The notes: generated from the sequence alone by a model not told the origin. Shown: positions 1 to 64,000, counted from the stretch's first letter. The stretch is 64,000 nt of DNA from Euprymna scolopes (GCA_053919585.1 CM132783.1), one strand, 5' to 3'. Numbers and translations: made by a program.

Positions 1-236
1 AAGTATAAATATGAGCTCCATTTAACATGGAGGAAAAAATAAACTTGTTCACAACGGATTGAAGAACTTGTTGGGAATAATTGTAAGCGTCTCTGAGGAG
101 TGACTGAATGGAAGATTTACATTTCTATGGACGAGAGGTAATTATCCATCCTTTCACGAAACAGTTGTAAGGGCTTAACGCCAAAATAAGTGAATTTCTA
201 TTCATGTAGGTTGTGATTTTATTCAATTTAAGTATA

Positions 237-278
<42 letters not shown>

Positions 279-340
279 TATAGTTAAAAGAACATGAATT
301 GATATATTACTTTGGTAGTCACATGTACAGACAGTCGCAG

Positions 341-482
341 NNNNNNNNNNNNNNNNNNNNNNNNNNNNNNNNNNNNNNNNNNNNNNNNNNNNNNNNNNNN
401 NNNNNNNNNNNNNNNNNNNNNNNNNNNNNNNNNNNNNNNNNNNNNNNNNNNNNNNNNNNNNNNNNNNNNNNNNNNNNNNNNN
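341..482. other. Assembly gap (first of seven; others 12253-12381, 31800-31999, 32919-33054, 33174-33359, 36130-36286, 58283-58415)
   Basis: N runs of 129-200 nt, several bordered by ta/tat, suggesting unresolved microsatellites. Confidence 0.95.
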
Positions 483-813
483 ATAAAGGATTCCAGCATA
501 CATCTTTATTTTAATGAAAAAAATCCAGAAATAAAAGTGTATAATTCATGTTTTTATTCACAAAAAGTTCAGATGAGAAATATCATCAGAGGACCTTTTC
601 GATATCTATATAAAGCCTTCTTTTTGGAAACATACACATACATTTCACGATCTCATACAAATCTCGTTTTTTTAAAAGAATTTAACATTCAAATAATATT
701 TTTTTAATTCCCGTTTAATGTCATGGGGCTAGAGAAAACATAAAAAGGGCAAAGAAAAAGAAACATAGAGATTGTAAATAATTACCTTTTTTCTGGTATA
801 TGTAATTTTTATA

Positions 814-814
<1 letters not shown>

Positions 815-873
<59 letters not shown>
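815..873. repeat. (ATT)n microsatellite
   Basis: Uninterrupted tta/att triplet run. Confidence 0.95.
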
Positions 874-874
<1 letters not shown>

Positions 875-2817
875 TAATTTCTTCTTCTTCCTCTTTGTAC
901 TATATAATATGCTTATATTCTTTTACCCGCCTTACTTAATATGGGTAAAGGGATCATTTCTTTTAATTCTTCTAAAGGCACCTATCTTATATAAATTTTA
1001 TTCTTTAAAATTAATTTATCGGATTTGACAAATTTTAAATGGAAATTTGATATTGGAATATCTATGAAAAAAGGGGATAATTCTGCACAAGATCATCCAC
1101 CTTATCCGTATAATTTATCTACTTTATGTATAGCGTATATAGCATCGGTTATATTAAAAACTAAATATGATAATGAACAAATATTTCTTTTACATTGTTT
1201 AAGTAAAGTGTAGACTAACAATGTCATTATGAATTATTAAATGCAAAGCATCAATTAAGCCTCTTATAAAACTAAATGTACATTTACTCCATGTCAAGTC
1301 ACTGGAGAACATTATATGTATGTTCAATACAGTAACTAACAATAATGAATGTGACTATTATTTTATTAATATGTTACAGCATGTACGGATAATTATCTAA
1401 CGCTATTTGTTGTAAGCGCACTCTGTTAGATCTGTAGAAACTGTAGAAAAGTAGAAGAAGCTGTGGTAAATGTTATATTGATGTTGACTGAACACCGGCC
1501 CTGACACATTCGAATCCTTTCTGTTTCATAGCACTACTTTCACTACGGTATTTGGTAACATTTTTAAGTCTTTGCTGTTCATGAAGTTATATTTTTTTAA
1601 AGAAGACTACATAGCCCGCACAATATTAGGAGTTAATCGAAAAATTAAAGTAGCGGATTTCTCAGATAGATATTTTCAGATTTTGTTAGGCATAGCATTT
1701 CCTGAGTAAGCTGACAAAATTAACACTTGCTATAAGATGATCAAATAAATTTCTGAAAAATAATGTAAACGTTGGTTGAAAACCGCAATATTGTAGCCGT
1801 CCATCTGACGCTATTGTTAACAATTACAAACTCGGAAAGAATCAAAACATACAACAATTAACTTTTATCTAACCAAATAAACTTCAATTACATACTGAGT
1901 TGCATATTTATAACTGTCTTGAACAGTGAGAATATAATGTGTTCCGACAATATGTTTTATTCTTGTTTTTCTTTTCATTCCTCAAAGTAAATTTAAAATG
2001 TGACATCCCTTACCATTTAAACTAAGTGCGAAATATGGTTAGTGATAACACCAATATATTGTCTGTTAGGCAGATAACTAGTGATAATCTTGAAATAAAT
2101 CGACCGCCATTTTGATTGCCTCGTCAAGATAATTTTAGTAAAGATTAAATATTTGTAGATAATCAATATTACAATAGATTTCGACACATTAAAATCAATA
2201 GTAACCTGATATTAAATGCGTTTTATATAGGTTATTTGTGGTTTATTTTTTGTTGTGATTTACCGTCTGATAATTACATTTCAGAATTGTCTGTTAGCGA
2301 AATGTTATACATTCAGATAGTGTTTAAAATTCACTTCGCAGTCACTAGACACGACATAAAAATAGACGACAATAGAAAATATAAATTCAGAGTAATATAA
2401 ATAACAGAAAGAACTGTAATAAAATACAGCCATGGTTAGCACAAGGATTCTGATACACGTACATGGAAGCACAACTAATAGGTACTATATTTCAGTCGAT
2501 TTGACAGCATGTTTTAATCATATTGCAACTAGACAATGTAAATATAAAATATATATAATATGCATTACATGCGTTGTTTGTACATTTGAGACTCTAAGAA
2601 TTTGAAAATGTCTCCATATTATCTTGATACATTTACAATTAACAATTACTTAAGCTTTAAAAATTAATTAAATAAAACGTTATAGTAATGGTGCAAAATG
2701 CACCGTATTGTAAAATATCTAATCATAAAATAACAATTTTTCGATTTAATTTTTCGAATTTTACACAATTTGCGTTATTGTATCTCAAATATTCTTTCAT
2801 CATCAAAAATTACTCAA

Positions 2818-3244
2818 TCTATATATCTATAAAAGTGAACGTGCCTGTCTGTGTGTCTGTGTGTCTGTCTGTGTACATTTCCCTACGCAATAACTCTGTC
2901 AATTTTTAGTATATAGACTCGAAATTTGAAATACCGGGTACTGAGATTTGGAAAAATCGATGTGACGGGTGTCAGCCAGAAATTTGGCTGTTAAGGGGTC
3001 AAATTTCAACGATTTGACTTTTAAGAACTCTACCAAACTCCTCCGACAATTTTGGGTCTAGACACTTGAAATTTTAGATATAGGTTCCTTGAACCTGGAT
3101 CTAACTTAATAAAGTGATTTCAGCCCGAAACTATAAATTTCAAGGGGTCATAATAGGGGTCAAATTAAAAAAAAAATTACTCTTTTTTTTTTTTGCTCAG
3201 CATACACCTCCCAACACCCGGGCAACGCCGGGCTGAAATGCTAG
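2818..3244 (+). mobile_element. Non-autonomous Helitron-like element, apparently complete (427 bp)
   Basis: Inserted between A and T. 5' TCTATATATCTATAAAA, internal (GTCT/GTGT)n tract, 3' hairpin CCCGG-GCAACG-CCGGG (3217-3232) then CTAG (3241-3244). No TSD. Confidence 0.8.
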
Positions 3245-5106
3245 TATATTATATTTTGATATTGCATCTTATACGATTCCTATCTTCTTTGGCCAATTGT
3301 ATTTGTTCTTGTTTATTATCTATTTTGATTTGGAGATTTCCGCAATTTTCGTATATAGTTAGTTCATACAGAGTTACAGGTCATGGTTTTACGACGTTAC
3401 AGTAGTGCTATAGCTTCCTTAAAGCATTTTTATTATCTAGAAAATATTGCAGTTACAACTAGCTGTTATTTTATTTATCTAACCAAATTATATCTATACA
3501 CATTATTTTGTAAATGACAGAATGCCTCTGATACTATAAATACAAAGGTCGTTTCGTTTTATCATTTTATGAATACACAGTTTGGCTAATTGCCATTTAT
3601 TCTAAATCTTAACACCTAAAAAAATCAATATACCCCTGTCCACATGATTAAATGTAGAGTTAATAAGTAAATTTACTGTTTAGATTCGTGCGGTTTGTCT
3701 GTGCTTCATATAATTATTCTGTTGAATTTACCAACGAAATACAAAACATTTATAAAGTTTACGTGTGCTGGGTAATGAAATTCTGCATTATCATTCAACA
3801 CACGTTTCAGTTACAAAGTTTATCTATTGAATAAAAACAATAATGTTGGCAAAATATTTTTACATTTCAAAGACAGAAATAAATTTATTCTCATAAGAGT
3901 TTGATATTTGTTAAAATAATAATATAAAGATTCTTGTCAATGGAACTTCTAGTATGCATTATTCAAGTATTTGCGGGTCTATATTTTATCGTGTCAAAAT
4001 CTTTAGTAGGCAATGAATTGTACATTGTGCCTCATATTTACGAACGGCTATATTTGTCGGTCAGGCTTAAATCGATGTTAGTAGTGGCTTTCAATATATT
4101 ATGTCCTTTGGTCTACAAGGCTTGAATTTGAAATGTAATTTTAAATTAACTATCAGTCTTATGCTTAACAGTACGATTTGTATTAGTCGGTATTTACTTG
4201 TTTATTCATTGGTCTGAGGTAAAAGAACAGATGGATTTTTTTTTTAATATTAAAAATTCCAACTACATAAAAGCAGGTTCACTAGGAAAAATAGTTTACA
4301 AGCATTTCTAGTTAAATGTGCATCTACTTAATAGATAAATTATGCTATAGAACATTATACTATTTTAAAAGCCAGAATCTTTCACACATAATTAAAAATA
4401 AAAGTATCTGTCTTCTAGCTCATGTATGTTTTGAATAGCACTTTTTGTAATATTGAAGTCTACTTTAGAATAGAATTCGTGATTTTAATATATTCTTGTG
4501 TTATATTCTTTTGAGTCACTTATTTCTAAAATGTAATGTCATTCGATCCGTAAAAATTTAAAGTTAATATACTCTGATTAACTCTTCCAGACTTACTTTT
4601 ATAAGAGCATTTTATTTCACGAATAAAATTTTATCGCCTCTTTAATATTTTATTAATAAGCTACACATATAAACTTCCAGCTTTATATTTAATTATTTAC
4701 TAATAATCATCGTCTACTTTTGAAACACGATTTTTCCGAATATTTTGTTTTGTTAATTATAGTTTTGAATGCTTTGCTGTTCAAACTGGGGATTGTTCTC
4801 TTTTATACAATGCATAGGTTTTACACATTATTTTATCTATATATTATGCGTATATTAGAATATAAACGTTGCTATCTCAATGCAAAATAAGAAATACATT
4901 TGGTGTTGATCATGACTAATTTTTAAATGGCAATGTTTAAAGTTAAGCTTAGTATAATATATTATAAAGTCGGTAACGTTTTAAAATGGCAGGCATATCG
5001 ATGAGATATTTGGATCAGTGTGTCACACGTACTTTTAACTTGGGAGTTTATCTGCAGCTATTATTTAAAAGAGTCAATTTCCCAGTTTTCCTGTTCGTTT
5101 TCCACA

Positions 5107-5175
<69 letters not shown>

Positions 5176-5179
<4 letters not shown>

Positions 5180-5496
5180 TAGATCATCATATAATGATTA
5201 GATATCTCCAGCTATAAACTACATTTTTTTGCATGCACCTTGTAGAGGGCATCTATTTTTTCTTCTACAGTTACAGCCTGCTATATTTTCTGTATTTGTA
5301 TTTTGTATCTTATTAATTTTTTATTGTTAGAACTAATTCTTTTTTGATGAAGGTTTGGCATAGTTGAGTAATACACTTTGATCGTGTTCTTATTAAATAT
5401 TTTACTGTATCTATGAGGGGCTTTAAAGGTTTTTCTAATATTTAAAAGAATTCTCTGTCTATGTTTGTCTCGAGATTTTTGGAATATGGAAGGTTG
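5176..5496 (-). mobile_element. Penelope-like element fragment (Naiad-type RT-thumb/linker Cys motif)
   Basis: HRYSKIFNKNTIKVYYSTMPNL followed, after a frameshift, by GCNCRRK..CPLQGAC. (TA)n on both sides. Confidence 0.75.
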
Positions 5497-5500
5497 TATA

Positions 5501-5550
<50 letters not shown>

Positions 5551-6489
5551 CATAATACCATCTAGTTGCAGTGGAAGCACACATCTTCTTACGTTTTCCC
5601 ATTTTCTATAATCATGATTCCTCACATCAGGTAAGGTTACAATATAAGTTTTCTTTTCTTTTTTAACGTAAGTGTAGTGCAACTATTCAATTGAACAACT
5701 TTGTAGATCTGGTTATTCACTTTTCTTAGACCTGGAGGAATTACTTTCTTATTGCTTTCTGTTTCCAGAGTACCTAAGCAGACTCAACACCATCAAGTGG
5801 TGACACCATACATTTTTCATCTAATCCCTTAGTAATATTCTAATTCTACTCCTATATATGGCAGCGCATTTTGTTAAATTTTCATAGAAAAAGACATATT
5901 CAGATCATTTTTCGCGACGATAGCTAATAAGCTTATACTGTATCATCAATAGTTTCGTGAATCATAACATCTTATTAGTAACAGAGAAAACGCAACATCT
6001 ATGCTAAATTTCATAGATAAGAAAAATCATTTCCCAGATCATATGGGTGTTGTTTTAGTTAATGATAGCAGGTTTAAATATGATAACCAGGAATGATATG
6101 GTTTTCGATAAAATGATACAACCAGTGCCAATATCGCTTATACAAAAATTCGTTAATACATGCAAACATCCAAATATGTAATTTGGATACTTTGAAAAGC
6201 AATATCAAAAAATAAAACACATATTCGAGAGTGTTTATATATTTTTGGCTGTTTTTATCGGGTATCGTATACTGTGTAAATCATAACAAATAAAACAAGC
6301 AAATTATTTATCTCTTCTTTAAAAGAAAAACACATTTTAATGCATTCCATTTTGCTGCAAACGAAATGTACATATTTCTTATAAGTTACAGTTCGTTTGT
6401 TATGAACGGAAATGTTTTTCACGTGTTTTGCTGAATATCTTAAGAACATGAATAAACTCATCACTGTCTTACACGATAAAAAAAATCAG

Positions 6490-6542
<53 letters not shown>

Positions 6543-6552
6543 ATACTTTTAC

Positions 6553-6592
6553 TACACCGATGAAGACTGAAGGATCGGTCGAAAATCATGTA
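6553..6592 (+). ncRNA. Degenerate minimal type I hammerhead ribozyme-like motif (probable PLE terminal-repeat relic)
   Basis: CCGATGA (one change from CUGAUGA), stem GACTGA/TCGGTC with AGGA loop, then GAAA. Stem III and the cleavage triplet are imperfect. Confidence 0.4.
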
Positions 6593-6708
6593 CTTATAAA
6601 AAAGTTTTTTAATTTTTTTCATAATATTATTTTGTATTCCTGCACGTCACCAATTGAAAACGAATAAAGAAAAGTTATAAGCTTTTATACTTTTCGTATT
6701 CTTTTTTA

Positions 6709-6771
<63 letters not shown>

Positions 6772-6790
6772 AATTATAGTGATTCAATGA

Positions 6791-7667
6791 TCACACGGTA
6801 CCATTTGTCTGCAGTCCAGGTTTGATGAGCAGTTGCTTTTCAGATGAGTCTTGCTTTTCTATCTCCTTCAGCGACCAAGGGCCACGTGTTTGGCGAAGAA
6901 CCACAGAACAGTATAACAAAGAATGCATTAAGAAGTCTGTGACGTTCCCACAATCTTGCATGATTTGGGGCTGTATGAGTCCTAAAGGTGTTGGTAATTT
7001 ATGCTTCATCAAAGGAACTGTAAATGCCAAAATGTACCAAGATATCCTGGAAGCTAATTTACTGCCAGTGTTGGATAAGCAATTTGACAGGGAGGCTACA
7101 GACATCATTTTTCAACATGACTTGGCACCGGCACACTCTGTCAACACCAGGTTTTCCTGGCTCTAAGAACGATCAATCCTTGTTCTTGAATGGCAGGCGA
7201 ACTCACCAGATTTGAAGGTTATTGAAGCCTTGTGGGACCAGATAAAGAGGAATCTTTGCAAAGAAAACCCACTACCTTTGCAGCCATGAAGATTGCAATC
7301 CAGAACACATGGGATTCAGTGTCTACACAGGATTGCGAGAAGCTTGTTGATTCCATGCCCCAATGAATTTATACTGTTATCAAGGTAAAAGGTGCTGCTT
7401 CTAAATGTTGATTAATTTTATTTGTATTTACATTAATAAAAAAAAGCTATTTTGTTTATTTACCTGCCTTGTTCTATTATTTTGGAACACGAAATATTCA
7501 AGAACTGACATTGCAATTGATACGAAAAAAAACATTCTGTCATAAAACAACTACTTCAATTAGTTTAGCATGATAGGCATATTTTAGCACCACTTATATC
7601 TCGCAGTCTGTCCTCAATAAGAAGTTAATTTAGCGTCAAAAAACATGTTCTTTTTTTGGACCAGCAC

Positions 7668-7670
<3 letters not shown>
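6791..7670 (+). mobile_element. 5'-truncated Tc1 (DD34E) transposon, transposase pseudogene plus right end
   Basis: FSDES...WGCMS...IFQHDLAPAH...WQANSPDLKVIEALW, D-34-E with an in-frame stop. Repeated tgttct-(t)n-gga motif near 7470 and 7645 before a TA tract. Confidence 0.9.
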
Positions 7671-7733
<63 letters not shown>

Positions 7734-7758
7734 GTGCGTATGTGTGTGGGTGTCGGTG

Positions 7759-7812
<54 letters not shown>

Positions 7813-8136
7813 TAAATTCTTGACAATTAAATGTATTAACCAGAAGATGTTAAGTAGATTTAAGTCCCATGATAGGATATTCGTTAAATATGTAAGTATA
7901 CTGAGTTGCCAATATTATCCCGGGTGTTTTCTACTCGTATACGAATTATTAATATTATAATGCGTCGTATTCCGAGAGTAGACGTTCTTTTGGGAGATTG
8001 ATTTTTATCATTCTGTGATGTATAGTAGAATAAACTTGGCATTTGTTTCATAAGATATTTAGTTAAACGAGGATCATTTATCTACAAGAAAAACACCGAT
8101 ATTACAACAACTGATTTAGCAACAAGTTTTATGAAA

Positions 8137-8199
<63 letters not shown>

Positions 8200-8990
8200 G
8201 GTAAGGGTGCATACTTTTGATCACCTTTCATTATACAACACAATAAGATTTCATACATACAGATCCTCTAGAATTTAGACACACATTCTATACAAAAAGG
8301 TATTACCCTCTTGTGTATACATATATTATGTATACTACCTTTATTTAATAAACACTTTTTTAAACATTTGCGATATTATCGCATAGCGATATGCAAAATA
8401 GTCCAAGAATTCACAGGCTGAAGTGAAAATTGACTACAAATCAACTTATTTGACCGGAGATGGAACCTGGGAGGGGGGCTATTCTCAATCCAACCAATTA
8501 TAACTGTCGACCACTTTTTTATATACATTCTACTTTGGTTGAAGTTTATAGGTATCCTAATGACAACCTACAGCTGTTTTATTGCTTTGCCAAGCCCTAT
8601 ATCTAGATGCAGAAAAATTATTATTGTTAAAACTAGTTGTAACGACTGGCTGCTATCTTCAGAAAATGCTCATCTGGAACCTAAAATATTAAACCCTTAT
8701 GCCAACTGTGCTACGAGCCCCGTGGCCACTACGTGACCAAAACATGACCATAACATGGTCCATCCAACAATTATGGAAGACAGTAATTACTGTGGTAAAC
8801 TTACTCTCTATCCCATCGCGGTTAATCACCTGTAAAAAGCCAGAAGATAAGTTATGCGAAACAACAACTATGAAAATAAGGATAACTGTTTGCAAAATGA
8901 ATGGTTGCACACATTATGAAGCCTTATATAAAAAAATATTAAAAAAAACAAAAATTCATTTCAAAGGGTTGTGCCAATTCTGACCCCCAA
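8200..8990 (+). mobile_element. Highly decayed Tc1/mariner-superfamily (DD41D-like) remnant
   Basis: PWPLRDQNMT resembles WPPRSPDLT; C-terminal RITVCKMNGCTHYEALY resembles RL..C....G.HFE.LL. Confidence 0.35.
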
Positions 8991-9762
8991 GATGTACTAT
9001 GCTCTGTTTCCGTTGGAATCTGGGAATGTCACAGCTGACGTAAATGCCCCTGTTTGATGTGGATTGACCAATGTTTAAAGACCGGAGGTGAGATACAATT
9101 TTCTGGTTAGTTGTAATAAGAAGAATTTCGCTCAGACTACCACACTCCCATTGGTATGAAAGGCGTAACGCCGACAGAAATCACCAAATGCAAGCAAAAA
9201 CGAGAATAGAATTGAAAAGATGAAGAAAAAGAAGACGCCCAAGACTGGTAGCGTGTAATTGGGGTCCCCTCCCCACGACATGCCCAACACATCATAATAT
9301 TCTGGCCGAATTACAAACTTCTGTTGAAATAGAATCTCGATTGTATGACAGAGAGAACTTTACTCTTGCTAAGAGGTTTTTGTTTTAAAATTGAATAGTT
9401 TATCGCAGGGAACCGACAACCCAAGTTGCAACTTATATGCAAAGACGCGAACATTACTGCATGCGAATTTTAGAATCTTATTCCATCGTTTTCCTTCCTA
9501 CATCCTACTTAATAGTGAAAGCGACAGCTGCTACGAAGCTGGCACCATGAAAAAGAGAAAAGAAAGAAACAAACAAATAATGTAGGGAGTCTTGTGTACG
9601 ATTATGATCATATAACCAAATATTTTTAGGTTTGAAAATTGCATGAACATTTCTTCAATGTCCCCAAATATGTTTGGTTTGCATACACTAAACAATTGTC
9701 GTGTCGATGTGATGCTTTTTTTTAAAAACACAGTTTATTCAATAGCGTCAAGCAAAACTGAT

Positions 9763-9895
9763 AAACCAAGCAAAAATTAATCAACTCCTCTGTACTGTCG
9801 AGGCGTCTTCAAACCAAGCGAAGGTTAATCAACTCTTTTGTACAGCAGATGCGTCGCCAAATCAAGCAAAGGTCCATCCACTCTTCTGTATAGCA
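9763..9895. repeat. Three diverged 48-bp tandem repeats
   Basis: Units start at 9763, 9811 and 9859 (aaaccaagc...aatcaactc..tgtac). Confidence 0.8.
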
Positions 9896-10929
9896 AAGAT
9901 GTGCTGGGAGATGATAAATGTCGAATAGATTTTACTTGTGTACATTCAGTTTTATTGGGACTTGATGTCCATGAGAGTTGCCAAGAAAATTGTAACTGTA
10001 TGAGTTCGACTACTGGCGGCCTAACAGGGGCGATCGCGGCTTAGGGCAGGTTTATACATTCAACAATTCACCAAATGCGAAAGGTGTAGCTATTGCTTAG
10101 GGGGCGATTGTGTGCGATACTTATTTCCATGTTGTTGTTTTTTCAAAGATGTTATAACAACTGTTTATAATTCACGCAAAACACCGCACATTCACGCTGA
10201 GAACACTTAAAAAATCTGAGTTAATTCTTTTTCTCTCTCAACGACGAACTGATTTATGCTTAATACCACTAGTAAAAAAGGGGAAAATATTTTTAAAAAA
10301 TGACGTAGAAGATCGTTTGCAAAAGATTTATTAGAACGAATGATTCAGAAAAAAATGTAGGTTTTCATATATTTTTCATTTACGCTAACGAAATATCTTT
10401 AAGTATATGACAGTATGTATGCATATAAAGATGTATGTATTTGAATATCTTTTAGAAGAAACCGAACTTTATAATAGTTAAATATATGTTAGATTTGAAC
10501 ATAATATATTGTGAAAATTAAAATGAACCAACCAGCTGACCGGTTGGCACCTCACTTAACAGAGCCATATTGAGATATCATTACTATTAAAAAATATATA
10601 AAATTGAACTATGGGTATAGACACTAAAATCTAGAGAAAATAAAGAAATTAAACAAGGAAATAGAAACCACATAAAGTCTAACAAGATTTTCTTTTTGCT
10701 TGTAAAGTTCTCAAGGATTATTATAATTAACTTGTTTGTCAACTGTAAACGTAAGAGGTGGTGAAGGTTATTAAAGGACACAAAAAAAGCGTCCGATTTA
10801 GTTTCGTCGTACAACAAAGTAAAGATGTAATAAACGTAACGAAATATAAATTCAGTTTTTTTTTAAACCAGATATTAGATCCTCGTATTGAAAACCCATA
10901 GAAATGTTTTCCAAAGCTGCTTTCAAGGA

Positions 10930-11620
10930 GAAACCTATCAGATAAACTATCTATTTGTTTATACATGATATTGGAAAAAGATTTAGACCTACAAAGTGAT
11001 AGATTTTCATAAACCACCGAAAATATTTTCGGGAATGGTGTCGTCTGAAGTTGGCTTTGTTATATATTTTATAGCGCATTAACACATACATTAATAGTTT
11101 CCAAAAGTGTGACACAAGTCAAACGACTAGAAATATAGAAAGAACACACACATTTATTGGAGTAATTACAGTTCTTCATAACCCCAGAAAATATAATAGA
11201 ATTTTATTATTGCAAAATGAACTCTGACGCTCCAATACATGTTCGAAAATAGTTGTGAGATATTTAGTTAACTTGTCTTGGGAGAACACTATCATGGATA
11301 ATATAGGTCTCAATAGTACCTCATTCTTATAGGTGTTAGATAAGCAATAAGAACGAGAACGTATTAAATCAGCTTTACATTCATTTAACAAGACATTTGA
11401 GACTTAGTCTCAATAGATGAAGTAGAATCGTGCGTAAACATCGGGCCGAACTGAACTTGTTTAGAGGCGTCACCTAAAACGGTCTTCATATTTTCACAAA
11501 ATATTGTTTATCAAGTATGACCACGCCTTTGCCTGGTTTTGTTATAACTAGGAATTTATTATGTCTAAGTATTTTACCACTGCGAAAGTGCTCATTGCGT
11601 TATTTAAATTAAACAACATT
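10930..11620 (-). mobile_element. Penelope-like RT pseudogene fragment
   Basis: VITKPGKGVVILDK, LLRPILSM...KLTKYL, LETINVC and NIMYKQID match Penelope RT motifs (PLRPI, YKQIDG). Confidence 0.8.
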
Positions 11621-11799
11621 GTTATCTCGCGTATTTTTTTTATTTTCTCTCCTTTTGTTTTATGTCCTCCGCCATATTTCCATTGCATATTATTTTTCAA
11701 TCATAATTCTACATTGATGTCGTTCTGTTGACCGATATTAAAAACTGGTCAGATGGGCATTTCATATTTTATTTTTAAAATCTATTACATTTAGCTATC

Positions 11800-11874
<75 letters not shown>

Positions 11875-12844
11875 AATAAACGACGAATATACACTGCATT
11901 CTAAAACATGAATAATTATATTTTAAATAGTAATTATTTTCCAAAGACCTAGAGACACAGTTACATTAACTTCAGTAGATGTTAACGTAAGTGAATCTCT
12001 AGGTCTTAAAGTAATTATATATATTTAAAATATAGTTATCAGTTTAGGAAAATTATAAATATTTTGAATGCATTAGAAAAGGTATCCAATATTATCACAA
12101 TACAATTTTCTTACATTTGAATACTTCTGGCTGTTTACTGTTGATGTCTGCCGATTTGCAATTTATAGATACATTATTTTCCTCACTTCTTGTGTTAAAT
12201 TTCAATAGCCTTAAAGTTTAATACTAGCTTACAAATTCAATCTGTATTAGTGNNNNNNNNNNNNNNNNNNNNNNNNNNNNNNNNNNNNNNNNNNNNNNNN
12301 NNNNNNNNNNNNNNNNNNNNNNNNNNNNNNNNNNNNNNNNNNNNNNNNNNNNNNNNNNNNNNNNNNNNNNNNNNNNNNNNNTATACGCCGTATTTATTCG
12401 TTGGCAAAAATCTGAGAATAAAGTAAGCAAAACTTACGAAATCCTTATTTAAGAGATATTTCAATGAATTGAGTAATCTTATGTATAGCATGGTATTCAA
12501 TAGGAATTCATGTTTTTACATTCAATGAAATAAGTTTTAAATTGTATTGGCAAAATCCTATTTTACACGTCATTTGGTTTATTGACCACAAGTTTCGTAT
12601 TAATTTCACGATTGCAGTTTTATAAGGGGCATGTGAACGTTCAAATTTAAAATGCAAAAATTAACGATGAGAAAATGTGAACATGTATTGAAATGACCGA
12701 AATTAAACAAATATTTTTGTTATGCTTTCACATCTGAACGGAAGAATTTAAAATACGCTGCCAGGTGTTATTCCAAAAAATCGATAAATCGAACGGAACT
12801 GATTAAACAAATGTGGACTCCGTAATGCTATTATTTCGTTGCAG

Positions 12845-13085
12845 ACTGTGACTGAGATTAGACACCGAATAATATCGGCATTGTCCGCTTTCTTCGGTTT
12901 AAACTGGTCTCTGTAATTTGAATAGGAAACACATGTTAACGTAAATGGATGCATGTATCAGGCGATGATGAAAACCATCCTACTCTATGACTGCAAGACG
13001 CGGGCTATGAGAGCGGCAAAACTAGAGCACTTCGACAATGACTGTCTTTGCAAACTTTTGCGTTGCGGCTGTAGAGATCATGTTC
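12845..13085 (+). mobile_element. RTE-type LINE ORF fragment (post-RT region)
   Basis: EIRHRIISALSAF...MYQAMMKTILLYDCKT...HFDNDCLCKLL resembles EI..RI..A..AF / LLYGCETW / FD..CLRRIL. Confidence 0.7.
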
Positions 13086-13481
13086 CTATTACATAATATT
13101 TTTTACAGTCTTACAGTCATTCGTATAGATTTTTCCTGTAATTCTAAGTCGTCTGACTTGTTTGATTTCTTTCATCCTTACATTTCTTTGTACTGTATTT
13201 TATCTATCGCTTTCCTGCCTATATTTTTATTTGTATTGTCATTTTGTTTTATTAGATTCTATTTCTTATCGTCGATCAATTCTTTCTCATATTATTTCCT
13301 GCTACTCACACTTCGTTACTTTTTGTAATTCATCTTTTTTTCTTATTTTGATGTCTCCTGTCTTCTTTGCCTAATTTACTCCTTTAAGTCTGTTCATCTA
13401 TGGGACTTATTTTAACCTCTCATAATTCTTTCCGTTTCTTCTTTCTTTGTGCATTGGTCTCAAATTTACTTAAAATGATAT

Positions 13482-13850
13482 TGTTACAAACAGCCACCTC
13501 GATATCAAATACTGTTTTATTATTCTGTTATTAGTATTGAGTAGTTATTTGATTGGCGTGTTCTGATTGAACGAGAATCCACCGAACCCCAGTATTAAAA
13601 TCGGTCTGGAGAGATTCCCTTTCCTTGGCCGAACAGTTACTACACTACGATCCGATCTCTCCAGAAGAGAAAAAACACTAGGGATTTCATCACCCACGGA
13701 GAGAGAAAGAGAAAGGGAGAGAGAGAGAAAAATAGAGAACGAGGGAGTTTAAAAACGCTCGATTGACGTTAGCACCAAACCTCTCCCACCTCCTCCAATA
13801 TGAAGGCACGTGACATGTCGTCCCTCGATAGCGGACGTGGTGACCCCCGT
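13482..13850. mobile_element. LTR-like segment with adjacent PBS-like TGGTGACCCCCG
   Basis: Begins TGTTACA, contains a (GA)n tract and a minus-strand AATAAA, and abuts TGGTGACCCC. Orientation ambiguous. Confidence 0.35.
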
Positions 13851-15309
13851 TCTCCCAAGAAGCAGAATAAGGAAAGAACAGGATTTCGTCAATTCTATTT
13901 TTAGAATCAAGGGGCGAAACATATAAATATATAAGAAATAATAATTCTCTCGTACGTGGCGTTTTGACCAAAAGTTCGACCGCTTAAAACGTGTTCGTAG
14001 ACAACCAAAGCGATATGTCACATTTCTGAAGTTGGCAAAGACGAAAAATAAGATACCTAAATTAATCCCTCGATAAAGCTATTTTGTATAACCCAAAACG
14101 GATGCCGACAGGCATGTTTAAAAAAAAAACAAATCGATAAATCTGCAAAGTCATCGTTTGGAACTTATGTCACCCACGTGGAACTGAAATGTGTCGCATG
14201 ACGTTGAAAGACTGAATTTGGTGATTGAAACTTTCTTTCCTCACAAGAGATTTTATTTGGATTAACTGTAGTAATCACAAATTGTCAAAAGAAAAGAATT
14301 ACTTTCTTTCACTGTCGAGCTGGAAATTGGACTTTTCCTCGTGTGGACAGGTTGCTGCCGTATACCTTTTGTCTTTCTGTTATAGGATTCTCTTACAGTT
14401 TGTATGTGAAAAATATTCCCCAATCCCATTAGCTCTGAATATATTTGTTTTTGTTAAATATTTCTTTCCCTTTGTCATTGATAAATTTAGTTTTATATGA
14501 TTTGAAAGTGGTTGTTTCGTTATCTCTTGCAAATGTTCGATTTTTGTGTTTATTTTGTATCCGCCTGTCTCACAGAAAATAATTGTTGTTATATTTGTTT
14601 CAAACCTATTTTGTATAAAAAAGGAAAAATCGACCCAATCTGGGGCCTATGAACATACCCCTAATGCAGAAGATTTATCTGCCTATGATAAACATTTGCT
14701 ATCCATAAATGCCCATGCATACGCCTGTTGTTGTATTCTAATGCATTTTATTGCCCCGGCCCGTATGTAATAATATTTTTTCTTTTTATTTCCATGATTC
14801 CTCTCATCTTTCATACATAACATTATTTATTTCCTTTTTTCAATGGTAGGTGTTTTCTTTCATTTAGTAATATGTTTATTCTTTTATATTTCCTCCTTTC
14901 GTAATTGGAATTCCCTGGCTTTCACCCTTTTTCATTAATTTATTCATTATTTTATTTTGTTTTCTCTTTTTATTTTTGTTTCGTCCCTGTACGATTATTC
15001 GCTACTGTTTTCATTCTCTTTATATCTTATTCCTTTCCCTCATGCACTTGTATTTTTCAACTTGATTCATTAATTTAGTTCGTTTTTACTTTATTATTTT
15101 TGACATACATTTATCTATTTTTGTTTTCATTCGGTCATTTTTGTCAGCTTTTCTACCTTAATGATATTCTTGATTCTCAATTGATTTTCTTGTTCTTTCT
15201 TTTCATGTCTTTCTTTTATCACTTTTTCGTAGACACATTTCACCGTTCATCCGTTCTCTTCTTTTCCTTATTCTTTTTGTTTTGGTGCTCTTGAATATAA
15301 TTCGATTTG

Positions 15310-16780
15310 GCCTGCCGCCTGAAAATCATACTTAAATGTGTGTTCGGTCATTCCACTATCTGACATTGGCTTTAACATCAAAGTTGACATATATTGCTAG
15401 CTTGTTTCTTTTGCCAGAGATGACAGCTTCCTTGCTTTGGTCAAATATATCTCCGTCCCATTTCAATTTGGCCAACCGCCCAACAACTCTCTCGGCAAGA
15501 ACCATTTGTAGATAGCTACCTTGTATGGTATTTTATATGATTAGACGCTAGTTGAAACGCACAGAGAATGCCAAAGAATTCAACGTCGTCTTATCCGGTT
15601 TCTTATTGGCAAATGCAGGATAATTGAAATTGGTGTAATTTAGATTCGGGCCAGAAGTATATTAAGTTCATCAAGTGAATTACGAGATTTGCGTCATAGA
15701 AATCCGATACGTTACTTTAGGAATATAAAACCTCCATGTCAATCTCAATTTTAACTTCACAATGCAATATGAATGGGTAAGTCGCTATTCCATCCCTCTC
15801 CGAAGCCTTTACTTCGCAAGGTGTATAATTATCCTATTTCTAAGATCGACTTTTAAAGGATCTGTGAATTTTATTTTCCTTCACAAGTTTCTTGGGTTTG
15901 TTAGATGTAGAAGTGTCGTATATCATCTCAATGCCTTTTTTCATGTGTTGCGTAGTTTGATCGTTCTGCAGACGATTTTTATCTGATTAACGTGTGTTTT
16001 ATGCGTGAATGTCGGGCCTTGGCTAATGTACCACATGTCTCTGATTATTTTGTCTCTTTTACTATGTTCAACCAAAATCGTCTTGTTTTTGTTTGTTTTG
16101 TGAAACCAAATTTCTCCTCTGGGTCATAGCATTGCTTAGCTACAATAGACGCTCATAATTGTGTTTGTTTTGGTAAAAGTTCTCCAAATACGAGTAGTAT
16201 ATGCCGCTGAGACATAGGACCCGCTGAGGATACTGCTTATTGTGTGTCATGATAAGGTGTGAGCCTTGTAGAATGTTTTGCAATGCCGTTCCTGTAGCTG
16301 TGTTGCATGGTTTCTAGAGTACTTGTTACAATGTAGCGCCGACGCATTCAACTTGTCCCGTAAATAGCGGTGGTAGAGGCGACTCGTGACATGATCAATT
16401 AGATGGCCTCACAGATCTCCTTCAAATCCCTGGACGTAAATTGCGTTTCTGTTGTCGTGTATTAAACAATCGACAACCTCAAACCAGGCCAAAATTCACG
16501 AGGGAAATTAATAACTACTGCTGTATTGGGGCTTTTATATCTAGGTATTTCCAGCAAAGTTTTGTAGTTGTCCAGCACAAGTAAGTACTAATAATCCTCC
16601 AGTAACTCTGCAAAATTTACACAAATTCTAGACCAGATTTGGTTTGTTTAGGCTGATGGTGTTACAGTGCTTCGATATGCCCTTGCAATCAAGTAACATG
16701 AATGAGTCGACTATGTTTTTGATAAGTTTATTTTCCATTAGCCAAATTACGTAACTATGCAAAAGGCTCCTCATTCTGTT
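15310..16780 (+). mobile_element. Very decayed LINE ORF2 (APE endonuclease to RT start)
   Basis: Faint motifs in the expected order: GFNIKV (~GDFNAKV), KSLDVN (~KSPGPDG), FG.../VDY.FDK (~GFR...D..KAFD). Confidence 0.3.
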
Positions 16781-17939
16781 TATTTCTGTGTTCCCATATG
16801 AAAACGATTCATAATTCTTTTTTTAATGCATTTGGTATGACACACGTCTTGCTGTTTAGTAAGACGCTATCACACATAGTAAAACTGTCCTATATTTGCC
16901 GGTCTTTATTTGTGATTTTCTGTTTTGTTGCACTATTTATTTATTGTGCTATGCGTTTAATCTCATGTTATGTGACCGGAACGCTACTGATAATATTGCA
17001 ACGTCGTGTTCTTAATTTAATTTTCACGCTAAGAAAGCAATAACTGAGTCTTCAAGAGGTTAATGTTATTGCTCGGGACCAACCTTGAAAGTTCGTTTGA
17101 ATTTGCGATTAGCTTGGGGTAGATTAACTCTAACTTGAAATTGTATTTCAGTAGAGTAGTGCCCAACTTCAGCAGTCTGTTTACTGTGTAGAAAGGAAAC
17201 CTTTTTTTCGACCCAAAGGTAGTCGATAGATGTTTATGGTAATTTTGTTATATAAAAACAATCATCAGTGTAATCTATGAAATTTTGTAACTGCAAAGAA
17301 TAGCAATAACTTTTTTCTCAATTGTGAATAGTACTTCTTTGCATGGAGCCAAAGTTTTGACTCGTTGTGCAATCGTTTTCCCTTTTCGTTCGGCATTTTA
17401 TGTAAGATACATGATCTTCTTCCGCATGTGCTCGCATCGCTAGAGACTATTATATCTAGTTTGGTTGAAAGTAAATTTGGAATAGATCTGACGGTAATTT
17501 TATATTACATTGCAATGCCGCTCTTTTCTTTTGACTCAGTCAGTGAGAACGTAGGTCGTGCATACTCAGAAGGCATGTCGTCTAATAGTTTGCGAAACCC
17601 TAAAAGGCGTGTAGTTTTGTAAAATTTATTGGAGCCGGCATATCATTTATATTTTTGTTCTCTTTTAGTCTAATTTTCCATTGATATTTTGAAAAAGAAC
17701 TCGAGACCTGTTGCGGCAGCTACAAAAGCAATCAAACTATTAACAGAGGGACTAATTTCTCAAATAACGGCCGAAGCCGTAGCAATAATGGGAATACATA
17801 TGACCAAAGAGTACGATGACGAATACGCTATTATCGTTAGAATAAGCTAAACCACATAGCTAAGAATTGTTCAGGAAACTAGTGTGGGGAAAAATATTGT
17901 CATTACCTTTTTCTCGGGTCAGTCAGTAGATGCAGCGTA

Positions 17940-20900
17940 GCTTGTAATTTACGTGACAGTTGATGGCGCACAGTGCTCAGCGCTCGTCGAAACCGGGTCT
18001 TAGTGTGAATCTATGTCGGGCGGGGAGCGATTAACTAATAAGAATTTGAACGATTAATTAAGTGTCCTAGGCTTGCTGTGGAGTGGGTAGTGTGTCGATC
18101 TTCACAGAAGGGCGCGTTCAAGCTAAAGTCAATTTCTGATGGTTTGTCTAAAGCCTATCGTTTTCGACCTGCTGCTTAGAATCGCGCAAATTGAGCGTTG
18201 GGGGGCATTACAGTAATTCTGGCCAGAGAGTGAAAATGGATTGGAGAAAGAGGGTGTTTATAACTTAAACCCGATTTCAACGTCTCTTTCAATTCTGACG
18301 AGTAAGAGTGGACTGTCAGATGGAAATGGCCCCTAAAAATGGTCAGTTCATCTCTATAACAAGGCTCTAGCGTATAACGCGGTAATAACCTCAGAGAAAT
18401 GAACGAGGAGAAACTGGAACTTTGCATCGTAAACAGCTTGCTGATTTCATATTCCCAGGAGATATTACAGCCCCCATATTTGGCAGTCGTGAGACAGCAA
18501 CCACAGAAGGTACGTCCAGTGTTGGACTACGTGAATCAAATGGCTTCCTGAATGTTTTCACTGTCAACGCAGGAGTATATGCAAAAAGGTTAAGACAATG
18601 ACGGCGACAAGAAATTAATGTATCACTTAGATTTACGAAAACCATATTTTTTAGATTCACGTCGACGAGGCATTTTGGCAACTTAAAACTGTCCTTTCCA
18701 AGAGACTGCACTTTTGTCTCACGCGATGAGGATTTGTATCAACGTGGCGATTCTCATTATAAAATCTGTTATAGACGCTATCATATCCGAAGACCACAAA
18801 ATCGAGCGTACTGTGGCAGTGTATGTTGATGACATTTCAATGAATGAAAGTATCGTCCCTATATTGCGTGTGCGTCAAAATTTTTAGGATTTCGGTTAGA
18901 GCCGGAGTTTTGGGCTTGCAGGTTCGGCAAGAAAGTGCTCATCCTCCGTTGGAAACGATGAAATCGAATTCCTGAAATACATGATCTTCCGACTTTACGA
19001 CGCCTGTTTTCTCTGTATAAGAAACTTGTTAGTGATTTTTCCGTGTGTAGATCGCTCAGGGTGGCAGTCGCAAACAAAGGATCGGACGACGAGATCGAAG
19101 TGCATTCTTTCTGTCGCATATTACTGGAGTTGCTGAGCACGATACGAGAGTAGGGCCCTGTCAAAGGAGACTGGCGCTTGGGCAGCAGCGTAATTAGACT
19201 CTGGATAGTTGCAACTTCCGTACCAACAGGAGTGGCATTGTAGGCAAGTGGAAATGTCATCGAATGTGCGTATTGCCTGCGTCCGTCCACCAATGCCAGC
19301 CATATGATTTTAGTCGAGTTGAAAGTAGCCCTCAGGGCGGTGAACTTGGTCATTTATGGGAGGACACGACATTACACAAGGTAACGAACTCGGCGGGCGT
19401 GAACCGGTGGATTTTCGACACTCTGGCTGGAAAGGCACGGATGAATACAAAGGTTGCTGGCGAGATGCTGGTTAGGCGACGGTTGGGAACCATGCAATCA
19501 CTGGTAGAACAGTATCAATTGACCATGAAATAGACGCCTGTGCAGTCCTGTAAAAAGTACGCAGATCGCCTCACCAGAATATCTGGTAGGTGGCTGGCTT
19601 TGCTAAAAGAAAAAAGAGACAGCGCTTGAATGCTGCGCAGCAGTAGAAATACGAGCAGATGAAGACGAGGTAGCAAGGTGCCTATTGTTAAAGCGGAGAT
19701 CCGGGTGTGATTAATATATTCGCAGGTATCCAAAGGGAATGTGAAATATGTTGTAAAACCCTACGAAACCTACCAGCAGATCGATTCGGTACCCTTTTCG
19801 CTGGACAAGGTGATATTTTTTTACGTTTATCGATCGCGGCCAAACTAGTTTGCAATATGACGGCCGTTGTGTCGGCAAAATGCGTCCACTGTCATCCCAC
19901 AGTTAGAGAGTGTCTTCTTTGTAGCGAGGCCTCACAATGGAGATACTAACCAACAATAGTGCTGCGTTTACTAGTGAAGAGCTCAAGAAATGTGTGGATA
20001 GTTGGAACGTACATCTTCGGTTTCGATTTGCCTACTTGTAGAGTGGGAATGGGATCATCGAACGAATCCACAGAACATTCAAGATTGTCGAAATCAGGAA
20101 GGACTGTACAGTGTCTGAGGTGCTCTTCTGGTACAACGTCCTTCCTAAAGATTACGTTTTCCCGTCAACAGCACCGAACGACTCATTGCATAGCTACCAT
20201 ATCAGAGTGAAAGGCTTTGAATGTGATTTTCATCAAAGAAGCAAGCGACCTCGCGTTTCTGCCTTGTGTGACTGTACAAACGATAAATAATCGACACTCA
20301 TCTCGGAAACGTTCTTATGCCTGTCTGCGGGCTCAGAAAAAAGAAACATCAAAAAGATCAAAGATGGCGTCCGTGATCTTTCAAAGTCCTCGATCTCGTA
20401 CAGTTCACGCATGACCACATGACACACCTGCTTATGAGGCATGCCCGGACGCGATAAAAAAAAGGTCGCTGGGAGGAGTTAGCGTACAGTGAACAGTGAT
20501 CTGCGTCTCGTCAGACGTTTTATGTAACCTGTGTATTGAGATTTGCTTTGCGCCTCGTCAGACCTTTTCTTTTAATTTTGCTACATAGAAACCAACACAC
20601 TGCCCGAACTGGAAAGGGTCGCAGATAAGTTTAACAAGTAAGATGTCGTTTCGGTCAAAAACCCGCGTGTCAGGTGTACCACAGGATATGGTACCTGGCA
20701 CGTCGCTGACGTACCTAGTTCGCAATCACTGCGGGTTTATGGTGTTCCCCATCACGGCCGACGACGCAATCGCAATCACCATTGGATGACGAAAGCGAAT
20801 CGTATTCGAGACCATTGTCATTGCTCTAGTTTACGTAAACTTCATCAGACAGTCATTCGGATATTAGCAACCTCTTGTCAGCCGGGGTGATTCCCGACCC

Positions 20901-21021
20901 TCAGGCTGTAAACGAAAGGAAACGTGAGGACGAAATTTGTGGCGTTCCTCTACGGAAGAGTGGCCGATGAAGACGATTGCCACCTCCCTGCCTCGTCGGT
21001 AATCATGCGATCAGAGAGGAG
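17940..21021 (+). mobile_element. Decayed Ty3/gypsy LTR retrotransposon pol (PR-RT-RH-IN order)
   Basis: ALVETGS (protease, ~17980), EWTVRWKW, KVRPVLDY, YVDDI (18822), RNase H GKARMNTKVAGEMLVRRRL, integrase EILTNNSAAF and GNGIIERIHRTFK (~20045), C-terminal DVVSVKNPRVRCTT. Many stops and frameshifts. Confidence 0.9.
20222..20585. mobile_element. Solo LTR nested in the gypsy integrase
   Basis: TG...CA termini, 5-bp TSD TTGAA/TAGAA (one mismatch). Removing it restores the integrase frame. Confidence 0.75.
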
Positions 21022-21300
21022 TGTAAGGAAAATTGTGAAAACCAAAAAAATAGATTACTGTTTAAGCGACCGCGGTGTGTGCGTCCTGTTTACTAAAGCT
21101 ACCCGGAGGAGGAGAGAAAGAATCAAGATGGCGATATCCGCAACTTTTTTAACTAAGTAATCCCGCAAAGTAACGCAAAATCTCGCTGCTTAACTGAATA
21201 AAATGGGGGTTGCGGGAGGAACGCGGGCAGATAGTTTCGAGAATATTTGAAGACGGTTGTACGAGAATCCTTGAAGAGTGTTGTTGCGTGTTACTGGGTC
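21022..21300 (+). mobile_element. 3' LTR of the gypsy element (right boundary uncertain)
   Basis: Purine tract AGAGAGGAG then TGTAAG. AATAAA near 21198. Shares AATCAAGATGGCG with the LTR at 55333-55694. Confidence 0.5.
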
Positions 21301-22899
21301 TCTTTGATTTCTTGCAGTATTTAAATCCTTTCCTTTCCTTTTTTGTGTTAAGGTATATACGCGAAATCAGGACGAACCAATATAGTATGCATAACTTTTT
21401 TGGAAATGGCGGACATTACCTTGACTAAAACTTTCGAATTTAAATAACCTGTTATTGCTTTTAATACAAAGAAACTTCTAGCAATGTTCGTTGACTCGAA
21501 TATGTAGGTAGATCGTATTTAAAAACTATCTTTCTTCTATTTAGGTTAGTGAAAACAACTTAATGTTTTATGTTAGTTATTTAGTATTAAATTGAACTCT
21601 GGCTGAAATTAGCACATACGCGGATTCTTTTAGAATTATACTTGACATAAAGGTTAGGGGCTGCCGATTGAGTGAAATCATCTATTGGTGTAATCTGAAT
21701 ATAAAAAGTATTCCATGCTTTTCATTAATTTTATCCAATGTAGCGAACCGCACATTCCGTTTGTTTCTTTAATTCTGCTCGCGTATTATCTTTGCATTTG
21801 AATCTGGCACACATTTTTATGCATTATTTTACAAACCAGCTGATAAAACCTCAGTAAACTTTCTTTTAATTTTGGCATTAGATTTTTTTCTCACTTGTTA
21901 GTTTTACAATTTTTTACAAAACGTATTCATAGACCAATTTTTAAATTTATATTCTTGAATCACAAATATATTCCTGCGTTTTTTGAACGAGAAATTTTCT
22001 TTATTTTTGTCGAAGAATTATTTGTAAAATTGAAAAAATCTTCGAGAGTTACCCTTCTGGTTCCTTTGCAAGAATTTTGCGTGTTGGATCTTTTTTTATC
22101 TTAAAATATTTGCAAATTTATAATTGATAAATGATATCCATAAGCTAACTAGAAATTTACGTTTTTATTTTCATCAGCACATATTTTCGTTATTTGCGTT
22201 TTTTCGTTTTTTTACTTTTTTTTTGTTTTATCGTCGTTTTGTTTTTATAGTATTTGACGTTTCATTTTGATTTTGCTATACAATTGGTGAGTTTATGTTC
22301 AATTCTGTTACATTATTTTTTTGTGCAATATTGAACGTATTTTCCCCAATGCTTTGTACTGGATCAGTAGCATGTGTTTTCTGACGACTTACTTCGGGTT
22401 TAGTGAATTGTCTTTTCTGTGTGTAGAAGAGCATCATGTCCTTTCTCTAGAGAATATTATTTTGGCTATTTCTGCTGTAATCTTACGCACGTGACGCTAG
22501 AATCTCTAATGTTTTTTTAATCCTATTTAAAGCTACTTACGTGTTTATATCCTACGCCAATAAAACACTCATTTAAGCTAGTTTAAAATCTATTGGTGCA
22601 AATGTAAATAACCACTCGTAAACTTTATTGATTAAATTTAAATTGATGGCCTTCAAATATATAAAGAAAATGTTAATTCAGATATAATTCACTAATACAG
22701 ATGAAAGAATGTGCCATGTAATAGTCGTGGGCGACATGAAATTGTTTGAAAAAATCAAAAAGGAACGAGAAACGCTAATAAACATAACTAGAATTTTCAG
22801 TCAAAAGATACGAATGAAATTCTATACGGGCACGTTTGTATCAGGGACCAGGGGAGGCAACGAAAGGCAGATGACTGCGCAAAAAAGGGAGATGATGGC

Positions 22900-23830
22900 A
22901 CTAACTTAACATGGCAGCTATACTCTTTTGGATACCTGGAAGCAGACACAATCCAGGCAATAAAAACGAAAAAGAAAACAGGAAAGGAATCCTTAGAAGA
23001 ACGAGAAAACGCATAGAAACTAAACTAAATATCAAAACATAATAAAACATACGACATCATCATTAGTAAGATACTTTGAATTGTTTATAGGCTGGACTAA
23101 AGGAAAATTGATACATTTGACTAGAACACCAAAAAACTCATGACTATATAAAATGCACCACGTCCGAATTATGATGCTGATGCACTCTATGATGAAAGAT
23201 AAGACGGGAGCAATACGACTGGTTTGCATAGAAGACTGTGTAAATGACATACAAAATTACTACAAAAATACATAATTCAGAACACCGAAATAATTTTTAA
23301 AAAAGCTGGGAAAGATTGATAGACGGTTGAGGAGATAGAACTGATAAAAATATTAAAAACGGCTCAAATATTAATGAATAATCTAGAATGCGGAGAGTAA
23401 TAAATATGAGCTACAAAGTTTAAAAAGATAACATTATGCTGATTAAAAATCCAACGAAACACCACATGGTATCATGAAAATGGCAACTGAAAAATTGTAA
23501 AGGTTGTCCCCCACCATGCGCAAGCTCCTCTCTAATTGTAGCCCTTCCACAAACAGATGCCACACAAAATAATCGAGGATGATCTAAAAGGATAGACAAA
23601 CAGAGGTAAAAACACTACCTGGGCCACTATTAGATCAGTGAAAAGAATTAGAACCTTATTCCTACTCAAGCTCCGGTGAAGACCAAACATCGGTATTAAC
23701 AAGAAGTCTATGGTAAATGACTTTTGCGATAACGCAAATTAAGTTGCAAATTTTATCGAAAAAGAGGGTGAGTACTAAGAATATCCGGAGACTCGTTGTC
23801 ATTCAAACTGCAGGTAACACTACAGGTTTT
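22900..23830 (+). mobile_element. R4/Dong-like (RLE-type) non-LTR retrotransposon remnant
   Basis: LEADTIQ, RRTRKRIETKL, GWTKGKL..NTKKLMTIYKMHH and GLVCIEDCV resemble the post-RT region of R4-like elements. Confidence 0.65.
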
Positions 23831-25044
23831 TCTCAAAGAGAAATTCTTGATGGTGGCATAACTCCTAGTGAGTAATAATTAGACGAATAATGGCGAAACA
23901 TGAAGATGTAAATATCGCACAAAAAATCGTCAGAGCATTATTAGCAATCATAACAATGTCCGAAAAAAGAATGGGAGAAATCGGAGCCAAGTGATAGGTT
24001 GGGAAAATATCAACAAATAGAAATACATGAAACAAGAGAAACACAAGGGAAACTCATCGACTGCGGCGGCTCATCAATATGAATGAAGAAAACGCGAACC
24101 GGCATTATAGAAATTGCATGAGATACAAAATAACACACTGACAGAGAAACCCACCATGTAAACACGTTAACTTCAACAACAAACTTGTAAGTAAACTACC
24201 CGCTCCAAAATTGTAGTGTCAGCATCGTCTATCACCATACCAATTTATTCGAAATAGGTTTAAGAAAAATAGAAATACTAGACAGACTTTAACATGATGA
24301 GTTGGAGAAATTTTAGACATTGGAGAGACTTCATGTCATAGTCAGCCATCTGGTGCTGGCCAGGTTCAGCGTTGCTTACATTCGGAGATCTGGCGAAAAC
24401 CGGTGTGTCCACGTGATTGTGCCGTATTATTTTTCCTTGACACTAATGATCGTTGCCAGCTATGATTATAAATTTTATTTGACACTAATGATCATTGCCA
24501 GCAAGAAATCGATAGCAAACGGATATTGCGGTAGTGTATATACATTTACAGAGAACATGCAAAGAGGTGGAGACTACTGCCAACTAGGGGAGGAATGTTT
24601 TCACACAGACGCTAGGGAACATCACCGGGTTTGGTCAGTAAGAATCTTCTGATAATGACGTGTGGGAACATTTAGTGAGTAAATATATTTATGTACTCTG
24701 AGTATTTCCAATTGTATTGCATGGACAGTTTAAAATCGTGCTGCAGGTAAATTGTAATGCATATGCGCTTAAAAACGGACATCATCTGCACGACTCATTA
24801 ACATAGTCGAAATGTTTCAGTATAAATACTAACTGAATTTTAAGATTTTATCCGCTTATTTGTACTGATGACTTTGAAATATATTACGGTAATAGAGACA
24901 TATTTCTAATTGACGTCATTATATTAAATATTTGTAAATTTATTTCGATAAAATTACTTTTTCTTTCTGATGGTAGGACTATCCAAAAAGATTGCACTAT
25001 GCTTTCCACTTTTTTTCTATACATATAATTATATAAATGCATTC

Positions 25045-25129
<85 letters not shown>

Positions 25130-26343
25130 CATATCATTGGATATTTTTTATACTACGATACTGCGATTAAATACAGAGACTAATTTCTTATACTTTTATG
25201 AAATACATAACTATCTGAATAATTTTTTTTTGTTATTATGTGCCTTTTATTTACAAGTAGTTGGGTATGTAGCAGATATGTTAAAAACATTAAACATAGG
25301 CGGGCATGTAGACAAAATTCTTATTAAAAAAAACGCCGGATTTCAAGCATTTTTATTACAGTGCGATGGGGCATGAGTGTCAAACGGTTTTCGAAACCTT
25401 AAGTATGCATAAAGACAATCGCATTTAAGTAATGTTCAATGATGAAGCAGCAAATCAGTTTAAGTGTCTTTTTTTTAAAATGTAAACTTGTAAATTGTAA
25501 ACGTTATCATTTCAAGTATATATGTTAGTAGTTGCTGTTTTTTTATCGTGGGACTGAATGCATTATATGAGTCAAATTAATGTTATTCAAACAGTCTGAC
25601 TAACATTTACAAGGCAAGAATTTACTAAGAGATACATGTCGTTAACTCATCTGCATGCAACTAGAACTATGTAAGCTAGTACTAACCTTCCTATTGTTCG
25701 GCGTAGACGAATACGCTGGAGCCTTTCCTGCTGTCCGATGGAACTGGTGTTTTGATATGCAAAGATGCTAAAACAGAATCTGTGAAACGGCTCAGTGGAA
25801 TCCAACGGCTCTCAACACTGTCGAAAGTAAACCTGAACTTCTGCTTTACCTTCGCCAAACTGGTAGCACTGTTTTTTTAATTATTTAATCGTATAGTGTT
25901 TGCTTTTGCTGATGACTGTGTTGACAAAGAGTTACTCATTTGTTCTCGCTTAGGTTCAACGGTTTTTATTGGGATGTATATGAAAATTTGTATCACCTCC
26001 TAGTACATTTCCATTCATTTGGAAATCAATCAATCTCATTAATATGTGTTCCAGAGTGATATTGAGTCCTGATAACTGCTGACCGACACTGATAAAAATA
26101 AATTTATAGGAATCATATGTAGTTTTGGCAACGCCCAAAGTAATTAATACCGAACGTAGTTATTCACATTCCAAACAGCACAAATTTGTAATATAAAAAT
26201 GTTAAAAAAGACGATCAAATTAAACTTTTATTGTCATATTTGTAGATATGTATTTGTGGGATGCTCTTCCCTGTAGGTATATTAAGGAATACCGCTAGGA
26301 AATCATGAAATGGGATTAGTCGTTCAAATGATTCGCGTTATAG

Positions 26344-26403
26344 ATACATCCAACTCCCAGAATTAATCAGGCCGAAGCGGAGAAGATGCTGTTGTGTCAT
26401 GTG
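26344..26403 (+). CDS. Candidate 60-nt exon ending in a polybasic/CAAX-like motif (YIQLPELIRPKRRRCCCVM)
   Basis: tatAG acceptor, TG|GTATGT donor, length a multiple of 3. No homology evidence. Confidence 0.3.
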
Positions 26404-29400
26404 GTATGTTCAAAGTTAGTCGGCTTGACATACGAAAGCAAATCTTGACCTCGAAATCGCATTGGTTAATTTGGAAGATTTGTTTTAATGAATTTAGTTA
26501 ACTAAAACAATTATATTTTAGTAGATCTCATTTTGATTGCTTTAAAACCGATGTTTTAATACTTTAGAAATTTAACATAAATGTTGCACATAGGATGCAC
26601 GTTCATTTAAGTCACTATTAAGTTAGATCGAGACGAATCAATCATTAATGTATCCCGAGCAATGCATAAATGAGAAATTTTGACAAAATATCGATGCTAT
26701 AGTAAAGCAATATATCAGTATAATAAACACCAGATATAAGATATGCGAATAGTTGACCATATGCCTTATAAATATATACTAGGCATTTTCAAGTTTGTTA
26801 CTCTTAGAGATTTCAACTCGTGCGTAAATGTTGTTCAAAATTCATGCCGTTCCCAGAGAATTAAGATAACACATTTTTCTGTGTAAGCTATTATTTTTTA
26901 AAATTTATGCAATACTTATGTATATTTAATTTGTGTTTAATATCCTCCATGAAACTGTGATTACTATTTTCGAATGACATATATAAGTGAATAAATGACT
27001 TACAGACTGAGATATATAAACATTTTCGGGGTGTTTTCTATTCTGCGTCAGTAATTAACACGTGACAGGAAATAGCAACGAAATGTTCAACATACTTTCC
27101 TTTTCATTGTTTTGTGAAAACGGAAAAAAAAAATAATGGTGGGATTTTTAAATGCGAAAATGGCCGTCACTACAATTAAAATGGGTTGCAGGGATGAATC
27201 GACTGCAAATCATTTAAATACTTCTATATGTGTATTAGAAAATCCTATACTTAAAGGAAAGTATAGAGCGGAAAATGTAACCAAATCTGAAACAATACAC
27301 ACACATTCCGACAATCTCTAAATTTATATACATTCGAACGAACATATTAACATACTTATACACATCGAGTAATAGTTTTATGTTGTTATATGATGAAAGG
27401 TGCACAGTGTTTATAATAGGGCGAATATAGGTATGTGTTGTGTAGTATATGGACAAAAGACAAAGACAGATGAGTTATTTACTAGCATAATTCATCGCAC
27501 AGTACAGGCGTTGTACTTCAGTCTGATTAAAACGTGACAGTCCTATTTCTTCTCGTCGTGAACTATTTTCTCTCTCTCTCTTTCTTTCTCCTTTCCTACA
27601 ATCGGAAAGTAAAAAGAATTCTCCCACCGCACTAGACACCGTTTATTATTCATACAGATAAATTTAATGGTTGGGATTTTACGGAGCAGAATTTGACGTA
27701 ACGTAATACTTATTTAAAACCAGGTTATAACTCTGGCAATGACGATTCGAATTATGTGCTCAGGAAAATTCGTAATAACATCGAGGAGCTCAACTTGAAA
27801 GTCAAGCAAGGCCGTATTTTTCTTTCCAGGTAACATCCGTAATAATACCGACGGACTCAACTTGAAAGTCAAATAGTCATTAATTTTCATTCCAAAATAT
27901 AAAATTGATGATAAAAACAACAGCGTGTTTGAAAACTGACGACACTTTCACAATTAAAAAAATATAAAATCTCTAAAACACTAAAGTAAAAAAAAAAAAA
28001 CGTAAACAAAACATCTTCGTGCAAGTTTGCCACTTAATGTTTTCTCATTTTTAGTGTTTCTTTTTGTCTACTATAAACGAAATATTTAATTCTCAGCGAG
28101 ATGCGACTAAAAAAAGTGATGGATTATTTTTTATTTTTTTTGTATTGCTGAATTATTTTGGTCTGTTTTACTCGACATCCAAAAAAGATGATTGTTTTAG
28201 GAGAAAAGTATTTTTCCAGGGCATTAGGAATTAAAACGCGAAATTCAAACTGTAAGTGAAACTTCGTATAACGATTTTTGTTTAGTGTAACAGTGGGGAA
28301 CAAAATACCGGGTTTGACCCTTAGGTTGTTCGAAAATATTAAAACTTTATCAAACATAACACTTGGAACCCCTTTAATTTCTTTATTTTTTCTAACTCGA
28401 AAATGGAGACGGATAGTAGCAGCAATAGAACAATTGGCGGGATTACAAAGCTAAGACCAAGGAAAATAAGTATAATACCAGACACACACAGAAGAACAAC
28501 TTGGAAAACCACAAGAACAACTATGAAAACAACAGGCTCTAAAAACATGAAAATAAACAGCAGAAACTTGAACAATTATTAAATCCACAGGTACAACAAC
28601 ATGAAAATCAACGATAAATGGAAGTTACTTTCTGAAGTCGTTAACAACAATGCATACACTGATAATAATCCTGCATTTTCAAAAATTAATATGGCTTAAT
28701 AACTTCTGCTATTTAGCTGAAGAATACGACTAATTCGCAGTGTATTATATCAAGCATAATAAGTACTTTAGTAGACTGTCAACAGTGGTTCAATCAGAAA
28801 AAAGCCGTTTGCTATTACGCCAACTTGAGACATATGTACATAATAAATTTGTGTTTTATTTTGCCCCGATAAGCTTCACAGCTCTTTGCGCCTATACAGA
28901 GGAGATCCTTACATAACTTTTAAAGCCGAAAGTATTTCCTTTCTGTAAACGATAGAAATGCTTTACATGCACTGTGATGAATTAAAGTACCAGATCTCAG
29001 TGCTGACAAATTCAATTAGCTAATTTATAACGCAAACACTTTCTTAATGCCTCAACGTGGAAATCAGGACACGTGTTTATAATAAACTAGAAAAATAACC
29101 GAGTTTAATTCTACAAAGATTGGCAGAAGACTGTAAGAAAATAAAAAGCATTAAAAAACTTAAAAGATATTGAATGCGGGATCGCGCAAATTAAAAAGTA
29201 GTCGAGCAATCTGAAACACACATGAAAATAAAACACAGCCTAAGAAAAATCGGCTTATATATCTGCACACGTCTAGAAAAGGATTTTCAGAATAAAATTA
29301 CTTCTGCGTATAATCTATGTGGAAATCTTATTTGAGAGAAATACTTCACATGTCAAAAATGTTTGGGATGTAAAATAAAAAAAAGTACACAAAAGATCAC

Positions 29401-29540
29401 ACTGCAGAAACTAAATTAAAATAAAACTCGAGTGCGTTTGACAGAAAGCGAACACCTTGAAGAAGGGTTACGCAAATATACGACGGAACAAATCGTGTAC
29501 AATAAAACAAAAATATTACTATTACACTCCGGTTCAGATT

Positions 29541-29666
29541 GTTACATATAACATTTGAACATATTGTTACATATAACATTTGAACATATTGTTACATATA
29601 ACATTTGAACATATTGTTACATATAACATTTGAACATATTGTTACATATAACATTTGAACATATTG
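29541..29666. repeat. 25-bp tandem repeat x5 (GTTACATATAACATTTGAACATATT)
   Basis: Five identical units. Confidence 0.95.
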
Positions 29667-30446
29667 AAAAAATATAAATAAACGAACAATGTTGAGAAAT
29701 CAGAAAACAGCAAAAAACTTTAGCGGCGCACAAATTAATTTTTAAGAGGAATTTTTTGCCAATGTAACACTATTCCTGTAATATATTTTGTTACTCTATT
29801 CCCATGTTCTGTTTTCGTCGTAACTCTTAGCACCAAATTAAACCCTTTATATAAAGCCAAAGTAATAAAATAAACAACTGCCAATTACTCCAATAAGCAA
29901 ATTACGAAGCTGATTCGTTTTTATTTATAAAATATGTTAACAGCTTTATCTCTGAAATGTTCCGTCAAATTGACACACAAAGACACACACATATATTATA
30001 TCTGTATATGTATGTATATGTACAAATGTATCTGCGTTGTCTTTGTTTAGTTGTGTAGCACGCGTTCGTTTGTAGATAACTACATATGCTTCTAAACACC
30101 ACTCTATTCTTGCACAAACGTAATCTAAATACTTGTAGTCATTAGCGATAAACCATGCCCCCCAGGAAAGGGATATCACACTTTTAAAAATGTTTCACTT
30201 GCGAATTTAGACTAAAATAGCATTTTCCTGTTGAACACACACACAAACACACACACATATATTTGTGTGTATATATATATGTGTGTGCGTGTATGTGTGT
30301 GTTATGGCAGTAGTTTAGTTTCGTAGGAGTACATCCAATGAAACATCATGTGTCTACCAAAAAATGTTCAATGAGTAAACAGAACAGGTATATTAAATTT
30401 ATTTATCATCAATGTTTTTATAAATAAATTATATATATATATATAT

Positions 30447-30496
<50 letters not shown>

Positions 30497-30519
30497 TGTG
30501 TGTGGGTTTGTGTGTAGCG

Positions 30520-31799
30520 TGGGTGAAATAATGTTACCACTTTTAATCATACACAATTTTCAAAATGAACAGTTATTCGAAATCTTATTTATAGATTTTT
30601 GTCAAAAACATCCAATGGGAATTTTATAACGATATCTTCTCATTTTGTCTCTTGTTTCCTACACAGTTCAATAATTTATGACATGTTCGATCCACGCTCT
30701 TCTTCAGTAGATAACAACTGCAACACGCACATTGAAGTTTGTGATGACATTGCCGCACATCTCAAAAGGAATTCGAATTTTCTGACGGATGTTGGTCTTC
30801 AACGCTTCAATGTTGGTTGGTATAGTAGCATCTCTCCTTCAGGTATCCCCATAGGATAGCATGCGGGAGCAAGATCAGCAGAGTAGGCAGGTCATGGGTT
30901 GTTCGTGCTCCATGAGATGTGCCTATCCCCAGGAAAGTACTCGTTGAGGAAATCCAGTGACAAATTTGAGCAATGTACTTGTAAATGATGCTACTCCCTG
31001 TTTCTCCTAAGAGCAAAGATAAATTTCCTTCTTAAAATTTCCACATAACTATCAGTGTTGACAATCAATAAACGACAACGTTTGTCTTCGAAAAAGAATG
31101 GCCCAATGATTCCTTTGCGGCCAATGGCACACCACTCAGTAATCTTTTAAACAATCAAACGGCAAATGACATGTTGATGAGTCTGGGCTTGGGTCACAAA
31201 TATCATATTCTGCTTATTAACATGCTCGTTGAGGTTGAAATGTGCTTCATGACTAAAAAAAAATCAAGTCCAATAAAAGGAGTAATTTTCAATGTGTTGA
31301 CTGATATTTCTACAAAAGGTTAGTCTCTACTCTGTATTTGCTGCCTTCTGAGCTTGAAAATTCTGAATTTTTAGGGAAAGAGATGAAGATCTGTGTTCAG
31401 TATGCGTCTAACAGTGGTCTTTGAGAAGGCAATTCTCCTATGACAAATATCTGATCGATTTTCTTGGTGATTCCTCCAGATGCTGCCTCACAGTCTCAGT
31501 GATGCTGACTGTCCTTGCAGACCAAGGCCTACCACTATGTCCTTTATTCGCATTTGTCACACATCCTGTTTCCCTGAACCACTGGAGATCTGATTGTAAA
31601 AGGAAAAGTCAGTCGTGAATCATCGTTAATTGTAGGTTATCGATTTTGATTAAAACTATGATTCTATGATCTTGACTCTCCTCCATAATATATTGCTTTC
31701 GATTCATTGGGGTCAGAATTAAGTGGTTAGTTGTTGATATTTCTGAAAATGAAAAAAAAAATCGTAATTTTAAAAATTGTCAGAATGTAAAAAATGGTG
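30520..31799 (-). mobile_element. DD41D/rosa-like Tc1/mariner transposase pseudogene, near full length
   Basis: MNRKQYIMEERVKIIES (start ~31707), FSHEAHFNLNEHVNKQN, WCAIGRKGIIGPFFF, PAYSADLAP, LWGYLKE, NFNVRVAVVI..RRAWIEHVINY. Confidence 0.85.
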
Positions 31800-31999
31800 N
31801 NNNNNNNNNNNNNNNNNNNNNNNNNNNNNNNNNNNNNNNNNNNNNNNNNNNNNNNNNNNNNNNNNNNNNNNNNNNNNNNNNNNNNNNNNNNNNNNNNNNN
31901 NNNNNNNNNNNNNNNNNNNNNNNNNNNNNNNNNNNNNNNNNNNNNNNNNNNNNNNNNNNNNNNNNNNNNNNNNNNNNNNNNNNNNNNNNNNNNNNNNNN

Positions 32000-32800
32000 C
32001 TGAGGGTTTTAAAAACATCATAACTTTCGTAATTTTTGTTATATATTTCTTTTATGTTTCCAGATCATCTAGGGTAACCCTTCCAAGCTTATCAGAAATC
32101 GTTACATAAACCGAGGAGCGGATATTTATCGTAGAGTCGTATTTTGGTTGAATAAATTAATATCAGAAACTCAAAGAGAATTTCGACAATACTTTAACAC
32201 AAGAAAATCTCCTACTCCCAATCTAATAAACGCTATGGTGGCTCGATTTCATGAGCAAAGGTCTGTATGTGTGCTCCCTTACTCTGGAAGACGCCGTACG
32301 GAAAGAAGTGATGATAATCGTTAGAGATTAGCAGAGGGTATGGCCGAGGATAAAAAGGATATCAAGTCAAATTGGGGTCCCTCGATCAATGGGGCTCCAG
32401 CAGGACGGTGCAACGGGGCATATGGCACGAGAAATATGAAATCTGCTCCAGAGCATATTCGGCAACCGAACAATTTCTCGTGGATGTGAGATAAATTGGC
32501 CACCCCTCTTCCAGACCTCACATGTGCATATTTCTTCCTTTGGGCTTACCTCAAAAAGCGGGTATACGTAAACAAACCAGCCACAGTAAATACCCTTAAA
32601 AACAATGTGGAGTAGGAAATTAGGGCCATAAGCCCTGAAACATTAAGTGATGTGCTAAACAATGTCCCGCAGAGAGCACAGGAGTGTGAAAATGAAAATG
32701 GTGGATATTTTATTAATATCATTTTTCATAACAAAAATTAGACCTTGTGCAAAACATACTCTAGATTAAATTGTGTAAATAAAATTAGAATAAGACAACT
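32000..32800 (+). mobile_element. Internally deleted DD41D/rosa-like transposon
   Basis: EERIFIVESYF..TQREFRQYF..SGRRRTERS (HTH) joined to LQQDGATGH, NWPP..PDLT, FFLWAYLKKRVYVNKP, ECENENGGYF. Confidence 0.85.
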
Positions 32801-33359
32801 ATATTATTTTGCTATATCCCGCAAAACTACGACCTGGCTCATCTACCAACATATGAAAATAGGTTAGCATAACTTAAATATTGAGGAACTTTCCCCAATT
32901 TAAAATCCGTCAGCTTCTNNNNNNNNNNNNNNNNNNNNNNNNNNNNNNNNNNNNNNNNNNNNNNNNNNNNNNNNNNNNNNNNNNNNNNNNNNNNNNNNNN
33001 NNNNNNNNNNNNNNNNNNNNNNNNNNNNNNNNNNNNNNNNNNNNNNNNNNNNNNATTAAAGTTAGTACTAATAAATCAAACTCAACATATACTTGGCAAA
33101 CGCTACATTCTCTAATATTTTACAATACCTTTTCGTAATATCGTATTGTACGTGATTCAAAATATGTTCTATANNNNNNNNNNNNNNNNNNNNNNNNNNN
33201 NNNNNNNNNNNNNNNNNNNNNNNNNNNNNNNNNNNNNNNNNNNNNNNNNNNNNNNNNNNNNNNNNNNNNNNNNNNNNNNNNNNNNNNNNNNNNNNNNNNN
33301 NNNNNNNNNNNNNNNNNNNNNNNNNNNNNNNNNNNNNNNNNNNNNNNNNNNNNNNNNNN

Positions 33360-33665
33360 AATAACTCTGTCAATTTTCAGTCTACAGACTCGGAATTTGA
33401 TACACAGGGTACTGAGATTTGGAAAAACTTTTGTTCCCCGTTTTCGGCTAGAAATTTGGCTGTTAAGGAGTCAAAGTTAAACGATTAGTATCTTGGAGAG
33501 CTCTACCAAACTCCTCGCCAAATTTGGGTCTAAACACTTGAAAGTTTAGATATAGATCTGTTGGACATGGATCGTACTTAATAACTTGATTTGAGCCCAA
33601 AACAATAAATGTTAACGGGTCATAATAGTGGTCAAATTTTAAAAAAAATTGACCGCTTTTTTATA
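33360..33665 (+). mobile_element. Second, partial copy of the 2818-3244 Helitron-like family
   Basis: Collinear with 2889-3190 (aataactctgtcaatttt...gggtactgagatttggaaaaa...ctctaccaaactcct...ggtcaaatt). 5' end lies in the N gap. Confidence 0.85.
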
Positions 33666-33856
33666 TATATAAATCATACCATGTAAATGATTTTAATAAT
33701 ACTATTAAATAACCAGTGGTTCAAATGCATAATAGATAATTAGAATATAGAAAAAATAACAACGGATAAAATTAAGTACTCGTTAAAATAATGCACTCAT
33801 AAAAACATTGTAGTACGGGTGATGCACATCAATAAACACATACAGGAACAAAGTAT

Positions 33857-34235
33857 TTATTTATTTATTTAAATGCTGCTCACATCAGCATTATTTGGCA
33901 CAAGGCCAGGAAAGTGGGATATCCGCAGGCTCCCCTAAAGGAGGGGCACTCCTGCAATTTTAAAAATTGCCCGAGTAACCCCGTCGGCATTCCCCGGTCG
34001 GGGCGCCTCAGGCAGCAAGCAATAAACTTGCCCCACCGAAAAGCCCGGTGGCAAGGCCTGGGAGGGTGGACCTCCTAGGTATTACCCAGGCGGTGTGCCT
34101 CAGTCCAACAGGTGCTGAGCCGGTTCCCGGCCCCTCACCTGTTGGGCTGAGTGTCAAGTGACGAATCCTTGACTTGCACTACCCAGTCTCCATGCAGCCG
34201 AAGCCGCTAGGAGACATCCCATCATCTCAAGAGAG
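33857..34235 (-). mobile_element. GC-rich, highly structured non-coding retroposon (SINE-like or LINE 3' UTR)
   Basis: Perfect 16-bp TSD TACAGGAACAAAGTAT (33841-33856 and 34236-34251), (TAAA)n 3' tail on the minus strand, many hairpins. Confidence 0.9.
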
Positions 34236-35612
34236 TACAGGAACAAAGTATGCTACAAATTCAAGCAAGTAAATCAGTTGAGTATAAAAATAAACTAAAA
34301 GAAATATAATCGGATTATAATGATTTTTATATTTTATTAATATGATAATATATATTATTTATTATGGTTTATATCATATTTACTTACTCTATCTCTCTAT
34401 TCATTTGGAAATTTTGAAATCTTGAAAGTGTACATAGAACTTTGTTTTGATAGTTAATAGTATTTACTGTTAATTTTCCATGATATATTTTTTCTTGAAA
34501 AATATAAAATTACGTACACCATTTGCTAAATCTAAAATGGAATATTTAAATTCGATCGACTGCTATTAGAGTTTACATATTTAGGTACATAGTTATAATA
34601 GATAAATATGATTATTTTTTATATCTGTTTAATATTTCAAATTCTATCCTTAGTGATCAGTAAATTATAAGTATGAACATCGTATTAAAGTTGAACTATT
34701 ATTTTGGCCTTACATTATTTTTTGAAGGAAACATATCGTTACCGAATAAACTTTTCGAGGAAATATCACTGAAATTCCTTCATAAATTCGAAATAGTTAA
34801 AATTATTTATTTGCTTCAAAGTATTAATATAAAAAAAAACTTTTTAATGTAAATTAAATTATGACCAGCGAATTTCACAAGGGAAGTCGCCTCTGGTCAA
34901 AGCCCAAAAGTCAATCGTGTATAAATGTTAATGTATTTCAAGCATTATTGAGACACATATATTGATTGGTAGCGGTAACCTCTGGAAAAAATAATTATTT
35001 TAAGTACATTTCTGCATCACAAAGTCACCTAATTTAGGCAGCCGGAAAGCAGCACTTCGGTATTGTGCCGCACGAACGTGTTGTTATAGAAAAGAAAACT
35101 TAGCTCATAAAATCCTCGTTTGGGGATAAATATACTGTAAATGCGTTTTTGACAGTGGCTATTTATATGCAAACGTTTGTTCTGAAGATTTATCGAATAG
35201 AAGCTCAGTCGAGCACCTGCTTACAATATAAAAATAGAGCAGGAATAGGGTCACAACGAATCTCCTGTGAGGATACGATAATCAGAAAGAGAAAAGTACA
35301 TTGTCTTCTTGATTTGTAAGATATAGAAAAGATAGCCTAAAGCACCTTCTTCCCAGTTGTATTGTACTCTTATATAGACGGGAGCGCTTGATGCCATAGG
35401 AGTTTTACGAATTTTTAAGAATTTACTATTTGATAAAAGAAACTTAACTATAACTGCATTCGTGGACACAATGATGCATATACTAAGTTTCCGTTCTATT
35501 TAATAGGCGCTGACAACAACCTTTTCTTTGTAAATATTTTATGATTATTTCCAATGAATAAGTGTTATTTACTTTATTTGACAAAATTTATCGACGTTTC
35601 TTGCCCCCCCAA

Positions 35613-35675
35613 ATTAAACAGTACTTTCATTAGATAATGAGTGCAGCACATTATCTAATGAAAATATTGTTTAAT
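35613..35675. other. 63-bp near-perfect inverted repeat (hairpin)
   Basis: 27-bp arms with 2 mismatches around a 9-nt loop. Confidence 0.8.
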
Positions 35676-36730
35676 ATGAATATAATATTGTTGATTAATA
35701 AGTTCTCGCTTGTGTCCAATGTCTTTTTTGATTCAAGTTATTAATGTTGTAGAACTGATTCAAGACTTCAGTATGGAATATTTGATTCATTTGAAAATTC
35801 GAACGCAATTTATTCAAACAAGCCTACTCCTAGTTAGCGACAATGTTCGGCTTGATTTGAATCAAATTCACTGATAAACTATAATTTCAAATGCGGTGTA
35901 AAATATAACTCAAGTGTGAATTGCGCATGAGATTTCGCAACTTCAACTGCGATGTGTTAAATTAATGGCGGAAATAATACATTGCGCACCAATGTACTTC
36001 ATTCTCAAGGCATCATTTTTAATATCAGTGCCTCGTAAAGATATACGCATCAAAATATATATTCAGCACATGCATGTAGTTTTCTGTCTCGATGTTTTAT
36101 ATTCTTGGTCGATATTGGAAGTAGGATACNNNNNNNNNNNNNNNNNNNNNNNNNNNNNNNNNNNNNNNNNNNNNNNNNNNNNNNNNNNNNNNNNNNNNNN
36201 NNNNNNNNNNNNNNNNNNNNNNNNNNNNNNNNNNNNNNNNNNNNNNNNNNNNNNNNNNNNNNNNNNNNNNNNNNNNNNNNNNNNNNTTGTATGTCTTTCT
36301 CTCGGTTTGCCCGTTACATATTTTATTCGAAACTACTGACTCTTTTTTGCTGAAATTTTGTATAGGATTTTGTTATATAATCGAGTGCCGTATAATGATA
36401 TCTGTTCTATGTAAAATTACGGATGAATAACAATTAATAGAGATTACTCACCACAATAACATGTTTACTCTAGAAGTTATATCGGATACTACTGGGGAGA
36501 TCTGTATGGGTGAGTCATGGTATTTACAGCGAAATAAATATTATAGTTTCCCTTTAATACTGAGTTAAGTGTTTATACAGATTTATAAGAAATAGGATTC
36601 GATAAAAGAAGTGGCATACATTCAAACATATGCACTATCAATGTAAATAAATGCAGTCATTGTAAGTCAACAAGCTATATTATTTGCTAAATTTTGCGGA
36701 ACTTAATAGTCTAGAGAATTAAAACACATT

Positions 36731-36799
<69 letters not shown>

Positions 36800-37461
36800 T
36801 ACATTTTTATAATTAAAACTATTTCTTAAAATCCCATTCTTTATAGACTTTTATCAGGAGAAAATACACTGTAAAGTGAGTTTTATTTTCATATCATTTT
36901 AATAAATAAATAATAGAATTTCACCTATAAACAAATATACCTCTACACAAGTTTTACTCCTCTCTAACTTTCTACAACACGTTGTAATATATACGGTATT
37001 CATGCGTCATACTTAAGCCACTTCGACTCACCTTATTAAGTCTCACAAGAAACATTTTTATATTTTTCCTGGTCCGCTTTTCTATTTGTCTGTTTCTCTT
37101 TTTTACATTTTCAAATAAACTACACAGTCGATTTTGCTAGATTTGTATACAGAGTTTAGTTATAATAGTATGCAGCGAATTATGTATTGCGTATTGTGGG
37201 ATGCACAGTAAGGAGTATTAAAAGAATTATAACGACTTAATTATAAAGTTTCTACTTTTTATGAAAACTAATCGATGAATTTGGCGGATTTAAAAAAAAA
37301 TCTCTTGATACATTAAGGTGTAGCGACTAAGTATGTCTGGTGCACAAAATAGGGCTTAGTATTTAATGCGACAATGATAACTATTTCAATCGTATTTTAC
37401 CATTAACTGCGCATAAACCTTTTATTCTATACCGATACGCTATAACTTTTGACTGTTTGTC

Positions 37462-38913
37462 ATAATACACCTTTAATAAGTAAAGTATTATAGCTAGGAC
37501 AAAAAATACACCTTTAATAAGTAAAGTATTATAGCTAGGACAAAAATAATACACTTTTAATAAGTAAAGTATTATAGCTAGGACAAAAATAATACACCTT
37601 TAATAAGTAAAGTATTATAGCTAGGACAAAAATAATACACCTTTAATAAGTAAATTATTATAGCTAGGACCAAAATAATACACTTTTAATAAGTAAAGTA
37701 TTATAGCTAGGACAAAAATAATACACTTTTAATAAGTAAAGTATTATAGCTAGGACAAAAATAATACACCTTTAATAAGTAAAGTATTATAGCTAGGACA
37801 AAAATAATACACCTTTAATACGTAAAGTATTATAGCTAGGACAAAAATAATACACTTTTAATAAGTAAAGTATTATAGCTAGGACTAAATAATACACATT
37901 TAATTAGTAATTTATTATAGCTAGGACAAAAATAATACACCTTTAATAAGTAAATTATTATAGCTAGGACCAAAATAATACACTTTTAATAAGTAAAGTA
38001 TTATAGCTAGTACACAAATAATACACCTTTAATACGTAAAGTATTACAGCTAGGATAAAAATAATACACTTTTAATAAGTAACGTATTATAGCTAGGAGA
38101 AAATAATACACCTTTAATAAGTAAAGTATTATAGCTAGGACAAAATTAATACACCTTTAATAAGTAAAGTATTATAGCTAGGACAAAAATAATACACCTT
38201 TAATAAGTAAAGTATTAAAGCTAGGAGAAAAATAATACACTTTAATAAGTAAAGTATTATAGCTAGGACAAAAATAATACACCTTAAATACGTAAAGTAT
38301 TATAGCTAGGACTAAAATAATACACCTTTAATAAGTAAAGTATTATAGCTAGGACAAAAATAATACACCTTTAATAAGTAAAGTATTATAGCTAGGACCA
38401 AAATAATACACCTTTAATAAGTAAAGTATTATAGCTAGGACAAAAATAATACACCTTTAATATGTAAAGTATTATAGCTAGGAAAAAATAATACACCTTT
38501 AATAAGTAAAGTATTATAGCTAGGACAAAATAATACACTTTAATAAGTAAAGTATTATAGCTAGGACAAAAATAATACACCTTTAATACGTAAAACATTA
38601 TAGCTAGGACAAAAATAATAAACCTTTAATACGTAAAGTATTATAGCTAGGACAAAATAATACACTTTAATAAGTAAAGTATTATAGCTAGGACAAAAAT
38701 AATACACTTTTAATAAGTAAAGTATTATAGCTAGGACAAAAACAATACACCTTTAATACGTAAAGTATTATAGCTAGGACTAAAATAATACACTTTTAAT
38801 AAGTAAAGTATTATAGTTAGGAGAAAAATAATACACCTTTAATAAGTAAAGTATTATTGCTAGGACAAAAAATACACCTTAAATAAGAAAAGTATTATAG
38901 CTAGGACAAAAAT
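37462..38913. repeat. 43-bp minisatellite, ~34 copies (AATACACCTTTAATAAGTAAAGTATTATAGCTAGGACAAAAAT)
   Basis: Period 43 bp (for example 37591 to 37634), head-to-tail, no unique spacers. Confidence 0.97.
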
Positions 38914-39375
38914 TGTCGAAGGAAAGAAAATATCATAATTGAGAAAAATATAATTTAGTGAAAGTAAAAAAAACAGTACATGAAAATATATAATAATCTA
39001 ACAATAATCAGTTTTTTTTTTATTTAAAGTGTAAGTTTGCCTTGTGAAATCAATCTTTTTGCAGACAATGCCATATGAGAACAGTACATAACACAAGGTC
39101 GACTGCTGTTTTCAATATAAGTATTTATTAGCTATAATTTCCCGGCGCTATCCAGCATCATTGTATTTTATTTTTGTTTTGCATTTATCTGAAATATGTT
39201 GCCCTTTATATAGAAGAGTCACAATTTATAAAAGAAAGTTTTATAACGTATTTTACTATCCTGGTATTTTATCATGAAATTGTTAAATGGAACACATATT
39301 AATAAACTCTATGAAATGTTATTTTTTATTTTTGTTCTCTAGTTATAAAATAGAGAAATTAACTAATTTATAAAG

Positions 39376-39429
<54 letters not shown>

Positions 39430-39741
39430 CCTAGGAATATTGTAAATGTGCACAAAGAAACTACCCTTCGGAAGAGTTTTTCTTACTTACCTTTAATTAA
39501 TATTTGTCAATATGTGGAATTGTTGCAAAGTCACTCTTACTTCCTTGTGAAAGAACATAATCGACTTTGTAATTCAGTGAATACAGTTTAATCTTCGTTT
39601 TTCTTACAGCGTATTTGTCTTTCTAATATATGCTTATGTTGTCTGGCCAGGCTAACTTTTCTGGATTCCGTATCTCGAAAAAACATTTACTACATAAAAT
39701 AAATGATATATACCTATAACATAACAATCGTCCCCCTCACA

Positions 39742-39782
<41 letters not shown>

Positions 39783-40099
39783 ATTATGTTTATCTGATTC
39801 CCTCTTTCTCTCGCTGGGTAATTCAACCAAAAGGGGGTGTGCTGGGTAAGAGAATATTATCGTGTTCTTCGACTCTGCCATTAAAGTGAGACAAAAGATT
39901 CCGGGTTACAATCCATGCAATGCATTTCCTAAGAAATAAGGAAAAAAATATCAGTGCATTGCGTGGGTGTAAACGTATGTACGTATACTCCTGAAATGTT
40001 CGTTGTGGGGTAAATATGTGTAAACATAGAAGTTTCGATAGGTTCATCAATGTGTTAGAAATGGGAATCGGATTTTTCATGAGAGACCATTAAATTTTT

Positions 40100-42540
40100 A
40101 GACGAAATTAATTCATCTTATCTCGAATATGCATACTTGCTTATAGTCTGAAATGTGTTCTTTGTGTGCATTTTGTTGGATGTGATCTTGCATGCGACTA
40201 AGTTCACATCGAGGTGAATAAGAGAAAGAGAAAGGGAGGCAACAGAAGTTTAGTAAAATAGAAAAAATGTGAAAAGGAAATGACCTAGATGTCATGTAAT
40301 CATGTCATATGCCAGATCGACATTGAATTTGTGTTTGCTATACTCACACGGCTTATTTTGTGTCCGTGTGTTCGGACCACAAGTGAAACACTGTTATATT
40401 GGTCATGATATTTGCTATAATACTCTCCTCTTCAGAGAGGAGTGAAGTAAATTAATTAGCATGCAAATGTAGTCGTGATGTAGCATGAGTAATCGCAAGA
40501 AAGATAAAGTAGTGTCAGGATTTGCGGACTTGCGACGGCTAATGCGAGTTTTGCGGCTAGTAGGTTTGATAGAAGGAGCTTGTAGGTTCAGGTCAGCGTC
40601 ATTACGTTGTGTGCCAGAAACAAGTATAATGAAGGAATTAGGAACATTCTTGACGAATGACGGTGCAATAATATGTTCTGAGTCAGAAAAAAACTCGTTG
40701 CACGAAAAGGGAAATCGTACGAGCTATATAAGAAATGCGATCTTTGGCGATTGAATCACGATTACCGTTGCAGTTAATAGACGAAGTATTTTTCAGAGAG
40801 TTTCAAGACTAGATAAGGTCCAAAACAGAACAGGTGTAGTTATATTCGTATCGAGTCAATACAGATGAAAACATACTTAAATGAATGAGGACCAAGTGGA
40901 TAGTACGGTTTGGAAGTGGCAAAATGCAGTAGAGTGAACATCACTCTTGATATTGCTAGCTAATATAGTTTGCATAGCAGCAGGTGGTTGCGTTATTCAT
41001 TGCCGACCGAAAAAATCAATGAGAAAAGGATGGGTGGTTCCAAATACCATCTTTGCTTGTGTAGAGTTCAGATTTTTTAAGAACCGACCGAACTTATAGA
41101 AGAACGAGCGGCATGTGTTTGGGCTGCCCAGCTCTGGCAGCTTTGAGTCGATGATTAAAACGTTCTACTATTCCATTAGTAGAAAGGTGATAAGCAGTTC
41201 TCAGAATGTGGGAATTCTAAATGATTGTAAAACGGGTTGGAGAGTGTGTTATGTAAACTAGAAACCCGTGTCAGTGGTAACAGTGATGGGTACAGAAAAG
41301 TTAGAGGTCGAGTTCTGGTCAACGAGTTTAGCTGTTTATCATGGTAAAGATGTATCGAGGGCCACCGGAAGGTTGCAGGGAGCCAACGATGTCCAAATGA
41401 ACATGTTAGAAACGAGCTTCAGGTTCAGACTGACTAGACTGAATTTAATATTGCGATGCACTTTCGTAATTAGGCAGGAAATACACGCCTGAGTCCAATT
41501 TTCGACGTTGATATTAGGCAAACATAACGACCTGTGATTAGCTTGATCCTTGCGCGTTTGATAGAGTACATTAATTCATGGAAGTAATGAAAATTCCCTT
41601 TCGATAAGAAGGAGGCAAGTATGGTCTTGGATGTGTAATCGACGTATCACACAAGACTGGCTTGTCCGAGATAGGATCAGATTTCATTTCAACGGAATAG
41701 TCGAAATAAATTCTATCAAAGAGCTTTCTCGTTCCTGTTTAGCTAAGATTTAATCAAAGTCTAGAAGCTTCTGAAGACTGTTGAGATCACAAAAGCAGAA
41801 AATGATGCTAAATACAATATTCGTTCTCCTGGTAAATATTGGATGCCGGTAAAATATTAAGCCACAAAATCTAACTGCCGAATTTCCCTGGTTGTATGTT
41901 TACCAGAGATGGAAGATACCAAGAAAGCAATCAGAGGCTAGTTGTCAGCGAAGATATTAAATTGTCTCCCTTCCAACATAAAGCGAAAATGTTTCACTGC
42001 TTAATACATGACGAGTAGTTCTCGACCGAAAACGCTGTATTTACTCTCATGAGTGCACAGCTTGGCAGAAAAGAAAGACAGTTGTCGTGTTTGACCGTTT
42101 ACGATCTCTTTGAGTACACAACTAACAGATACTCCAGAAACAACTGTCGACAGGAAGAGCTTACTTGTTGGGTCGATATTTATATAGAATATTTTTGTGA
42201 AGTTCAAGAAAGCTGTGTTAGATGCGTGGAAAGATGTCAGGGTTTTCTTTAAGAGAGAACATGTCTTCTTTCCCGTACGGAATGCATCAGTGTGCTTGGA
42301 CAGGTGGTGTAGACCGTTGTGAATGGACCGTCAAATGTAACGACGTAGGTGACGCAAAGAGGTGGGCACAGTGAAATCTTGGATTGTTTTAACTTTGCCG
42401 GTTGTATATGATATATTTGATTTTTTTTTTTAAATCATATTCAGGGAAATTAACAACTCTGCTGTAAGCGATGTGTCGTTGTAAATAGAATGTGCAAAAG
42501 AATTGTAGATACCTCCACGTCAGCGTTTTACACGATTAAA
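40100..42540 (-). mobile_element. Decayed Ty3/gypsy pol (RT end, RNase H, integrase) with PPT and probable 3' LTR
   Basis: KVKTIQDFTVPTSLRHLRRY, LSFFSAKL..ESKYSVFGRELL, AVKHFRFMLEGRQF, AKMVFGTT. Purine tract GAAGAGGAGAG near 40432-40422. Left boundary approximate. Confidence 0.8.
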
Positions 42541-43262
42541 TCAACGTGATCATTTCGTGTGTTTACTATTTTCTGTGTCAATTTCTATGATGGGCATTGA
42601 CGCTATAATAGTTAACTAAAGTACTGTTTTCTTTTGCTATCGGATTTTTACATTTACATTTATTTTTATAGATTTTGAAAAATTATTAATTGAACATACA
42701 AGTATTTATTATTCGTTAATTTAAACATCTTTCTTAACACTTATATATACAAATATAATGTTGCATAAAGGCATTCTTGGTTTTTGTAAAAATGCGGAAA
42801 ATTACAGTGTACCCTCTATAAATTCAAATAATCAACTCCAAACTACATTTTAGACCGATTTTGGAGTTTCGACATTTATCATATCAAGTCATACTATATT
42901 ACATGTCTGTACGCAGTATACATGTATGTATACAACGATATAACTCGCTATAAACCATCCTTGGAGCATGAATATTATTTCCTGAAAATTTCAGTATTAT
43001 GTGGCCAGTAGTTTGAGAGTTTAACTGTTAGATATTTATACACACGTACATGATTTGTTTTATTCATCTGGATAAAGATAATTGGGCTTCAACATTAAAT
43101 ATGATTTCAGGTATGAATAGAAAATAATTATAAAAGTATTTTTAACACTATCTGTCCTTCCCCCTAATTATATATGTATATATACATATATGTGTGGGTA
43201 TGCGTGTTTGTGTGTGTGTGTGTGTGTGTATTACGATTTTTCTATACTTTACTGTGTACTTA

Positions 43263-44886
43263 CACATGCGGCAAAAAGAAAGTCCGCGTTTGTAATTTTT
43301 TCAAAAACTACAAATTAAATCTAAATTTATGTTACAGTTTCTCATTTGATTGCCATTTTATTCTTCTATAATTTTACTTGTTCGTATTTTACGTTTAATT
43401 GAAATATTCTAGTGTTCATGTCATTTAAAAAAATAACTACAAATTGAGGAGGCAAAAAGAAATTCCGCACGATGGGAAATTGTTATTTAAATGTAACTTT
43501 AGAACATTAATGCAACACAAATACAACACACACACAATTAACTAGTGAATATTTAGTAGCATAACCCTTCTGTAATTTGACAGCTTGCAATCTTCTGAGA
43601 ATTCCTTGAATTAGAATGCAGTAATACTCCGGGGATAATTCATCCCACTTTTCCTAGATTTTTGTCCAAGGTTCTTCCAAATTTTAATTTTATCATTGCG
43701 TAGCTGTTACTTGATGTAATGCTATGCGTTTTCTATAAGATTGAGTTCCAGTGATTGTGCAGACCAATCCAAACACAGAATACCAAGTTCTTCCAGGAAC
43801 CTCTTGGCATGTCCATCTGTGTTAAAGGAAGCATTATCCTGCATGAAGATTGGATTATCATCAAAATTCCTACTAAAGTAGGGTAGAAAATGCTCAGTCA
43901 ACCTATTGATGTACTTGGTTGAATTAATTGGACCTTGCAAGCGAACTATAACCCCTTTAATATTGGTACTAACAATGCCGCACACCAAACCTGAATCTTT
44001 ACCATCTTGCAGCGTTGAAACTGAACATCTAGGATTAAATTCTTCGTCTTTCCTCCGACGGACGTACTGCCTACCATAACTGCCTAGCCTATTGAACTTT
44101 CTTCCATGCTAAAAAACACTTTTGACCGATATGAAGAGTCATGATCTTCATTGCATCTGACAAAGTTTAGACGGCGCCTTGTGTTCTTTACAGATATCAT
44201 TGCTTGTGTCTTGCAAAATATCCTCGCAAATTAAATTCCTTTCATCTGTTCTTGAAAGTAGAAAGAGAACACTTTAACAAGATTGCACTGTTGTTGGATT
44301 TGAGGAGTCGTTTCAAAGCTGTTTCTTAGGCTGCGGATCTTGATAGCATTGTCTTCCCTGTTAGAAGTAACTCTAGTACGACCAGATTTAGGGGCATCAC
44401 GAACACTGCATGTATTTTGGTGATTTCGAACAGTCTTTCGTACCGTTTTCTCACACATGTCAATCTGCGACCAATTTTTTGATTGGATAAACTAGAAAGG
44501 TGGAGATTAATGAGCTCCTGACGAGTCGTGGCATATTGTCTAAATATTACGTTGTATAATCTTGAATAACAACAATTACAATTGGAGATGCTTTGTGCCT
44601 GTTGGTGGATATTTTAAACTGATATAGGGGCGATAAATTTAAGCTGGTTTCAAGCGATTTTTTTTATCTGCGGACGATCTTTTAGCTTAATTTGAAGTTA
44701 TTTTTGTAAATTTACTTGAACACTAGAATATTTCAGTTAAAAGTCAAATATGAACAAGAAAAATTATAGAAAAATAAAAGGCGAATCAAATGAAATATAG
44801 TTTGTTTAAGCAGTTACATTAAATTTAGCTTAAATTTTCAGTTATTGAAAAAATTACAAGTGCGGACTTTCTTTTTGCCGGCACGG
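43263..44886 (-). mobile_element. Full-length Tc1 (DD34E) element with long IR/DR-type TIRs, dead transposase
   Basis: TA on both sides. ~190-bp TIRs starting with GGCAAAAAGAAAGTCCGC, repeated internally at ~43452. KSGRTRVTS HTH region and FMQDNA-(34)-IENA. Confidence 0.92.
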
Positions 44887-45087
44887 TATATAATGAAACA
44901 ATTTATTATGTATATATATACTTAGATTTTTGTACGTATATTGAATAATCTATAGGCAAACTACATAGAATGAGTTTCTATAGCTCCACAAATTACACTT
45001 AATAGAGGAATAAACAGAACAAACTAAGGCTAGGTTAGAATATCACATATCAAAGTAGATTGCTTGGCTAGAATATGGAGCCAACAA

Positions 45088-46302
45088 CGAGGGGCGTGCA
45101 ATAAGTAATGCCCCTGACTCACTTCCGATAGCAGTAGAACAACGAAACGTTGCACAGTTATTAGTCTTTCTCTACATAGGAACCACCCAGAGTTATGCAT
45201 TTCTCCCATCGTTTGATGCAGCTCTGGAGATTGTTTTTGTAGAAAACCTCAGGTTGGTCCTCCAACCACGACGTGACTTCAGAAATCAAGGCTGCCTCAT
45301 CTAGGAAACGCTTTCCTTTCAAAAACAACTTCATGGCTGGGAAGAGGGGAAAGTCAGAGGATTCAAGGTCAGGAGAGTAGGGAGGATGGGGTAAATTTTA
45401 TAACCACACGCCCGTGCTTCTGATCTGGCAATATACGAGTTGTGGACTTTGTCCTGCAGCAGAAGGGTATCTTTGCTTATCTTGCCCCGCCTCTTGAGTT
45501 TGATAGCTCCCATTCATTTCCTCAAAAGTGAAGCATAATAGGCTCCTGTAATTGTGCTACCGTTTGCTAGGAAATCTGCACCCTTGCCTTCTTTGGAGGT
45601 GGTGAGTCCAAGTGCTTCCACTGCATTGACTGGGCTTTGGTCTCTAGATCATAGTGATGGACCCAGGTTTCATTGAAAAACATTGACTCATCTTCTTGGC
45701 ACATCTCCAAATTCATCGTCGAGCACTCGACGCGTTCTTGCTTCTGGTATGGTGTGATCAACCTGGGAATCCATCTGGCAGACACCTTATGCATATGCAA
45801 ATGGTCATGAATCATAGTTTCCACAGACCCTGTACTAATCTTGACATCTTGGGTTATTTGGCGAATAGTAATGCACCGATATTCCAAAATGGCAGTCTCA
45901 ACTTGACGGGCAGATGCTTTATCAATGGCAGAAGGGTGCCGACCATGTCTGGGAGCTGTTTCCACAGACATCCGGCCATGTTTGAATTCACGATGCTAGC
46001 GTTTTACAAGGTCATATGATAGGGCATTATCACCATAAGTTTCTTTCATTTCATCAGAAGTCTCCTATGGTGTGCGTCCTTTCAAATACAAAAACCGGAT
46101 CACTGACCCATTTCACCGGATCAACAGGCTCCATTTCACACCTGACTCAGTTCAAACATCTGTAAAACAGAAACCTCAATTAGTTCAGAGCTGTAATTTG
46201 CCACATAACGCGTAGAGATATAAATCCCTGCACATGCAAAATTTTCAACTATATTAGACAACTGGAAGTGGGTCAGGGGCATTACTTATTGCACGCTCCT
46301 CG
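45088..46302 (-). mobile_element. Full-length mariner element, pseudogene
   Basis: TIRs CGAGGGGCGTGCAATAAGTAATGCCCCTGAC and its reverse complement, right flank TA. Motifs ARWIPRL, ETWVHHY, HPPYSPDLESSDF. Confidence 0.95.
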
Positions 46303-47857
46303 TATGTCACAGTCGGAACATGCTCTTACATTTTTAGTTAAAAACATTCATCATACGATAGAACGAAAAAGGAAAACAATGCGAGAGGTCCTGATTGAAA
46401 ATTAAAATGTAAAATAGGAATTTAAACTATTTTGGTGATAGTAAGAGGAAGATATACAGCGAGGGTATCGAGATACAGATGTTAGATAGAATAGGAAAAT
46501 ATGTAAATATATAAAAGTGGAGATGAGAAAAAGTACACATATGGAAATAATATAAGCAGAGTAAGAGAGACATGAATCAGATAATAGAATCTAAAAGAAA
46601 AACGAGAAGTAACGTGAGGTGCTACATATTGAAATGCAGCGAGATAGAAATGAAGCGATGAAGAGAGGAAACCCAGCCAAAGAAATAGAGATTTTGTGAG
46701 ATTGAAAGAGAAATGAAAGAAAACAAACGATGATTGAAATAAGACACCCTGAGAACGATACCCAGAGAGAAATATAGTACAAAGCCAAATATAAAGAAAA
46801 CGAGTGTCTATATTGGAAATAACAGAATATGCGACAAAAACTTGAGAAAAGAGACGACGCAAGACACAAACTGAGCTGTTAAGGGTTCTGAAAAGCTCTA
46901 TTATATAAATAATCGATATAGATACATAAAAATGTATATAAACACAGAGGGGCACCTGAAAAATAATTGTGGACGCAGATAATTGGTAATTATTAAATGC
47001 CAGCGACTTCGAAGTATAGATATGAAGAGAGACATAAAAAGACGGAAATAGAAAGAAACTGAGAAAAAGAAGAGAGTTGAGTAATGAGTGAAAGAGAGAG
47101 AGAGAGAGAGTAAACAGAGGCAACAAAAACGAATAGAATTTTAAAGAGATTGTAAGAAATGAAGAGAGAGGTGAGATATCGATTTTACACGAGCAGGAAA
47201 AATATTAGATAACAAATTTGAAAAAAAAGGCCTTTTTATTTTTCGCAAAGGGAAAACGCCATTTATACATAGATTGATTGAAACTTAAATTGATACGGAA
47301 ATGCTTTCAGATTGAGGAGCCTGAATTTACTATCTCTACCTAAAAATATATATAATAATTAAATAAAACTTATTCTACCATCCCTATTCACACACACTTT
47401 TAAAACGTTATCGATCTGTATGATTTCCTTTGAAACTAACTTATATGGATGCCCCTGGCATCGAATAAGTGAGAATTGGAAATATTATTGTTCTCCTCTT
47501 TTTACCATTTTTTCATTCAAATGCTCTCATATCACTTCATCTTTTAATATAGATGAATGACGACTGGTGCCCGAATTCACGTTTCTCCATTTCTACACGT
47601 TCGATGTCTTCCGAAATACAAGGTTACATTTTTTACATGCCTTGCTTCCAGAACTAGGTGACACTGTCAGTTAAAGTATAAGGTACCTGGCGCATTCGAT
47701 TCCATCACTGTGTCACATATCGGGAAAATTTATTTTCGTTTTTAATTTTATCCCCGTAAAACAAGGCAGACTGCCAATGAGAGTTAAGTGGATATTGTAA
47801 AAAAAAATATAGGGAAAGTCAAAATTGTGATTTCTGCTGACAAATGTTTATTTACAT

Positions 47858-47901
<44 letters not shown>

Positions 47902-48349
47902 TATGTATCTGCATGTTGATACAGTCGGCAAAAGAGTACAAGAATTCTTACTGCAAGCCACTTGAAGAAATCATTAAAGTAGAAAGCTTTCTAGCACCTT
48001 GCGAAATCTAGAAAGAATAGATATCACTTTGCTATTGATCGGAATGTTTCCGTTGATGATCCACATGCATGTAATGAGCCATGCATGCAACACTGCGGTA
48101 AGGAAGATGAAGCAAAGTAGGTGATGTTGAACCTATTATGTAGTAAGGTTTTTTTTTACCTTATATAAGATGGAAAGTCTAGTTTGGATGCACCAACTCA
48201 GATGTGCTTGCAACTTGCATTGGTCAAGAGTTGTTTTGCTAACATATATGGCAGGTGTAAGCATTTGGTGAAGCACTTCTGTTTTTCTGTTTCTTCTATT
48301 TATTTTTTCAATTGATATTATATGTCGATGTTAAGCATTGCAATTTAAT

Positions 48350-48850
48350 GTTGGACTCTCAGGAATAGAGTTATCAGTCATAGCAATCGGCGACTGCTAG
48401 GATTTGTTATACTTTTTAAAATAACGGTGATTTTTTTATATTGTAACAGGTAATGTAAGCATCCATTCACAACCCACTTTCAAAACAGACTAGACGTTAT
48501 GTTCTAAATGTTAACCCATTATCTTGATTATTTTTGCGTACTATTTATCCACATATCAAGAATAGACAATTATATACCAAACCCCAGATGTGATTGTATA
48601 AATGAAATAATTTATAAAACTCATTAATAATAAAAGTCTAAACCCGAACACTGAGGAACCCTCCGTATTGATGTGCTGCTGTTTACCACGACAAGGAGTT
48701 TTCCTTTTAGCTATGAAAGATCTGATTATATTGTTTGTAAGGCTCGTAATACCATTATCGATATGTTGTCAAATCCAAACGCTTTTATTTATTGACAGAA
48801 AGAATAAAACATATTCGTTAATGATTCTTTTTAATACTTCCGCGAATCTT
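48350..48850 (-). mobile_element. Decayed CR1-group RT fragment
   Basis: IIRSFIAKR and VPQCSGL..FIINE resemble WI.SFL..R and GVPQGSVLGP..FINDL. Confidence 0.35.
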
Positions 48851-49167
48851 TGGTGCTTTATAAAAATAAGTGAGTAATTTATATTTCAGATTATTAGCAT
48901 AATATTTAGATTAACCGAATAATTATTCAAATTCAAACATATTCATTGATATACGAAACAAGGGTGGATTTCCGGTGAACGTGCATACACAGGGATAAGG
49001 GGTTGGAATATGTATTTCTGAAAGTTTATTTGATTACTTTAAATTCTATTGACTATCACTTGGATACATAAAATATCATCATAAAATCAAAAAAAAAGAT
49101 ATAATTAATATATTTTCTATTCTGCATAGATAAAATGCTGAATTACCAGTACTCAAATGCACGCAAT

Positions 49168-49229
<62 letters not shown>

Positions 49230-49249
49230 AAATATACGTAATTTTAGGC

Positions 49250-50350
49250 TCATAGGTGAAGTGGTTGATGGGCAAAAACCAGAGGCCCGCAGTATTAATG
49301 CCTGAGTCCCTCAGGGGTCCATTCTAGGCCCAACTATCTTCCCGATCTACATCAATGATCTCTCAAAACACATACTTAAATCATTCGTTGACACCTATGC
49401 TGATAACACGATCATCTATGGCAACACATCAAAGGCCGTAAATGACAACGTTCTCCCTGATTCTCTCTCCTCTGATCTTGAGCGCGTGGTACACTGGGGG
49501 AAGATGTGGCTGATTACCTTTAATGCATCTAAAACCAAGCTCCTATCTTTACATCATCAGCGGTCTGACCCCCATCTGACCTCAATTGAAATGGATGACT
49601 CCCGTCTAGGGGAGACCCCATGTTTTGATAAGCTTCTGGGATTGACCTTTACTCCTGATCTGAAATGGACCACATACATCAAGTCTGTTTCCAAGATCGC
49701 TGGGATAACGGTGGGATCTTTCTACCACTCCAGAAGATATCTCACTACTCATGCAATTATCTATCTATATAAAAGCCAAATACGTCCAAGGATGGAATAC
49801 TGCTGCCACATCTGGGCGGGAGCTGCTAAAAACAGCTTACCCTGCTTTGACAGACTACAAAGTAGACTTCGTGGCTTAGTGGGGGATGCCTTTTCTTTTC
49901 CCTACAACCTCTCTCCCACAGAAGAGACGTTGCGAGCATATCTTTGTTTTATTGTTATTTCCATGGCAAGTGCTCGTCTGAGCTCAAAGTTCCCCTGCCC
50001 ATCCTTCATTATAGAAATCCGTCGAGCTGAAACCACTGTCAATAATTTTCCCCACTCTTTATCTGTGCCTAAATCAAAACGTAGATTCAATGAACAAAGC
50101 TTATTTCCTAGAAATGCACGCCTGTGGAACTCTCTTCCGCTTGCCTGTTTCCCCCCTGACTTCAACTTGGATGTCTCTAAGTCAAACATAAACAAATTCC
50201 TAATAAACCGCCTCCTTAAGTAATGCCACTTTATCAAATCTCCAATACTAACGAATGCTACAACACTATCCCATAGATTACTGTCCACGCAATGACCCTT
50301 ATCCCCGAGTGGCTTCTAGGCTTGATAAATGGCGACCTCCATGTAAAAAA
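49250..50350 (+). mobile_element. 5'-truncated CR1/L2-group LINE (RT C-terminus and 3' UTR)
   Basis: VPQGSILGPTIFPIYINDL, YADNT, FNASKTK, YKSQIRPRMEYCCHIW, FPRNARLWNSLP (ORF 49486-50223, frameshifted). Ends in a short A run. Confidence 0.9.
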
Positions 50351-52199
50351 TAACATATATTTCAACAATAAAAATTTAAGAATTACTTTAATTTGCAATC
50401 TCGAAATATTTTAAACAAAATATATGTACGGTGTTACATCCTTGATTCGGATTTGAATGCACAGCAACATAGGGTTAATGTGTGCACTCGGCTTTATTAA
50501 GCGTAAGGGAATTTGTAACCAGGGATGACTACACGGCTTGTTCCCAACCCAGTCGAGTGTAAGCAAATTAAATCGTCTATCGAGTGAGAAGGAAGCAAGC
50601 AAAAAATAAAAAATAAAACAATTCAATAAAATATATTTTTTTTAATTCAATATGCCATGAATTAGGAGGGTGGAAGCAAAAATATATTGTATGTACCCCT
50701 TTTTTCGTATGGGTTTTATTTATCTTTGTTCTTTATAAAAACACACAAACAAACAAAAAACAAAATAACCTAAGATTAAAAATGGTAAAAGAAAAATGTT
50801 CATTGATGACGGGAAAGAAAGAGCGGTCGCCATTAATTCCAGAGGAAGAAAAAAGGGAGGACGGGTTAATCCGAAAATCACCTCAGTAGTTTGTTTAACG
50901 GCTCATCCTCCCGGTAAACTCTGGCCTAGTGTCTGCCGGATTGCAATCACACAAAAGTCTTTTTGGTAGGGGAACAGAGAACGAGACATTCACAAACCTG
51001 TTTCTCAAGCGAGCCCAAATCAAAGCTTCTTTTAATTTCGGGGTAATATGTTACCGCATACATTTTTTTCTGAAAGCTTCATTACCTTCTCCGTTCTTTT
51101 TCTTTTCAGGGCCCAGTAAAAAAAAAAAAAACAGCGAGAAACAGTCATCGCTTTTCATGGCTAACTCAGATTCAACCATATAACGTTTTTCCCCCTTATT
51201 AATGTATCATACGCTTTTTCATTTCTCACTCCACGGAAAACAGAAACCTCGTCTTCGCCCGCCGATGCACAAATCCTGACTCATTCTTTTTTTTTCTTTT
51301 TCATCTTCCTCCCACGTCTCGGCTGCTGCTGCTTGTGTTCCCTATGGTCTCTGTATGAGCTCACATTTATTCCCAAAAATGACTTGACCCCGGCCTCCGG
51401 ACCGTAGTCTCAGTTTTCTTCCCATGGCCTTTGGACCGTGACAACAGTATATTAGATAAAAACTATTGGTGTGTTTCCAAGTTTAAATGCGAATCAGTGT
51501 AGTTAAGTAATATATCATGGTCAAGATGAAAGTTCAGAATTCCAAACACACACATACAAATACTTAGAGCTCAGCTTCTTTATATAATAAATAAAATAGC
51601 ATTCAAGGTTTTAAAATAATATACCGTTATCATATTAGACTTAAGTTATTGATTACTATAGAATTGTTCATACTCTAAAAAAAAACTTTTAAAAACTGAA
51701 CCCAAAAAGCCAGCCGTGGGACATCACATAATATTTTATTGCCATTGCACAAATAATCAAATATTTTAATTGCTTCCAACAAAATAGATGCTATAATAAT
51801 ATATCCGCCTTTACAACTGTGAGTAATTTCTGCTAAATGATTATATAAAACTCGTCAGAGCTATAGGCCTAATCCTTAAAGTAGTTGAAAAGCATTGCCC
51901 CCACTATTTTTGACTCTCGAAACCATCACCAAAACATCTGATACTTAGTTCATCAGTATTTGAAAAACATTTTTTTTTCTGTAACCCATTGCATTACACA
52001 TCTAAATTGCGATCGAGATCATATACCTTGTGACTTTTCTGCTAGTACTAAAAATCTTCTAGACGGCATATATACTGATTACTTTGACATGAATGTTCTT
52101 GCGAAATTTTTTAAGTTTCATTTTAAAAATGTATAAGTTTTTGTTATAATTCTTTTACTTTATATATAATTTTTAATATAATTTTTCTCTCAATGTAAC

Positions 52200-53292
52200 C
52201 GTTTCAATTCCAATCGTCTTAACAAAAATCATGTCCATTTTTCAGAACGTTGAATACAAGATTGAAAATAAATTAGCACAATTTTCTTATTTACATTTGG
52301 CCTAGGCCGAAAAGCTGCCGAAACAGCTAGCCATATCACCAAAGCCCTAAGCCCATGCGTCACTTCTGAACACACCACAAATTGGTCGTTTAAGAAATTT
52401 CGTGGTAAAGGTAAGTATCTTGAAAATGATGAGCGTAGTTGTCGACCATCGATGTTTACCACGACCCATTAGCCATTTAATCGACTCCAATCTACACACA
52501 ACTGTTTGGAAACTTGCGTATAACTTGGCAGTTACCTGTACGGTGACTTCCAACAACTTGAGAGATTTGAATGATAAAAACACTGATAAATGGGTGCATC
52601 AGGAATTGAACGAAAAGCAAAAGAAATGCCGTTATAAAGTGTTATCTTCCCTTCTTTTATGGAACAAGAAGGGCCCATTTCTAGACCGGGTGGTGTCATG
52701 TGAAAAAAGTGGGTTATTTATGAGAACTGCCTAAGCCCCACAATATTTTCCGAGGCAACAGTTACATCAAAATAACTTCATGCTGACAATTTGGTGATCT
52801 ACTAGAAGTCTCCTATATTACACCTTTTTGGCTGCAGGCAAAACGATTGCTGCGGCGAAGTACTGTCAACAAATAGATGAAATGTATAAGAAACTTCAAT
52901 AGCCAGCATTAGTGAACAGAAAAGGCAACTTCTTCTCCACAATAATGCCCAACCGCACTTTACTAAACGGAAACTGCAGAAGTTAAATGAATAAGGCTAC
53001 GAAACTGTGCCTAACTCGGAATACTCTCCAAACACCCATTTACTGACTATCCCTTTTAAAAACATCTCGACAACTTTCTATGTGAGAAATGGTTAAAAAT
53101 CCTAAGTGATATCACAAACACCTTCAACTATTTCATCGCTACCAGATCACAAAATTCTTATGTTACTGACCTAAATACACTTGCTTTGCGTTGAGTTGCG
53201 TGTGTGTTGAGTCTAATACTGCTTATTTCGGCCGCTACGTTTAAGCTTGAGCCAGAATATGATCATCTTAATTTAAAAGTTAAAAACAGCAA
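52200..53292 (+). mobile_element. mariner transposase pseudogene, right end cut off by a Penelope element
   Basis: GRKAAETA, FKKFRG, WVHQELNE (~WVPHEL), FLDRVVSCEK, HNNAQPH, EYSPN..TDY. Confidence 0.85.
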
Positions 53293-53295
53293 GAA

Positions 53296-54730
53296 GGTAG
53301 AGTCGGCTGACCACGTTTCGCCCTCTCTGTTCAAAGGTCAAATCGAGAGTCTACTTTTTTTATTACTATAGGAAAGCGAATTTAAACGTGGGAAGCGACT
53401 AAAATAAAATCAAGTTATTGGGAAGGAAGAGAAAACAAATGAGAGGAACGACTAAAATAAATATATCATTATGATATGAGGAGAAACCCCCTTAGGGACA
53501 AATCACGTTCAAACCTAAAAGACAATCGTTCTGCTTGCTGAGAGAAGGTCTCCTTAACCGGACGTGAATAGTCTCAAAGACCTTCAAATGGAATAACGAG
53601 TGAGCGTGACTTATGATAGAAAATGAGTCACTGCCGTAATTTACTGCACGTCGCGTTTTTTTTTTGTCCGTTATAGCGGAACCATAAGTATTCTTCAAAA
53701 TATCCGTTGGTTGGTAGGTTCCTTCCGGATTTTACAAGGTACATGTTGTTGGACGCAACTATCTAATCTGAGGGTTATTCTGTCCACATAGTTGGCACAA
53801 CAACTACATTTGTATTGATAAATAACATTATTATATGATGGAGGTGCAGAACATCCTTTCGAGAGGATGGCGATAATGGTTTTGTCGGGAACACCACATG
53901 TACATTGAAAGCAAATTAGCAATGTTCTACAGCTGAGCTAATCTATTTGGCGAATTGTTAACTTGCTATCCCTAACCAAGGAAAACGAATGTAAATTGGA
54001 AATTTAGTCTCCATCTTAGATTTTATTTGAAGGTCTTGGAGACTATTCACGTCCGGTTAAGGAGACCTTCTCTCTGTAAGTAGAATGATTGTCTTTTAGG
54101 TTTGGACGTTATTTGCCTCTAAGGATTTTTCTCCCCATATCATTACGATAGATTATTTTAGTTATTCCTCTAATTTTTTTTCTCTTCCCCCCGATAATTT
54201 TATTTTATTTAAGTCGCTCTCAACGTTCAAATTCGCTATTAGTAATAAAATAATAAAAAAGAAACCCCCCGATTTGGTTTTTGAAAAGAAAGTGCAAAAC
54301 CTGGTCCGCCTACTCTACCCCATCATCTATTTTTTTATTCTGAATACAAACACCTCAGTCTTCATTTTTTCATAGCTATAATAAAGTTTTGTACCCCTTC
54401 CCCCCAAAAAAATAATGAAATATCTGAAAACCCGATACAATCCGAGTTTAATAAAGAACTAGATCGGGTAACGTCTCGGGGGTGGTAGTACTAAATCATC
54501 AAGATTATGTTGATAAAATGACAGAGATTCTTGATGAAAAATTTATAAAATTAGGCTCTGTTAATACTCATGATTCCACTGCTTCCTTAGAATCTGAATT
54601 TCAGAAGAAATGAGTAAAGTGGGTGAAAAGTTGTATACTCCCTTCCGACATAGCTAATGAGATCAGACCCTCAGGCTTTAGCAGCCCCAGGCTGTATGGC
54701 TTACTAAAAACCCATAAAACAGATATTTCA
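53296..54730. mobile_element. Penelope-like element complex: GIY-YIG (minus), inverted terminal repeat, RT fragment (plus)
   Basis: NNVIYQYKCSCCANYVDRITLRL and FHLKVFETIHVRLRRPSLSKQ on minus. Arms 53296-53589 and 54025-54319 are inverted copies. GVVVLNHQDYVDKM..IRPSG..PRLYGLLKTHK on plus. Confidence 0.85.
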
Positions 54731-55332
54731 GATGGATACATACGGCTTTTGCAGGCTTGGTATACATGTTCTAATATCTACTATTATTATATAGTTTTAC
54801 AAAATAGTTCGAGTTTATCTGACGCGTAAATCTAATGTAACGATAAACTTAATTGATGATTATTTTGCTGGTTTTTGAGTGGTCGATTGTTTGGCCAGTA
54901 AATACACAACTTTATCTACGTCCGCTGATATTAAAGAGTCAAGTGAGACTTTTTAATAAAAAAGATAGCACCCCTCGTATCATTAAAAGTAGCCAGACAA
55001 GGCGTTTTATCGACACCCTAAAATAGCACCATTACTATAAAATAAAACAAGATAACCCTATGCTTATTCTCTCAAACAGAACTAATATTTGCTTGAATAA
55101 TAAGATCCGTATTGGACAAATGGATTCACAAACAAAGAACACCTGACTAAATATTTACATTACCAAGAAAACATTGCATCTAATGAGGAAAAAACGTTGT
55201 TTTAAGGTGTTTATATCAACGGATCATTCTAGGAGCATGTCATTATAATGGATGATATGCCAATGATGGGATACATAAACTGGGACTCTCAGTCTTTTCA
55301 TAACATATATTTTTATTAAATCATAAAACGGC

Positions 55333-56030
55333 TGTCAAAGGAGACTAAGAGTACGCAACAGGAATGAAGTGTTCCTGGTTTAGGACAACACAATTAAAGA
55401 AATAAAACAAAGGAGTTCGTCTTTGCAAGCCAACAACCGCCTGGTTCGAGATCACGACTGTCATCAATCTTCGTCTGTCTGCCTTACTCCGATCTAACCT
55501 GTCAACTCCTTTCATACATGTCTCCCGTGTGATTTCGCGTGACTTCCACCGGAAAACACCTTTTAAAACTATGGGCGCCATCTTGATTTTTCTCTCTCTC
55601 TCTTTCGCCCAACCTCGCCCGACACACACGTGGTAGGACTTCCGTTCATTTGACCCCCCCCTTTTCTCCTTTTCTCCAGCTAATTTATACAACATGCCTC
55701 TTTGATCTCTAGAAAACATTTAGTAATCCCGCATCCACTGTGGCGGTCGACTTTCCCAACTTGGTCTCTAAGGTGTGTCGCTATCCTCCCGATGCACATC
55801 GCTTTCCACCGTTTCATTTTCCACTGGCCTGATATCAAGAATATCTCGGTACTCCGTCCACCGCAATGTAGTTGCTAGTACTATTCTTGTTTATGCGTCG
55901 ACTGCTCTACTGTGTGGTACATCGCACCCCTGGGGACTTCACCCATACTTCATCACCGAGTTTGATGGTCCCAGGTGTCTCCTTCTCCCTGCTTGCCGAC
56001 TCGATCCTAGGATGCCTCCAGGAGTATATT
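55333..56030 (-). mobile_element. 3' end of a gypsy element related to 17940-21300 (integrase tail, PPT, LTR ~55694-55333)
   Basis: GDEVWVKSPGVRCTTQ..IAVDGVPR, then GAGATCAAAGAGGCA|TGTTGT, ending ...TGACA. Contains AATCAAGATGGCG. Confidence 0.7.
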
Positions 56031-56169
56031 AATATATATAAAGTGCTATGTATATGAAAATATCAGTAAGCAACGATATAATTGAACACTTTTATAGTAA
56101 ATGAACTGACTCTTTTGGAGATGCATAAATTGAGTGTCTCTTCCTAATAAAGCGCACTAAAATTAAAAA

Positions 56170-56210
<41 letters not shown>

Positions 56211-57470
56211 ATAAATTTTAAAATGTATTTCTTCGTGCATATAATTAGTCTGATTCTCCTACTGTTAATTGAATGTCCTTATCTTCTCGACATTGTTCAA
56301 TTTTGAGAGAGCTTTTAGTTAAAAATGTATTAAGCATACTAATAATTATAATGATAATAATACTTTGTCAGTAAAAAATAAATCCATGAGAAAATAAATG
56401 TTAACAGCAATGTGTACTCACTAACACTGCACAACATGCTATGTCCGAGAACTTTACCAAGACGCGTACGTGTTATTTCACCTGGGAGCCCATATCTTTA
56501 ACAGCTTTCTCTCGCTATAATGGCGCAGATTATAGCCGACGCGTTGTCCTTAGATGTCCACTTTCATTTGATTCGCTTTGTTGATGCATTATCAATCCGT
56601 TAGGAGTCCTCTTCAACGCTCATCGTTCAATTCAATGTACTTGACGCATAAAACTGCAACAAGCACTGCCATTACCGGCTTTACGACACAAAGTGGAATA
56701 AAAATACACAGATTTCGATTTGAAGTCTATTCTATATTTATTCTCTTTTATGATTCTTTTTATTTATTTGTATTGTCATGCAGCATTATTCTATTTCTTA
56801 TATTAGTTTTCTATTTCTCTTGGTTTGTTTTTGTCATATAGATTAGTTCCATCCCCCCTTACGTTCATTTTGTTTGTTTTTTTTATTTTTTTGTCCTTTT
56901 TGCCTTTTCTTTTCTATTTGTACTGTTTTCCTTTCCATTTATGGTATTTTTTCTTCTTTTAAACTTTTTCATTTATGTTTTGGCTTTTCCTTGTTATAGT
57001 ATCTCCCGTGTTCATGAATTTTTAACTTTACTTCTATGTTCTCTCTTTTTGTGCTACTTGTTATCATGTTCTTACTCCCTCGCATTCTTTCTGGTTACGT
57101 TTATTCCATTTTCTGTGTTGGTACTTCCTTTTTCTCTCGTTAATGCCCCCCTTTTTATTTGTATCGAATTTTCGTTCGTTCTATTTTTTAAGTCTCTTAC
57201 ATAGTTCTGCGTTTTATATTTTGATTATTTTTTTGATTCCTTTCGTTCTTGTTGCGTACATATTTAAAAAAAAATATTTTAGTATTTTAAGTAGTGTTTT
57301 GAATCGATCGAGGAGCTACAACTAAAAAATTCTTCCGCTGTACAATAATATATTATTGTCAATAAAAAAATACGTCTTAATTATAATAAAATGACATATC
57401 ACATGAACGATTACTTATAAATACTTGTATGGAAATTATTATTTATAAAATGAATTGCAATAATAATATA

Positions 57471-57510
57471 CTAGCAGAACCTATGGAAGTTCCACAGAAA
57501 CGTGTTTCAT
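57471..57510 (-). mobile_element. Helitron-like 3' terminus
   Basis: Minus strand CTGTGG-AACTT-CCATAG hairpin followed by CTAG|T. Confidence 0.45.
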
Positions 57511-57767
57511 ATGTAATATATTGATGTTGGCATTTCATGGATATTAGCCACGAAATGCCAATTATGTATAGTAACACGTAAATGGAAACACCCTGATATT
57601 ATCGTAGTTATTTTATTAAAACTGCAAAAGTATTTTTCTAAGTAAGCAGGGAAGCCGACGAAGCCCGGTCGTAAAATACCCTTAAATATGATATTTTAAT
57701 TTATGCAGATGTCGTATATATTATTATCGAGTCAATTCCTATTTAGAAAGTTGTGATTTCAATATAT

Positions 57768-57828
<61 letters not shown>

Positions 57829-58187
57829 CATGTGTGTGCGTGTGTGCGTGTGTTTTTTTTGTATAATAGTTGTATAAAATGGTTTCCTAGATGGAAATCC
57901 AATAAAATCAGAGTGATAATTCAAGAGTGCTCAATGGATGGGAAGAGCTCGTATATATTCTGTTTATTATAAAACACACTATTGGCTACACATGTGCGAA
58001 CAAGTTTCAGTGGAATTTTTATTCAAAGAGTGCCCTTCATCAGATCAAAAAGAGGACGTTAATGAAACCTCTTACTAACGTTCACATTTTTTTTCCGATA
58101 GGGGGTCTCTTAAAATTGAGATTCTACTGAAACATGTATGCAATATATAACCAATAATATTCCTAAATTAGATAGAATATATATATA

Positions 58188-58230
<43 letters not shown>

Positions 58231-59460
58231 TAATAAAAAGTGGTAAATCTAAAAGTTTTTCGTCTCATTGTTTTACATTCTANNNNNNNNNNNNNNNNNN
58301 NNNNNNNNNNNNNNNNNNNNNNNNNNNNNNNNNNNNNNNNNNNNNNNNNNNNNNNNNNNNNNNNNNNNNNNNNNNNNNNNNNNNNNNNNNNNNNNNNNNN
58401 NNNNNNNNNNNNNNNTATATTAGAAAGAATACTACAAACACTAAATCAATGCTACGGTTTTATAGGGGAACTTTACCTATTATTCTAAGAAGAGCGGGTT
58501 TAAACATCGGTTACTGCAATATCAAATAAAGGGCGCTCAAGGATTATAGAAAGAAGGCTAGCGGTCTGAATTCATAGAAGAGTTGGTGTTACTCAGACTC
58601 AGAACACAACTGGTCATTGCCAATTCGCCCTTACTGATGGATTCTTTGACAAAACTTGGCGAGTAAAAAATATACATAATGGAATTCGTATGACGCTGTT
58701 AAAGAAAACAGAATCATCATTATAGCTGCACAAAACAAAATAACCACATACAAATATAGTTAAAGACAACATTTACATTAGGCAAGCAAAAAATAATTAT
58801 ATAGTATGGGGGTTACGTTTGCACTACGAACATACAGAAAAATGTACAGACACATTCAGGAGACATTAGTACATAAGGAACATTGGCAGGCCACTGTGAT
58901 GTGAATATGTAAGGGCACAAACATACCTAACCAATGTGACTATCTACATGCATAATTAAGAAGAAAAATCTGTCAAGTCGTAAATATCGTCGCCTGCGTA
59001 ATTCACCAGACAAGTTGTAGCAGAAATAAAATATTAGGCAAATAGTATGAACAAAAATTATTGTTCTAGCTTAGTTATTATAAACAGCATGATCTCGTCA
59101 ATAAAGATAAAAAAAGAGTAATAGGGAAAAGCACAATCACGAGGTTTCATGTAACGGTGCGAATTGTAACGTCTTCGTAGCTTTTAAATGTTTAAGTTTT
59201 CGACTTGAAAAATAAGAAGCCTTACTTTTTGAATGATTACTGTATCTATTTATGTTTAACTTTTACTGTAAGTATAAATATTTTAGATTTAAAAATATAT
59301 TGTTGAAGCTTTTTTTTTCAAGTTTTAAACTATATTTAAAACACACAAGGGAATCGTTTAAATAATTAATGTGTTCATCATTATATTAAAGTTGGAAAAG
59401 AACGTTCATAAACAATTTGGTTTTCTGAGTTGTCGGAGTAGAAAATGATTTATATTTTAG

Positions 59461-59502
59461 AGGTGCGCCTGGAACAATCCAGCGATAATTCCGACCGCAA
59501 AG
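59461..59502 (+). CDS. Candidate 42-nt exon
   Basis: ttatattttAG acceptor, AAG|GTACGT donor, GC-rich island. Open in two frames, for example VRLEQSSDNSDRK. Confidence 0.35.
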
Positions 59503-60029
59503 GTACGTCGTCCTCCTGTTTGGGCAAGAAGATAATGGTACTATTTATTCGGCTATGTTGAGCTAATTTTGATGGTATATATACCTGTATATTTTTGGTG
59601 TGAAAAATGTACACACTCTCTCACACACACACACACAAAGGGAATAACATATACGATTATATAACCTATACACGGTTTTGTTTCCTCATTTATACATACC
59701 TGTTTTATATACACTCGCTGTACACACCTCGATGTCACACAAAACATCCAGCATTCAACATACACGTTGAGAGAAAAAAATGCGATGCTTTGCATAATAA
59801 AACTGTCTATCTACTATACTGAGAGAAGACTTCTCTTTGCAGATGTGCACTTTTGTAGTCGCAACGAAGTATCATATGTGGGCAGTTGAAGGTGATAAAA
59901 GGATAAACTTAAATTATTTTACAGCTGAGAAAAACATGGGTGTTGGGATTTGTTTGTTTCGTTGAAGTGTTTTTAGAGAAGAGATTTTTTTCACTTTTTG
60001 TTTGTGAATAGCGGACTAATTACTAATCC

Positions 60030-60420
60030 TAACTGAACGCCCCATCCTCATGAGAAATTTCAGCAGCAAATCTGAAAAACCACAATCAAAATTGTCCAAG
60101 AATTGCCCCTATAAATATCGCTGATCAAATTGCCTATGACAGTCAAACAATCCTGCCACCGCTTGAAGATGTAGCTGATGAAATAAAAAGTATAAAACAA
60201 TAAATTGTAGGAGAACAACAGTTACTCCGCTGAAATCTTAAACACTGATCAAATATAATAGACCAGCGATCCATCGAATTATCAAATGTATCATTAAGTT
60301 TGTAATACAAAAAGAAAATTGTTAGCATTATAATAGAAAGATGGCAATTGATACGGCAACACCTACCGAAAATATCGGCCTGATCGATGTGTCAACTAAA
60401 TTATTCGGTTTGATTCATTT
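60030..60420 (+). mobile_element. LINE (RTE-like) RT N-terminal remnant
   Basis: LPPLEDVADEIKSIK, SAEILN and IGLIDVSTKLF resemble PPT..EV..AI / AEILK / ISLL....KLF. Confidence 0.45.
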
Positions 60421-61069
60421 AAGCAGATTCTAATGAGAACTGGATCCGAAACCAAGGCAAAACCCAATGTGCTTCGAATCGGAGTCGCGGTTGAACCAAC
60501 TAAATCTCTTACTCTTACTATTACTATTTGTGGCACTATTCTTTCACACATTTATCCGTTTCATTTCATCGTTTCATTAGTTTTACTGCTCTAAATTGTT
60601 CTCCCGACTACGGTACCCTTTGATAATTATAAACTCAGATGTTAGTTAACGTAAACATGCCAGTCTTCTAAAAACATACTTCTGCAAACCTCGGCGTATC
60701 ATGTGTAGCGAAACCTTCAATATAATAATAGCCTTCCCGGTGTCACTGTTACATTCACTATCGCTTTCAAAAGACTAGAGTGCACATATGATATCCTGCC
60801 ACTCAGTAAAACATTTTAAGGAACTCTTGCATAATTTGACCCGGATTCTCGCGAATTCCCGTCAAGCATGATCGATTTAGTTGTTCAAATTTTGAAACGC
60901 TAAATCGACTTATCATTTTTTCTTTTATGTAATGTTTTAGTATTTTTTCGCTGATAATAAAGTTGTTATTTTCTAATTATTGAGTTATATTTTTGTAATT
61001 CATCGGCTAGTTGTTTGATTACCTAATTAAAAAGTGCCATTGACATGGAAGTAGACAACTTTCAAATTG

Positions 61070-61319
61070 TAACAAAATATTGATAGTTTACATGTTGTAT
61101 GTTAATATTGACAATTTTTCGTAAGGGGTGTGCTCACTTTTGTTGCCAAAGATTTAGCTTTTAATGGCTATATTTTGTGTTATTTTGAGGGGAAAATGAA
61201 TTAACTTAGTTATATACGCAGACAGACTACTTTTTATTGTGTCAAAAAATTATGTTTTCAGTGTTGTCCCATGCTTAAATATTTGAGGAAATACGAAGGG
61301 TGTTCTCACTTTTTTGATA

Positions 61320-61325
<6 letters not shown>
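61070..61325 (+). mobile_element. Isolated right IR/DR terminus of a Tc1 element
   Basis: Two direct repeats GGGTGT(G/T)CTCACTTTT about 170 bp apart, ending ACTA|TA next to (TA)n. Confidence 0.7.
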
Positions 61326-61378
<53 letters not shown>

Positions 61379-61563
61379 TGTGTGTGTGTGTGTGTCTTTG
61401 GATGTGCAGATATGCATGCTTATTTTCGGCTACGATTAATCGTAGTTGGTCATGTATATATAAATTTAAATAAGTCGGTCACTTAAGCTTACGTGTTCAG
61501 ACTTTGGTGTAATGATCATAAAATCACTCTCGCCTGACTTTCTCATCTACGCTTTATAATAAA

Positions 61564-62104
61564 TTAGCCTGGGTGGCCGGGGTTGCTCGAGCATTTGGAG
61601 GGGTGTGTGCTTAGCCAAAACAGTATGTTGTAGTAAGCAGACAGGCCCGAACCCGTGACTCGAAGGCGGAAAATAAAGTAAAGGTGTATGTAAGGCGTGT
61701 TGAGTAAAAAAAGAAGAAATATTGACAGCGCATAATAAGCAGCCTCGAACCCGTAACATGTGAGAGAAAAAAAAGTTGACCCCCCCCCAAAAAAAACGCT
61801 GTTATCGATCCGCCTACCGCCGTTGTCATGTCACGGACTGTCGAAATAAAGCCTTTTGTGCGACGTCGTTTTCGCGAGGTTTGAATGACTTGCAAAAAAT
61901 GTGAACGAAAAACCGACCCTCCTTGTAGAAAAGTGCCAAGTGAATTAATGTTTTTGGCCATTTTTTATATTTGTCATTCAGAGGGTCGAGCTTCAAAATG
62001 ATACCGATGTCGTGAAAATCCGTCACCTTCGTCGAAAGGTTTAGGCAGATATACAAACATACATACATACATTTAAACAGACAGGTGAGATTTATTATTA
62101 TAAA
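61564..62104 (-). mobile_element. Non-autonomous Helitron-like element sharing the 3' end of 2818-3244
   Basis: 5' A|TTTATAATAATAAA, (TATG)n tract. 3' gctaagcacacacccctccaaatgctcgagcaaccccggc...gctaa|t aligns to gctcagcatacacctcccaacacccgggcaacgccggg...gctag|t. Confidence 0.7.
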
Positions 62105-62499
62105 TGTTAATTACAACTCTATTCATCGCGGTTAAATTTGGCCGTACGGTTTGTTTCTCTGCTAATGGATTCAGAGAAGGCATCGAGGTCGGATTCAAAT
62201 CTCTCGAGCAGTTTTAATCGTAACTCCATGCAATAATGATTTCCGAAAAAATGAAATATTCGAATCTCTAGCTATTAGGATAAATCTATTAATAATTACG
62301 CCAGCTTCTTAAAGAACTTGATTTTTTTTTCTTTGATCACTTAAGTTTAAAAAAGTCCCTCATTTAAGCTTACATGTGAAGATCATGATGTAATATTCAG
62401 AAGAACATTCTCACCCGATCTTGCCATTTACACTTTTATATAAATGAATGTCACAAAATCCTATGGGGCGTGAATATAGAAACGGATAAGCCCATCGAA

Positions 62500-63020
62500 G
62501 CAATTGCACCAGATATCATGAGAGTTAACAAGAAGAAAACTCATGCCAGATCAAGATTTTTCCGTTGCAGCATACCACAAAAAAAAAAAGATCAAGAAGA
62601 CAGAAAAAAACAGAGCAAATAAACGAAACTCGCCACAGAGGTGAATCTTATATAGAAGGTGAAAAAAAGTCAAGATTACACACGTAATAATAGGAACACT
62701 AGAAACATTACCAATAAACTTTGAAAAAATATTAAAGATATTGGACTAGAGGGATGGCTGAAAAATTCCACTAATAGCAATAATGAAAACCGCTGATATA
62801 TTAAGAAAATACCTGAATAGGAAGCCTAAAACACATAAGCCGCAGGCGTAAACCGGACATATAGAGACTTCTACAGTTAAAACACAAAGAAACACTACAT
62901 GGAAGCAAGGAAACTGAAACTATAATTATAAGTTAACCCATATCCCACCATCTGCATAAAAGACAAAGAGAAGGGGATTAGTCTCAACATCACAATACCA
63001 AAGAGTTGAAGAAGTTCAAG
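62500..63020 (+). mobile_element. R4-like LINE endonuclease-region remnants
   Basis: GTLETLPINFEKIL (~GALG..P..L...L) and PTICIKDKEKGISLNITIP (~RPDIVI.DK..K...IDIA.P). Confidence 0.35.
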
Positions 63021-64000
63021 AAGGATGGAAAGACACAGGAAATAAAGCACTAGCCAGACCTCCGCTTGCAAGAGGACTTGTTAGGTTTATTTGTTTTATA
63101 TTGAATTAGTAGAAACTTATCGAAGTAGCTTTCGTTCTGTAGATATACATTCAATTAAACAAACTCTATATGTTAAGTCATATACTATAATACTTATTAA
63201 GTATAGTATTACTTGATATATTTATTTAATTATATGAACCCTTTTCATCTGCGAAATTATTTTCTTCCCCAATTTCTCCACGTTTGTTTAAAACTCCGTT
63301 CGTTATTTAATATAAGTTTACTTTTTATTTCCTTATTGGTGTAACTTTTGGCAAGGGATATCTTCATTCTTCGTAGTGACAGTATTATTGAATATTTTAT
63401 GATTGCACTTATTTACGACGTTTGGTTATATAATAGGAATCATACGAGAATGTTGAATAAGAAATATATTGCAAGAAGATTTTCATACGGCACGCAGAAA
63501 TATAATCGTCCCCTCAGAACACTATTTGATACGATGATGTATTTGAAAATATATAGAACATGATTGAGATGAAATTGGGAAAGAATCGGCCTAATTAAAC
63601 GAAAGCAAAATTATAAAAAAAAGTGTCGTATAAATAAAAGTTTTAAAAATAAGTGTATCGTAAAATTTAGATTTATGATGGAGTATTAGAAAGATAGATG
63701 ATAGAAATAAAAAAAATTAACAACTCTAGACAAGCATGTGTAAATGGATTCGATTAATTAAACGTTGAAGAAAAGATCCCATACAAAAACGCAGAGAAAG
63801 CATTCACTTCCACTTTTTCTTGTGTTTTTTCTTAAATACGAGATCAAGAAAGAAGGGGAAAATAAATAAAAAAGTAAAGAAGTAGATGATTAGGATCCAG
63901 AAGAGGAAAAGTGTGAAAGTAGGAGAGTTTAACCATAAAATTTAAGAAAACAATAGAAACACGTATCAGTAAAAAGAAAATAAAAACTCCAAATTATATA

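What the first reader, a model, noticed from the sequence alone, without database searches (positions are those of the whole stretch)
33841..34251. Young, GC-rich, almost fully base-paired non-coding retroposon with UUCG tetraloops and a closing helix
Seen: a 379-bp insert with a perfect 16-bp TSD and a (TAAA)n tail, much GC-richer than its surroundings, with no long ORF and no clean tRNA A/B boxes. On the minus strand (tail orientation) the helices are: GUCUCC-UA-GCGGC[UUCG]GCUGC-AU-GGAGAC; GUCAAG-GA[UUCG]UC-A-CUUGAC; a long CUCAG-C-CCAACAGGUG...CACCUGUUGG-A-CUGAG arm, enclosed with the previous hairpin by GUGC/GCAC as a three-way junction; CUUGCC-ACCG/CGGU..GGCAAG; UGCCUGAG/CUCGGGCA; GCAGG/CCUGC; a long-range UGGGAU/AUCCCA helix closing the ~300-nt domain; and two 3' hairpins (GGC-CUUGU-GCC, AAUGCUG/CAGCAUU). 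Several G-U pairs work only on this strand, which points to selection at RNA level. Established: a long TSD plus a simple-repeat tail marks target-primed reverse transcription by a LINE. Inference: either an undescribed SINE whose head is a large structured RNA (unknown Pol III RNA or ribozyme) fused to a LINE-recognition tail, or an unusually structured LINE 3' UTR.
Basis: partly seen in the sequence, partly recalled or inferred. Interest (0 to 1): 0.7.

Follow-up and report, generated by a model that had tools for sequence, protein, structure and literature searches.

The report
Stray copy of site-homing structured retroposon
This is one off-target copy of a short, non-coding, strongly folded jumping element of a cephalopod genome that normally lands at one fixed spot in the end-repeat of a copia retrotransposon and piles up head to tail there; it is real, but it is a variant of a known lifestyle, with no sign of a ribozyme.

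Summary
A 379-bp GC-rich insert (33857-34235, RNA sense on the minus strand) lies between perfect 16-bp target duplications. It ends in (TAAA)n, has no ORF, tRNA or Rfam match, and folds far better than shuffles (z -7.9).

It belongs to a family with at least 2,652 candidate copies in this 5.9-Gb genome. The 5' ends are fixed and never run into a LINE ORF, so it is a SINE-like non-autonomous retroposon, not a LINE 3' UTR.

About three quarters of young copies sit at one site (ATA^CCCCATTA) inside the ~310-bp LTR of a copia element, antisense to it. They form head-to-tail stacks separated by copies of the target. Independent 5'-truncated insertions at that same site show true homing. The window copy is a rare off-target insertion.

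Compensatory changes clearly support only the 3' terminal hairpin and one internal helix. I found no Pol III promoter, ribozyme motif or circular-RNA reads.

Earlier notes of this scan on other DNA (s1-295670, s1-247377, s1-295572, s1-268955) describe the same family and name a Tx1-type LINE.

The closest published precedent is SINEU/Tx1-Mar in crocodilians. Verdict: a new variant of a known kind.

The parts
33841..33856 (.). Target site duplication, copy next to the tail (TACAGGAACAAAGTAT on the plus strand)
   Evidence: identical to 34236-34251. Read in element sense, the target starts with ATAC, like the family's preferred ATACCCC site.
33857..33871 (-). 3' tail UAAAUAAAUAAAUAA, i.e. (TAAA)n
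   Evidence: Siblings end in AAATAAATA or AAATAAATAAATA.
33872..33892 (-). 3' terminal hairpin AAUGCUG-AUGUGAG-CAGCAUU, the likely reverse-transcriptase recognition element
   Evidence: helix 20: 4 of 7 pairs show double changes across subfamilies (AAUGCUG/CAGCAUU, AUUGCCG/CGGCAAU, UUUGCUG/CAGCAAA, UUUGGUG/CACCAAA), and 98% of cells are paired. The loop is AUGUGGG in nearly all copies. The window copy has G>A at 33880.
33897..33907 (-). Small 3' hairpin GGC-CUUGU-GCC
   Evidence: nearly invariant, so covariation can neither support nor refute it.
33915..34221 (-). Closed multi-helix domain of ~300 nt, bounded by UGGGAU (34216-34221) pairing with AUCCCA (33915-33920)
   Evidence: MFE (z -7.85); 94.9% of cells are paired. 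Double changes occur in the GCAGG/CCUGC helix (GCAAG/CUUGC, GCGAG/CUCGC), in the long arm (A-U to G-C in 8 copies) and in GCAAG/CUUGC. Most other helices vary too little to test.
33962..33966 (-). U5 run inside the element (AAUUUUUAAAAUU)
   Evidence: By established knowledge a run of T residues is a Pol III terminator, so Pol III transcription of the whole unit is unlikely.
34225..34235 (-). 5' leader CUCUCUUGAGA, the 'filler' inherited from the 5' junction of an LTR-resident source copy
   Evidence: this segment differs between stacks (CACCTCCATTG, AAAGGTCATTT and others), whereas UGAUGGGAUG after it is constant. The same filler is found in dispersed siblings L003, L005 and L017.
34236..34251 (.). 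Target site duplication, copy next to the 5' end

Best explanation
The insert is an off-target copy of a SINE-like, non-coding, non-LTR retroposon of a cephalopod. The family has no promoter of its own. A LINE reverse transcriptase copies it by target-primed reverse transcription, recognising the 3' terminal hairpin (conserved loop AUGUGGG, covarying stem) together with the (UAAA)n tail. The normal target is ATA^CCCCATTA, about 25 bp from the start of a ~310-bp copia LTR, and the element enters antisense to the copia. Each insertion duplicates 8 or 16 bp of the target, which recreates the site. Repeated insertions, plus local duplication, then build head-to-tail stacks. Inferred: source RNAs are transcribed from LTR-resident copies and start at about the A of ATACCCC, 26 nt downstream of a TATAAATA on that strand. 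The LTR-derived 5' end of such RNAs would let the cDNA end anneal to the upstream target, giving seamless junctions, as proposed for R2-type elements. Occasionally the machinery nicks a look-alike site elsewhere. In the window that site was ATAC..., which gave a 16-bp TSD and a copy lacking the CCCCAUUA leader. What the large folded body does is not shown; the most likely roles are RNA stability and/or binding of the LINE proteins.
For: - Copy number and ends: at least 2,652 candidate copies at 93-98% identity with fixed 5' ends; tandem periods of 382-388 bp.
- Junctions: stack junctions read tail|CCCCATTA|filler|TGATGGG.
- Identity of the flank: the conserved 290-bp upstream flank is a copia LTR. 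L061 has two LTRs 96% identical and 4,871 bp apart. RVT_2, gag_pre-integrs and Retrotran_gag_2 ORFs lie on the opposite strand, and a polypurine tract abuts TGTTGCAAT.
- Empty sites: 21 of 30 LTRs are empty and read GGGATCATACCCCATTA^TACATCCAAAATATTGCAACA.
- Homing: independent 5'-truncated insertions at the identical site start at nt 113, 189 and 20 (L033, L035, L037), and RNA reads show a further truncated copy (joint 1632>1875).
- Site preference: 421 of 565 copies with the exact young 3' end are followed directly by CCCC.
- Off-target sites: TSDs start ATAC, CCCCT, AACCC or ACCAGCCCC.
- Source RNAs: dispersed copies L003 and L017 start with (A)CCCCATTA taken from the LTR, as does C16:115105408.
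- Structure: covariation in the 3' hairpin and two or three other helices gives 137 double-change cells, against 57 +/- 6 when shuffled and at most 89 when slid.
- Published precedent for the whole lifestyle: PMC4494074.
Against: I did not see the partner LINE. The Tx1 assignment therefore rests on unchecked earlier notes. The promoter idea is sequence inference only. The polyA RNA-seq looked unstranded, gave no start or end pile-ups, and showed the LTR mostly from empty copies. The same LTR also has a plausible sense-strand CCAAT/TATA arrangement. Shared variants break as well as keep predicted pairs (40 kept, 30 broken), so most of the fold is supported by thermodynamics only. Part of the stacking could come from unequal crossing-over or from copia amplifying an already occupied LTR.
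Confidence: 0.75

Rival explanations
1. The LTR-plus-element composite spread because a copia lineage whose LTR had once been hit kept retrotransposing, and the stacks grew by unequal crossing-over. The element would then have little or no site specificity.
For: Many occupied LTRs share the same upstream 290 bp. One array has at least 18 near-identical units with a 388-bp period, which looks like local duplication. Units within one stack share the same filler.
Against: Different loci carry different 5' truncation points at exactly the same nucleotide of the LTR, and there are 40 different fillers. 21 of 30 closely related LTRs are empty. Off-target TSDs resemble the LTR site.
Confidence: 0.1
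2. It is a retrozyme-like or viroid-like element. Tandem DNA copies would be transcribed into multimers, cut to unit length by an unrecognised self-cleaving motif, circularised, and copied back into DNA.
For: The features that suggest it are the head-to-tail arrays, the ~380-nt GC-rich and almost fully paired unit, and a conserved hairpin spanning each unit junction.
Against: No hammerhead, twister, HDV-like, hairpin, pistol or hatchet match at E <= 1 on monomers, dimers or LTR junctions. The unit junctions are explained by target duplications of an LTR site that also exists empty. No back-joined reads appear within the element in three RNA runs, although polyA libraries are a weak test.
Confidence: 0.05
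3. It is a retropseudogene family of an unknown cellular structured RNA (for example a lineage-specific Pol III or snRNA-type gene), with a single-copy functional parent elsewhere.
For: The multi-helix fold is closed by a long-range helix and contains UUCG tetraloops. Some helices covary. An external TATA lies upstream in the source copies.
Against: No Rfam family matches. The 'upstream promoter' is part of a copia LTR, not of a gene. The 3' hairpin and tail, rather than a processed RNA 3' end, define the copies. A U5 run lies inside the element.
Confidence: 0.05
4. It is the 3' UTR of a LINE, seen as heavily 5'-truncated copies.
For: Very short 3' fragments exist (37 nt in L067, 46 nt in L076).
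Against: 82 aligned copies stop at the same 5' ends (nt 1-3 or 12-13) and are flanked there by TSD or target sequence, never by an ORF.
Confidence: 0.03

Closest known systems
SINEU families mobilised by Tx1-Mar LINEs in crocodilians (Kojima 2015, PMC4494074)
   Same: Both are non-autonomous retroposons without a Pol III internal promoter and with oligo-T inside. Both insert preferentially at fixed positions of another transposon, often in the opposite orientation. Some copies carry 5' extensions derived from the target transposon, which led that author to propose transcription from the flanking element. The same paper reports Tx1 families that prefer LTR retrotransposons.
   Different: Here the head is not snRNA-derived: it is a ~300-nt closed fold with no Rfam match. 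The target is a copia LTR, not a Mariner. The tail is (TAAA)n behind a covarying hairpin. Stacks reach many units. The host is a cephalopod.
SIDEs, internally deleted non-autonomous derivatives of R2/R1 in Drosophila (PMC3414825), and R2 co-transcript processing (PMC3774820)
   Same: Both are site-specific and rely on transcription from the target. They need only the 3' RNA element bound by the LINE protein, and target-derived sequence at the RNA 5' end.
   Different: R2 and its SIDEs carry an HDV-like ribozyme that cuts the co-transcript. No such motif was detected here. The target is a mobile element rather than rDNA. Whether the body derives from the partner LINE is unknown.
Classical tRNA-, 7SL- or 5S-derived SINEs
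   Same: Both are short and non-coding, have a TSD and a LINE-type tail, and occur in thousands of copies.
   Different: This element has no internal Pol III promoter or tRNA-like head. It has an internal U5 run and a strong site preference.
Metazoan retrozymes (tandem repeats with hammerhead ribozymes giving circular RNAs; recalled from my own knowledge, not checked here)
   Same: Both form tandem arrays of ~170-400-nt, highly paired units.
   Different: No hammerhead or other self-cleaving motif and no circular junction reads were found. The unit boundaries are target duplications.

Membership tests
Non-LTR (TPRT) non-autonomous retroposon, SINE in the broad sense | Short, non-coding, flanked by target site duplications, with a 3' simple-repeat or A-rich tail | tested here: met
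   (16-bp TSD, (TAAA)n tail). (other copies with TSDs of 6-14 bp). No ORF.
Non-LTR (TPRT) non-autonomous retroposon, SINE in the broad sense | Many copies with a common 5' end, plus 5'-truncated copies | tested here: met
   (5' ends at nt 1-3 or 12-13). (truncations at nt 20, 113, 123, 189, about 330 and about 343).
Non-LTR (TPRT) non-autonomous retroposon, SINE in the broad sense | 3' end shared with an autonomous partner LINE | tested here: inconclusive
   Filtered pattern searches found no LINE carrying the module. Earlier notes s1-295572 and s1-268955 report a Tx1-type LINE, which I did not check.
Classical Pol III SINE (tRNA/7SL/5S head) | Head derived from a Pol III gene, with an internal A/B-box promoter | tested here: not met
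   ARAGORN finds nothing. No tRNA, 7SL or 5S hit at E <= 10 in Rfam. A U5 run lies inside the element.
Target-specific retroposon (SINEU/Tx1-Mar type, R2-SIDE type) | Independent insertions recur at one nucleotide position of a repeated target | tested here: met
   (different truncation points and fillers at the same LTR position). (421 of 565 copies followed by CCCC).
Target-specific retroposon (SINEU/Tx1-Mar type, R2-SIDE type) | Transcription from the target's sequence, seen as target-derived 5' extensions | tested here: inconclusive
   L003, L017 and C16:115105408 begin with (ATA)CCCCATTA outside any LTR, which fits the idea. RNA-seq gave no start sites.
Ribozyme-bearing elements (retrozyme; R2-type 5' HDV-like ribozyme) | A recognisable self-cleaving motif at the unit or target junction | tested here: not met
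   cmscan at E <= 1 on arrays and LTR junctions (L007, L008, L009) and at E <= 10 on the window copy found no ribozyme family. A novel motif cannot be excluded.
Ribozyme-bearing elements (retrozyme) | Unit-length circular RNA | tested here: inconclusive
   No back-joints within the element in three polyA RNA runs. PolyA selection would miss circles.
LINE 3' UTR | Longer copies continue 5' into ORF2 | tested here: not met
   none of 82 copies does.

The most novel reading that the evidence does not exclude
The ~300-nt closed fold is a selected functional RNA module rather than mere GC-rich palindromic filler. It could be a scaffold that captures the LINE proteins, or a new processing or export element. 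In addition, the element would use RNA pairing on both sides of its target: the 5' UGAUGGGAUG with the top strand CATACCCCATTA, and the 3' UAAAUA with the primer strand. It would also hijack an antisense TATA promoter in the copia LTR. That would make it an RNA-assisted, promoter-borrowing homing SINE of a kind not yet described.
Probability: 0.15. Interest if true: 0.7.

Novelty: new variant of a known kind. Interest (0 to 1): 0.4.

Why it matters
The family shows that the 'target-specific SINE riding a site-specific LINE and borrowing its target's transcription' strategy also operates on a large scale in cephalopods. Until now it was documented for crocodilian SINEU/Tx1-Mar and, in another form, for R2 SIDEs. 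Here the landing pad is a copia LTR and the passenger RNA is unusually large and folded. The family offers a compact natural system for three questions: which 3' RNA hairpin a site-specific LINE reads, how 5' junctions are formed, and whether a retroposon can live off an LTR's promoter. For genome annotation it explains thousands of 'satellite-like' 380-bp arrays. The window copy itself is an ordinary dead insertion.

Tried and rejected
1. Rfam, on the monomer at E <= 10 and on arrays and LTR junctions at E <= 1: no meaningful hit. The tsr25, miRNA and Hovlinc hits are far below gathering scores and lie outside the element or on simple hairpins.

2. Retrozyme/circular RNA idea. I raised it when the tandem arrays appeared. 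I dropped it once the inter-unit linker proved to be a duplicated LTR target that also exists empty, and no back-joints were seen.

3. 'Composite element with its own 290-bp promoter leader', or a Helitron carrying arrays. Rejected: the leader is a copia LTR.

4. Partner LINE.
- Loci downstream of L002 and L051 (L062, L063) hold other short tandem repeats and no ORF.
- A scan of all fetched loci for the 3' module with a non-SINE upstream found none.
- Three 'not-SINE' pattern filters found only truncated or indel-bearing SINE copies.
- A junction filter showed another element class starting TGATGGGGAA. I did not try to read it by other means.
- A LINE next to a 46-nt fragment (L079) is a very abundant dispersed family with no shared 3' module in that copy, so it is not accepted as the partner.

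5. Metagenome scans for the TGATGGGGAA junction and for the 3' module: nothing found.

6. RNAalifold on 82 noisy copies gave a poor consensus, so I used the window MFE projected on the alignment instead.

7. Test for fewer shared variants in paired columns than in unpaired ones: no difference. Selection is therefore shown only for a few helices.

8. RNA-seq: low, two-orientation coverage, no starts or ends. It gives no verdict on expression as a discrete RNA.

Full report
THE OBJECT. The window holds TACAGGAACAAAGTAT at 33841-33856 and again at 34236-34251, and the match cannot be extended. Between the two lies a 379-bp insert whose minus strand ends in UAAAUAAAUAAAUAA. GC is 0.60-0.62 inside against about 0.2-0.28 outside. 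ARAGORN finds no tRNA, and Rfam gives nothing better than E = 0.4 within the insert. The minus strand folds to -183.5 kcal/mol, against -138 +/- 5.8 for dinucleotide shuffles (z -7.85). The plus strand gives -168 (z -6.9). The exception is GGCAAG, which pairs with the downstream CUUGC; a C-G to U-A double change in older copies favours that pairing.

A FAMILY WITH FIXED ENDS. A search of the window's own genome (5.9 Gb, 925 contigs) gave 2,652 first-look candidates. The 82 matches listed from the 40 scored candidates were mostly 93-98% identical, with a few shorter or more diverged. Their 5' ends fall at query nt 1-3 or 12-13, and none continues into an ORF. Very short 5'-truncated copies with their own TSDs exist, for example a 37-nt copy with a 14-bp TSD in L067. 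The window copy differs from its subfamily consensus by 10 substitutions and one 2-nt indel, about 3%. One of these substitutions hits the otherwise conserved loop of the 3' hairpin.

Most copies stand head to tail with periods of 382-388 bp. One array has at least 18 units. The junctions read ...GCAGCATTTAAATAAATA|CCCCATTA|11-16 variable nt|TGATGGGATG.... Many stacks are preceded by the same ~290 bp and followed by the same ~25 bp.

I first took this upstream piece for a promoter-bearing leader. Earlier notes of this scan on other DNA (s1-295670, s1-247377) suggested that it is a copia LTR, and I tested that. L061 carries two copies of it, 96% identical and 4,871 bp apart. ORFs between them match RVT_2, gag_pre-integrs and Retrotran_gag_2, on the strand opposite to the element's sense. 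A polypurine tract (AAAAAATAGGGAGGAGG) abuts the TGTTGCAAT end. The element therefore sits antisense to the copia, about 25 bp from the start of the ~310-bp LTR.

HOMING OR HITCH-HIKING. Of 30 closely related LTRs, 21 are empty and read GGGATCATACCCCATTA^TACATCCAAAATATTGCAACA. Occupied LTRs read ...ATACCCCATTA|element...AAATAAATA|CCCCATTATACATCC. The insertion thus duplicates CCCCATTA (8 bp), or CCCCATTACACATCCA (16 bp) when the second nick lies further downstream.

Different loci carry insertions truncated at nt 20, 113 and 189, yet joined to the LTR at the same position (L037, L033, L035). RNA reads show another copy truncated at about nt 243. I found forty different 5' fillers. Genome-wide, 421 of the 565 copies with the exact young 3' end GGGCAGCATTTAAATAAATA are followed directly by CCCC.

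These are independent events at one site, the signature of a sequence-specific endonuclease acting through target-primed reverse transcription. Because each insertion recreates the site, repeated hits build stacks. Near-identical long arrays suggest that local duplication adds to this. Off-target TSDs begin with ATAC (the window), CCCCT, AACCC or ACCAGCCCC, so they are look-alikes of the preferred site. Pattern counts suggest only a few dozen dispersed copies of the window's subfamily. The window copy is a rare miss.

WHERE THE RNA COMES FROM (INFERENCE). On the element's sense strand the LTR has TATAAATA 26 nt upstream of ATACCCCATTA. Dispersed copies L003 and L017, and one more found by pattern, begin with (ATA)CCCCATTA followed by the filler CTCTCTTGAGA, although no LTR is present there. 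Their template RNAs must have started in an LTR, 8-11 nt upstream of a resident element, at the distance expected from that TATA box.

The window copy starts at CTCTC. It descends from such a source but lacks the 8-9 nt leader. An LTR-derived 5' end would also let the cDNA's 3' end anneal to the upstream target and give the seamless junctions seen. This was proposed for R2-type elements and is discussed for SINEU in PMC4494074.

Direct RNA evidence is weak. In three polyA RNA-seq runs of the same species the element is covered at about 20-55 reads per orientation class, the LTR at 100-180, and the unique flank at 0. There is no strand bias and there are no start or end pile-ups. Most LTR reads come from empty LTRs. 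Promoter borrowing therefore remains a hypothesis. Note that the LTR also has a plausible sense-strand CCAAT/TATA pair.

IS THE FOLD SELECTED? I aligned 82 distinct copies (A1) and counted pairs for the window's MFE structure. 94.9% of cells are paired. 23 pairs and 137 cells carry changes on both sides, against 57 +/- 6 cells in shuffles (0 of 500 reach the observed value) and at most 89 in slid controls.

The signal is concentrated in a few places:
- The 3' terminal hairpin, where 4 of 7 pairs covary: AAUGCUG/CAGCAUU, AUUGCCG/CGGCAAU, UUUGCUG/CAGCAAA and UUUGGUG/CACCAAA, with the loop AUGUGGG kept.
- The GCAGG/CCUGC helix, with variants GCAAG/CUUGC and GCGAG/CUCGC.
- One pair of the long arm (A-U to G-C in eight copies) and one pair of the GCAAG hairpin.

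Elsewhere variation is too low, or consists of recurrent C>U and G>A changes. Shared variants are no rarer in paired than in unpaired columns, and 30 of 70 break a pair. The 3' hairpin is thus well supported as a functional RNA element, most simply the reverse-transcriptase recognition site. The rest of the fold is thermodynamically striking but not yet shown to be selected.

WHAT IT IS NOT. No hammerhead, HDV-like, twister, hairpin or other ribozyme family matches monomers, dimers or LTR junctions. No reads join unit ends within the element. There is no tRNA-like head. A U5 run inside the element argues against Pol III.

THE PARTNER LINE. I could not verify it. Several approaches failed. I did not try to read it by other routes.

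A LINE with Exo_endo_phos_2 and RVT_1 domains abuts, inverted, a 46-nt 3' fragment of the element in L076/L079. It belongs to a very abundant dispersed family and shows no shared 3' module there, so I do not accept it as the partner. Earlier notes s1-295572 and s1-268955 report a Tx1-type LINE with the same 3' end and target. I treat that as a lead only.

COMPARISON AND VERDICT. The closest published case is Kojima 2015 (PMC4494074). SINEU elements lack Pol III promoters, contain oligo-T and insert at fixed positions of a Mariner transposon, often in the opposite orientation, together with Tx1-Mar LINEs. Some carry 5' extensions from the target, and two Tx1 families prefer LTR retrotransposons. 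R2 SIDEs (PMC3414825) and R2 co-transcript processing (PMC3774820) are the other analogue, but they rely on a 5' ribozyme that is not detectable here.

Against these, the present family differs in host (a cephalopod), target (a copia LTR), tail, the size and fold of its body, and the extent of stacking. It is a new variant of a known kind, and this scan has already met it on other DNA. Two features are unexplained and worth a specialist's look. The 5' junction fillers almost always extend a hairpin (38 of 40). The element's 5' end is complementary to the target's top strand.

Noticed in passing
L007:1863-1883, L019:1870-1897, L028:1863-1882, L030:1863-1883 and 36 other junctions in the fetched loci: The variable 11-16 nt between the target copy CCCCATTA and the element's TGATGGGATG nearly always extends the hairpin CCCAUUA/UGAUGGG. 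This holds for 38 of 40 distinct fillers, with a mean of -11.4 against -7.9 kcal/mol for shuffled fillers. It could be a mechanistic palindrome or a selected 5' hairpin; this is unresolved.
   Followed up: partly
window 34212-34224 (minus strand UGAUGGGAUG) compared with the LTR site in L061:770-790: The element's 5' end is complementary to the top strand of its preferred target just upstream of the second nick (CATACCCCATTA). The RNA could therefore pair with both sides of the target.
   Followed up: no
G000:C7:20810368, C7:20811126, C7:20811883, C33:47113288, C33:47113668 and 24 other places: A second element class occupies the same LTR site and starts CCCCATTAC(TTCGTC)TGATGGGGAA, with tandem periods of about 758 and 380 bp. 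It is a candidate sister family or the 5' end of the partner LINE.
   Followed up: no
L079:76-2136 (+): A 5'-truncated LINE (Exo_endo_phos_2 and RVT_1) belongs to a very abundant, young family: at least 150 places at 96-97% amino-acid identity, many with open frames of 900-1,400 aa. It abuts, inverted, a 46-nt 3' fragment of the retroposon.
   Followed up: partly
L008:2073-2136: RNA reads in all three polyA runs show a 'goes back 64' joint inside the copia LTR, meaning an expressed LTR variant with a 64-bp internal duplication.
   Followed up: no
L061:5355-5372 and L061:800-830: In the full-length copia the LTR ends ...CTTCTAGAG rather than with the usual CA. It is followed by GGTTATGCGCCCAGCG at the primer-binding position. 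The polypurine tract is AAAAAATAGGGAGGAGG.
   Followed up: no
L063:7000-9380 (minus strand) and L062: Downstream of sibling copy L002 lies a long array of a different 200-300-bp tandem unit, which is also present in L062. I did not characterise it.
   Followed up: no
window 32900-33400: A stretch of extremely low GC (0.07-0.16 in 200-bp windows) lies about 450-950 bp from the insert.
   Followed up: no
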